Part shown: positions 1-28,155 of the stretch, one piece after another
How the letters are laid out: the number at the start of each line of letters is the position of its first letter
How positions within the stretch are numbered: the first letter of the stretch is position 1
NCBI RefSeq assembly: GCF_025370835.1
Contig: NZ_JAMXFE010000013.1
Strand: one strand, 5' to 3'
Origin: Laspinema palackyanum D2b
Lineage (GTDB): Bacteria > Cyanobacteriota > Cyanobacteriia > Cyanobacteriales > Laspinemataceae
Length of the DNA stretch: 28,155 nt
Program-made: the position numbers and the translations under genes
Notes under the pieces: model-generated
Seen by the model: only the letters and a program-made list of their open reading frames with translations
The model's database searches: none
Told to the model about the DNA's origin: nothing

Positions 1-3000
1 GAAACAGTCCCCGATGCCGCTAATTCCAGCAATATCCCAGGGGAAAACTTACCTCAGATACTGTTGTTAACAGAGTATCTGCAATCTGCAACAGACTCCG
101 ATGAAAAGTTATCGGAAATTGAGACAACGGATCCTGAATTAGGGCCAATTTTCCCGATCGCCTCCAGTGACCCCGGGATGTTTTTGTCCCCAGAAATCAT
201 CCAAAATCTCGGGTTGTTGGAAGCACCCAGAAAATTTTGGAATTTCCAGGAATCGTCCAATATATCTGAACTTTCAGGCAAAAAATACTTAGGCAATGTA
301 GCAACAATAAGGGAGACGGATGTAGCTGTTTTATTTAATACGGCTGAAAATTTGTGCAAAAGGGGGGTTTTTTGCGTTAATAGCGCGAGGAGTAATGTCA
401 CGACAAATGTTGTGACAAATGTAGCAGTTGCAGGCCACAGTTTACTCCAATTTGCTCTTAATAACGTTGCCACAGTTGTAATAACGGAAAACTTGCCAAA
501 TGTCTATCCTCTGAAATCAGCAATATGGCTTGAAAATACTGAATTTACAAGGATTACAGACATTGTTGACCGACTCACAAACGTGGCTACAGTTAGCAGT
601 CAAGACTCATTGAATTTAGCGATAAATTTGGGGGGAGGGGAAAATTCAGAAAATTTCCAATTTCAGACACAAAACCCCCTTTCCCCCATTATAGCAGAAG
701 GAAATCCAGGGTCAAGAGGGACGGGAGAAAATTTAGAAACTGCCACGGAGGCGATCGCACAATCGGAGAGTGGCATCCGGATCCTGTCGCCAACTCCGGG
801 GGAAATCTTAGGGGTTCCCGCCACCCCGATTATTGTGCAGTTTCCGGAAGGGACGGAAATCGAACTCCTGGTAAACGGGAATCCAGTATCTTCCGATGCA
901 GTCGGACAAACGGAACGGGATAGTAATACAGGGCTGGTGACGCAAACGTGGGTTGGGATTCCCTTGCAAGACGGGGAAAATGCGATCGCCATTCGAGTAG
1001 TTGGAGCAACGGTCAACGAATCGTTGGTTACCGTATTTGTCTCAGGAGGAGCGGCAGAAATTGCCGTAGAAACGGTTGAGAAAAGAGTGCCTGCCGATGG
1101 ACGGTCCATTGTTAATATTCAGGGACGGTTATTAGATGAAAATGGCAAATTAGTCGAACGGGAAACAGAGATTACCCTCAGTGCCAGTGCGGGAGAATTT
1201 ATTGGGGAAGACCTGAATCTCGATCAGGCTGGATTTCAAGTACCTGTGATCGCGGGGGAATTTACTGCTCAATTGCAATCGCCGTTAGATGCTCAGACCG
1301 TAAGAATTCGGGCGGCAACAGATACAGAAACCATTGCAGGGCGATCGCTAGAAGCATTTACTCAGATGCAGTTCGATACTTACCTCCGCCCGAGTTTAGT
1401 CACTGGGGGAATTAACCTGCGATTTGGACGGCGCGGATTAGACTATTGGGGACGGTTGCGCGACTTTTTACCCCCGGATGAAAATAACGAGTTTAAATTA
1501 GATGTGACAGGTGCAGCGTTTGCCACTGGGGAGTTAGGCGGATGGTTATTTACTGGGGCTTATAATAGCGAGCGATCGCTCAATTGTGATTGTAGCGGGA
1601 ACCGACGCCGGTTATTTTCCGATACGCAATTTAGTGAGCAAAATTATCCCCTCTATGGAGATGCCTCAACCGTTCAGGCAACTGCACCTTCTAGTGATAG
1701 TGTTTTCCTGAGATTTGAACGGTCCTCAGCGGAAGAAAATGCGGGATTAGATTACTTGATGTGGGGAAATTATGGCACTTCAGAATTTGCCAACGAGTCC
1801 CAACAGTTCACTGCCTTAACCCGCGCCTTACAGGGATTTAAGGGGAATTATAACTGGGGACAATTTCAAGTCAGTGCTTTATTTGCCAATGATGTCCAAG
1901 GATTCCAACGGGATGCGATCGCCCCCGATGGCACCAGTGGATTTTACTTCCTCTCTCACCGATTAGTCATCCCCGGGAGTGAAAATTTATTTTTAGAACT
2001 GGAAGAATTAGGACGTCCAGGAAATATCGTCCGGCGACAACAACTCAACCGAGGGTCGGATTATGAAATCGACTATGATCGCGGGTCAATCTTATTCCGT
2101 CGTCCCCTCCTGCGAACCGATGTAGTAACCGTTAATGGGGTAGAAACCGTCGTTGCCAGACGCATCGTTGCCACCTATCAACATGAAGATTTAGATGGAA
2201 ATACCAACCTCTGGGGAGGACGAGTGCGCTATAACTTTTCCCGAGATTTCAACACCCCGGGATGGTTGGGGGCCACCTACCTGCGACAAAATCAAGGCAT
2301 CCGAGATTTTGAACTTTACGGGGCCGATTTCATGCTCACCTTTGGTAAAGAAGCACCCCAAGAAATCACTGATTATAGAGAAGAAGAAGTACCCAATTTC
2401 AGAACCCCAGTCAGCGGCCAATTTATTGCCGAATATGCCCATTCCACCAACGATTCTGAACTTTTAGGACTGGTCACGGGAGAGGCGTACCGATTTGAAT
2501 TAAATGCCATTGGCGGACCTTTTTCTAGTCGCTTATATTATCGAAATACGGATGAAGGATTTGCCAACGATGCCACAGTGAGTTTTGTGCCGGGACAAAC
2601 GCGGTATGGGGCTTTATTAAATAGTCGGTTAACGAATACGACCCTATTACAATTTGCTTATGACCATGAGAAAAACTTTGGCAATTCTCCCCGTCCGATT
2701 AGTGTGATAGAGGATTTCTTAACCCCCAGACGAGAACCAATTCCGGGCAGTGGACTCAACAACTCGTTAACCACCATTTCTGCCGGATTGCAGCAGACCA
2801 TTGGACGGGCAAGCTTGGGATTAGATTGGGTCTGGAGAAACCGCAAAGATGAGGCAGTAAGCAGTCCTTTAGATGCCACTTCTTCTCAGTTGCGATCGCG
2901 CTTCTCCATGCCGATTACCGATACAATTACGGTGCGGGCGCAAAATGAGATTAACCTCTTAAAAGAAGAGGATATTGTTTATCCCGATCGCACTATCTTA

Positions 3001-4140
3001 GGGTTAGATTGGCGCTTAGTTCCCGGAGTCACCCTAGAATTGAATCAAGTCTGGTTTACTGGGGGACAATATGAAGACAATTCCATTACCAGTCTCAACC
3101 TCAATGGGGATTACAACGTGACGGAAGATACCATCGTCACCGGACGCTATTCCTTTATTAACGGACAGACAATGGGGGCCGCATTAGGATTACAACATGG
3201 GTGGACAGTCTTCCCGGGATTTCGCGTTAATTTTGGGTATGAACACGTCTTTGGTTCCCTCTTCAGTCGCACAGGTTCTGGAAGTCAATTTGCTCAACCT
3301 TATGCACCGGGACAGAGTGCTGCTGCATTAGGAATTCTCAGCGGAGACAGTTACAGTGTGGGATTTGACTATACCGGAAATCCCGACTTTGCTGCCAGTG
3401 CCAGATATGAACATCGGTTTTCCAGTAGTGGCAACAATACAGTGATTTCCGCAGCAGCATCAGGTAAACTTACGGACTCCTTGTCTGTCCTCACCCGCTA
3501 TCAACAGGCATCGTCATCCAATCAATTGTTTGATGAAATGGGGGATACGGTGAATTTGCGAATGGGGTTAGCCTATCGCAATCCCAACAGTGATAAATTT
3601 AATGCCTTATTGCGGTATGATTACCGTCAAAATCCCGCGTTGATACCCGATTCGATATTATTTGACTCCGGGACGCGATCGCGAGACCATACCTTTGCCT
3701 TAGAGAGCATTTATGCCCCGAATTGGCGATGGGAATTTTACGGAAAAACTGCCTTAAGGCAAAGTACATCGTACCTCGCCGATGATTTAGCAGGCACAAG
3801 TTTAGTATCTTTAAATCAGTTAAGGGCAACCTATCGATTAGGATATCGCTGGGATGTGATGGGCGAAGGCAGATGGATACATCAAACTAATGCGAATTAT
3901 GATGAATGGGGAGTGGTAGCAGAGGTGGGATATTATTTAACCCCGGATTTGAGACTCGGGTTAGGGTACGTTTTCGGCAAAGTCAGCGATCGCGACTTCA
4001 ATGGCGATCGGTCCGCCTCCGGTCCTTACCTAGGCTTAACGGTCAAATTAAACGAACTCTGGCCCGGATTTGGTCAAGTGATTCCCCCCGCCGCATCAGC
4101 AGTAGAAACCCCCATTCAGGAAACCGGAGGTGCAGAATGA
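1..4140 (+). CDS. Giant beta-rich protein, putative outer-membrane transporter or anchor. It is 5'-truncated, with at least 1379 aa in the window. It has N-terminal degenerate NVATV-type repeats, two invasin/Big_1-like Ig domains, and a ~900-aa Gly/Tyr/Asn-rich beta-barrel-like C-terminal region.
   Basis: The reading frame runs from base 1 to the TGA at 4138-4140 with no in-frame stop. No signal peptide or plausible start lies inside the window, so the true start is upstream. A protein-level repeat L-x-NVATV recurs about four times with different synonymous codons, which supports coding. Residues ~330-430 (VPADGRSIVNIQGRLLDENGKLV...ITLSASAGEF) match the bacterial Ig-like domain 1 pattern. The distal ~900 aa show alternating aromatic/hydrophobic dyads (LGLGYVFG, TYRLGYRWDV) and a beta-signal-like YLGLTVKLNELW, followed by a 26-aa tail. 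The product assignment is inference only. Confidence 0.6.
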   Translation, partial: ETVPDAANSSNIPGENLPQILLLTEYLQSATDSDEKLSEIETTDPELGPIFPIASSDPGMFLSPEIIQNLGLLEAPRKFWNFQESSNISELSGKKYLGNVATIRETDVAVLFNTAENLCKRGVFCVNSARSNVTTNVVTNVAVAGHSLLQFALNNVATVVITENLPNVYPLKSAIWLENTEFTRITDIVDRLTNVATVSSQDSLNLAINLGGGENSENFQFQTQNPLSPIIAEGNPGSRGTGENLETATEAIAQSESGIRILSPTPGEILGVPATPIIVQFPEGTEIELLVNGNPVSSDAVGQTERDSNTGLVTQTWVGIPLQDGENAIAIRVVGATVNESLVTVFVSGGAAEIAVETVEKRVPADGRSIVNIQGRLLDENGKLVERETEITLSASAGEFIGEDLNLDQAGFQVPVIAGEFTAQLQSPLDAQTVRIRAATDTETIAGRSLEAFTQMQFDTYLRPSLVTGGINLRFGRRGLDYWGRLRDFLPPDENNEFKLDVTGAAFATGELGGWLFTGAYNSERSLNCDCSGNRRRLFSDTQFSEQNYPLYGDASTVQATAPSSDSVFLRFERSSAEENAGLDYLMWGNYGTSEFANESQQFTALTRALQGFKGNYNWGQFQVSALFANDVQGFQRDAIAPDGTSGFYFLSHRLVIPGSENLFLELEELGRPGNIVRRQQLNRGSDYEIDYDRGSILFRRPLLRTDVVTVNGVETVVARRIVATYQHEDLDGNTNLWGGRVRYNFSRDFNTPGWLGATYLRQNQGIRDFELYGADFMLTFGKEAPQEITDYREEEVPNFRTPVSGQFIAEYAHSTNDSELLGLVTGEAYRFELNAIGGPFSSRLYYRNTDEGFANDATVSFVPGQTRYGALLNSRLTNTTLLQFAYDHEKNFGNSPRPISVIEDFLTPRREPIPGSGLNNSLTTISAGLQQTIGRASLGLDWVWRNRKDEAVSSPLDATSSQLRSRFSMPITDTITVRAQNEINLLKEEDIVYPDRTILGLDWRLVPGVTLELNQVWFTGGQYEDNSITSLNLNGDYNVTEDTIVTGRYSFINGQTMGAALGLQHGWTVFPGFRVNFGYEHVFGSLFSRTGSGSQFAQPYAPGQSAAALGILSGDSYSVGFDYTGNPDFAASARYEHRFSSSGNNTVISAAASGKLTDSLSVLTRYQQASSSNQLFDEMGDTVNLRMGLAYRNPNSDKFNALLRYDYRQNPALIPDSILFDSGTRSRDHTFALESIYAPNWRWEFYGKTALRQSTSYLADDLAGTSLVSLNQLRATYRLGYRWDVMGEGRWIHQTNANYDEWGVVAEVGYYLTPDLRLGLGYVFGKVSDRDFNGDRSASGPYLGLTVKLNELWPGFGQVIPPAASAVETPIQETGGAE

Positions 4141-7100
4141 AACCCTTAAAATTAGCCGGGAAATGGCCTCAAGGACTTCTGTTGATTTTGCCCGTCATTT
4201 TGAGCTTATTTGCTGCGCCAGTGGCTCGTTCTGAAGGCAGTCGAGAATTAACCACTGGTACGGGTACGGGGTCTCGTCCTTTCTTGGAATATCGAAATGA
4301 CGCGGATACTACCAGTGGTATCCCCCGGAGAACTAGGATTAAAGTGTACGCCAGAGTGGGTGAAACCATTAATCTGGGTTCTAGTGCAATGTGGGTTGGG
4401 AATACTGGTATTGCTAATAATGGTAATATTCTTTATCGAGCACCCAACGGAGCCAGTGGAAATTGTAAGGCTCTTGCTCCTCTGATTGATCCGAATGATC
4501 CCAATACTCCGAATCTCAATTTTGGAAAGATTCAAACCCGCGCTCAAGAGGCAGATATAGACGGACCGTTTTCGGCTACTAATCCCGATGGTTATACTCC
4601 CTGTACAGTTACGGTCGGGCCTGGTCAAGAAGGGGTTTGGGACATAGAATTCACTAGCCCGAATCCAGCTCTTACTGGCAACCCAATTACCACTCTCTTG
4701 GCCACAGGGAATTGGCCTCCTCAAGGCAATAATGATAACTTTGTGACAGCTTGGGATGTAACGGTCCGGAATGCCGGAGGTACAAACATTAATGGTCGGG
4801 CCTTTGCCAACTATCTGGCAATCAATTCGGGTTTTACCACTAATTCTTTTACCGAGATTCGGCCTCTCAATTCTCAGGCATTTATCCTGACTGAAGATGG
4901 TTATATATATCGAGTGAATCTCAATGAAATGAGACCGGCTGGGTTTATCTTTTTTGCTAATAAAAATGGATTTTTAGATGCCAATAGAAACCCTATATTT
5001 CAATCCGTTGGAAAGGATGGTCGGCCCATCATTTTTGACAGCCCTGCGGACGCGCAGAAGGATAATGTAACTCACAAGATTTTTTTTAATAACCCCACAT
5101 TGGGTGATTTACCAGGCGATACAGTTCTAGCCCCTGGCGGGTCTACATGGTTGAGAAACCAACCTGCTCCTCCACCGAGCCCTTCAAATTTTAGGTTTAT
5201 AGGCCAGGAAGGAACCGCAGGTCAAGCGGGGACAAATCCCTTGGGGGGAGACTTTAAATTTGATTCAACTGGAGCAGGAACCTATCGACTGACCATTGAT
5301 GTAAGTGGCAATGGAGTATATGGAGATGGTAATGATGTTATATTACAAGGTCGTGTTGTTTTGGGGAGCAATACGGTGCAATGGGATGGAAGGGATCGCA
5401 ATGGAGTACCGGTCCAGGTGAGTGAGGTCGGTTACGGCGCACAAATTCAGTTTTTTGGAGGGGAAGTACACTTTCCATTTTTTGATGTGGAGCAAAACTC
5501 AAAGGGACTCATTGTACAACGCCTCAATGAACCCCCCGGCTTTCCTCTAAATGACCCAAATTATAATCGCTTTAGAGTCTATTACAACTCTTCCGGTTTT
5601 CCGCAAAGCCCTAATCAACCAAACCCCTTGAGCGCTTTATTGGGAGTGGATAGTTCAAATGGTGCTCATAACTTTGAGGGGAGTGGAACGACTGGTTGGG
5701 GGGATGACCGTGGTATCGATACTTGGGTCTTGTTCCCCTCTCTTCCCTTTGAACTCGAACAAAGGATCGTAATCGCTCAAGCTGACTTAAAAATCACCAA
5801 GTCAGTTAGCCCTACGCCAGCAGTAGCAGGCGGGCCTATTACTTATACCATTACCGTCAGGAATGCCGGTCCCAGTAATATCAGGGCAATAAACCCGGCT
5901 ACCCTGTCCGATATTTTTTCTGCCAATGGCGAAACGGTGACCAACTTGACTTGGACCTGTGAAATTATTCCACCCGCTAACCCTCCAGCAGGCGCAACGG
6001 GAACTTGTATTGATGCAACTGGCACGGGGAATGTGTCTAATGCCCGATTAGCACTCGATGTAGGGTTTAGTGCCAGATATACCCTGACTGGAGTAGTCAT
6101 CCCGACTGCAACACAGAACATTGTGAACCAGGCCACTGTTACTAGACCGAATGATGTCGCAGATCCGGTCAATGATGACAATGACGCAAACAATAATAAT
6201 AATCGCACCGAAACGGCTACGGTAACTGTCCCCTTGACTCCAGGAAATCCACTGGTGGGGGTGGCGAAGGCAGCAGGAACGCCGATTGATAATGGCGATC
6301 GCAGCTTTACGATTCCTTATACTCTAGTCGTGAGAAACTACGGAAATTTACCCCTCACCACTCTCCAAGTGACGGAGAATCTCAATGATACGTTTGCAAA
6401 CATCCCCTATAGTCTGGAACCCACTTCCCTGACCAGTCCCACTCTCACGGTTAATTCTAACTTTAATGGCAATACGGATACAAATCTTTTGGCAACCGGC
6501 AATACTTTAGCCGTGAATACGGAGGCTACAATTAGTTTCCGAGTGCGGATCACTCCTGGCAACAATCTTGGTCCTTTTAATAATCAGGTAACTGCCTCGG
6601 GGACCAGTCCTGGGGGTACTCCCGTGAGTGACCTTTCCACCAATGGCGCGAATCCCGGTGGGAATAATAATGGGGATCCCAGAGAGAGTAATGAGGTAAC
6701 CCCCGTCACTCTACGGGGCAATCCTAAACTGGAGTTACAAAAGCGGATTACTCGGATTAATGGGACAGTTGTGGGTCAGGGTGAGAATCTTACCAATTGG
6801 CCGACCAACTTTGTGCGAGGATTGACCAATCCCAATACTATCCAACCGGGAGATGAAGTAGAATATACAATCTATTTCCTGTCTGCGGGAAGTGGACCGA
6901 TGGATAAGGCGGTGGTCTGTGACCCGTTGCAAAACTATCAGACATTTCGCACGGATACGTTCAATGGTCAAACTCCGACGGAAGGAACATTTGGGGCTGA
7001 GGTGGGGATTGCATTGGCGTTAAATCCTCCGAATCCGGATTTACCGACGGCCTACCTCAGAAGTGCGAACAGTGCCAGTAACCGAGGCCGTTTTTATCCT

Positions 7101-7220
7101 TCAGGAACGGCAACTCCTCTGATTTGTCAGCCCAATGTGAGAGGAGCGGTGGTGGTGGATATTGGTAGCCTGGGGGTGGGTGACTATGGCTTTATCCGCT
7201 TCCGCGTTAGAATAGATTGA
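4137..7220 (+). CDS. Secreted surface protein of 1027 aa with three C-terminal DUF11 (conserved repeat domain, PF01345-like) modules and an N-terminal novel beta-rich region.
   Basis: The ATG at 4137 overlaps the upstream stop (ATGA). A GGAGG lies 7 nt upstream. The N-terminus MKPLKLAGKWPQGLLLILPVILSLFAAPVARSEG is a classic signal peptide. The motifs ADLKITKSVSPTPAVAGGPITYTITVRNAGPSN and KLELQKRITRINGTV...EVEYTIYFLSAG are canonical DUF11 signatures. The protein ends in the beta-strand-like GDYGFIRFRVRID. Confidence 0.75.
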   Translation: MKPLKLAGKWPQGLLLILPVILSLFAAPVARSEGSRELTTGTGTGSRPFLEYRNDADTTSGIPRRTRIKVYARVGETINLGSSAMWVGNTGIANNGNILYRAPNGASGNCKALAPLIDPNDPNTPNLNFGKIQTRAQEADIDGPFSATNPDGYTPCTVTVGPGQEGVWDIEFTSPNPALTGNPITTLLATGNWPPQGNNDNFVTAWDVTVRNAGGTNINGRAFANYLAINSGFTTNSFTEIRPLNSQAFILTEDGYIYRVNLNEMRPAGFIFFANKNGFLDANRNPIFQSVGKDGRPIIFDSPADAQKDNVTHKIFFNNPTLGDLPGDTVLAPGGSTWLRNQPAPPPSPSNFRFIGQEGTAGQAGTNPLGGDFKFDSTGAGTYRLTIDVSGNGVYGDGNDVILQGRVVLGSNTVQWDGRDRNGVPVQVSEVGYGAQIQFFGGEVHFPFFDVEQNSKGLIVQRLNEPPGFPLNDPNYNRFRVYYNSSGFPQSPNQPNPLSALLGVDSSNGAHNFEGSGTTGWGDDRGIDTWVLFPSLPFELEQRIVIAQADLKITKSVSPTPAVAGGPITYTITVRNAGPSNIRAINPATLSDIFSANGETVTNLTWTCEIIPPANPPAGATGTCIDATGTGNVSNARLALDVGFSARYTLTGVVIPTATQNIVNQATVTRPNDVADPVNDDNDANNNNNRTETATVTVPLTPGNPLVGVAKAAGTPIDNGDRSFTIPYTLVVRNYGNLPLTTLQVTENLNDTFANIPYSLEPTSLTSPTLTVNSNFNGNTDTNLLATGNTLAVNTEATISFRVRITPGNNLGPFNNQVTASGTSPGGTPVSDLSTNGANPGGNNNGDPRESNEVTPVTLRGNPKLELQKRITRINGTVVGQGENLTNWPTNFVRGLTNPNTIQPGDEVEYTIYFLSAGSGPMDKAVVCDPLQNYQTFRTDTFNGQTPTEGTFGAEVGIALALNPPNPDLPTAYLRSANSASNRGRFYPSGTATPLICQPNVRGAVVVDIGSLGVGDYGFIRFRVRID

Positions 7221-7352
7221 GCGAGTGTTGGGGAGGGGGTAGTCGCCTCTGGCGTTGTCTAAGCATTCCCTCCCTCCCCGTTATCCCAGCCGATCGCCGG
7301 TGTATTTATGACTTCTTTCCCTCATCCCATCCCCACAGCACTGTTCCCCCGA

Positions 7353-7814
7353 ATGGCATCGGGGATGGCGATCGCAGTCCTGGTTTCCGCTTGCACTCCC
7401 ACTAATCCCACCGTTCCGACCCAATGGAACACCTATCAAAATCAGCGCTTTGGGTTCGAGTTTCCCTATCCCCCAGATTGGGTGGCACTCCCTCCCCCCA
7501 CGAATCAGGATGGAGGTGCGTTTCATGCTCCAGATTACCCCAATATCGAAATTAGAGGATGGGGAACCTTGAAACTCACCGGATTAGAGGAGGCAGAGGA
7601 GACCGCAACGGTTCCCGAGTCTAACTTCACTACGGAACAGGGATTACCGGCCTGGTTAGAGGTGGAGGTTGGGACTCAAGAAAGTGTGATGCGGATGACC
7701 CTGGAATCGGGAGATGTAATTTATACTTGGCAAGGCCGATCGCCCAAAGACCGTTTTGGGGAGTATTACTCTTTGTTTTATGCGATCGCCCAAAATTACC
7801 GCGTCAACCCCTAG
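7353..7814 (+). CDS. Small lipoprotein of 153 aa, hypothetical.
   Basis: This is an internal ATG of the track ORF 7308..7814. It gives MASGMAIAVLVSAC, a lipoprotein signal with lipobox VSA-C. The gene lies immediately downstream of the DUF11 gene on the same strand. The alternative start at 7308 is possible. Confidence 0.5.
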   Translation: MASGMAIAVLVSACTPTNPTVPTQWNTYQNQRFGFEFPYPPDWVALPPPTNQDGGAFHAPDYPNIEIRGWGTLKLTGLEEAEETATVPESNFTTEQGLPAWLEVEVGTQESVMRMTLESGDVIYTWQGRSPKDRFGEYYSLFYAIAQNYRVNP

Positions 7815-7865
7815 AACTGATACAGTCGCCCACCCCGGGAATCAAACCCGTTACAATTATAGATC

Positions 7866-7937
7866 TCTTGCAAAATACTACAGAGATCCCCCCAACCCCC
7901 CTTAATAAGGGGGGCTTTTTAGAATTGTCCAAGAGGG
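7866..7937. repeat. Palindromic dispersed repeat, copy 1 of 2 (R3). It has inverted ends CTCTTGCA.../...TGCAAGAG and a central C6-AA-C6-TTAATAA-G6 core.
   Basis: About 70 bp align with 25428..25499 with few mismatches. The ends are inverted repeats, which makes it MITE-like. Confidence 0.7.
7897..7921 (+). terminator. Rho-independent terminator (CCCCCC-TTAATAA-GGGGGG followed by CTTTTT) ending the operon at 1..7814.
   Basis: A 6-bp G/C stem is followed directly by a T-run, and it sits 80 nt after the lipoprotein stop. It is embedded in repeat R3. Confidence 0.6.
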
Positions 7938-7968
7938 GTATTATCCTCAACTTTAGGAGAACCAAACT

Positions 7969-8586
7969 GTGACTCACCCGGAAATCCTCAAAAAACAAAA
8001 ACTTTTTGACCGTTGGGCATCGATTTACGATATCCTGTTTACAACTATCTTTTATCAAGCCCTGCATAAAAGATTACTGGATTATCTGCACTTGCCCGAC
8101 TCTCCCAATGTGCTAGACCTTGGATGTGGGACCGGCAGATTGCTCGATCGCCTTGCAGAAGAATTTCCCACCCTGCGCGGCACCGGATTTGACCTTTCCC
8201 CCGAGATGATTCGCCAAGCGAGACAAAAAAAGCGCGATCGCCATCGTCCCCGCCTGATTTTCATCGAAGGAAACGCCGAACAACTCCCCTTCACGGACCA
8301 ACAATTTGATACCGTTTTTAATACCATTAGTTTTTTACATTACCCCAATCCCAGTCGCGTTTTATCCGAAGTCAACCGCGTCTTGTCCTCTAGGGGAAAA
8401 TACTACTTAGTTGATTTCACCCCCCTGGGACAAAAAATGTCTCATACTTTGGGAGTCTCTCCCGCCAATATTTACCTCTACTCCCGGGAAAGGCGCGAAC
8501 AACTCGGGAGAGAAGCAACACTCCAATGCCGGGGACATTACTCCCTTCTCGGTCCCATCTGGCTGACTATTTTTACTAAAATATAG
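7969..8586 (+). CDS. Class I SAM-dependent methyltransferase (UbiE/Methyltransf_11-like), 205 aa, GTG start.
   Basis: Motif I VLDLGCGTGRLLDRL, plus acidic post-I and FIEGNAEQLPF motifs typical of the family. Confidence 0.7.
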   Translation: MTHPEILKKQKLFDRWASIYDILFTTIFYQALHKRLLDYLHLPDSPNVLDLGCGTGRLLDRLAEEFPTLRGTGFDLSPEMIRQARQKKRDRHRPRLIFIEGNAEQLPFTDQQFDTVFNTISFLHYPNPSRVLSEVNRVLSSRGKYYLVDFTPLGQKMSHTLGVSPANIYLYSRERREQLGREATLQCRGHYSLLGPIWLTIFTKI

Positions 8587-8986
8587 GGGAGTTTCTCCGA
8601 GAAAAAGGTTTTGAGTTTCCTGGATTTCTCCGGTTGAAGAATTAGAGTACAATAGGCAGATAAACAGAGTAAGTTGAGGTCTTTTTGCTCCATATCCCGA
8701 GCCCATCATAATCCCAGCGCTGCACCCGTGCAAGAGGCTATTTTCTAGCAACTGGCTGCCTATTTTCCGGTTCCGGACCCCAAAGCAGCCCTGAACCTAG
8801 AATAAACGATAGAATGACCGATCGCCTGTCTTATCCTAATTCCGTGTTTTTGTCAAGATAAAATTGGCTTAACGAACCGGGCGATCAATAAAAAATGGAG
8901 CCGACTCTGCGGAATTACTCCTTGGGTAATGAAGCACTTTTGGGTTAATCGGCTATCTTTGTACTAAATCCTAATAATCAGCGGCC

Positions 8987-10342
8987 ATGCGTCAACTTTT
9001 ATTAAAGGTGTCAATTGGGATGCTCGTCCTCATCTTGAGTGCGTGTGGTGGTGAACCGGAGACTCCGGAAGTCGTCGCCCCCGTCGAGCCATCTCCCCCA
9101 GCAGCGGAGACTCCACCGGAGTCCCCAGAAGCCGGAGAACAACCCGAATCCCCGGAATTTGAAAAACCTCTGGTGCCTCAGCGCCCGGATCCCACATCCA
9201 TTGGGAATTTAATTCCGCCAACCAGTCCAGATGAGCGAGTCCGGCAACTGGACCAGCAAAGGGCCCGACAGGCTCAGGAAAATCCCTTCGGGATCCTCGA
9301 TGTCCAGCCGGTGCCGGTCACTCCTGCACCGGGCGCAGCACCAGCAACTCCTAGAGTTCCGGAATTTCCAGGCCGTGCGGTTCCTGGTCTTCCGGAATTG
9401 CCGGTGGCGATCGGTCCACAATTACCCCCAGGTCAAGCAGTCGCCCAAGCTCAACCCTTTCAACCCTTCCCAGGACCAGGAGCAGGACCAGGAGCAGGAG
9501 CAGGACCAGGAGCAGGACCCGGAGCAGGACCAGGAGCAGGACCAGGACCAGGAGCAGGACCAGGAGCAGGCCGAGGAAATGGAACGGGACCGGGAGCCAG
9601 ACCGGGACCAGGGGGAGGGACTGGAAATGGAACGGGCCCGGGAGCCAGACCCGGAACGCCCGGTCCTCAAGGACCACAAATTCCCGACCTGGTTGGTCAA
9701 GGGGTTCCCTCCCTTCCCGATTTGCCGTTGGGAATTGGCCCAGAACAGCTACCTCCCAGACCGCGACCCCCCGCACAACAAGCGGCGGCGGGTCCACCGG
9801 CTCCCCCTCAACCCCCAACGCTTCCACCTTTAGTGGCGCGAGGGGTCCCAGGTCTTCCGGAACTGCCCCTGGGAATTGGTCCAGAACAACTGCCTCCGGT
9901 GGTCGCCCAGGCCCCTGCGGGTCCCCCTGCTCCGCCATCCCTTCCGCCTTTAGTGGCGCGAGGGGTCCCAGGTCTTCCGGAACTGCCCGTGGGAATTGGT
10001 CCAGAACAGCTTCCCCCTCCACCCCCACCGCCGGTTCCACCACCGCCACCTTCTACGGATTTAGCCCAAGGCACGGAAGTGACCGGGGTGATTCGAGCGG
10101 GGGGTCAAGTGCAAATTATTGTTAAGGCTCCCAATGAGGCCACTTCGCGCTATGTGAAGGTAGGCGATCGCATTGCTCTAGGGGAAGTGCTGGTTAAAGA
10201 GGTGCAAAATTTAGATTCCGCTGACCCGATTGTGATTTTGGAGCAAAATGGCGTTGAGGTCAGTAAAGCTCTGGGAGAACAAGTACCCCCAGAGGCTACT
10301 CCGGGTGGGGTTAACTTGGCTAATGCGGCTTTAGGACGTTAG
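8987..10342 (+). CDS. Proline-rich repetitive lipoprotein (451 aa) with a ~90-aa C-terminal beta domain, possibly PilP/GspC-HR-like.
   Basis: The N-terminus MRQLLLKVSIGMLVLILSACGG carries lipobox LSA-C. It has a (GPGAGA)n tract and four copies of GVPGLPELP(L/V)GIGPEQLPP. The C-terminus reads TGVIRAGGQVQIIVKAPNEATSRYVKVGDRIALGEVLVKEV...VILEQNGVEV. Confidence 0.7.
   Translation: MRQLLLKVSIGMLVLILSACGGEPETPEVVAPVEPSPPAAETPPESPEAGEQPESPEFEKPLVPQRPDPTSIGNLIPPTSPDERVRQLDQQRARQAQENPFGILDVQPVPVTPAPGAAPATPRVPEFPGRAVPGLPELPVAIGPQLPPGQAVAQAQPFQPFPGPGAGPGAGAGPGAGPGAGPGAGPGPGAGPGAGRGNGTGPGARPGPGGGTGNGTGPGARPGTPGPQGPQIPDLVGQGVPSLPDLPLGIGPEQLPPRPRPPAQQAAAGPPAPPQPPTLPPLVARGVPGLPELPLGIGPEQLPPVVAQAPAGPPAPPSLPPLVARGVPGLPELPVGIGPEQLPPPPPPPVPPPPPSTDLAQGTEVTGVIRAGGQVQIIVKAPNEATSRYVKVGDRIALGEVLVKEVQNLDSADPIVILEQNGVEVSKALGEQVPPEATPGGVNLANAALGR
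9470..9660 (+). repeat. In-frame hexa/dodecanucleotide simple repeat (CCAGGAGCAGGA)n, followed by two ~48-bp repeats. It encodes GPGAGA and GNGTGPGARPG tracts.
   Basis: Direct inspection of the sequence. Every unit is a multiple of 3 nt. Confidence 0.8.
9821..10020 (+). repeat. Near-identical 120-bp tandem duplication inside the proline-rich gene.
   Basis: 9821-9900 and 9941-10020 are about 90% identical. Both encode LPPLVARGVPGLPELP(L/V)GIGPEQLPP. Confidence 0.8.
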
Positions 10343-10558
10343 CGGGGTTGTCAACGAAATCTCCCTAACCCGGGGGCAGAGATTGCCAGCTCGGGATTTA
10401 CGAGGCAATGGCACTCGGTTGTTCTGATCGCGGTCATGCCTAAAATCATGAACGCGATCGCCTCATTCTTTGGGGTGAATCTACCCAATTGCAGAAGAAC
10501 GTTTCGGTTTCCAAAACTTAGAATTAGATAATAACCATGCACATAGGAGAACGTTAGG

Positions 10559-11293
10559 ATGATTACTGACTCTCTCAAAAAGATCGGAATGACGATGTTC
10601 GTCGTCTGTGTGATGCAGATTGCCAGTTCAATCGGGCCTATATCAAGCTCAAGCGCACAAGAAGAGGGCGAGGAGTATGTCCCTCCTTTTTGCACCGGAG
10701 ACGCTTCCGCTGGCCCAGTTAAGTGCAATTACAACAATGGGGATAACTACATTGGATCGTTTTCCAATGGCGTTCCCAACGGTAGAGGCATCTATGTATA
10801 TGCCAATGGCGATCGCTATGAAGGACTCTTTAGCGGGGGTCGTCCCAACGGAGAGGGAACCTTCATCTTTGCCGATGATGCCCGCTACGAAGGTACATTT
10901 GAAAATGGCAATATTGTGAGGGGGAAAGCTATTTTTACCGATGGATCCCGCTATGAAGGGCCTTTCCGCCTCGTTCAAGATCTCGGTAGCGGTGATATTA
11001 GCTCTCAACCTGCTGGACAAGGGCAATTTGTCTTCAGCAATGGCGATCGCTATGTGGGAGAATTCTTTGCCGGACAACCCTTTGGTCAGGGAAGCCTCAA
11101 CCGCGTGGATGGAACCCGCTGTCAAGGCCGGTTTTTTAACGAAAACTTGGACGCGAATGGGAGTTGTACCTTCCCCAATGGCACTCGGTATGAGGGCGAA
11201 TTACGTCAAGGTCTTCCCCACGGTCAAGGTGTCCTGATTGATAGCGCTGGCAGACGCTTCCCCGGACAGTTTCGCGAAGGCAAACGGATTTAA
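10559..11293 (+). CDS. Secreted MORN-repeat protein, 244 aa (mature start may be the ATG near 10589).
   Basis: It has a signal-peptide-like MTMFVVCVMQIASSIGPISSSSAQ. At least seven YxGxFxxGxxxGxG MORN units follow, for example DNYIGSFSNGVPNGRG, DRYEGLFSGGRPNGEG and ARYEGTFENGNIVRGK. Confidence 0.7.
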   Translation: MITDSLKKIGMTMFVVCVMQIASSIGPISSSSAQEEGEEYVPPFCTGDASAGPVKCNYNNGDNYIGSFSNGVPNGRGIYVYANGDRYEGLFSGGRPNGEGTFIFADDARYEGTFENGNIVRGKAIFTDGSRYEGPFRLVQDLGSGDISSQPAGQGQFVFSNGDRYVGEFFAGQPFGQGSLNRVDGTRCQGRFFNENLDANGSCTFPNGTRYEGELRQGLPHGQGVLIDSAGRRFPGQFREGKRI

Positions 11294-11374
11294 TTGGACC
11301 GCTCATCGGCCCGATTCTCCCGCAGGGAAATTCAATCGGCGCGATCGCCTCTTAAAACTAGAGCATTAATACCG

Positions 11375-11403
11375 AAAACCCCAAGCGATCGCCTGGGGTT
11401 TTC
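11375..11403. terminator. Bidirectional intrinsic terminator between two convergent genes. The stem is built on a HIP1 site.
   Basis: AAAACCCCAAGCGATCGCCTGGGGTTTT has an A-run, a GC stem and a T-run, so it is symmetric. It lies between the MORN gene (+, end 11293) and the 103-aa gene (-, end 11460). Confidence 0.65.
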
Positions 11404-11459
11404 TTGTTTCTAGCTCCTATCATTCTGTAACTGGTTCCTTTGGTGACTCTCAATCCACC

Positions 11460-11771
11460 CTAAATAACATTGCCCATTCTGCTGTTTAATTGAGCAATAA
11501 ATTCTTTGAACTCTTGCTCCCGACTGTGACCTAAATCAGTTTCTAACCACTTCTGAACCGACTCCTGGACTTGTTTAATTCGAGTGTGTCCCGAACGATA
11601 TTCATCAATCGCTTGGACCAATTCGCGATCGGATAAATTTTCCACCAAGGTGTTCAGATACGCTGCCGCAATCTGGGCCACTTCAGCTTCGGTTGCAGGG
11701 CCATCGGTCCCCTGGGTTTGATGTAATCTCATCGCGAGGCGATTTAAGGCGTCATAAGCTTGCTTGTTCAT
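11460..11771 (-). CDS. Hypothetical alpha-helical protein, 103 aa.
   Basis: It is a clean ORF with an ATG start. It is divergent from the 12054 gene, and a terminator lies downstream. No family was recognised. Confidence 0.5.
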   Translation of the reverse strand: MNKQAYDALNRLAMRLHQTQGTDGPATEAEVAQIAAAYLNTLVENLSDRELVQAIDEYRSGHTRIKQVQESVQKWLETDLGHSREQEFKEFIAQLNSRMGNVI

Positions 11772-12053
11772 TGTCCCATCTCCAATTGTCTATATGCTAT
11801 GGATTGAATCCCTCAGTCTGGGGTCACTCTCCCTGGGTCTTGCCCTGGAGCAATATCCCAAAGTGATTGTGCTGTAAACGTTTTGCCTAGATTACAGTCC
11901 TCAAATTCTCCAAAACGGTTGATCTTTACCCTACCTGTAGGGGAAGGCTGAGATATTCCCCCGCTAGATATGGGGGTGGAAAACTTAAAGGTTTTCTTAA
12001 TCCTGCTGGAATCCTTTTAGGCTATATTCTAATCGTATATACTGATTGGAGAA

Positions 12054-12614
12054 ATGTCAATGTTTGATGACAAAAAACAATTTCACCCCGGTCAGAAGGT
12101 CGTCTGTCGCACGGACCCCCAACAGTCCGACTGGTATGAGTGTCAGGTTTTAGAGATTGCGGAGGTCTGTGAAACCGATGAAGAGTGCTACATTAGGACC
12201 ACCTGCAACCGAGTTTTAGGGACGGGAGAGATAGAGGCAGTTGGGTCACCGAGTAAGCGAGGGCATCACCCGAACTCCAAGGCGAATTTGAAGAAAGGGC
12301 CCAAGAGTCGCAAAAAAAACCGAGTCCGTAAGTTGTTTTCCCTGGCCCCGGAAACGGTGGAATGGTTGCAAGACCAACCGATTCCAGCATCCCAGGCGAT
12401 CGATAAGTTGGTGGAACTGGCCCTGGCAACCTCGGCGAGTTGTACAGAACTGCCCCAGGTGGGGTCTAAGGTGGAAATTTTAGAGGGTCCCAAAGCAGGT
12501 CGGATGGGACGGGTCCGCAAAGTAGGGGTCCAGGTGTGGATTGAGGAACTCCCTGGCGATCGCCCGGTGGAACTGTTACCCTCTTATCCTCCTTCGAGTT
12601 TGAAAGAATGTTAG
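12054..12614 (+). CDS. Hypothetical protein of 186 aa. It has a basic patch followed by a possible ribbon-helix-helix core (RKLFSLAPETVEWL...ASQAIDKLVELAL), flanked by two small KOW/Tudor-like beta segments.
   Basis: ORF with an ATG start. The motif reading is inference from the amino-acid pattern only. Confidence 0.5.
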   Translation: MSMFDDKKQFHPGQKVVCRTDPQQSDWYECQVLEIAEVCETDEECYIRTTCNRVLGTGEIEAVGSPSKRGHHPNSKANLKKGPKSRKKNRVRKLFSLAPETVEWLQDQPIPASQAIDKLVELALATSASCTELPQVGSKVEILEGPKAGRMGRVRKVGVQVWIEELPGDRPVELLPSYPPSSLKEC

Positions 12615-12632
12615 AAGATGATTGGGGTCCCC

Positions 12633-12904
12633 GTTTGTAGTAACGCCTTCAGGCGTTCTTAATTCAAGGGGATAACGAATGAATTCGTTACTACGAACAG
12701 GGGGGGATTTTGTATTCCAAGTTTGTAGTAACGACTTCAGTCGTTCTTAATTTACGGGGATAACGAATGAATTCGTTACTACGAACTCAGGTAATTTCCC
12801 CGTTTGTAGTAACGACTTTAGTCGTTCTTAATTCACGGAGAATAACGAATGAATTCGTTACTACGAACAGGAAGAAGATAACGCCTGAAGGCGTTACTAC
12901 GAAC
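12633..12904. mobile_element. Tandem array of three 66-bp MITE-like units, at 12633-12698, 12721-12786 and 12802-12868, plus an inverted solo end at 12880-12904. The terminal inverted repeats are GTTTGTAGTAAC/GTTACTAC(G/A)AAC. Each unit carries two AACGNN-TGAA/TTCA-NNCGTT hairpins.
   Basis: Direct repeats are visible with 22- and 15-nt spacers. The unit ends are reverse complements of each other. The array fills the convergent intergenic gap between the 12054 gene and the oxidoreductase. Confidence 0.8.
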
Positions 12905-12915
12905 TTTTTCTTTGT

Positions 12916-14076
12916 TTAACTGCGGGCTAGATAGTCATCCAAATTGGGGACCGTGACCCAGGTGCCGGTTTCGTGGGATTCGTGGGTGAGGTCCATGAGG
13001 AGTTGAGAATAGACACCCTCGCGTAAGGAAGGGGCGATCGCCTGTTTTGCTTCAATCCCTCGGACCCAATTATCCACCACGCGAATAAAGGGGGCAATGC
13101 GTCCGTCTGGGTAGGTTTTAGAAAACTCCAGACCGTTGGGAATCGTCAATTCTGATAACGATTCCCCTGCCGGTGCACCCAACAATTTAAACCCATGTAC
13201 ATAATCTTTCTGATTGTCACTGCCGAGGACTAAGGTGCCGCGATCGCCATACACTTCCACCCAATGTCCTCGTCCTTGGTAAGTTGCTGAACTCAAACTC
13301 ACTTGGATGGGAGTTCCATCAACCAATTCCAACATCAGCAAACAAGTATCATCCGCATCCACAGGTTTCAGTTGTCCCCCTGCTTTGGGATCCGGACGTT
13401 CGGTGACTGCGGTACTCAGGGAGGCACACAAGCGTTTGACTGGTCCAAATAACCAGGAAATATAATCAAAACAATGAGACCCGATCGCCCCTAAAGCACC
13501 ACCGCCTTGTTGTTTTTGAGAGTACCAATTCCAAGGCCGACTCGCATCAGCGCGAGAGGAGACTAACCAATCAATTTTAATTAAACGGTTTTGTCCAGAG
13601 TATCCATCATCTAACAATTCTTTAAACCTTTGCCATGCTGGAACAAAACGAAATTCAAAATCCATTGCGGTGACCACACCGTTAGCATTAGCAATTCGAT
13701 AGAGTTCTTTTGCTTCCGATGCCGATAGAGTGGTGGGTTTTTCCAGTAATAAATGCTTGCCCGCTTCTAACAAAGGTTTTGCCATTTCATAATGTAAGAA
13801 AGGGGGGGTAGACAGACTCACGGCCTGAACTTCGGGCATTTTGGCGATATCGGCGATCGCATCGGTTGCCAAGGGGATATGATGAGTCGCTGCGATCGCC
13901 TCCGCCTGATCAATATCCCGATGATAAACGGCGATCGGTTCAGTCTGCGGATATTCTTTCAATCCCGGAATATGCACTTTCTGTCCAAACCCCGTCCCCA
14001 CAATAGCAACACCAATCGGTCCCGGTGCATAATTAGGCCCCGTAGGATAAGAGGAGGCAGTTGATAAGTTGGTCAT
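12916..14076 (-). CDS. Gfo/Idh/MocA-family NAD(P)-dependent oxidoreductase, 386 aa.
   Basis: It has an N-terminal Rossmann motif IGVAIVGTGFGQKVHIPGL. The downstream EKP segment (LLLEKPTTLSASEAKEL) and overall pattern fit the family. Confidence 0.85.
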   Translation of the reverse strand: MTNLSTASSYPTGPNYAPGPIGVAIVGTGFGQKVHIPGLKEYPQTEPIAVYHRDIDQAEAIAATHHIPLATDAIADIAKMPEVQAVSLSTPPFLHYEMAKPLLEAGKHLLLEKPTTLSASEAKELYRIANANGVVTAMDFEFRFVPAWQRFKELLDDGYSGQNRLIKIDWLVSSRADASRPWNWYSQKQQGGGALGAIGSHCFDYISWLFGPVKRLCASLSTAVTERPDPKAGGQLKPVDADDTCLLMLELVDGTPIQVSLSSATYQGRGHWVEVYGDRGTLVLGSDNQKDYVHGFKLLGAPAGESLSELTIPNGLEFSKTYPDGRIAPFIRVVDNWVRGIEAKQAIAPSLREGVYSQLLMDLTHESHETGTWVTVPNLDDYLARS

Positions 14077-14132
14077 TTGTTGTTTGTCCTTTGTTGTTGG
14101 TCATTGGTGAGGAGACGAATGATGGGAGAGGG

Positions 14133-14189
14133 AACGACTGAAGTCGTTACTACGAACATAAGAGAACGACTGAAGTCGTTACTACAAAC
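14133..14189. repeat. Two solo hairpin-plus-TIR fragments, AACGACTGAAGTCGTTACTAC(G/A)AAC, at 14133-14157 and 14165-14189. They belong to the same MITE family as 12633..12904.
   Basis: The sequence is identical to the MITE right end. They sit in the oxidoreductase 5' region, about 60 nt upstream of its ATG. Confidence 0.75.
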
Positions 14190-14241
14190 ATCTCCCCCAT
14201 CCTCCCCATCTCCCCCATCCTCCCCATCTCCCAATTCTCCC
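14190..14241 (-). repeat. G-run simple repeat on the minus strand (GGGGAGATGGGGGAGGATGG...), with G-quadruplex potential. It lies in the oxidoreductase 5' UTR/promoter, just 3' of gshB.
   Basis: There are five or more runs of 4-5 G separated by 4-5 nt on the minus strand (CATCTCCCC/CATCCTCCCC on the plus strand). Confidence 0.6.
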
Positions 14242-15219
14242 CTATCTCTGCGCTACAAAACTCTCCACCCAGTCAATCACTTGATGCCCTAGGCGTTCAT
14301 CATTGGGAAGGTATTTATCAATTTCCCGAATCCCTGTGGGACTGGTGACATTGACTTCGGTTAAATAGCCTCCAATCACATCTAGGCCGACGAAATAGAG
14401 GCCATCTTCTCGGAGTTTCGGACCGACTTCAGCGCAGATTTGTCGTTCGCGATCGGTGATTTCTGTTTTGACGGCGAGACCGCCGACGGCCATATTCCCG
14501 CGAAATTCACTCCCGCTGGGAACCCGATTGACTGCGCCGATGGGTTCGCCATTGAGGAGGATAATGCGTTTATCTCCTTGTTTGGCTTCCGGGAGATAGG
14601 TTTGGACCATCACGGGTTCTTTGCCTTGTTTGGTACTAATTTCAATCAGGGAATTGAAGTTTTTATCTTCGGGGTCTAGGAATAAAATGCCTTCCCCAGC
14701 TTTTCCCCCTAATGGTTTGAGAACCGCTGCGCCTTTTCGGTCTAAAAAATCGCGAATAACGGCTTTACTTTGACTGACGATGGTTTCAGGAATGACCGAG
14801 GTAAATTGGAGGGCATACATTTTTTCATTGGCCGATCGCAGTCCGTTTGGGGAGTTGACGACGAGGGTTTTATCGGGGTCGATGTAATCGAGAATGTAGG
14901 TGGCGTAAAGATAGGGAATGGTAACGGGAGGGTCGGTTCGCATGAAGACGACATCCATTGCTTCGAGAGGATGGGAACCGTCCGGTTGGATTTGGTACCA
15001 GGGGTTTGCCGCTATCCAGCGATCGCCTGCGCGTTCGATGGGTTTGAGGGTCACTCGGTCGAGAATTGCCCAAGCTTTGCCATTCACGACGCTGAGTTGA
15101 TGCGCCTCAGTTATCCAAACCTCATGTCCTTTCGCTTGGGCGGATTCCATCAGCGCGACGCTGGTATCGTGGGTGGGATCTAGTTTTTGGATCGGATCGA
15201 TGATGAAGGCAAATTTCAC
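14242..15219 (-). CDS. gshB: Glutathione synthetase (prokaryotic ATP-grasp GshB), 325 aa.
   Basis: The N-terminus MKFAFIIDPIQKLDPTHDTS and the ATP-grasp motifs are visible. The length matches bacterial GshB. Confidence 0.9.
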   Translation of the reverse strand: MKFAFIIDPIQKLDPTHDTSVALMESAQAKGHEVWITEAHQLSVVNGKAWAILDRVTLKPIERAGDRWIAANPWYQIQPDGSHPLEAMDVVFMRTDPPVTIPYLYATYILDYIDPDKTLVVNSPNGLRSANEKMYALQFTSVIPETIVSQSKAVIRDFLDRKGAAVLKPLGGKAGEGILFLDPEDKNFNSLIEISTKQGKEPVMVQTYLPEAKQGDKRIILLNGEPIGAVNRVPSGSEFRGNMAVGGLAVKTEITDRERQICAEVGPKLREDGLYFVGLDVIGGYLTEVNVTSPTGIREIDKYLPNDERLGHQVIDWVESFVAQR

Positions 15220-15287
15220 GTTTACTTCCCTTGTGAATGGTTCCCTGGGTGGAGTTTTACCTATCTTATTTAAGCGCTAAATGGGAC

Positions 15288-15325
15288 AAAAAAGCGATCG
15301 CCCCTGGGAGGCGATCGCTTTTTTT
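15288..15325. terminator. Perfect bidirectional intrinsic terminator: A6-GCGATCGCC-loop-GCGATCGC-T7.
   Basis: AAAAAAGCGATCGCCCCTGGGAGGCGATCGCTTTTTTT lies between grxC and gshB. Confidence 0.75.
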
Positions 15326-15475
15326 GAGTGCTATTTCTGCCCCAATCCTCCTAGAGAATGGATGCTGCTGTCCATCTTAGGGACAAGAAAGCGGGGTTTG
15401 GGCCCCCATTTAGGGGCTTCTGTACAGAAAGGGGGGAAAAGAACCCGGTTGTGTTCCCTTTGCGGTACCTCTGGA

Positions 15476-15745
15476 CTAAACCGACTCCGGTTGCAGGAGG
15501 GGATCTAACTGATTGTTTGCATCGAGGGCGTGCAAATCGTCGCATCCCCCGATATGGCGATCGTTAATAAAAATCTGAGGCACAGATCGACGCCCATTGG
15601 CACGGGTTGCCATCTGATCCCTGGCGTCTTCATCTCCATCGATGCAGTATTCCGCATACTCTACACCTTTGCGATCTAACAGCGCTTTCGCCCGCCGACA
15701 GAAGGGACAACTACTCCAGGTGTAGATTTCTACGTTAGGTTTCAT
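15476..15745 (-). CDS. grxC: Glutaredoxin 3 (dithiol, CPFC active site), 89 aa from the internal ATG.
   Basis: MKPNVEIYTWSSCPFCRRAKALLDRKGVEY...VPQIFINDRHIGGCDDL is a canonical Grx. The longer track ORF adds 13 non-conserved residues. Confidence 0.85.
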   Translation of the reverse strand: MKPNVEIYTWSSCPFCRRAKALLDRKGVEYAEYCIDGDEDARDQMATRANGRRSVPQIFINDRHIGGCDDLHALDANNQLDPLLQPESV

Positions 15746-15990
15746 AATAGGTTCACAGGTCTGAGCAATCGAATATTTATTCAATTGTAACGGGACTGCT
15801 CACCTGTGTTAGTTTTCTGACTCGGACTGATTGTTAATTAGGGATTCAATCTGCCAAAACTTATCTCAAGAGGACCCCCTTTACGGGGTTCATCCCACCC
15901 CTTGTTGATCCAAATCCCCTATTTAATTGATTAATAACTAAAAAGAAATTGAAAGGAAATTTAATTAAAATTAACGGACTGGGGAGATTT

Positions 15991-16020
15991 AGAGAAAAAA
16001 CTCCCCTCGTCGTAGGGGAG
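15991..16020 (-). terminator. Rho-independent terminator of the PEP-CTERM gene. The minus strand reads CTCCCC-TACGACGA-GGGGAG-TTTTTTCTCT.
   Basis: A stem followed by a U-run, about 100 nt downstream of the stop at 16116. An alternative overlapping hairpin (GGGGAG...CTCCCC) is also present. Confidence 0.6.
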
Positions 16021-16115
16021 CGCAAAAGCACCCAGATTGAAATTTATAGAGCTTCAAACAGCTCCCCTTATTCACAATTAATGTATTTCTTCATCAGAAC
16101 TCATGATTCTCGGGT

Positions 16116-16931
16116 TTAAATCTCAGTTTGAATCAGAGTTTGCGGCTTTTTTTTTCCATATTTAAGGGCTCCCAATCCGATCAGTAAGAGCGCTGTAGTA
16201 GCTGTAGGTTCTGGAACCTGTTTCGGAGTTTCGGAGGGGATGCCGATATCAATTGTCCCACGACCTGTGCCACTAGCGTCGGCAAAAGTCTGTCCCTCAA
16301 TGCTTTGGTAGCGAACCCCGAAGTTGTTCAGAGCAAAGCTTTGGACTTCACCGGAGAAGGCTAGAGTAGCCTTGAAGGTTCCGGTCTTGCCGGTTTCGAC
16401 GCCGCCATTGGCTCCGCCTTGGCACTTGTTCCCATCGGTAAAGCAGACATCAAGTTGTCCAAAATCATTGGGAAAGTCCCCAGAGCGGTCATTGGTAAAT
16501 AAACCTTCAACCCGGGTGTTGCCTGTACCACTGGTGTTACCAACGCCCATCAGGGTCATCGCGGAACCTAGACTGGTGCCATCCCAATTCCAAACATCAA
16601 ACCCTAAAGCCGAGGTCCGAGAGGTGATGCCATCGCTGGAGGTGTTCTTGAGGTCCACATCAAACATCGCCTCGGTGTAGTCGCGACCGCTGTTAAACCC
16701 AAGAAATGTAAAAATCGCTTCCGATGAGAGTCCCGTAACATCTTTTGTGCTTACGTTTCCGTCAAAGTTAACGGTAAATTCTTTGCCGATGTCGCTTTCA
16801 GAAATACCCACGGCTTTACTGCCGTCAAAAAAAGTAAATGCTGAGGCAGATGCGGCGACAGTCAAGGAGTAAACCCCTACAGAGCCAATGACTGATAGTC
16901 CTAAACTAAGTGGTTTGAGTAATCTAAACAT
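16116..16931 (-). CDS. PEP-CTERM-anchored secreted protein, 271 aa from the internal ATG.
   Basis: It has a signal peptide MFRLLKPLSLGLSVIGSVGVYSLTVAASASA. The C-terminus VPEPTATTALLLIGLGALKYGKKK is a PEP motif, TM helix and basic tail, which is the exosortase sorting signal. An AGGA ribosome-binding site precedes the ATG at 16931. Confidence 0.75.
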   Translation of the reverse strand: MFRLLKPLSLGLSVIGSVGVYSLTVAASASAFTFFDGSKAVGISESDIGKEFTVNFDGNVSTKDVTGLSSEAIFTFLGFNSGRDYTEAMFDVDLKNTSSDGITSRTSALGFDVWNWDGTSLGSAMTLMGVGNTSGTGNTRVEGLFTNDRSGDFPNDFGQLDVCFTDGNKCQGGANGGVETGKTGTFKATLAFSGEVQSFALNNFGVRYQSIEGQTFADASGTGRGTIDIGIPSETPKQVPEPTATTALLLIGLGALKYGKKKPQTLIQTEI

Positions 16932-17399
16932 ATCTTTTTCCTGAATCCTACCAGCATAATGGGTGAAATCGAACCGACGGTTGCACTCTTGCTTGGCTGT
17001 TCTAGTCAGCATATTTATGCCACCCTATTAGGCAATTGCACTAAGCGACAGAATTGGTTAATCCCTTGACCTCTTCTAAAGAGTAGGCCAAACTCCCATT
17101 TTGCGGAGCGATCGCCGGTACTCCATTCAACTGTATCCATCTAGCCATAGGTCTGTCTATAGTTTTCTTCTAGCTTTGTAAAATCTTTATATAAATAAAG
17201 ATAATGCTAGAATTTTCAGAGAGTTTGGCTCGGCACAAATACAAAGTTTTGATAAAGTCCGAGATTTTACGGATCAACAAGTCCTCAATAATAATGATTG
17301 CGGACTTGTTGACTAAGAGTGCTTAACCTATTCTTACCTCATGGAATTGAGATTGTCGTCAGCAAAATCGCGTAACTTGGGTAAAGATAAATAAAGAGA

Positions 17400-18932
17400 T
17401 TACTGAGGGGCCACTGCATAATCGATGAGTTGAGCGAGTCGTTGGCGCAGGGTTTCCAGTCCGAGACGCTCCCGGGCACAGATAAAGACGGCCAGGGGAA
17501 ACTCTTCCTTGGCGATCGCCAGGGTCTCTCCATCCACCGCATCAATCTTATTAAAAGCAACCAGGGCCGGTCCTGGAGTCACCGGCATTTCCCCCAAAAT
17601 CTTCATAACAGAGCGAATCTGACTTTGCCATGCCGGATGGGATAAATCCACAACGTGCAGCAAGGCATCCGCTTCCGTGACTTCTTCTAAAGTGGCGCGG
17701 AAGGCATCCATCAAGGAAGGGGGGAGTTCATGAATGAACCCTACCGTGTCGGTGACCACGATAGTCTGGGTATCGCCCATGACGGTGGGAATCACTAACC
17801 GGCGGGTGGTGGGATCCAAGGTGGCAAACAGTTGATCTGCCGTATAAATTTCCGCGTTGGTTAAGGCATTGAGCAGAGTAGATTTACCGGCATTGGTATA
17901 ACCGACGATCGCCACGGAAGGGACATCTTGATGTTGACGTCGCAGACGCATCCGCGATCGATGAGCTTGCAACTCATTCACTTCCTGTTGCAAACGGGCA
18001 ATTCGCCGTTGAATGGCGCGGCGTTCGGTTTCCAGTTTGGTTTCTCCAGGGCCTCGGGTCCCAATTCCACCCCCTAAGCGGGACATCGCTTGACCGCGAC
18101 CCGTGAGACGGGGGAGCATATATTCCAGTTGAGCTAATTCGACTTGGAGTTTACCGGCCCCTGATTGGGCGCGTTGGGCAAAAATATCCAGAATCACCTC
18201 GGTGCGATCGACCACCCGGACGCCGATTTGGACTTCCAGATTGCGGACTTGTGCCGGAGAGAGTTCGCGATCGAAGACAATCAGATTACTGCCGAGGGTT
18301 TGTGCAGTTAGGGCGATTTCTTCCACCTTCCCCTTTCCAACCACCGTTTGGGGATGGAGACGGGGACGTTTCTGGCGCATGGTTTGCAAGACGCTTCCTC
18401 CGGCAGTATCGACCAGACGGGCGAGTTCCCGGAGTCCATCTTCAAACTGCTCATCCTTGAGATTATTAGTCATCACCCCGACTAAGAGGGCGCGATCGTG
18501 GTCCGCATCCACATCCCGGGCGATAAATTCGCGCTGGAACTCCGCTTCTAGGCCCTCGACGAGTTCTAGGAAGTCCTGTAGGGAGAGGGCATCCAGACTC
18601 ATCGGGGGGGAAACGGTCCAGGAGGCGATCGGCCCAATCCCCTCCCCCTCTTCCATACCCGTTTGGGGAATCAAATGTGCTAAATAGGACTGACTCACAT
18701 AACCCGTGGCCCCACCTCCGCGCCGTTCAAACCCCTCCCCGGTGACATTCAACACGACTAAAGCATCCAAGCGTTGAATTGCCATTGCCGTCAGAGAAGA
18801 CTCACTCGGACCCTCCCCCTTCAACTGAGTAGTAATACAGCGAATCCCGCTCAGACGCCCCTCCCCATAGCGGGGTAGTTCCATTGCCGGGATTTGGGTT
18901 TGACGCGGTGAACCCACCCCCACCCGAATCAC
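17400..18932 (-). CDS. hflX: GTPase HflX, 510 aa from the GTG. The start is uncertain.
   Basis: It has the HflX N-domain ([17 protein letters not shown]...[13 protein letters not shown]), [12 protein letters not shown], a GTPase G1 box (GYTNAGKS), DTVGF and a NKID box. The frame stays open 73 more codons upstream, to 19152, with no canonical start. Confidence 0.85.
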
Positions 18933-19195
18933 CTGACCCCGACGATTGATATAAACACAAACCGAATCCTTGATTTCGGTACTAATCGCCCCCAGACGCT
19001 GGGCAAATTCTGAGGTGGTAATCGCATCTACGGGAAGTTTTTGGTGGTAGAGGCGGTCAAGTTGCTTAAGCTGACTGGATTTAAGTCCTTGTAGCTGTCC
19101 GTATATCGTTTCGATAGGCGTATTGACCAGGAAACTGGCCCTCCGAACTCTTTATCTCTTTATTTTATCGTGAGTCAAAGGGATGTTAGAGAGTC

Positions 19196-19252
19196 AGGGG
19201 GTTTAGCTGTTTTATAAGGGCGCTGGATGATTGAAGGGGGGAATGGAGAGAG
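19196..19252. repeat. Copy A of a ~56-bp direct repeat (R2): AGGGGGTTTAGCTGTTTTA(T)AAGGGCG(C/G)TGGATGATT(G/C)AAGGGG..GAATGGAGAGAG.
   Basis: It aligns with 20175..20230 with about five differences. Confidence 0.7.
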
Positions 19253-19455
19253 GGGGATGGGAGTATGAGAGGCGAGGCGATGGTCAAACATCCTGGGGGT
19301 TATTGCCACTTTTAGAGAACCCTATCTTTTAAAATGGATGATTCATGAGAAGTTGAGATTTTTTCAGCCCTTTACTGAAACCATTGAACTGCTAAAAATT
19401 AATTGATTTTATGTTGATTTTAGGTGTGTATTCGTATTCACGCGATCAATCCCGG

Positions 19456-19740
19456 TTAGGGATGCTCGTGATAGATTCCTGCACGACTGACGGCATAATC
19501 GCTTAGGGTGGGGACATCTGGCCCCAGAGAATCTGTCAATTCATCCGCTAACGGATTGGCGATCGCCTCAAATTCATCCTCCTGTTGAATGGGGTTCGGT
19601 GAGGGTTGTAGCAGTGCCTGTACCGTGGGTGCAAAAACCTCAGCCAACAGTTGCTCAAGGGCGATCGCATCCCCACTCGCGATCCTTTCTCGGCATTTTG
19701 CCTCAACTTCCGGGGACAAGTTCAAGGTAATCCTAATCAT
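19456..19740 (-). CDS. Small hypothetical protein of 94 aa. The N-terminus is ribbon-helix-helix/ParD-antitoxin-like. It is an orphan, with no toxin partner ORF adjacent.
   Basis: MIRITLNLSPEVEAKCRERIASGDAIALEQLLAEV fits a beta-strand then helix-helix pattern. The C-terminus is acidic. No ORF follows downstream before 19256. Confidence 0.45.
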   Translation of the reverse strand: MIRITLNLSPEVEAKCRERIASGDAIALEQLLAEVFAPTVQALLQPSPNPIQQEDEFEAIANPLADELTDSLGPDVPTLSDYAVSRAGIYHEHP

Positions 19741-20174
19741 CGGTTTTCCTCTAAGATTTCGGTCTTTCTTGATGTTAAATTGCTCTTGGCTTGAAAGTTA
19801 AGTTTTATAGGGTGAGTCAATGTAATGGCTGTTTAGCACTGCTAGATCGCTCATCTTGGGTAATTGTGATAGGACGGAGGCGATCGCCTTTCTAGTTTAA
19901 CTCCCCCCTTGCGCGATCGCCGCTTCAAATTCTGCCAATGCCTGAGAGGTCCCCACTTACCAAAGGCGTTCGACTACCCCAGGAATAATTTCCCAGATCG
20001 CCTGATCTAGAAAAATCGGACTATTCTCAGCGGTGACATACTCTCACTCTTGTAATAGATAGAGGGGTCCCTGGGAGTGATTATACACTCAAACTTCTCG
20101 GCATTCAATCCCTTTATAGGCTTCGGGGGTTGTTTTAGAGGTAACATCGATTTCTATTATCAAATCCGAAAGTT

Positions 20175-20230
20175 AGGGGGTTTAGCTGTTTTAAAGGGCG
20201 GTGGATGATTCAAGGGGAGAATGGAGAGAG
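20175..20230. repeat. Copy B of direct repeat R2.
   Basis: See 19196..19252. The two copies bracket a ~0.98-kb segment that contains the antitoxin-like gene. Confidence 0.7.
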
Positions 20231-20742
20231 ATTGAGGGGAGGAACCCGGTTTCTCTACTCAATCTGAGCATCCTCTCCCTCACTCCCCTGAAATAGGTTT
20301 CGCCAAACCCGCCTTTTCCCAGTTTTTTTCAAGATATGGTAGCGTCCGCGCAGGGTTATGCCCAACATGGGTCTCGCACCAGGGTGATGTTATTTTATTG
20401 TGCCACAATTGCGCCAATTTGGGGTAATCGTGACAGGGCTGAATCTGTGACAGGAGGCAATTGGCTGCTGAAGCGCCTGTTACGGGAGGCAGAGGGTTCC
20501 ATCGGGGGTGACAAAAGCTACAGCTTTTGTCAAGAGGATGCTGGGATTCAAAGCCCAATTTGTGGTTAGATTAAAATAGGGCGATCGGGCAGTCTGTTCA
20601 TAGGGTTGTTAGATTGTAACTTCCGATAGGGCTGATAAGGCATCGGGCTTATAAAAGCCACTGTCAGGACTTCAGTCCTTTCAGCAGTTCATTCTCATAA
20701 CCTCTAGGCCTTTTGTATCCCCTGTAATGTGCTTTCAAATCG

Positions 20743-20770
20743 ATCCTTTGATTTGAACAAATCAAAGGAT
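20743..20770. promoter_or_regulatory. Perfect 13-2-13 palindrome ATCCTTTGATTTG-AA-CAAATCAAAGGAT, overlapped by a second imperfect palindrome TTCAAATCGATCCTTTGATTTGAA (20734..20757). It lies 40-67 nt upstream of the lepB ATG and is a candidate operator.
   Basis: Exact reverse-complement symmetry in the sequence. It is AT-rich, not followed immediately by a T-run, and sits at promoter distance from lepB. Confidence 0.5.
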
Positions 20771-20809
20771 TAGCCTGTTTTTGATGAATCCCATCTCTTA
20801 TTTAAAATT

Positions 20810-21871
20810 ATGACTCTATCTTCTGAAGGCTCCTCACAACTTCAATCTGAAAAGCAACCTTGGATTGCAGTAATTTTATCACGAGTTATCCCAGGTATTG
20901 GGCAAATTTACGCCGGATATTTATTACGCGGGGTGATCATTTTTGCAGTTTGGAGCGGAAGTGCGATGATGGCCCTTTTGTCATTATTACAACCTGATAT
21001 TAATGGGGGGATTGTAGGGCTTGGATTGCTGATATATTTTGCTTTAGGCTTTTGGAATCTTTTTGACGCTCATTCCTCCGCAAGAAAGAGTAATAGCCCG
21101 CAATTTGAAACGTTACGAAAATCTAAAAAAGACCCTTGGTTGGCTGTTTTTCTTTCCCTGTTGATTCCGGGTTTGGGTCATTTCTACATTAAAAAAATAG
21201 GTGAAGGAATTATTTTTTTTATTGCTACGATAGTCGTTGCCATAATTGCACCTAAAATATTTGTGGGAATATTGCAATTTGGGGCCGCTTTCCATGTTTA
21301 TCAATTCATGAACAAGAGAAAAGACCTTTCTCAAGAGAAAACACCCTTACTCATTGGTTTATTCGTTATTGCTTCTCTGGTTGTATCAAGTGCAATATCT
21401 TCCATCGCCAGTTCTGCCCTTGAAACTCGCTATATACCCTCTGCCTCTATGATACCTACTTTGCAAATAAATGATCGCCTAATTGTTGATAAATTAACTT
21501 ATAAGTTTAATCTACCTGAACGGGGAGATATTATTCTTTTTTCGCCTACTCAATTTCTCCAAGAGCAAAATTTCACAGACCCTTTTATCTTCCGAATTAT
21601 CGGGTTACCTGGAGAAACAGTGGAAGTCATTAATGGACAAGTCAAGATTAATAATCAGCCTCTGGAAGAACCCTATATTGCTCAACCTCCCACCTATCAG
21701 TACGGACCCTCTACGGTTCCTGAAAATAATTATTTTGTGTTAGGAGATAACCGCAATAATAGCTATGATAGCCAATATTGGGGATTCGTTCCTAAAGAAA
21801 ACATTTTTGGAAAAGCTCAGACAATATTTTGGCCCCTAGATAGGCGGGGACCGATTCAACAATTGCCCTAA
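20810..21871 (+). CDS. lepB: Signal peptidase I (LepB) catalytic domain fused to a ~190-aa N-terminal extension. The extension contains a tandemly duplicated 2-TM module, W(I/L)AVxLSxxIPGxGQ(I/F)Y. Total 353 aa.
   Basis: The C-terminal half has S-box SMIPTL, GDIILF, GLPGETVEV and GDNRNNSYDSQYWGFVP. The N-terminal half has two homologous hydrophobic modules (PWIAVILSRVIPGIGQIYAGYLLRG and PWLAVFLSLLIPGLGHFYIKKIGEG). Confidence 0.8.
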   Translation: MTLSSEGSSQLQSEKQPWIAVILSRVIPGIGQIYAGYLLRGVIIFAVWSGSAMMALLSLLQPDINGGIVGLGLLIYFALGFWNLFDAHSSARKSNSPQFETLRKSKKDPWLAVFLSLLIPGLGHFYIKKIGEGIIFFIATIVVAIIAPKIFVGILQFGAAFHVYQFMNKRKDLSQEKTPLLIGLFVIASLVVSSAISSIASSALETRYIPSASMIPTLQINDRLIVDKLTYKFNLPERGDIILFSPTQFLQEQNFTDPFIFRIIGLPGETVEVINGQVKINNQPLEEPYIAQPPTYQYGPSTVPENNYFVLGDNRNNSYDSQYWGFVPKENIFGKAQTIFWPLDRRGPIQQLP

Positions 21872-21903
21872 CCCGATTATCCAAACCAAATCATGAGAGC
21901 TAC

Positions 21904-21933
21904 GGGAGAGACGAAAAACTTCGCCTCTCTCCC
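21904..21933 (+). terminator. Hairpin GGGAGAGA-N14-TCTCTCCC after lepB. It is a possible terminator, but no T-run follows.
   Basis: An 8-bp stem 33 nt after the lepB stop. Confidence 0.35.
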
Positions 21934-21948
21934 TTCCCTACATCCGGA

Positions 21949-21973
21949 AACGACTGAAGTCGTTACTACGAAC
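21949..21973. repeat. Solo MITE end AACGACTGAAGTCGTTACTACGAAC. It overlaps the last three codons and the stop of the Cry-DASH gene.
   Basis: Identical to the 14133 copy. The CDS stop codon at 21966-21968 lies inside the element. Confidence 0.75.
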
Positions 21974-23432
21974 GTTTTAATGCCGCTTTATACACCTGCT
22001 CATTTATTTTTGCAGACTCAAACAAATCAACCATAGGATGGGGATAATCCTTGCCAATTTTCACCCCAAACCGCTGCTGTTCCACTTCCAATAATTTCCA
22101 AGGTTCATGCACTTTAGCTGCCGAAACTGCTGCCAACTCGGGTAACCAATACTTGACATACTCCCCATCGGGGTCATAATCTTTGGATTGCTTGATAATA
22201 TTAAAAAAGCGAAACCCCCGGGCATCATTCCCCACCCCAGCGGTGTAATTCCAATTTCCCCAATTGCTACAAACATCATAATCAATCAGCATAGACTCAA
22301 ACCATTCTGCTCCCTTATGCCAATTGATGCCGAGGTTTTTCGTTAGGAAACTGGCGACGTTTTGTCTGCCTCGATTGGACATGAATCCAGTTGCTGCCAG
22401 TTCGCGCATATTGGCATCTACGAGGGGGAATCCGGTTTTTCCTTGTTGCCAGAGGGTGAATTTTTGCCAATCTTCTTGCCAGGGGATGGGGATTCCTTGT
22501 AATCCAGATTGCCGGAAGATGGCGTTGCCATGTTTGGCGCAGATGAATCGGAAGTAATCTCGCCAGAGTAACTCGAAAATTAGCCAATAGGTGGAGTCAT
22601 TTTTGATGCGTTGGGTTTCGTAGTCTTGGACTTGTTGATAAATGTAGCGGGGGGAGAGGCAACCCAAGGATAACCAGGGGGAAAATTTGGAGGAATAATC
22701 AGCGCCAAGCATTCCGTTGCGGGTTTCTTTGTAGGTTCGCAGGCGATCGCCACTCCAAAAATAGTCCTGCAATCGAGCAATTCCGGCACTTTCTCCTCCG
22801 GTAAAGGGGAGGACTGCTTTGGAGGCGATCGCAACTTTCTCCACCCCTAATTCCGTTAAGCTGGGTAAGTTCCCTGTCTCTATTTCCGGTAACGGTGGCA
22901 ACTGGGTAGGGGTGGGAAAGCAGGAATCTGGTGTGGCTGTTTTCTCGACTTGTTTGCGAAAGTGGGTGAACAATTCGGGAATATTGGGGATATCAAATGG
23001 GAGGCGATCGCAATGATAAAGCGTATGTCCCCAGAAGGATTTGAGTTCAATATTCAGGGATTTTACTGCTTGGGAGAGTGCCGTTTCTACCGCAATTTCT
23101 TCCGCTGTGACTTCCTGATGAAAATAAATCGCCGAGGCATTGACTTGTTGGGCGATTTGAGGTAAAATTGATTCAGGTTTTCCAATTTTAATAACTAAGT
23201 TGCTGCCAAGGTTTTGCAGGGATTGACACAGGTTCGCCACACTTTCGAGTAAAAACTGGGCGCGGAATGGGCCGGTTTTTGGAAACCCATAAGTAGTTTT
23301 AGAAAATTGTCTGGGATCGAAACAATAGATAGGAACAATTGGCGCATGATTTTGGATAGCGCGATGCAGGGGTTCGTGATCATGTACACGCAAGTCGTTA
23401 CGATACCAGAGGATAATCGGTTGGGATGTCAT
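21966..23432 (-). CDS. Cryptochrome DASH / class I CPD-photolyase-family flavoprotein, 488 aa from ATG 23432.
   Basis: MTSQPIILWYRNDLRVHDHEPLHRA is the canonical Cry-DASH N-terminus. The FAD-binding region is WRDYFRF...GxxNxxRxR...WGNWNYTAGVGNDAR. The track ORF extends 38 codons further into the MITE copies. Confidence 0.85.
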   Translation of the reverse strand: MTSQPIILWYRNDLRVHDHEPLHRAIQNHAPIVPIYCFDPRQFSKTTYGFPKTGPFRAQFLLESVANLCQSLQNLGSNLVIKIGKPESILPQIAQQVNASAIYFHQEVTAEEIAVETALSQAVKSLNIELKSFWGHTLYHCDRLPFDIPNIPELFTHFRKQVEKTATPDSCFPTPTQLPPLPEIETGNLPSLTELGVEKVAIASKAVLPFTGGESAGIARLQDYFWSGDRLRTYKETRNGMLGADYSSKFSPWLSLGCLSPRYIYQQVQDYETQRIKNDSTYWLIFELLWRDYFRFICAKHGNAIFRQSGLQGIPIPWQEDWQKFTLWQQGKTGFPLVDANMRELAATGFMSNRGRQNVASFLTKNLGINWHKGAEWFESMLIDYDVCSNWGNWNYTAGVGNDARGFRFFNIIKQSKDYDPDGEYVKYWLPELAAVSAAKVHEPWKLLEVEQQRFGVKIGKDYPHPMVDLFESAKINEQVYKAALKRS

Positions 23433-23459
23433 GGGTTGTATATAAGAGTGACAACAAAC

Positions 23460-23579
23460 GTTTGTAGTGACTCCTTCAGGAGTCATCCGGATGCAACCCC
23501 TGAAGGGGTTACTACAAACGTTTGTAGTGACTCCTTCAGGAGTCATCCGGATGCAACCCCTGAAGGGGTTACTACAAAC
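23460..23579. mobile_element. Two tandem 60-bp MITE-like units, GTTTGTAGTGAC-TCCTTCAGGAGTCATCCGGATGCAACCCCTGAAGGGG-TTACTACAAAC. The TIRs are the same as at 12633 and the core is different. They lie 27 nt upstream of the Cry-DASH start, open in-frame, and each carries an ATG.
   Basis: 23460-23519 and 23520-23579 are identical. The period of 60 nt equals 20 codons. Each unit translates on the gene strand as MTPEGVTTNVC..., in frame with the Cry-DASH CDS. Confidence 0.8.
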
Positions 23580-23697
23580 GTTCCATCCTTTTCTAACGAA
23601 ACGCTAGAGGAATAGGGGCGGGTAATTGTATATTGATACAAAAAAAGGCAGTTAATTAAAACTGCCTTGACTGTAACAGACTGAAATGATGGATAAC

Positions 23698-25281
23698 CTA
23701 CCGACTGCTACCAATTGCCGGAGCTTCCATTGGTTCTCCTAACGCAACCGATGCGCCTTCCGCCAACGTTGGTACTGAGTTCCGCAATCTGGCAGTTAGC
23801 TGTACCGTGGTGGCATCATAGATTTGGGTGAGAATCTTGGGATATAAACCAATCCCAATAATCGGCACCAGCAGGCAAGCAATGATAAACACTTCCCGAG
23901 GTTCGGAATCAATCAGGGCTTCATGTTCGACTAATTCCTTATTCTCTGGTCCATATAGCATTTCTCGCAACATGGACAACAGATAAATCGGAGTGAGAAT
24001 GACCCCGACTGCCGCTAAGAAGACGATGACGACGCGGAAGGTTAGGCTGTAGGCATCGCTGGTGGCAAAACCAACAAACACCATTAATTCAGCCACAAAT
24101 CCACTCATTCCCGGCAACGCTAAGGAAGCTAAAGAACAGGTGGTCCACATGGCAAAGGACTTTTTCATCTTTTTGCCAATGCCGCCCATTTCATCCAGCA
24201 TCAGGGTATGGGTGCGATCGTAGGTTGCTCCCACCATGAAGAACAAACTCGCCCCAATTAGTCCGTGAGAGACCATTTGTAAGACAGCCCCGCTTAATCC
24301 TAAATCGGTGAATGACCCAATCCCGATTAACACAAATCCCATGTGAGAAATGGAGGAATAGGCAATCTTCCGTTTGAGGTTGCGCTGTGCGAAAGAGGTA
24401 AGAGCGGCATAAATGATATTCACCACCCCGAGGATGACTAACATCGGTGCGAACACCGCGTGCGCGTCGGGTAACATTTGGGCATTCATGCGGATGATGG
24501 CGTATCCCCCCATCTTCAGCAGAATCCCGGCGAGTAACATATGCACTGGGGCGGTGGCTTCACCGTGAGCATCGGGTAACCAGGTATGCAGGGGGAAGAT
24601 GGGCAGTTTGACGCCGTAGGCAATTAAAAATGCTGCATAGAGCAACAGTTCTAAGTTAATGGCGTAATCCTTCGCCGCCAGGGACTGCATATCAAAGGTG
24701 ACGGTATCCCCGTAGAAGGCCATTGCGAGGCCCGCCAGCAGAATAAACAGGGAACCGCCTGCGGTGTAGAGGATAAATTTGGTGGCTGCATAGAGGCGTT
24801 TTTTACCGCCCCAGATGGAGAGCAGCAGGTACACCGGAATCAGTTCCAATTCCCACACCAGGAAGAACAAGAGCATATCCTGGACGGCAAAGACGGCGAT
24901 TTGTCCGCCATACATGGCCAAAATCAAGAAGAAAAAGAGTTTTGGCTTTAAGGTGACGGGCCAGGAGGCCAAGATTGCCAGGGTGGTGATAAATCCGGTG
25001 AGGATAATCAGGGGCATGGATAAGCCATCGGCCCCGACTGACCAGTTGAGGTCTAAGGCAGGCACCCAAGAATAGCTTTCAAAAAGCTGGATGTTGGGGT
25101 TGCTGAGGTCGTAATGATTACAGAAGGTGTAGACAATCAGGGCAAAGTCCATGAGTCCGACGATTAGGGCATACCAACGCACCGTGCGCCCATCTTTATC
25201 GGGGATAACAGGGATGAGTAGGGATGCCGCGATCGGAAACAGGATAATTGTAGTCAGCCAAGGAAATTCAGCCATGTTCAT
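23698..25281 (-). CDS. ndhD: NAD(P)H-quinone oxidoreductase subunit 4 (NdhD, NuoM-like), 527 aa. It is likely the D1-type paralogue.
   Basis: The N-terminus [27 protein letters not shown] is typical. It is a multi-TM antiporter-like subunit, and its length fits NdhD1/D2. Confidence 0.9.
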
Positions 25282-25427
25282 AGATCGCTATCAAAATTCA
25301 TCAAAAATACTAAATCCGGTCGTTAGTTAAAAGGCTTTTGCTCTGACGCCGCGCAGGCGGGCTTTGTCCGTATAGCCCCACCCTTGACGGGTGCGGGTTT
25401 TTATCCAACCGGATTGAGTAGGCCGAC

Positions 25428-25499
25428 CTCTTGCACAATTCCGGAGAGATCCCCCCAACCCCCCTTAAAAAGGGGGGCTTAAGAGAATTCTGCAAGAAG
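25428..25499. repeat. Palindromic dispersed repeat R3, copy 2, in the ndhF-ndhD spacer.
   Basis: It aligns with 7866..7937. The core is GAGATCCCCCCAACCCCCCTTAAAAAGGGGGGCTT. Confidence 0.7.
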
Positions 25500-25601
25500 T
25501 CTAGTATAGAAAACTCACCCGTCACACTACAGAAGCCAGAATTAACTCCGAGGCAAGGATGCTGGAATTCTGGCTTCTGCTTGGGCGACAGATGAATTGG
25601 G

Positions 25602-27671
25602 TTAAGTCACGCCGGAGAGAATGACTAAGCCGAGAACCGCCACAAAGACGATCAAGGCGTAGAATTGGGCGCGACCGTTTTCAAAGTATTTGAGTCCTTC
25701 GCCACTGATGACGGTAATCAACCCGGTGAGGTTGACGGCCCCATCAACGACGCGATAATCGACTTCCATCACCTGTCTGGCTAACCGGCGAGAACCGAGG
25801 ACAAACAGGGAGTTGTAGATTTCGTCAAAGTACCATTTCTTGCGAGAAAGCAAGTAGAGGGGTTTGATTTGGGAGGCGATCGCCTTCGGGTCGATTTTCC
25901 GACTCAAGTACATCAGGGATGCCAAGGTAATCCCAATCAACGCAATTCCCACGGAACTACCGCCCATGACCAAGAATTCGGTGAGGTTGAATTCTTCGGC
26001 GTGTTCGGCAATTTCCAGCATGGATTCACTGGGAGGGTGAATAAACTGCTCAAAGTAATTGGCAAAGGGAGTCCCCACCAACCCAATCAGGACCGAGGGC
26101 ACGGCCAGGGCCATCAACGGGAAGGTCATGCTCAGGGGGGACTCATGGGGATATTCGCTGTGGTGACCGTGAGAGTGGTCATCGTGGCTGGCTTCTAGTT
26201 CCCGAGGGTCCATTGCACCAGGACCAAAGGCGAGGATGGGTTCCCCGGCTTCGGCTTCGGTTTTGAGTTGGTGACGAATCTCGGTGTCGTTGCCTCGGAA
26301 GGGTCCTTCAAAGGTCATGAAGTACATCCGGAACATATAGAAGGCAGTCATCCCGGCAGTCAGCCAGCCGACGCCCCAGAGGGCAGGATTGGCTTCAAAG
26401 GCGGCCCCGAGGATTTCGTCTTTGGACCAGAATCCGGCAAAGGGCGGGATTCCACAAATGGCCAGGGTGCCGATCGCAAAAGTAATCGCGGTAATCGGCA
26501 TGAATTTCCGCAGTCCACCCATTAACCGCATATCTTGGGCCAGGGTGGGGTCATGACCCACCACTTCTTCCATGCCATGAATCACGGATCCAGACCCGAG
26601 AAACAGCATGGCTTTGAAGTAGGCATGGGTCATCAGGTGAAAGAGTCCGGCGCTGTAGGCCCCGATTCCCATTGCCATGACCATGTAACCCAATTGGGAC
26701 ATGGTGGAGTAGGCTAACCCTTTTTTGATGTCGGTTTGGGTGAGGGCGATCGTAGCCCCCAGGAAGGCGGTGAAACATCCGGTCCAGGCAATGACGGTCA
26801 TTGCGCTGGGGATATGTTCAAAGACGGGATACATCCGGGCGATTAAGAAGACTCCGGCAGCCACCATCGTGGCGGCGTGGATTAAAGCCGAGATGGGGGT
26901 GGGGCCTTCCATTGCGTCCGGTAGCCAGACGTGCAGGGGGAATTGAGCGGATTTGGCAACAGGTCCGAGAAAGACTAAGACGGCTAAGAGGGCTGCGACG
27001 CCTCCACCGATCGCCCCGGATTGGACGAGATCTTGCAGGCGATCGCCCATGATTTGAAAATCAAAACTATCCGTTGCCCAATATAAGCCCAACATCCCCA
27101 ACAGCAGACCAAAGTCGCCAACGCGGTTGGTGACAAAGGCTTTTTGACAAGCATCTGCTGCCGGTTTGCGATCGAACCAAAATCCGATCAGCAAATAGGA
27201 ACACATCCCAACGAGTTCCCAGAAGATATAAACCTGAACCAGGTTCGGACTGATCACCAGCCCCAACATTGAGGAGCTAAACAGGCTCAGATAGGTGTAA
27301 AAGCGCACATATCCGGGATCATGAGCCATGTAGCCATCGGTGTAAATCATCACCAACAGGGCCACGGTGGTCACGATCGCCAGCATCAGCGCCGAGAGGT
27401 GGTCAATGGTGTAACCCATTGTTAGGTGAAAATTCCCCGCCGCCGCCCATTCCAGACTGTACGTGTAGGGTTCATGGCCTTGGATTTGACTCCAGAGCAA
27501 GGCAAAGGACAAAACCATTGCTGCACCTACGGAGGAGACCAAGAATGCGGCAGTCGCTTGCCGCAGATTATTGGTCGTCTTGTTATAAGAAATCAGGCCC
27601 AGGCCGACCAGCATTGCCCCTAATAAAGGCAAAACTGGAATCAGCCAAGCATACTGATAAATTGGTTCCAT
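25602..27671 (-). CDS. ndhF: NAD(P)H-quinone oxidoreductase subunit 5 (NdhF, NuoL-like), 689 aa. The long C-terminal arm is present, so it is probably F1-type.
   Basis: The N-terminus MEPIYQYAWLIPVLPLLGA is typical. The length of ~690 aa is consistent with NdhF1 rather than the shorter CO2-uptake F3/F4 paralogues. Confidence 0.9.
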   Translation of the reverse strand: MEPIYQYAWLIPVLPLLGAMLVGLGLISYNKTTNNLRQATAAFLVSSVGAAMVLSFALLWSQIQGHEPYTYSLEWAAAGNFHLTMGYTIDHLSALMLAIVTTVALLVMIYTDGYMAHDPGYVRFYTYLSLFSSSMLGLVISPNLVQVYIFWELVGMCSYLLIGFWFDRKPAADACQKAFVTNRVGDFGLLLGMLGLYWATDSFDFQIMGDRLQDLVQSGAIGGGVAALLAVLVFLGPVAKSAQFPLHVWLPDAMEGPTPISALIHAATMVAAGVFLIARMYPVFEHIPSAMTVIAWTGCFTAFLGATIALTQTDIKKGLAYSTMSQLGYMVMAMGIGAYSAGLFHLMTHAYFKAMLFLGSGSVIHGMEEVVGHDPTLAQDMRLMGGLRKFMPITAITFAIGTLAICGIPPFAGFWSKDEILGAAFEANPALWGVGWLTAGMTAFYMFRMYFMTFEGPFRGNDTEIRHQLKTEAEAGEPILAFGPGAMDPRELEASHDDHSHGHHSEYPHESPLSMTFPLMALAVPSVLIGLVGTPFANYFEQFIHPPSESMLEIAEHAEEFNLTEFLVMGGSSVGIALIGITLASLMYLSRKIDPKAIASQIKPLYLLSRKKWYFDEIYNSLFVLGSRRLARQVMEVDYRVVDGAVNLTGLITVISGEGLKYFENGRAQFYALIVFVAVLGLVILSGVT

Positions 27672-28016
27672 CGCTGACGCCCACTTAAATACTTCTTTAC
27701 TGAGTTAACTCACTGGTTAACATTTTGACATAGACCCGCCATAGAAACGGGAGACTAGGGATATCATAGCGATATTCACTCATTTGCATTTTTGGAGTTC
27801 TCTGATATAATCTGCGCTCCTTAAAGAAAGAGCCTTGCGCCAGGGATTCTCCTCACCCCTGAACCCCAAAGGAAAAACCCCACCCAGATTAGACCAGATG
27901 GGGTTTAGCGGTTCCCATTTTTAAGCCCCAGCCACGGGATGACCAGCAGTACAGTGACCCTGATTAACCCAGAAAAAAGCTGCTGGCTGTAAAAAATTCC
28001 TGACGAGAGATTCTCA

Positions 28017-28155
28017 TCAGGAATTGATGGCCGGTTGTAACTGGGAGTAAGAGTGCAACTTTTGAGTGTTCAGGAGCAGGGACCTTAATTCACGAGTTAA
28101 GTCATCCCGTCCTTGGAATCCTTCAATGCGATGGATAATGGATCCTCCATCAAAC
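28017..28155 (-). CDS. Possible 3' end (46 codons) of a gene that continues beyond the window: ...FDGGSIIHRIEGFQGRDDLTRELRSLLLNTQKLHSYSQLQPAINS*.
   Basis: An open frame reaches the window edge and ends at a TGA (plus strand TCA at 28017-28019). It is too short to assess. Confidence 0.3.
   Translation of the reverse strand, partial: FDGGSIIHRIEGFQGRDDLTRELRSLLLNTQKLHSYSQLQPAINS

Follow-up and report, generated by a model that had tools for sequence, protein, structure and literature searches.

The window analyzed here, a 28,155-nucleotide stretch of contig NZ_JAMXFE010000013.1 from the cyanobacterium Laspinema palackyanum D2b, opens within a conserved five-gene core operon (A-B-C-D-E) and holds its 3′ half. 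Gene D encodes a protein with a giant predicted outer-membrane β-barrel, and gene E, which is translationally coupled to it, encodes an adhesin- or pilin-like protein. The giant barrel occurs regularly beside adhesin- or pilin-like genes, which suggests an undescribed surface-display route. We propose that D serves isopeptide-domain surface fibers as their dedicated conduit through, and anchor in, the outer membrane, a proposal that we judge to have an even chance of being correct.

Organization of the operon

The genes and signals of the operon are the following.

Upstream of the window: gene A, DUF7925 protein
Upstream of the window: gene B, single CLIPPER-like protein of ~190 aa
Upstream of the window: gene C, CLIPPER/SdrD_B protein
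1-4140, + strand: gene D (gene 1), barrel; the 3′ 1379 codons of a predicted outer-membrane protein of ~1510 aa
4137-7220, + strand: gene E (gene 2, the 'cargo'), 1027 aa, predicted to be Sec-exported, adhesin- or pilin-like
7308-7814, + strand: gene 3, putative lipoprotein of 168 aa
4126-4140, + strand: translational coupling of gene 1 to gene 2 (GGAGG at 4126-4130, ATGA stop/start overlap at 4137-4140)
7896-7921, + strand: intrinsic terminator, 8-bp GC-rich stem followed by CTTTTT

The sequence-only reading had described a coupled three-gene cassette. This scope was wrong because the window cuts the five-gene core operon, and three further conserved genes lie 5′ of the window. The coupling itself can be read from the sequence: the TGA of gene 1 and the ATG of gene 2 share the ATGA at 4137-4140, and the reported GGAGG is present ahead of that ATG, with a spacing of 6 nt and not 7. 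The same 4-nt overlap of D and E is found in loci L083, L085 and L087. In L081, L085 and L090, the stop codon of gene C overlaps the D start; the two genes abut or share one base in L084 and L091, and a gap of 6 nt separates them in L083 and L087. The terminator predicted after gene 3 was borne out by a hairpin and T-run at 7896-7914 (fold z = -2.7) and closes the transcription unit. Among the operon genes, no energy source or periplasmic chaperone was identifiable.

Gene 3 encodes a putative lipoprotein, as had been suggested, with the lipobox VSAC (...AIAVLVSAC...) kept in close relatives, and it is probably co-transcribed with genes 1 and 2 in Laspinema. Its inclusion in the conserved unit did not hold up, given that it is adjacent to the barrel gene only in Laspinema and Oscillatoria acuminata. 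The 99 homologs of gene 3 are mostly from Nostocales, and the one Nostoc homolog checked has an unrelated gene context. By these sequence comparisons, gene 3 is a lineage-specific neighbor outside the conserved system. Synteny of the triplet in relatives, which had been suggested as a check, holds for the barrel and DUF11/CLIPPER genes, which are tightly and widely coupled, but not for the lipoprotein gene, which is not conserved with them.

Predicted architecture of the gene D protein

The portion of D encoded in the window has four recognizable parts.

1-786, + strand: gene 1 aa 1-262, lineage-specific, poorly conserved N-terminal region (repeats in the homolog P0001)
787-1380, + strand: gene 1 aa 263-460, two Ig-like β-sandwich domains of the invasin D3 / GH2 C-terminal type
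1381-4053, + strand: gene 1 aa 461-1351, giant transmembrane β-barrel, predicted, ~38-40 strands
1900-2133, + strand: gene 1 aa 634-711, small all-β module after the first ~7 barrel strands (model residues 372-449)

Gene 1 was expected to start outside the window, and frame 1 indeed has no start within it and reads through 1379 codons from base 1 to its TGA (4138-4140). The full-length homolog P0001 (1511 aa, 90% identical) opens with a signal peptide, MHFQ...LPGFAQ, and this comparison places the start and signal peptide of gene 1 upstream of the window. The N-terminal region (aa 1-262) has tblastn matches in close relatives only, and repeated segments of ~55 aa are visible in the corresponding region of P0001.

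The AF2 model of gene 1 (pLDDT 80.3, pTM 0.72) contains two Ig domains and then 39 long strands. We took the strand number of the barrel from these 39 long DSSP strands, a count that fits 38 or 40. The structural matches to the C-terminal 890 aa are outer-membrane barrels only. The model and these matches agree with the earlier description of two invasin-type Ig domains ahead of a very large β-barrel, and with ~38 strands the modeled barrel exceeds every solved barrel. The inserted β-module is the best-conserved stretch of the family (GTSGxYFLS...DYEIDYDRGxxLFR), with invariant G, G, Y, D and Y residues, and may serve as a plug.

Relationship of gene D to characterized barrel families

Pfam, NCBIfam and Foldseek comparisons place gene 1 outside the usher, autotransporter, TpsB/Omp85, LptD and TonB-receptor families, consistent with the impression first gained from the sequence. 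Neither the Pfam and NCBIfam families nor the solved barrel classes include a match to gene 1. It has no sequence match to the usher family (PF00577) and ~38 strands versus 24; a Pfam scan of all six Laspinema operon proteins found no PapD-like chaperone, and the precomputed labels for seven further operons list none. The autotransporter models PF03797 and PF11924 (types Va/Ve) and PF03895 gave no match to gene 1 at E <= 0.1, and the combination of POTRA domains and a 16-strand barrel that characterizes Omp85/TpsB/BamA/TamA was not found in it. LptD consists of an N-terminal β-jellyroll and a 26-strand barrel; for LptD/OstA, gene 1 has no Pfam or NCBIfam match, and the Foldseek TMq values are 0.11-0.17. 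The T9SS SprA/Sov model TIGR04189 scored 11.4 bits versus a cutoff of 200 (E = 0.031), and SprA was the best Foldseek match of gene 1, at a TMq of merely 0.15.

The pairing of the barrel gene with its DUF11 neighbor had been presented as not recognizable as a described secretion system, and our literature search found no paper on a pairing of this barrel with DUF11/CLIPPER genes. However, the barrel architecture itself is listed for Deinococcus radiodurans, in which AAF11946, UID71982 and UID69687 are given as Ig domains plus a '38-stranded' barrel (PMC9388160 Table S3). Likened by description alone, this class shares with gene 1 the invasin-D3-like Ig domains N-terminal to the barrel; it is a table entry only, without function, operon context or a CLIPPER/DUF11 link (PMC9388160).

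Gene E encodes an adhesin-like protein with a distinct C-terminal module

The gene 2 protein is divided into three regions.

4233-5771, + strand: gene 2 aa 33-545, mostly-β 'head' with no assigned family
5772-6683, + strand: gene 2 aa 546-849, two CLIPPER-type (DUF11, DUF7507) CnaA-like stalk domains
6684-7217, + strand: gene 2 aa 850-1027, family-specific C-terminal module, a CLIPPER-like variant

The gene 2 product shares 100% identity with P0114, annotated as 'DUF11 domain-containing protein [Laspinema sp. D1]', and its AF2 model has a pLDDT of 86.9. The signal peptide first recognized by eye is present as a hydrophobic N-terminal signal sequence, and an EGS motif is invariant at the mature N-terminus. 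The N-terminal ~510-540 aa, previously left without a family, again matched none, nor did they match any fold. Two of the three DUF11 domains claimed for gene 2 lie above the Pfam threshold, namely PF01345 DUF11 at aa 550-686 (56.3 bits versus a cutoff of 24.6) and PF24346 DUF7507/CLIPPER_2 at aa 709-832 (28.8 bits versus 27), and TIGR01451 scores 48.7 versus a cutoff of 24. The third (aa 850-1027) falls below the threshold, and HMM cross-matches identify it as a CLIPPER-like variant. The C-terminal end reads ...GDYGFIRFRVRID, as originally described.

Crystallography has verified CLIPPER as an isopeptide domain, one that occurs in extracellular fibrillar adhesins and pilins (PMC12617251). The stalk domains of gene 2 are CnaA-like, the first with a conserved Lys-Asp-Asn isopeptide triad, and the stalk structurally matches CLIPPER 9ifr and the Gram-positive pilins BcpA, RrgB, EbpB and Spb1. 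DUF7925, encoded by gene A, is a predicted isopeptide domain as well. Gene 2 has a head-stalk-anchor layout, as in adhesins, and its C-terminal module may be what addresses it to the barrel or anchors it there.

Conservation and synteny

The barrel family comprises 1,875 clusters at 50% identity, and the core operon A-B-C-D-E is kept across cyanobacteria. An HMM search found a protein ending in the gene 2 C-terminal module downstream of the barrel gene and on the same strand in 55 of 65 loci; none was upstream and none antisense, and the module is absent within 10 kb of the barrel in the other 10. Whatever the N-terminal domains of these downstream proteins, the module sits at their extreme C-terminus. 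Where the flanking sequence is long enough, gene C precedes D in essentially every locus. Four cyanobacterial proteins of the gene 2 type were traced to their genomes, and each is encoded next to a barrel gene. Several paralogous operons coexist in some genomes, and every copy has a barrel of its own (L016/L050 and L036/L038). No barrel gene lies near a Chloroflexia homolog of gene 2. CLIPPER-barrel fusions occur in Proteobacteria and Desulfobacterota. One polypeptide combines CLIPPER, CarboxypepD_reg and SdrD_B domains with the barrel in Desulfosarcina, in a gammaproteobacterium and in many metagenomic members. A C-like region maps within P0103.

Proposed mechanism and alternative explanations

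How might D and its neighbors work together? In the pathway that we propose, Sec would carry all operon proteins over the inner membrane, and D would insert in the outer membrane with its termini and Ig domains towards the periplasm. A hint of this topology comes from P0063, in which OmpA domains lie after the barrel, and from other family members, which have OmpA or SLH domains ahead of the Ig-barrel unit. The very wide lumen of D would then pass CLIPPER-domain proteins encoded in the same operon, either folded or partly folded; these would include E and probably also A, B and C. D would recognize or hold E by its shared C-terminal module, leaving the E head to project outward from the cell on a protease- and heat-resistant stalk. 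Where OmpA/SLH peptidoglycan-binding modules are present, fused to D or encoded beside it, they would brace the complex on the cell wall.

These modules also bear on a different role for D, that of an envelope scaffold or tether that connects peptidoglycan with the outer membrane, as SlpA, OmpM and OmpA do, with the CLIPPER proteins as periplasmic or inner-leaflet struts and no export. In many lineages, OmpA/SLH modules are either fused to D or encoded by adjacent genes. The Ig domains and both termini of D are probably periplasmic, and the fused proteins place peptidoglycan-binding domains between the CLIPPER domains and the barrel, an arrangement that equally fits CLIPPER parts remaining in the periplasm. 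However, known tethers are 8- to 30-strand barrels that require no adhesin-like proteins dedicated to them, CLIPPER domains are typical of extracellular proteins (PMC12617251), gene 2 has the layout of an adhesin, and a Pfam scan found no peptidoglycan-binding domain in the Laspinema D protein itself. We consider a tethering role unlikely.

The fused proteins raise a second alternative, to which we give still less credence, namely that D (with C, to which it is joined in other phyla) exports solely its own N-terminal passenger in the manner of an autotransporter and that gene 2 is separately exported and merely co-regulated. Distant family members consist of one chain of 1,600-4,000 aa, in which CLIPPER/SdrD_B 'passengers' are N-terminal and the barrel is C-terminal, and their operons have no downstream cargo gene. 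In cyanobacteria, however, 85% of loci retain a downstream cargo gene whose product carries the dedicated C-terminal module, and this cargo is translationally coupled. Moreover, an unfolded or hairpin passenger needs a far smaller pore than 38 strands, and the autotransporter models are unmatched, as described above. Nutrient uptake by D as a TonB-dependent receptor or large porin is highly improbable, and as a family assignment effectively refuted, even though NCBI names several members 'TonB-dependent receptor': PF07715 Plug, PF00593 TonB_dep_Rec and the NCBIfam TonB-receptor models gave no match at E <= 0.1, the barrel has ~38 strands and not 22, and the neighborhoods contain adhesin-like genes only, without ExbBD/TonB or ABC importer genes.

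Comparison with known secretion and assembly systems

The proposed conduit shares features with several known systems. T9SS SprA/Sov is likewise a very large single-chain barrel (36 strands) that passes folded proteins, and T9SS cargo resembles gene 2 in being marked by a conserved β-sandwich domain at its extreme C-terminus. However, the gene 1 neighborhood lacks GldLM/PorKN-like genes, and the gene 2 C-terminal module is CLIPPER-like and not a T9SS CTD. Furthermore, one SprA serves genome-scattered cargo genes, whereas each barrel here has its own adjacent cargo. Chaperone-usher systems (PapC/FimD) also encode a dedicated outer-membrane barrel in an operon with Ig-fold fiber subunits, and the usher similarly bears periplasmic Ig-like domains and a small β-module inserted early in the barrel, which in ushers is the plug. 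Their subunits are strand-deficient pilins, in contrast to the complete CnaA-like CLIPPER domains found here.

Intimin and invasin join invasin-type Ig domains to an outer-membrane barrel as well, and the domain order is reversed in gene 1. Classical autotransporters have an N-terminal 'passenger' and a C-terminal barrel, as do the fused gene 1 homologs, but type V barrels have 12 strands, about one third of the size of the gene 1 barrel, and the cargo here is a separate polypeptide. Gene 2 shares CLIPPER domains with a Lys-Asp-Asn triad with CLIPPER adhesins and Gram-positive pilins. Unlike sortase-assembled pilins, it has no LPXTG motif or sortase; its host is instead a diderm, a dedicated giant barrel is encoded next to it, and its candidate anchor is a special CLIPPER-like module rather than an OmpA-like or cell-wall sorting signal.

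More broadly, and tentatively enough that we rate it somewhat short of probable, D and its partners may constitute an outer-membrane pathway for secretion and assembly that is phylogenetically widespread and so far undescribed, one that passes folded, isopeptide-locked CLIPPER proteins and holds them on the surface via their C-terminal module. If this is true, D, with ~38 strands, would be the largest single-chain barrel known, and the system would be to diderms what sortase-built pili and adhesins are to Gram-positive bacteria, in effect a new 'type' of secretion system.

The window opens inside gene D of a larger operon

The left end of the window carries three genes and a terminator with the following features.

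1-4140, frame 1: gene 1 (D, the barrel gene), open from base 1 through the TGA at 4138-4140 (1379 codons)
4126-4130: GGAGG, 5' of the gene 2 ATG
4137-4140: ATGA, in which the gene 2 ATG (4137) overlaps the gene 1 stop
4137-7220: gene 2 (E, the cargo gene), 1027 aa, N-terminal signal sequence, C-terminal end ...GDYGFIRFRVRID
7229-7280: inverted repeat, G-rich/C-rich (GGGGAGGGGG...CCCTCCCTCCCC), in the 87 nt that separate gene 2 from gene 3
7308-7814: gene 3, putative lipoprotein gene, 168 aa, lipobox VSAC
7896-7914: GC-rich hairpin followed by a T-run

Direct inspection of the sequence agrees with the sequence-only reading on the ATGA overlap, the open frame, the gene 2 signal sequence, the lipoprotein gene and the terminator. 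No start codon of gene 1 was found within the window when frame 1 was read from base 1. The missing N-terminus is supplied by P0001, a full-length Laspinema homolog (1511 aa, 90% identical to gene 1) that starts with a typical signal peptide. The N-terminal ~390 residues of P0001 (L083:10001-11180) contain approximately three tandem ~55-aa repeats (PQILLLTE.LQ...DEKLSE.ETTSGNGFPETVADAANLGIASGE), and the window begins within the last of these repeats (1-180). This repeat-bearing region is lineage-specific and is missing from most homologs.

An operon of the order A-B-C-D-E is present in all six neighbourhoods examined, those of Laspinema sp. A4/D2d, Oscillatoria acuminata PCC 6304, Nostoc sp. 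UHCC 0870, a Pseudanabaena-type contig, Synechocystis sp. PCC 7509 and Leptolyngbya sp. NIES-3755.

Components of the A-B-C-D-E operon
A: protein of ~820-895 aa with DUF7925, which is likewise predicted to be an isopeptide domain
B: protein of ~186-199 aa with a signal peptide and one CLIPPER-like domain
C: ~490-900 aa, CLIPPER and SdrD_B domains
D: barrel protein, its start usually overlapping or abutting the stop of C
E: at least one large 'cargo' protein

In O. acuminata, E is followed by a gene 3 homolog and then a methyltransferase gene, in the same order as in the window, which places the left edge of the window within gene D of this operon. In a set of 80 cyanobacterial loci, C lies upstream of D wherever the flank suffices, and A and B are present in about half. 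A second operon form consists of a short CLIPPER protein, D, a beta-helix/OmpA protein and E. A right-handed beta-helix (NosD-like) gene directly 3' of the barrel gene was seen in many operons (L091, L084 and L085); such proteins often have a C-terminal OmpA domain and are translationally coupled. The Laspinema operon lacks this gene.

The sequence-only reading had proposed a three-gene unit. Its coupling of genes 1 and 2 stands, but the true unit is the larger A-B-C-D-E operon, to which gene 3 does not belong. The gene 3 lipobox is kept in close homologs, and the 99 gene 3 homologs are in the majority from Nostocales; the gene adjoins the barrel operon only in Laspinema and O. acuminata, and the Nostoc linckia copy is surrounded by unrelated genes. 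Synteny and the N. linckia context led us to reject the lipoprotein as a third component, and gene 3 is outside the conserved barrel-cargo system. A terminator between genes 2 and 3 was also rejected. The spacer hairpin at 7229-7280 is not significant relative to shuffled sequences (z = -1.4) and has no T-run, so that transcriptional read-through from gene 2 into gene 3 is plausible, and gene 3 is probably co-transcribed with genes 1 and 2 in Laspinema. An Rfam scan of the window gave no matches.

Elsewhere in the window, the following genes were observed.

8987-10342 (+): ORF, 451 aa, no Pfam family
12054-12614 (+): ORF, 186 aa, no Pfam family
16116-17012 (-): ORF, 298 aa, no Pfam family
20810-21871 (+): signal peptidase I (Peptidase_S26) whose N-terminal extension is unusually long and matches TM2, DUF6677 and DUF5683

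The first two ORFs have positional equivalents in O. acuminata (L087) and Laspinema (L083).

D is a predicted barrel of 38-40 strands

Gene 1 has no above-threshold match in Pfam, NCBIfam or PDB sequence searches. Usher, autotransporter, POTRA/Omp85, LptD and TonB-receptor models of Pfam and NCBIfam gave no match at E <= 0.1, and the only sub-threshold matches were DUF2490, Ig-like GH2_C5 and 11-bit SprA. A TonB-dependent receptor was rejected as an identity for gene 1 because neither plug nor receptor models matched. P0013, P0014, P0017, P0021 and other members of the barrel family are named 'TonB-dependent receptor' by NCBI. Many members are so named, yet no plug or TonB-receptor model matches, and this naming is therefore a probable systematic misannotation.

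The beta-barrel that the sequence-only reading had suggested was recovered by structure prediction. The AlphaFold2 model of gene 1 residues 263-1379, built with 76 homologs as input, is confident (pLDDT 80.3, pTM 0.72) and all-beta. It consists of two beta-sandwich domains and, after them, ~7 long strands, an all-beta insert of ~80 residues and ~32 further long strands. The 39 long strands counted in the model indicate a barrel of 38-40 strands. The insert (residues 634-711) shows the highest conservation anywhere in the barrel family. The largest known barrel is still said to be the 36-stranded SprA (bioRxiv 10.64898/2026.03.07.710327), and the predicted size of the D family thus exceeds that of the largest solved barrel.

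An exhaustive HMMER single-sequence search with the barrel portion alone matched 1,875 clusters (50% identity) at E <= 1e-3 and 1,268 at E <= 1e-10. The barrel occupies the C-terminus of proteins of up to ~4,000 aa, and sampled distant members share a recurring order of CLIPPER, CarboxypepD_reg or SdrD_B domains, OmpA or three SLH domains when present, invasin-like Ig domains and the barrel. The operons of Desulfosarcina and a gammaproteobacterium are compact and encode C and D as one fused protein, together with a B-like protein of ~165 aa. Such fusions outside cyanobacteria are separate evidence for a physical cooperation of the barrel with CLIPPER proteins. In P0063, OmpA domains are located C-terminal to the barrel, which argues for periplasmic barrel termini.

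E is an adhesin-like candidate cargo genetically linked to its own barrel

The gene 2 product, which is 100% identical to a Laspinema sp. D1 protein, matches DUF11 at residues 550-686 and DUF7507 at residues 709-832 in Pfam. DUF11 (PF01345) has been renamed CLIPPER, a CnaA-like domain in which an intramolecular Lys-Asn isopeptide bond was shown by crystallography and which typically occurs in fibrillar adhesins and pilins outside the cell (PMC12617251). In an alignment of 67 sequences, K555 and D592 never vary, and N664 is kept in at least 90%. The final ~180 residues form a separate CLIPPER-like module. E33, G34, S35 and L38, directly after the predicted signal-peptide cleavage site (residues 33-38; window 4233-4250), are likewise invariant in 67 homologs, which suggests a specific function for the head at its mature N-terminus.

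The C-terminal module was searched for by HMM in the 65 loci whose flank reaches 4 kb or more. In 55 of them a downstream protein on the same strand ends in a full-length copy, and none of the 65 has an upstream or opposite-strand copy. The N-terminal parts of the module-bearing proteins vary: 19 loci have the gene-2-type head, and others have, for example, tandem CLIPPERs or GEVED. All cyanobacterial gene-2-type proteins traced to genomes adjoin a D gene, and some genomes contain several D operons. One barrel with its own cargo is the pattern expected of a dedicated system rather than of general secretion. The sole exception seen is a Chloroflexia homolog of gene 2 with no barrel gene nearby. 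This homolog, from Chloroflexia bacterium SDU3-3 (L086:10001-23315), is the only close one outside cyanobacteria and lies directly upstream of an extracellular contractile injection system (eCIS) cluster of sheath, tube and baseplate genes.

Proposed function and significance

As the best-supported reading, we propose for D a dedicated role in the outer membrane, as both conduit and anchor of the isopeptide-stabilized fibre or adhesin proteins of its operon. These proteins would be exported by Sec and then conducted and anchored by D, with the C-terminal module of E as the address or anchor and its head pointing outward from the cell. The proposal resembles T9SS in the giant barrel and the C-terminal beta-sandwich signal on the cargo, and chaperone-usher systems in the operon-specific barrel, the periplasmic Ig domains and the early inserted beta-module. 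The fused passenger-barrel forms of the D family recall type V. However, every membership test placed D outside these three families, and the parallels thus represent a possible working resemblance, not family membership. Neither an energy source nor a chaperone is apparent in the operon.

Alternatively, D may be an envelope tether or scaffold whose CLIPPER proteins stay in the periplasm, as the OmpA and SLH modules would favour. D may also be an autotransporter-like protein that carries its own passenger. A TonB receptor or porin is effectively excluded.

Under the conduit-and-anchor reading, the locus joins surface proteins to an outer-membrane barrel dedicated to them, and its component families are unrelated to those of any described system. 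Whether it deserves the name of a new secretion or assembly pathway is a tentative suggestion to which we give somewhat less than even weight. An Ig and 38-strand barrel entry from Deinococcus was listed with neither function nor context (PMC9388160). The paper that defines CLIPPER mentions no barrel, usher or secretion and names no export route (PMC12617251), a Synechococcus PCC 11901 study used only the signal peptide of a DUF11 protein, and our literature search found no paper that ties DUF11/CLIPPER to a barrel, usher or secretion system.

The locus links CLIPPER surface proteins genetically, through coupling, synteny and fusion, to a single uncharacterized and very common barrel family. 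To our knowledge, no route beyond type I, V, IX and chaperone-usher is known for the surface placement of folded, covalently cross-linked Ig-type adhesins in diderms. If true, our proposal would establish a new translocon or anchor of the outer membrane and would account for a large block of genes annotated as 'hypothetical' or misnamed 'TonB-dependent receptor'. The barrel would then also supply a very wide natural pore, which could be of interest for nanopore engineering. Genetically tractable Nostoc and Leptolyngbya strains carry the same operon, which makes the hypothesis directly testable there, and the system would open a way to study adhesion, the formation of biofilms or mats and possibly the surface-fibre biology of filamentous cyanobacteria.

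Follow-up and report, generated by a model that had tools for sequence, protein, structure and literature searches.

A cluster of GTAG-tagged REP hairpins in a convergent intergenic gap of Laspinema palackyanum D2b, of a family probably tied to RAYT subclass 2.8

Introduction

A convergent intergenic gap of the cyanobacterium Laspinema palackyanum D2b (contig NZ_JAMXFE010000013.1) is filled by an array of short hairpin-forming repeats, which raises the question of what kind of element these repeats are and how they came to be arrayed there. The DNA analysed was a stretch of 28,155 nucleotides containing this gap, referred to here as the window. A preliminary description of the locus had viewed the repeats as a tandem array of a hairpin MITE family. 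The evidence presented below makes it highly probable that the array represents clustered GTAG-tagged REPs, some of them paired into REPIN-like doublets, belonging to a family tied to RAYT subclass 2.8. The kind of element is already known from REP, BIME and REPIN-RAYT systems, from cyanobacterial GTAG families and from subclass 2.8 itself, while no description of the Laspinema stem variant or of its distribution seems to exist in the searchable literature; a literature search with the module sequence returned chance primer matches only.

Structure of the array

The array is located at positions 12633-12904, between an ORF of 184-186 aa (12054-12614, + strand) and a gene for a Gfo/Idh/MocA oxidoreductase (12916-14076, - strand). 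Its unit is a module of 25 nt that on the tag strand consists of GTTY-GTAG-T, a 6-bp stem, a TTCA loop (TTTA once) and the complementary stem. Seven of these modules, arranged as three inverted dimers and one solo copy, were identified in the gap:

12633-12904, no strand: REP cluster, BIME-like, of seven modules; fills the convergent gap
12633-12698, + strand: REP dimer 1, 66 nt, head-to-head with GTAG outside, inner loop of 16 nt
12633-12657, + strand: left module of dimer 1, stem AACGCC/GGCGTT
12674-12698, - strand: right module of dimer 1, stem AACGAA/TTCGTT
12699-12720, no strand: linker between dimers 1 and 2, 22 nt, part of a tandemly duplicated unit
12721-12786, + strand: REP dimer 2, 66 nt, inverted with GTAG outside
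12721-12745, + strand: left module of dimer 2, stem AACGAC
12762-12786, - strand: right module of dimer 2, stem AACGAA
12787-12801, no strand: linker between dimers 2 and 3, 15 nt, tcaggtaatttcccc, with three repeats in the orthologous array of strain D2a
12802-12868, + strand: REP dimer 3, 67 nt, inverted with GTAG outside
12802-12826, + strand: left module of dimer 3, stem AACGAC, loop TTTA
12844-12868, - strand: right module of dimer 3, stem AACGAA
12880-12904, - strand: solo REP module, stem AACGCC, 11 nt past dimer 3

In each dimer one arm reads GTTTGTAGT-AACGNN-TTCA/TTTA-NNCGTT and the opposite arm AACGNN-TGAA-NNCGTT-ACTACGAAC, with inner loops of 16-17 nt in all three. TRF analysis of 12633-12871 gave a period of 88 with 2.8 copies and 84% matches, and together with the modules and linkers this confirms a tandem hairpin-repeat array in a convergent gap. 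The layout first proposed, three 66-bp units followed by an inverted solo end, is retained with unit lengths of 66, 66 and 67 nt. The solo module at 12880-12904 is complementary to the module at 12633-12657 at 24 of 25 positions, and this pair brackets the array. The linkers had been described as short unique spacers; they are single-copy within the window but not unique, being repeated in the arrays of D2a and Oscillatoria sp. HE19RPO. The 12-mer GTTTGTAGTAAC, formerly taken for a TIR, in fact consists of the GTAG tail at the 5' end of the 25-nt REP and the opening bases of its stem. Allowing up to two mismatches, it occurs 16 times in the 28-kb window against an expected 1.2, a count reached by none of 100 shuffles.

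Other modules of the window and their gene neighbourhood

Termini like those of the array had been reported at three other places, and seven further modules were located there:

14133-14157 and 14165-14189, - strand: two head-to-tail REP modules in the gshB-mocA gap, abutting a 9-nt CATCTCCCC tandem repeat
21949-21973, - strand: solo REP module overlapping the 3' end of the photolyase gene
23448-23459: degenerate extra tail adjoining the dimers that follow
23460-23519 and 23520-23579, + strand: two REP dimers of 60 nt each, abutting and 100% identical

The window thereby holds 14 modules at four sites, and each of the 14 combines the GTAGT tag with a fully paired 6-bp stem and a TTCA or TTTA loop of 4 nt. 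Each site is intergenic, with the solo module at 21949 as a partial exception in that it encodes the end of the photolyase: its GTTCGTAG tail forms the final two codons together with the TAG stop. The same overlap with the photolyase stop was found in strains D2a (L203:2088-2112) and D2c (L204:2406-2430). The dimers at 23460-23579 are positioned downstream of a terminator-like hairpin of ndhD and 28 nt upstream of the probable photolyase start. Their stems (GACTCC/GGAGTC and AACCCC/GGGGTT) differ from those of the array and are self-complementary.

In its gene content (ndhF, ndhD, photolyase, signal peptidase, HflX-like GTPase, grx, gshB and mocA) the window is an unremarkable piece of cyanobacterial chromosome, and a domain search of its 28 kb identified neither a transposase nor cas genes. 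The sequence GCGATCGC is abundant across the window. Readings of the array as tRNA or riboswitch were also considered and were ruled out by its anatomy, by the lack of any tRNA in the window and by the lack of an Rfam match anywhere in it.

A degenerate or miniature CRISPR-like array was considered on account of the palindromic, regularly spaced repeats, which have periods of 31-36 nt in relatives. However, the would-be spacers are 7-22 nt long and near-identical to one another, both module orientations occur within one array, the modules are dispersed at many loci and the window is free of cas genes. The anatomy already refutes CRISPR and the probability left to this reading is negligible; the preliminary description, which had rejected CRISPR, was right on this point, as the repeated short linkers, the mixed orientation and the missing cas genes of the window each indicate.

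Conservation and folding of the hairpin

Two approaches were used to examine whether the hairpin itself is conserved. In the first, a pattern scan with GTAGTAACGNNTTCANNCGTT, using one genome per species and leaving two stem dinucleotides free, matched at least 120 blocks. Complementarity of the free dinucleotides was seen in 9/9 window modules and, among the matches listed, in 119/121 modules of the Laspinema group and 94/99 non-cyanobacterial modules, where chance would give 1/16. In the second, modules were selected from 1.58 Mb of fetched DNA by their unpaired tail and loop only, with no pairing criterion. This set consisted of 246 modules with 41 distinct stem pairs, of which 220 paired at 6/6 positions and 25 at 5/6; one stem pair is common to 148 of the 246. 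Among the 52 distinct sequences, compensatory changes were seen at all six stem pairs, and 94.2% of the pairing cells were paired, compared with 66% after shuffling and 17-67% in slid registers. Covariation scored 0.739, versus 0.198 for shuffled sequences, and none of 500 shuffles reached the higher value. The tail is likewise conserved: 152 of 170 Laspinema-group modules possess the GTAGT tag, which is preceded by GTTC or GTTT in 144 of the 170.

It had been proposed that the different core of the copies at 23460 implied at least two subfamilies. Their stems do differ, but with covariation extending across 41 stem pairs the two proposed sub-families are only stem variants of a single hairpin design.

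Folded as DNA, dimers 1, 2 and 3 gave -13.6 kcal/mol (z = -5.05), -17.3 kcal/mol (z = -7.2) and -16.4 kcal/mol (z = -5.2), respectively, and the dimers at 23460-23579 gave -17 kcal/mol (z = -5.5). A solo hairpin did not exceed its shuffles in stability (z = -0.9, one hairpin folded). Folding of the whole 12633-12904 gap as RNA yielded z = -11 for the + strand and -12.8 for the - strand. The two arms of a window dimer differ in their stems (GAC or GCC versus GAA), and the long REPIN hairpin is therefore imperfect.

Variation of the array among strains

The orthologous regions of five relatives (D2a, D2c, PCC 6304, HE19RPO and D3b) were compared with the window, giving six genomes. The flanking MocA protein is 100% identical in Laspinema sp. 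D1/D2b, 99% in L. palackyanum D2a, 96.9% in O. acuminata PCC 6304 and D2c, and approximately 95% in L. olomoucense (the species of strain D3b) and Oscillatoria sp. HE19RPO. Downstream of mocA, the gap has identical anchors at both ends in all six genomes, while the number of modules between them is 7 in the window, 12 in D2a, 5 in D2c, 2 in PCC 6304, 13 in HE19RPO and, in D3b, 2 together with decayed copies. Additional copies form runs of a module with a repeated 10-nt linker (35-nt period) or of a pair with a repeated 15-nt linker (period of about 82 nt), and the 10-nt linkers recur three to nine times in D2a and HE19RPO. The gshB-mocA gap varies as well, with two modules in the window, three in D2a, four in D2c and one each in PCC 6304, HE19RPO and D3b.

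With the same flanks, 2 to 13 modules and linkers repeated alongside them, the array behaves like a hypervariable minisatellite, apparently seeded by an old REP insertion. Between Laspinema strains that are 95-100% identical in the flanking protein, the arrays are thus hypervariable. In PCC 6304 the gap downstream of mocA contains a single dimer with GCC stems on both arms. Because the outermost modules of the window array also have GCC stems and are complementary at nearly every position, and PCC 6304 has only this GCC/GCC pair, the comparison suggests that an old single pair later expanded internally.

Differences in presence were also seen. The dimers at 23460-23579 are missing from the orthologous gap of D2a, where an unrelated insert of 190 nt is found, and from that of D2c, where there is nothing, and their stem sub-family occurs at a different locus in D2c. 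The expectation of polymorphism between strains was borne out at this site by presence or absence and at the two gaps beside mocA by copy number. The ndhD-phr gap differs among the three strains beyond the REP insert, and a clean empty site was not found in it. Target-site duplications, which the preliminary description had suggested looking for, did not come to light: no direct duplications are present at the flanks of the window sites.

Distribution and position relative to genes

The repeat had been expected to be neither unique to this locus nor part of a known structured RNA gene. The family is present at many loci in at least ten Laspinema-group assemblies, and the Rfam search of the window described above argues against the second possibility. 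Outside the group, metagenome mocA orthologues, all at most 72% identical, served as a negative control: no family module was found around 80 orthologous mocA loci of other cyanobacteria, covering approximately 560 kb. Many of these 80 distant loci keep grx-gshB-mocA tightly packed. Among the matches listed, the same 21-nt module recurs in Cyanobacteria, Chloroflexota, Acidobacteriota and Zixibacteria and is frequent in Anaerolineae.

At the Laspinema-group loci, 182 of 188 modules are intergenic. They are found in 20 of 42 convergent gaps compared with 3 of 34 divergent gaps (Fisher p = 3e-4), that is, with a bias towards the 3' ends of genes. Co-directional gaps contained 31 sense and 26 antisense modules, with no strand preference relative to transcription. 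Adjacent modules were paired head-to-tail 68 times, head-to-head 17 times and tail-to-tail 12 times.

This bias could be taken to mean that the arrays are RNA elements selected by the host, with a mobile origin being incidental: once transcribed, they would end or stabilise convergent mRNAs as bidirectional terminators or as blocks to 3'-exonucleases. The enrichment in convergent gaps and depletion in divergent ones agree with such a role, as do the G-U pairs present in some module stems and a lax scan of 12000-14400, in which four of seven terminator-like matches were REP modules followed by T/C-rich tails. REPs have also been credited with terminator- or stabiliser-type roles in the literature (Di Nocera et al., PMC3733652). 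However, a tuned function is hard to reconcile with a copy number that swings from 2 to 13 at the same site among close strains. The tails are no canonical U-tracts and have no true T-run, co-directional gaps show no strand preference, and the orthologous gaps of 80 other cyanobacteria are devoid of modules. Purifying selection against promoter disruption would explain the position bias equally well. Host selection of an RNA element is, on this balance, an improbable account of the arrays.

Association of the module with RAYT genes

A protein of approximately 200 aa with the NHYH (HUH) motif and the tyrosine motif NYIHYNPVKHG was identified in six of the scanned blocks. The genes in L010, L094, L101, L103 and L105 are from Chloroflexota and that in L090 is cyanobacterial. 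Three further loci (L206, L210 and L211) were fetched via homologues, so that nine RAYT loci were compared, none of them from Laspinema. Modules flank the RAYT gene on both sides within 84 nt in eight of the nine, and within 27 nt in the five Chloroflexota loci. In L090 a module lies 27 nt upstream of the gene and the nearest downstream module overlaps the 3' end of the ORF (L090:3422-3442). The exact 21-mer of the window, GTAGTAACGACTTCAGTCGTT, is found near RAYT in six of the nine loci, and within 27 nt of it in L103, L105 and L010. The modules of L206, L210 and L211 keep the tail GTTCGTAGT and the TTYA loop and have other, complementary stems; at one of these three loci a head-to-tail array with a period of 32 nt directly follows the 3' end of the RAYT gene.

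These proteins reach 91.5 bits against the NCBIfam model NF047646 ('REP-associated tyrosine transposase'), which has a cutoff of 80, whereas their match to Pfam Y1_Tnp is weak and below threshold. A tblastn search with the RAYT finds E. coli rayT (31.5% identity, E = 9e-6). Homologues number in the thousands, and the NCBI label 'REP-associated tyrosine transposase' is applied in many filamentous cyanobacteria. The proteins are about 199 aa long with NHYH, W[YH] and YIHYNP motifs, a Pro-rich N-terminus and sometimes a REP insertion. According to the text and Additional file 2 of PMC6006769, the REPs of TnpA_REP subclass 2.8 consist of GTAGT, a stem of 5-7 bp, TTYA and the complementary stem. 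By its motifs, length, N-terminus and REP insertion, the RAYT clade flanked by the family modules is assigned from sequence to TnpA_REP subclass 2.8. The 21-nt module adjoins RAYTs that share no more than about 44-50% identity across phyla, and its retention beside such diverged proteins suggests that this RAYT clade tightly constrains its substrate.

This association also bears on the MITE reading, according to which the repeats would be deletion derivatives of an IS with TIRs, moved in trans by a DDE or TnpB-linked element and arrayed by repeated insertion. The 60-67-nt units are indeed inverted at their ends and form long hairpins when folded (z = -5 to -7), and the family is dispersed and polymorphic; as a statement about a dispersed, mobile-type hairpin repeat family, present at many loci and variable between strains, the first interpretation stands. 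As an identification of MITEs it fails, because TIR-plus-TSD architecture is missing, with no direct duplications at the flanks, and solo modules exist (21949, 14133 and 14165). The repeating unit is a single 25-nt module, of which solo and head-to-tail copies are common, and linkers were co-duplicated with modules. The GTAG tag, the covarying stem and the RAYT linkage are the signature of REPs, and only RAYT genes were seen flanked by these ends, no IS bearing them being found in the window or any fetched locus. A MITE origin is accordingly very improbable. The accompanying proposal of a cognate IS200/IS605 transposase of TnpB type was correct as to the family of Y1 HUH enzymes acting on single strands; the enzyme is a relative of TnpA, namely RAYT, and not TnpB.

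No RAYT gene was found by tblastn in the window or in approximately 400 kb of Laspinema-group DNA, a sample amounting to only some 5% of any single genome. Checks of 20 RAYT clusters and four RAYT contigs traced all of them to other cyanobacteria or other phyla and none to Laspinema, and the published RAYT-REP table (PMC6006769) does not list O. acuminata PCC 6304. A plasmid collection contained neither a cyanobacterial RAYT nor a copy of the array. Five singleton exact modules were observed in viral contigs, with no RAYT nearby. The cognate enzyme of the Laspinema lineage may be encoded at another place in the genome, or its gene may no longer be present.

If it was lost, the repeats could be relics, seeded long ago and now varying purely as a minisatellite by slippage and recombination, with nothing moving. 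Besides the RAYT unseen in the Laspinema-group sequence examined and the missing table entry of PCC 6304 (PMC6006769), this account would fit array sites that have identical anchors in six genomes and differ mainly in copy number, and Di Nocera et al. (PMC3733652) describe the possible loss of REPtrons by deletion. Against it, the small fraction of each genome searched for RAYT gives the negative result little weight, and the dimers at 23460-23579 are strain-specific with the same sub-family at another locus in D2c. Modules are also near-identical across loci, and the single stem pair shared by the majority argues for recent spread or homogenisation. Inactive relics are considered unlikely, although a reading to be taken seriously, and a REP family linked to a RAYT of subclass 2.8 is preferred.

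Proposed origin and growth of the array

The window repeats fit the published form of subclass 2.8 REPs, being short palindromes with a 5' GTAG tag that occur as dispersed extragenic copies in singletons, inverted doublets and clusters. Dispersal of REPs by RAYT/TnpA_REP is established knowledge (PMC3116915, PMC6006769 and PMC3733652), and E. coli TnpA_REP binds single-stranded REP and cleaves it at GTAG (PMC6006769 and PMC3733652). By analogy, a single-copy Y1 HUH transposase would read the hairpin and the 5' GTAG guide on single-stranded DNA. The putative substrate of the subclass 2.8 RAYT would be the tag-strand module GTTCGTAGTAACGACTTCAGTCGTT in single-stranded form, with the cognate RAYT predicted to be flanked by modules of the form GTTCGTAGTAACGAC. 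By cutting and rejoining at the REP, the RAYT would seed modules into intergenic DNA, mostly at the 3' ends of genes. As no Laspinema RAYT was found and PCC 6304 is missing from the published table, we can only infer RAYT-driven dispersal in this genome.

Once seeded, an array would grow and shrink by tandem duplication and loss of module-plus-linker units, giving strain-specific copy numbers; repeated linkers and exact duplicates are the reasons for proposing such units. Duplication may have come about by replication slippage, or else by unequal recombination between direct repeats prone to forming hairpins, slippage being a candidate suggested by the form of the repeats. Effects on the host, such as mRNA 3'-end hairpins or weak termination, are regarded as putative and secondary.

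The array had been called unusual. It is not so in kind, because clusters of REPs, BIME-like, are standard for the class (PMC3733652); only the long head-to-tail arrays are a mildly unusual trait. These, which reach at least 13 modules and have a period of 31-36 nt, might have arisen by a subclass 2.8 RAYT repeatedly inserting beside an existing module, so that every REP would provide the target for its successor, or by RAYT-independent amplification after loss of the enzyme. This is a speculative and distinctly improbable suggestion, but if it were true, either route would be a mode of REP propagation undescribed in enterobacterial and Pseudomonas systems.

Significance

For annotation, these repeats are correctly labelled REP/REPIN (RAYT-type) rather than MITE or unknown. 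The hypervariable arrays are ready-made strain-typing (VNTR) markers for Laspinema, and they are a likely cause of breaks in short-read assemblies. The natural series from 2 to 13 modules is suited to asking whether REP arrays affect mRNA 3' ends.

Comparison with known systems

The ends of IS200/IS605 elements (IS608, ISDra2) are sub-terminal hairpins that a Y1 HUH enzyme recognises in single-stranded DNA, without target-site duplication. The Laspinema family shares the DNA hairpin and the absence of target-site duplication; it differs in being a 25-nt non-autonomous, high-copy repeat with no transposase or tnpB inside. Bacterial MITEs, such as Nezha in cyanobacteria, RUP and Correia/NEMIS, are IS-derived elements of 70-300 bp with TIRs of 15-30 bp and TSDs. 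The modules described here are likewise small, non-coding, dispersed, hairpin-forming and intergenic, but none of the MITE traits of size, TIR, TSD and IS origin was seen in them.

E. coli REP/BIME-RayT (YafM) and Pseudomonas REPIN-RAYT (PMC3116915, PMC5581495) are also systems of extragenic palindromes, inverted hairpin doublets and clusters, in which a single-copy Y1 HUH transposase is flanked by its own REPs (Bertels & Rainey 2011, PMC3116915; Bertels et al. 2017, PMC5581495), and the protein match to E. coli rayT, although distant, is detectable. They differ in RAYT subclass (2.2 or 2.5, versus 2.8 here) and in the hairpin, which is shorter and simpler here, with a 6-bp stem, a 4-nt loop and no bulge. 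The window dimers are, in addition, hetero-pairs with different stems.

Further shared features are described for the GTAG REP superfamily by Di Nocera et al. (2013, PMC3733652): a GTAG tail at one end of a stem-loop, sub-families arising by complementary stem changes, occasional overlap with gene ends, and an organisation as singletons, head-to-head or tail-to-tail dimers and clusters that reiterate dimers with flanking DNA. The superfamily includes the cyanobacterial families GTAG-12, -15 and -16, with which the Laspinema family was compared by these general features. The head-to-tail arrangement is reported to be rare in most families, whereas it is dominant in the Laspinema group.

With respect to the subclass 2.8 REPs of Quentin et al. 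(2018, PMC6006769), the Laspinema stems AACGAC, AACGAA and AACGCC are not in the published table, and neither Laspinema nor O. acuminata is in the host list. The long head-to-tail arrays are a further difference, as is the occurrence of the same 21-mer in Anaerolineae and other phyla. The design itself is shared: published examples from A. variabilis (GTAGTGAGGACTTYAGTCCTC) and Microcoleus PCC 7113 (GTAGTTCTCGCTTTAGCGAGA) represent REPs with the GTAGT tag, the stem of 5-7 bp, the TTYA loop and the complementary stem (PMC6006769), and the RAYTs adjoining the exact module of the window carry the signature of the subclass.

REP modules around the photolyase gene

Two features of the ndhD-phr gap, one in the window and one in L. 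palackyanum D2a, are as follows:
23636-23672, minus strand: terminator-like hairpin of canonical form, GGCAGTTTTAATTAACTGCC and then T7
L203:430-620 (D2a locus): insert of ~190 nt, unrelated to the REP dimers, with internal inverted repeats (GTGACTTGGCTCTGCC...)

The hairpin lies downstream of ndhD, and strains D2a and D2c retain it. The REP dimers of this gap (23460-23579; paired 25-nt GTAG-tagged hairpin modules) are located between it and the photolyase start, and they may therefore lie within the phr promoter or 5' UTR. The D2a insert occupies exactly the position of the window's two REP dimers, D2c possesses neither, and this intergenic site is an insertion hot spot. The photolyase gene ends in the tail of a REP module (GTTCGTAG, 21966-21973), which supplies its final two codons and TAG stop, an overlap also present in D2a and D2c.

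REP modules in RAYT genes and in other phyla

The RAYT (TnpA_REP, Y1 HUH tyrosine transposase) gene of an Oculatellaceae cyanobacterium was found to carry a 22-codon in-frame insertion just past the HUH motif (L090:3034-3094), composed of two inverted REP modules. The extra length of a cluster of 241-aa RAYTs (Leptolyngbya O-77, Leptothermofonsia and others) matches this insertion. Some members of subclass 2.8, the RAYT clade whose published REPs match the window's modules, have been described to carry a REP insertion (Quentin et al. 2018, PMC6006769).

Quentin et al. (2018, PMC6006769) present this subclass as cyanobacterial and as having relatives in other parts of nr. Among the matches listed (L002-L120, from a module pattern scan), the exact 21-nt module GTAGTAACGACTTCAGTCGTT was found in many MAGs of Anaerolineae/Chloroflexota, Blastocatellia, Zixibacteria and Poribacteria. 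Of the 99 non-cyanobacterial matches listed, 94 have complementary stem dinucleotides; these matches are therefore not due to chance. In IMG/VR, the module occurs as singletons in five contigs (fetched among L214-L220).

In O. acuminata PCC 6304, the gap downstream of mocA contains an additional, different GTAG-tagged palindrome pair, GTAGGGGCGCAATGCTTGCGCCCC and its complement (L202:11250-11330), which is a second REP family. This genome also has a group II intron reverse transcriptase gene inserted upstream of grx (L202:6297-8054).

Other repeats of the window

7862-7944 and 25425-25507; also L069:4665-4744 (L. olomoucense): second dispersed repeat, 83 nt
9417-10017: hexamer CCAGGA, ~24 copies, and three 100-nt repeats, inside ORF 8987-10342
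19189-19263 and 20168-20241: 75-nt direct repeat, copies 83-87% identical and 979 nt apart

The two window copies of the 83-nt repeat share 81% identity, rising to 91% against the L. olomoucense locus. It consists of a hairpin (CCCCCC-TTAAWAA-GGGGGG) between the inverted ends GAYCTCTTGCA and TGCAAGAG, and looks closer to a true MITE than does the REP element at 12633-12904. ORF 8987-10342 encodes a Pro/Gly/Ala-rich repeat protein of 451 aa, for which no Pfam match was found and whose length varies among strains (417-463 aa across orthologous loci). The copies of the 75-nt repeat enclose a small ORF (19456-19740); in D2c, D3b and PCC 6304, Uma2-family genes replace this region.

Short tandem repeats near mocA

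14068-14105: 14-nt tandem repeat GTTGGTCATTTGTT, 2.7 copies, immediately upstream of the mocA start, with which it overlaps
14189-14248: 9-nt tandem repeat CATCTCCCC, ~6.8 copies, immediately adjoining a REP module

At the mocA start of L. olomoucense D3b, a different run, of GGTCATT type, stands in place of the 14-nt repeat. Copies of the 9-nt repeat vary by strain, from none in D2c to ~5 in HE19RPO, and this repeat calls to mind the STRR-type short tandem repeats of cyanobacteria.

Follow-up and report, generated by a model that had tools for sequence, protein, structure and literature searches.

The cry gene of Laspinema palackyanum D2b, which encodes a Cry-DASH protein, has copies of a short palindromic repeat at both of its ends, and this raises the question of whether the repeats have altered the protein. 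A preliminary description of the locus took them to be MITE copies that had rewired both ends of the gene, supplying in-frame start codons upstream and a stop codon downstream. We examined this proposal in the stretch of 28,155 nucleotides that surrounds cry (contig NZ_JAMXFE010000013.1; hereafter the window), in related genomes and in metagenomes. The clade set comprised eight genomes, namely this strain, strain D1 (L081), L001, L002, L003, L011, L017 and L082, with L004 as the outgroup.

The Cry-DASH gene model

The Cry-DASH coding sequence lies at 21966..23432 on the minus strand and encodes a protein of 488 aa, from a conserved start (MTSQPIILWY, ATG at 23432-23430) to a TAG stop at 21966-21968. 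The product scored 616 bits against the NCBIfam model TIGR02765 (crypto_DASH), for which the cut-off is 317, with the profile match beginning at residue 6, and Pfam searches retrieved the domains DNA_photolyase and FAD_binding_7. The same frame is open further upstream, giving a long ORF of 526 aa (21966-23546) that begins MTPEGVTTNVCSNPFRGCIRMTPEGVTTNVCCHSYIQPMTSQ. Two ATGs, at 23546 and 23486, are in frame with cry in this region, and the first in-frame stop upstream of it is a TAG at 23606-23604. The 38 additional codons (23433..23546, minus strand) are encoded by a repeat array and are missing in every Cry-DASH orthologue compared. The closest orthologues are all 488 aa long with an identical start, and all eight clade orthologues share this length and the first methionine (MT[SAF]QPIILWY). 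Look-up of the exact 526-aa and 488-aa products returned no record from an index that does not hold the source genome. Annotation should follow the 488-aa protein as the correct model, the 526-aa ORF being a trap.

The repeats form a GTAG-tagged REP family

The repeat unit is 25 nt long and consists of GTTYGTAGT, a 6-bp stem, a TTCA loop of 4 nt and the complementary stem. The corresponding pattern, GTAGTRACNNNTKMANNNGTY, matched 14 times in the window, against 0.00 matches expected from 100 shuffles. These copies occupy four intergenic sites in 28 kb, and 19 copies were found in 21 kb of strain D1. The 6-bp stem was perfect in every one of the 14 window copies, with five variants among them, and GTAGT stood directly before the stem in each of these as well as in 19/19 copies of D1. 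When 34 units from the window and D1 (11 distinct sequences) were analyzed for covariation, four of the six stem pairs had changed on both sides, 100% of the cells were paired and none of 500 shuffles reached the score. A metagenome scan in which the stem bases were left unconstrained retrieved 129 matches, of which 83 were perfectly complementary, compared with about 1 in 128 by chance; nearly all of the perfectly complementary matches were head-to-head doublets. A directional GTAG tag, stem covariation and dispersed copies together rule out a tandem-repeat or CRISPR-like origin as well as simple chance. The 25-nt REP type also occurs well beyond the cyanobacteria.

The 5' end of cry is adjoined by a tandem array of two head-to-head REP doublets (23446..23582, units on both strands) with a period of 60 nt and 2.2 copies, which TRF detected across 23454-23582. 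Its full units lie at 23555-23579 (minus strand), 23520-23544 (plus), 23495-23519 (minus) and 23460-23484 (plus), and the linkers within the doublets, GCATCCGGAT, at 23545-23554 and 23485-23494. The two 60-nt units (23520-23579 and 23460-23519) are 100% identical. They are followed by a truncated fifth half-unit, GTTTGTTGTCACTC, at 23446-23459 (minus strand), so that only 13 nt separate the end of the array from the cry ATG. Two further clusters of the family are present in the window. One (12633..12906, unstranded) contains seven units, with doublets at periods of 82-88 nt, and the other (14129..14191, minus strand) contains two head-to-tail units at a spacing of 32 nt. In the doublets at 23460-23579 and 12633-12871 the units are arranged head to head with the GTAG tags outside, and tandem reiteration is present. 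The repeats thus show a short palindrome, an unpaired GTAG end, complementary stem subfamilies, head-to-head dimers and tandem clusters, and they are GTAG-tagged REPs in REPIN-like head-to-head doublets, not a MITE with demonstrated TIR and TSD. A search of the entire window against Rfam at gathering thresholds returned no family, and blastn of the 5' array against PLSDB plasmids gave no match.

A solo unit at the 3' end of cry

At its other end, cry runs into a solo REP unit, GTTCGTAGT-AACGAC-TTCA-GTCGTT (21949..21973, minus strand), which bears out the earlier claim that one repeat family is found at both ends of the gene. The reading frame closes with AAA CGT TCG TAG (K-R-S-stop; the sequence at the stop is GTTCGTAG). 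The TAG at 21966-21968 is that of the GTAG tag, which is the source of the cry stop, and the REP hairpin begins 2 nt beyond it. The preliminary description had placed the K-R-S codons and the TAG within the element. This holds for part of the arginine codon, the serine and the stop. The lysine codon and the first base of the arginine codon fall outside, because the base before GTTY varies in the 14 window copies. The element part of the gene end is therefore only the GT of CGT, the serine codon and the stop, of which 1 2/3 codons are coding. The 8-mer TCCGGATG that adjoins the solo unit (21941..21948, minus strand) recurs as the linker in the 5' doublets, an indication that the solo copy is half a doublet. 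Further on, between the convergent genes cry and lepB, a GC-rich hairpin, GGGAGAGAGGCGAAG-TTTT-TCGTCTCTCCC (21904..21933, minus strand), forms in the RNA fold and is likely a terminator common to both genes.

The solo unit was detected in six of the eight clade genomes and occupies the identical position in L081, L082, L017, L011 and L002. As its carriers include both basal (L002, L011) and crown lineages, the insertion is old. Its position has been kept over ~10% nucleotide divergence and its stem is intact in all six carriers, and two relatives have TTAG in place of the GTAG tag.

It had also been proposed that the element defines the C-terminus of the protein, and the ends of orthologous genes argue against this. 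Distant Cry-DASH orthologues end ...AAL[KS]R(K/Q), the outgroup protein ends R-K-stop at 488 aa, and L001, a clade member without the element, ends K-R-V-TAA, also at 488 aa. Since K-R is ancestral and the length is unchanged, the element sets at most the last residue and the identity of the stop triplet, and not the position of the C-terminus. The orthologue comparison did not speak with one voice: in L003 the gene ends K-R-S-TAG although the hairpin is absent, and it is accordingly conceivable that GTTCNTAG pre-existed at the cry end and attracted the element. The TAG of the tag ends a long ORF in 5 of 123 family units, with equal or higher counts in control frames; stop donation as a family-wide habit was therefore dropped, and the donation at cry is not the norm of this REP family.

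Turnover of the repeats among relatives

The doublet array is confined to this genome, being missing from the ndhD-cry spacer in all seven relatives. In L002 and L011 the site is empty, with only 23 nt from the ndhD terminator to the cry ATG, and in D1, L001, L003, L017 and L082 the spacer holds an unrelated repeat. A reciprocal case was found in strain D1, which diverges by 6% (nucleotide) from this strain in cry. Its ndhF-ndhD spacer carries a doublet array with the same stem pair, GACTCC/AACCCC, and none is present at that spacer in the window; the D1 array arrived within a block of ~190 nt with extra non-REP flanks. Cluster size differs as well, with 7 units here compared with 14 in D1. 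The presence or absence of arrays at the cry 5' site and, reciprocally, in the ndhF-ndhD spacer of D1 points to mobility within the lineage, and the REP family is mobile or unstable.

As a separate observation, rearrangement breakpoints at the REP were seen in the Laspinema lineage.

Both sets of repeats might have been kept because they are useful, the array, as a structured RNA or DNA element, insulating cry from ndhD read-through or tuning mRNA stability or translation, and the 3' REP acting as a selected regulator of the Cry-DASH level via stop-codon stalling. The array is predicted to form a very stable structure, the 3' unit has kept its position and stem as described above, and REPs less than 16 nt from a stop codon lower expression in E. 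coli (summarised in PMC12306157). However, the relatives do without the array, their site being empty or filled by unrelated inserts, and selection on the 5' array is too early to see, because it is known from a single genome with two identical copies. We regard such a role as unlikely.

Search for a transposase

Neither the window nor 21 kb of strain D1 yielded a Y1 transposase/RAYT or any other transposase, and tblastn with RAYT/IS200 probes retrieved nothing in the window, D1 or the orthologous loci. A RAYT or other transposase adjoining this REP type was likewise not found in 740 kb of REP-bearing metagenome loci. Among 120 such loci the probes matched in one only (L102), where both RAYTs have unrelated, GC-rich REPs on their flanks. 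A Kovacikia RAYT used as query retrieved many cyanobacterial 'REP-associated tyrosine transposases', none of them labelled Laspinema. At the two loci inspected, those of Kovacikia and Gloeocapsa, the RAYTs lie between copies of another REP, GTAGGATGCGTTA...TAACGCATC, which is absent from the window. No IS related to the REP units was found in these searches, and there was no clear target-site duplication at the two insertion polymorphisms examined.

These results bear on the view that the repeats are ends or remnants of classical MITEs, with TIR and target-site duplication, moved by a DDE transposase or palindrome-associated in the manner of IS200/IS605. The 60-nt doublet is itself an inverted repeat, the D1 array sits inside a larger block with non-REP flanks, and doublets in the metagenomes are often nested in larger palindromes, all of which could be expected of such elements. 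Yet the conserved module comprises 25 nt only, and its GTAG tag and compensatory stem are the signature of a REP, not of a TIR. Units occur solo and in head-to-tail pairs, with linkers of 10-40 nt, and neither a clear duplication at the two polymorphisms nor a nearby transposase was seen. A classical MITE is thus quite improbable here; of the earlier identification, the term 'miniature mobile element' can stand if taken loosely.

Start codons and RNA structure at the 5' end

The layout of the 5' end was correctly described at the outset: the two 60-bp units at 23460-23579 are stop-free in the frame of the gene, each carries an ATG, and the conserved start lies exactly 27 nt past the last full unit. 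On the coding strand, the cry frame is the sole open frame of the 60-nt unit. The opposite strand, which had been noted as open, is so in two of its three frames, but the total of 3/6 open frames compares with ~2.3/6 by chance ((61/64)^20 = 0.38 for a random 20-codon frame) and is at chance level. With only one frame open on the cry strand, the chance of its being in phase is ~1 in 3. The other array periods of the family, in this genome and in strain D1, are 32, 35, 61, 82 and 88 nt, none of which is a multiple of 3, and since the periods vary in this way the codon phasing of the 60-nt array looks accidental. The suggestion of an RPE-like coding palindrome is not sustained either, as the array lies upstream of the common start and the 3' unit contributes no more than 1 2/3 codons to the coding sequence.

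Prediction of the RNA fold, which had been put forward as a check, gave a single long hairpin (-101 kcal/mol, z = -9.8); within it the doublets are paired over their full length and both extra ATGs are buried. The predicted unpaired probability was 0.01 for the repeat-borne ATGs compared with 0.48 for the conserved ATG, and 0.07 compared with 0.65 for the respective initiation windows. Just upstream of the conserved ATG lies the motif TATATACAA (23436..23444, minus strand), which is retained, slightly altered, in each of the six clade genomes that have a spacer insert, whichever insert this is; the empty-site genomes L002 and L011 have TTTATAC in its place. This motif may serve as a -10 element or, alternatively, as an A/U-rich initiation region that lacks structure. 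A consensus promoter scan from the ndhD terminator to the cry ATG detected none. The terminator itself, an intrinsic-terminator-like hairpin with a T-run downstream of ndhD (23640..23668, minus strand), is kept in all relatives and stands directly upstream of the variable spacer.

The functional form of the rewiring proposal would have translation initiate at the repeat ATGs to give isoforms with N-terminal extensions of 20-38 aa, and the 3' insertion create a new C-terminus. Its appeal lies in the open frame with two ATGs in phase, in a TAG stop and last codon that are element sequence, in RPE insertions in Rickettsia, which have been named as a precedent, and in reports of proteins decorated with REP or RPE sequence, some of which are expressed (PMC3733652). 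Against it stand an extension present in this genome alone, at a site where seven relatives, whose proteins share the 488-aa length and start, have either nothing or a different insert; extra ATGs that are fully paired in a predicted hairpin of ~-100 kcal/mol; the 1 in 3 chance of phase and the array periods that are not multiples of 3; and a C-terminus of unchanged length with ancestral K-R. Use of the extra ATGs for initiation is very unlikely, and we consider the proposal as a whole highly improbable. Hardly credible is a version in which the array is co-transcribed with cry, for instance by ndhD read-through (proposed since a promoter would have just 23 nt available in the element-free relatives), conditional initiation at the repeat ATGs yields an extended isoform, which would need for example hairpin melting or helicase action, and the 3' REP throttles termination; if true, REPs would directly shape the protein and the expression of a cyanobacterial photoreceptor.

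Origin of the two gene ends

The explanation that we consider highly probable is that both ends of cry are copies of one GTAG-tagged REP family, the 3' copy being an old stop donor and the 5' array a recent arrival whose reading frame is a by-product. REP units, solo, as head-to-head doublets and as tandem clusters, would form unstable intergenic DNA in this Laspinema-type cyanobacterium. The 3' solo unit would date back at least to the common ancestor of the clade, abutting the ORF in such a way that GTAG gives the TAG stop and GTTC the last 1 2/3 codons while the protein keeps its length. At the 5' end, a 60-nt doublet appears to have undergone a recent, lineage-specific tandem duplication in the ndhD-cry spacer, a putative hot spot that holds other repeats or nothing in the relatives. 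The 38-codon extension arises from a period divisible by 3 (60 nt), a single open frame that is in the phase of cry and an ATG in the linker, and it would be a by-product of the doublet duplication. The conserved ATG, in an A/U-rich stretch free of structure, most probably remains the start of cry translation. If there is any transcription through the array, the extra ATGs would be held within a hairpin of very high stability. By extension from work in E. coli, the 3' REP hairpin probably stabilises the transcript at its 3' side and may also stall ribosomes. We infer that the unit spread by a REP-type, single-strand hairpin-dependent mechanism, for example through a RAYT-like tyrosine transposase, and that local tandem amplification followed.

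The main value of these findings lies in annotation and interpretation, in that the 488-aa model applies and the 'MITE' is better called a GTAG-type REP/REPIN. The locus is also a small, clean record of REP turnover, with an old stop-embedded solo copy, a very young doublet array and reciprocal polymorphisms. The current understanding of REPs and of Cry-DASH is unchanged.

Comparison with known systems

In size, hairpin and compensatory stems, the unit resembles the small dispersed repeats (SDR) of cyanobacteria as they have been described. SDR were reportedly described by Elhai et al. in 2008 (Genome Res 18:1484; cited in PMC3116915) in Nostocales, filamentous cyanobacteria, and are said to be hairpins of 21-27 nt with compensatory stems and evidence of mobility. 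A transposase is not known for the SDR.

The Rickettsia palindromic elements (RPEs), or 'translatable palindromes', are likewise palindromic, may have several open frames and may occur within annotated ORFs. However, RPEs lie in frame within conserved coding sequence and are expressed, whereas the present array is upstream of the conserved start.

The REPIN-RAYT system (Bertels and Rainey, 2011, PLoS Genet; PMC3116915) shares with this family the arrangement of two inverted REPs with a short spacer that form one long hairpin, and insertion polymorphism between close relatives. The doublet is the repeated unit in both, and here the GACTCC/AACCCC pair recurs at different loci in two strains. In contrast to REPINs, the doublet arms here carry different stem variants, many units are solo or head-to-tail, and no cognate RAYT was found in the window, the 21 kb of D1 or the 740 kb of metagenome loci.

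At the 3' end, the hairpin directly downstream of the stop, 2 nt away, is comparable to that of E. coli REPs within 15 nt of the stop codon. [quoted passage not shown] A difference is that the stop codon of cry is itself part of the REP tag. If REP hairpins 2 nt past a stop throttle translation in cyanobacteria as in E. coli, cry would be a convenient test case.

The closest description is that of the GTAG-tagged REPs, including the cyanobacterial families GTAG-12, -15 and -16, which have the same unpaired GTAG, 6-bp stem and complementary stem subfamilies, are mostly intergenic and near ORF 3' ends, and donate TAG stops (Di Nocera, De Gregorio and Rocco, 2013, BMC Genomics 14:522; PMC3733652). 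The present family differs in the conserved GTTY before the tag, and it is likened to them by class features, not by a numbered-family consensus, Laspinema lying outside the 2013 survey. [quoted passage not shown] Stop donation and the spurious 5' extension of an ORF by GTAG REPs are therefore already known, and what is seen at both ends of cry is ordinary REP behaviour.

Host locus and repeat unit

The window is cyanobacterial, with abundant HIP1 (GCGATCGC). Contig JAMXFF010000017 from Laspinema sp. D1 (locus L081) is collinear with it. On the minus strand the window carries ndhF (25602-27671), ndhD (23698-25281) and a photolyase-family gene, cry (21966-23432), which is convergent with the signal peptidase gene lepB (20810-21871). 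The 488-aa cry product scored 616 bits against TIGR02765 (cut-off 317 bits), the profile starting at residue 6, and cry is a bona fide DASH cryptochrome gene.

The preliminary description took the repeat at both ends of cry for a MITE. Its basic module is a 25-nt REP unit rather than a 60-bp MITE, in which GTTYGTAGT precedes a hairpin with a 6-bp stem and a TTCA loop, and a classical TIR/TSD MITE was not demonstrated. Fourteen units occur in the window, where shuffles predict 0.00: seven at 12633-12906, two head-to-tail at 14129-14191, a solo copy at 21949-21973 and four in the 5' array at 23460-23579, which has an additional truncated half-unit (23446-23459). All 14 stems are perfect despite five stem versions (AACGCC, AACGAA, AACGAC, AACCCC and GACTCC), and, in the GTAG orientation, 13 units have a TTCA loop and one has TTTA. 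In a set of 34 units (11 distinct sequences) drawn from the window and strain D1, both sides had changed in four of the six stem pairs with every cell paired, a covariation score reached by none of 500 shuffles. Rfam contained no family matching the unit. Units in the window are arranged as inverted doublets with GTAG tags outward, repeated in tandem. A 9-nt tandem repeat (CCCCATCTC-like, ~6 copies, 14189-14248) abuts the pair at 14129-14191, both lying between a GFO-family oxidoreductase gene and gshB.

The 5' array and the start codon

The two 60-mers upstream of cry (23520-23579 and 23460-23519) are identical, and the array duplication is therefore recent. As previously described, they are stop-free and carry in-frame ATGs (23546 and 23486), the nearest upstream in-frame stop being at 23606-23604; the resulting long ORF has 526 codons for amino acids, and its product would begin MTPEGVTTNVCSNPFRGCIRMTPEGVTTNVCCHSYIQPMTSQ. 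The array is also open on the opposite strand, in two of three frames, whereas on the coding strand only the cry frame is open. This had been likened to the translatable palindromes of some bacterial MITEs, but three open frames of six are unremarkable given the ~2.3 expected by chance for 20 random codons ((61/64)^20 ~0.38). Nor is the 20-codon period a property of the family, since its arrays have periods of 32, 35, 60, 61, 82 and 88 nt.

The proposal that these ATGs extend the N-terminus found no support in a comparison with seven close relatives (6-12% cry nucleotide divergence). In all seven, ndhD lies upstream of cry, and clade orthologues are uniformly 488 aa with a common conserved start methionine (MT[SAF]QPIILWY; ATG at 23432 in the window). 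REP doublets occupy the ndhD-cry spacer in the window only. In Phormidium pseudopriestleyi (L002) and L011, the basal pair of the clade, the cry ATG comes just 23 nt after the T-run of the ndhD terminator, and in D1, L001, L003, L017 and L082 an unrelated composite repeat takes up the spacer. Conservation is limited to the ndhD terminator and a TATATACAA motif beside the cry ATG, and a consensus promoter scan of the spacer found none. RNA folding, which the preliminary description had advised, predicted that the array region, if transcribed, forms a single long hairpin (-101 kcal/mol; shuffle mean -56.5; z = -9.8) in which both extra ATGs are paired (unpaired probability 0.01; initiation window 0.07). 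The conserved ATG is surrounded by A/U-rich sequence predicted to stay open (0.48 and 0.65, respectively). Our conclusion is that the upstream ORF extension arose as a by-product and that the correct gene model is the one of 488 aa.

The composite repeat (~170 nt, CCTCGTGACTTGGCTCTGCCGAG...CACAATTGGAGGCTCTGCCTCC...CCGTGTCACGGC; L081 9790-9985) also occurs in L002, downstream of the 3' REP, and had no match in the window with three mismatches allowed. Another repeat, GGCTATACGGACAAAGCCCGCCTGCGCGG, has a copy at 25349-25377; L003 and L017 carry it in the spacer 5' of cry, and the distant relative L007 directly after the cry stop.

The solo REP and the stop codon

cry ends AAA CGT TCG TAG, in which the TAG is that of the REP copy. 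The solo REP is present at the same position in D1, L082, L017, L011 and L002; found in both the basal pair and the clade crown, it predates the clade radiation. The preliminary description placed K-R-S and the stop within the element. The conserved REP starts at GTTY, the preceding base differing among copies, and so supplies only the GT of the Arg codon CGT, the codon after it (for Ser, or for Leu in L011) and the stop. The K-R pair is ancestral: orthologues at greater distance have ...AAL[KS]R at the end, often with one or two further residues, and the outgroup L004, likewise 488 aa, ends R-K-TAA. Of the claim that the element defines the C-terminus, what stands is that the solo REP determines at most which residue comes last and which stop triplet is used; where the protein ends is not set by it. 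Donation of a stop codon is infrequent in the family, five of 123 units ending an ORF of at least 100 codons.

The hairpin is absent from two clade members: L003 has K-R-S-TAG at its end, with GTTCCTAG and then unrelated DNA, and L001 has K-R-V-TAA. Because the gene downstream of cry differs in both L001 and L003, loss by rearrangement at the REP is the simplest reading. The downstream region is generally unstable, a rearrangement hot spot, with lepB following cry in only four of the eight clade genomes (window, D1, L082 and L011). The sites concerned are L003 5455-5480, L001 5455-5480 and window 21880-21975; the L003 breakpoint falls right after TAG, at the junction of REP tag and hairpin. 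In L002 and L011 (5464-5484 in each) the solo REP stem is identical and the loop inverted (TGAA vs TTCA); flipping of the hairpin or a pair of point mutations could account for this. Overall, the preliminary observation was confirmed and its interpretation supported in part.

Distribution and mobility of the REP family

Scanning metagenome contigs with stem bases unconstrained, we found perfectly complementary stems in 83 of 129 matches (chance ~1/128), nearly all in head-to-head doublets with 8-40-nt linkers. Most of these contigs have ~60% G+C and no HIP1; the 25-nt REP type thus ranges far wider than cyanobacteria. The unit is frequently exactly GTTCGTAGTAACGACTTCAGTCGTT, also as head-to-head doublets, and doublets are commonly nested within larger palindromes, for example GTCAATCAT...ATCATTGAC. 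That taxa so far apart share one REP type prompts the question of what enzyme acts in its recognition.

REPs would spread via a hairpin-recognising tyrosine transposase (RAYT). No cognate RAYT was found in the window, the D1 locus or the REP-bearing loci; the RAYTs of metagenome contig L102 are associated with other REPs. RAYTs are common among cyanobacteria, and the two loci inspected, in Kovacikia minuta pA (L203 1424-1452) and, with a frameshifted RAYT, on a Gloeocapsa PCC 7428 plasmid (L204 ~1385-1420 and 2140-2190), have on their flanks another type of GTAG REP, GTAGGATGCGTTA-loop-TAACGCATC, which is absent from the window.

The ndhF-ndhD spacer of D1 contains two doublets with the GACTCC/AACCCC stem pair of the window array but another linker, repeated every 61 nt; that of the window has no REP doublets. 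We suggest that doublets may travel within a larger unit. The D1 doublets lie in a ~190-nt block (L081 7944-8130), absent from the window, in which ~30 nt of non-REP sequence borders them at either end.

Other repeats were also noted. At 25425-25507 and 7862-7944 lies a repeat of 83-86 nt that has terminal inverted repeats (GACCTCTTGCA...TGCAAGAAGTC) around a CCCCCC/GGGGGG hairpin in its centre. Its copy in the ndhF-ndhD spacer is cleanly missing from that spacer in D1, a genuine insertion polymorphism of MITE-like type that has no relation to the REP family. Within a Pro/Gly-rich ORF lacking a Pfam match (8987-10342) there are tandem repeats of 6 and 18 nt (CCAGGA, 9470-9612) as well as diverged ~120-140-nt repeats (9657-10017).

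Likely function and comparison with known systems

The 3' REP hairpin begins 2 nt past the cry stop codon, and a second GC-rich hairpin (21904-21933) follows it between cry and lepB. In E. coli, REPs protect 3' ends and, when <16 nt from the stop, stall terminating ribosomes and lower expression (Liang 2015, via PMC12306157). By analogy, the 3' REP may protect the 3' end, stall ribosomes at the stop and lower expression. It is highly improbable that this cyanobacterial photoreceptor has an expressed isoform with an N-terminus encoded by REPs, or termination under REP control.

The window REPs share the anatomy of GTAG-tagged REPs (PMC3733652) and REPIN-type doublets (PMC3116915). Unlike an RPE-like coding palindrome, the cry array lies outside conserved coding sequence. 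Di Nocera et al. (2013; PMC3733652) reported that the TAG stop of flanking ORFs often derives from GTAG REP termini, that comparison with shorter homologues shows most REPs within annotated 5' ends of ORFs to be non-coding, and that tandemly reiterated head-to-head dimers are typical. The cry case agrees on all three points: TAG donation, non-coding 5' copies and tandem dimers.
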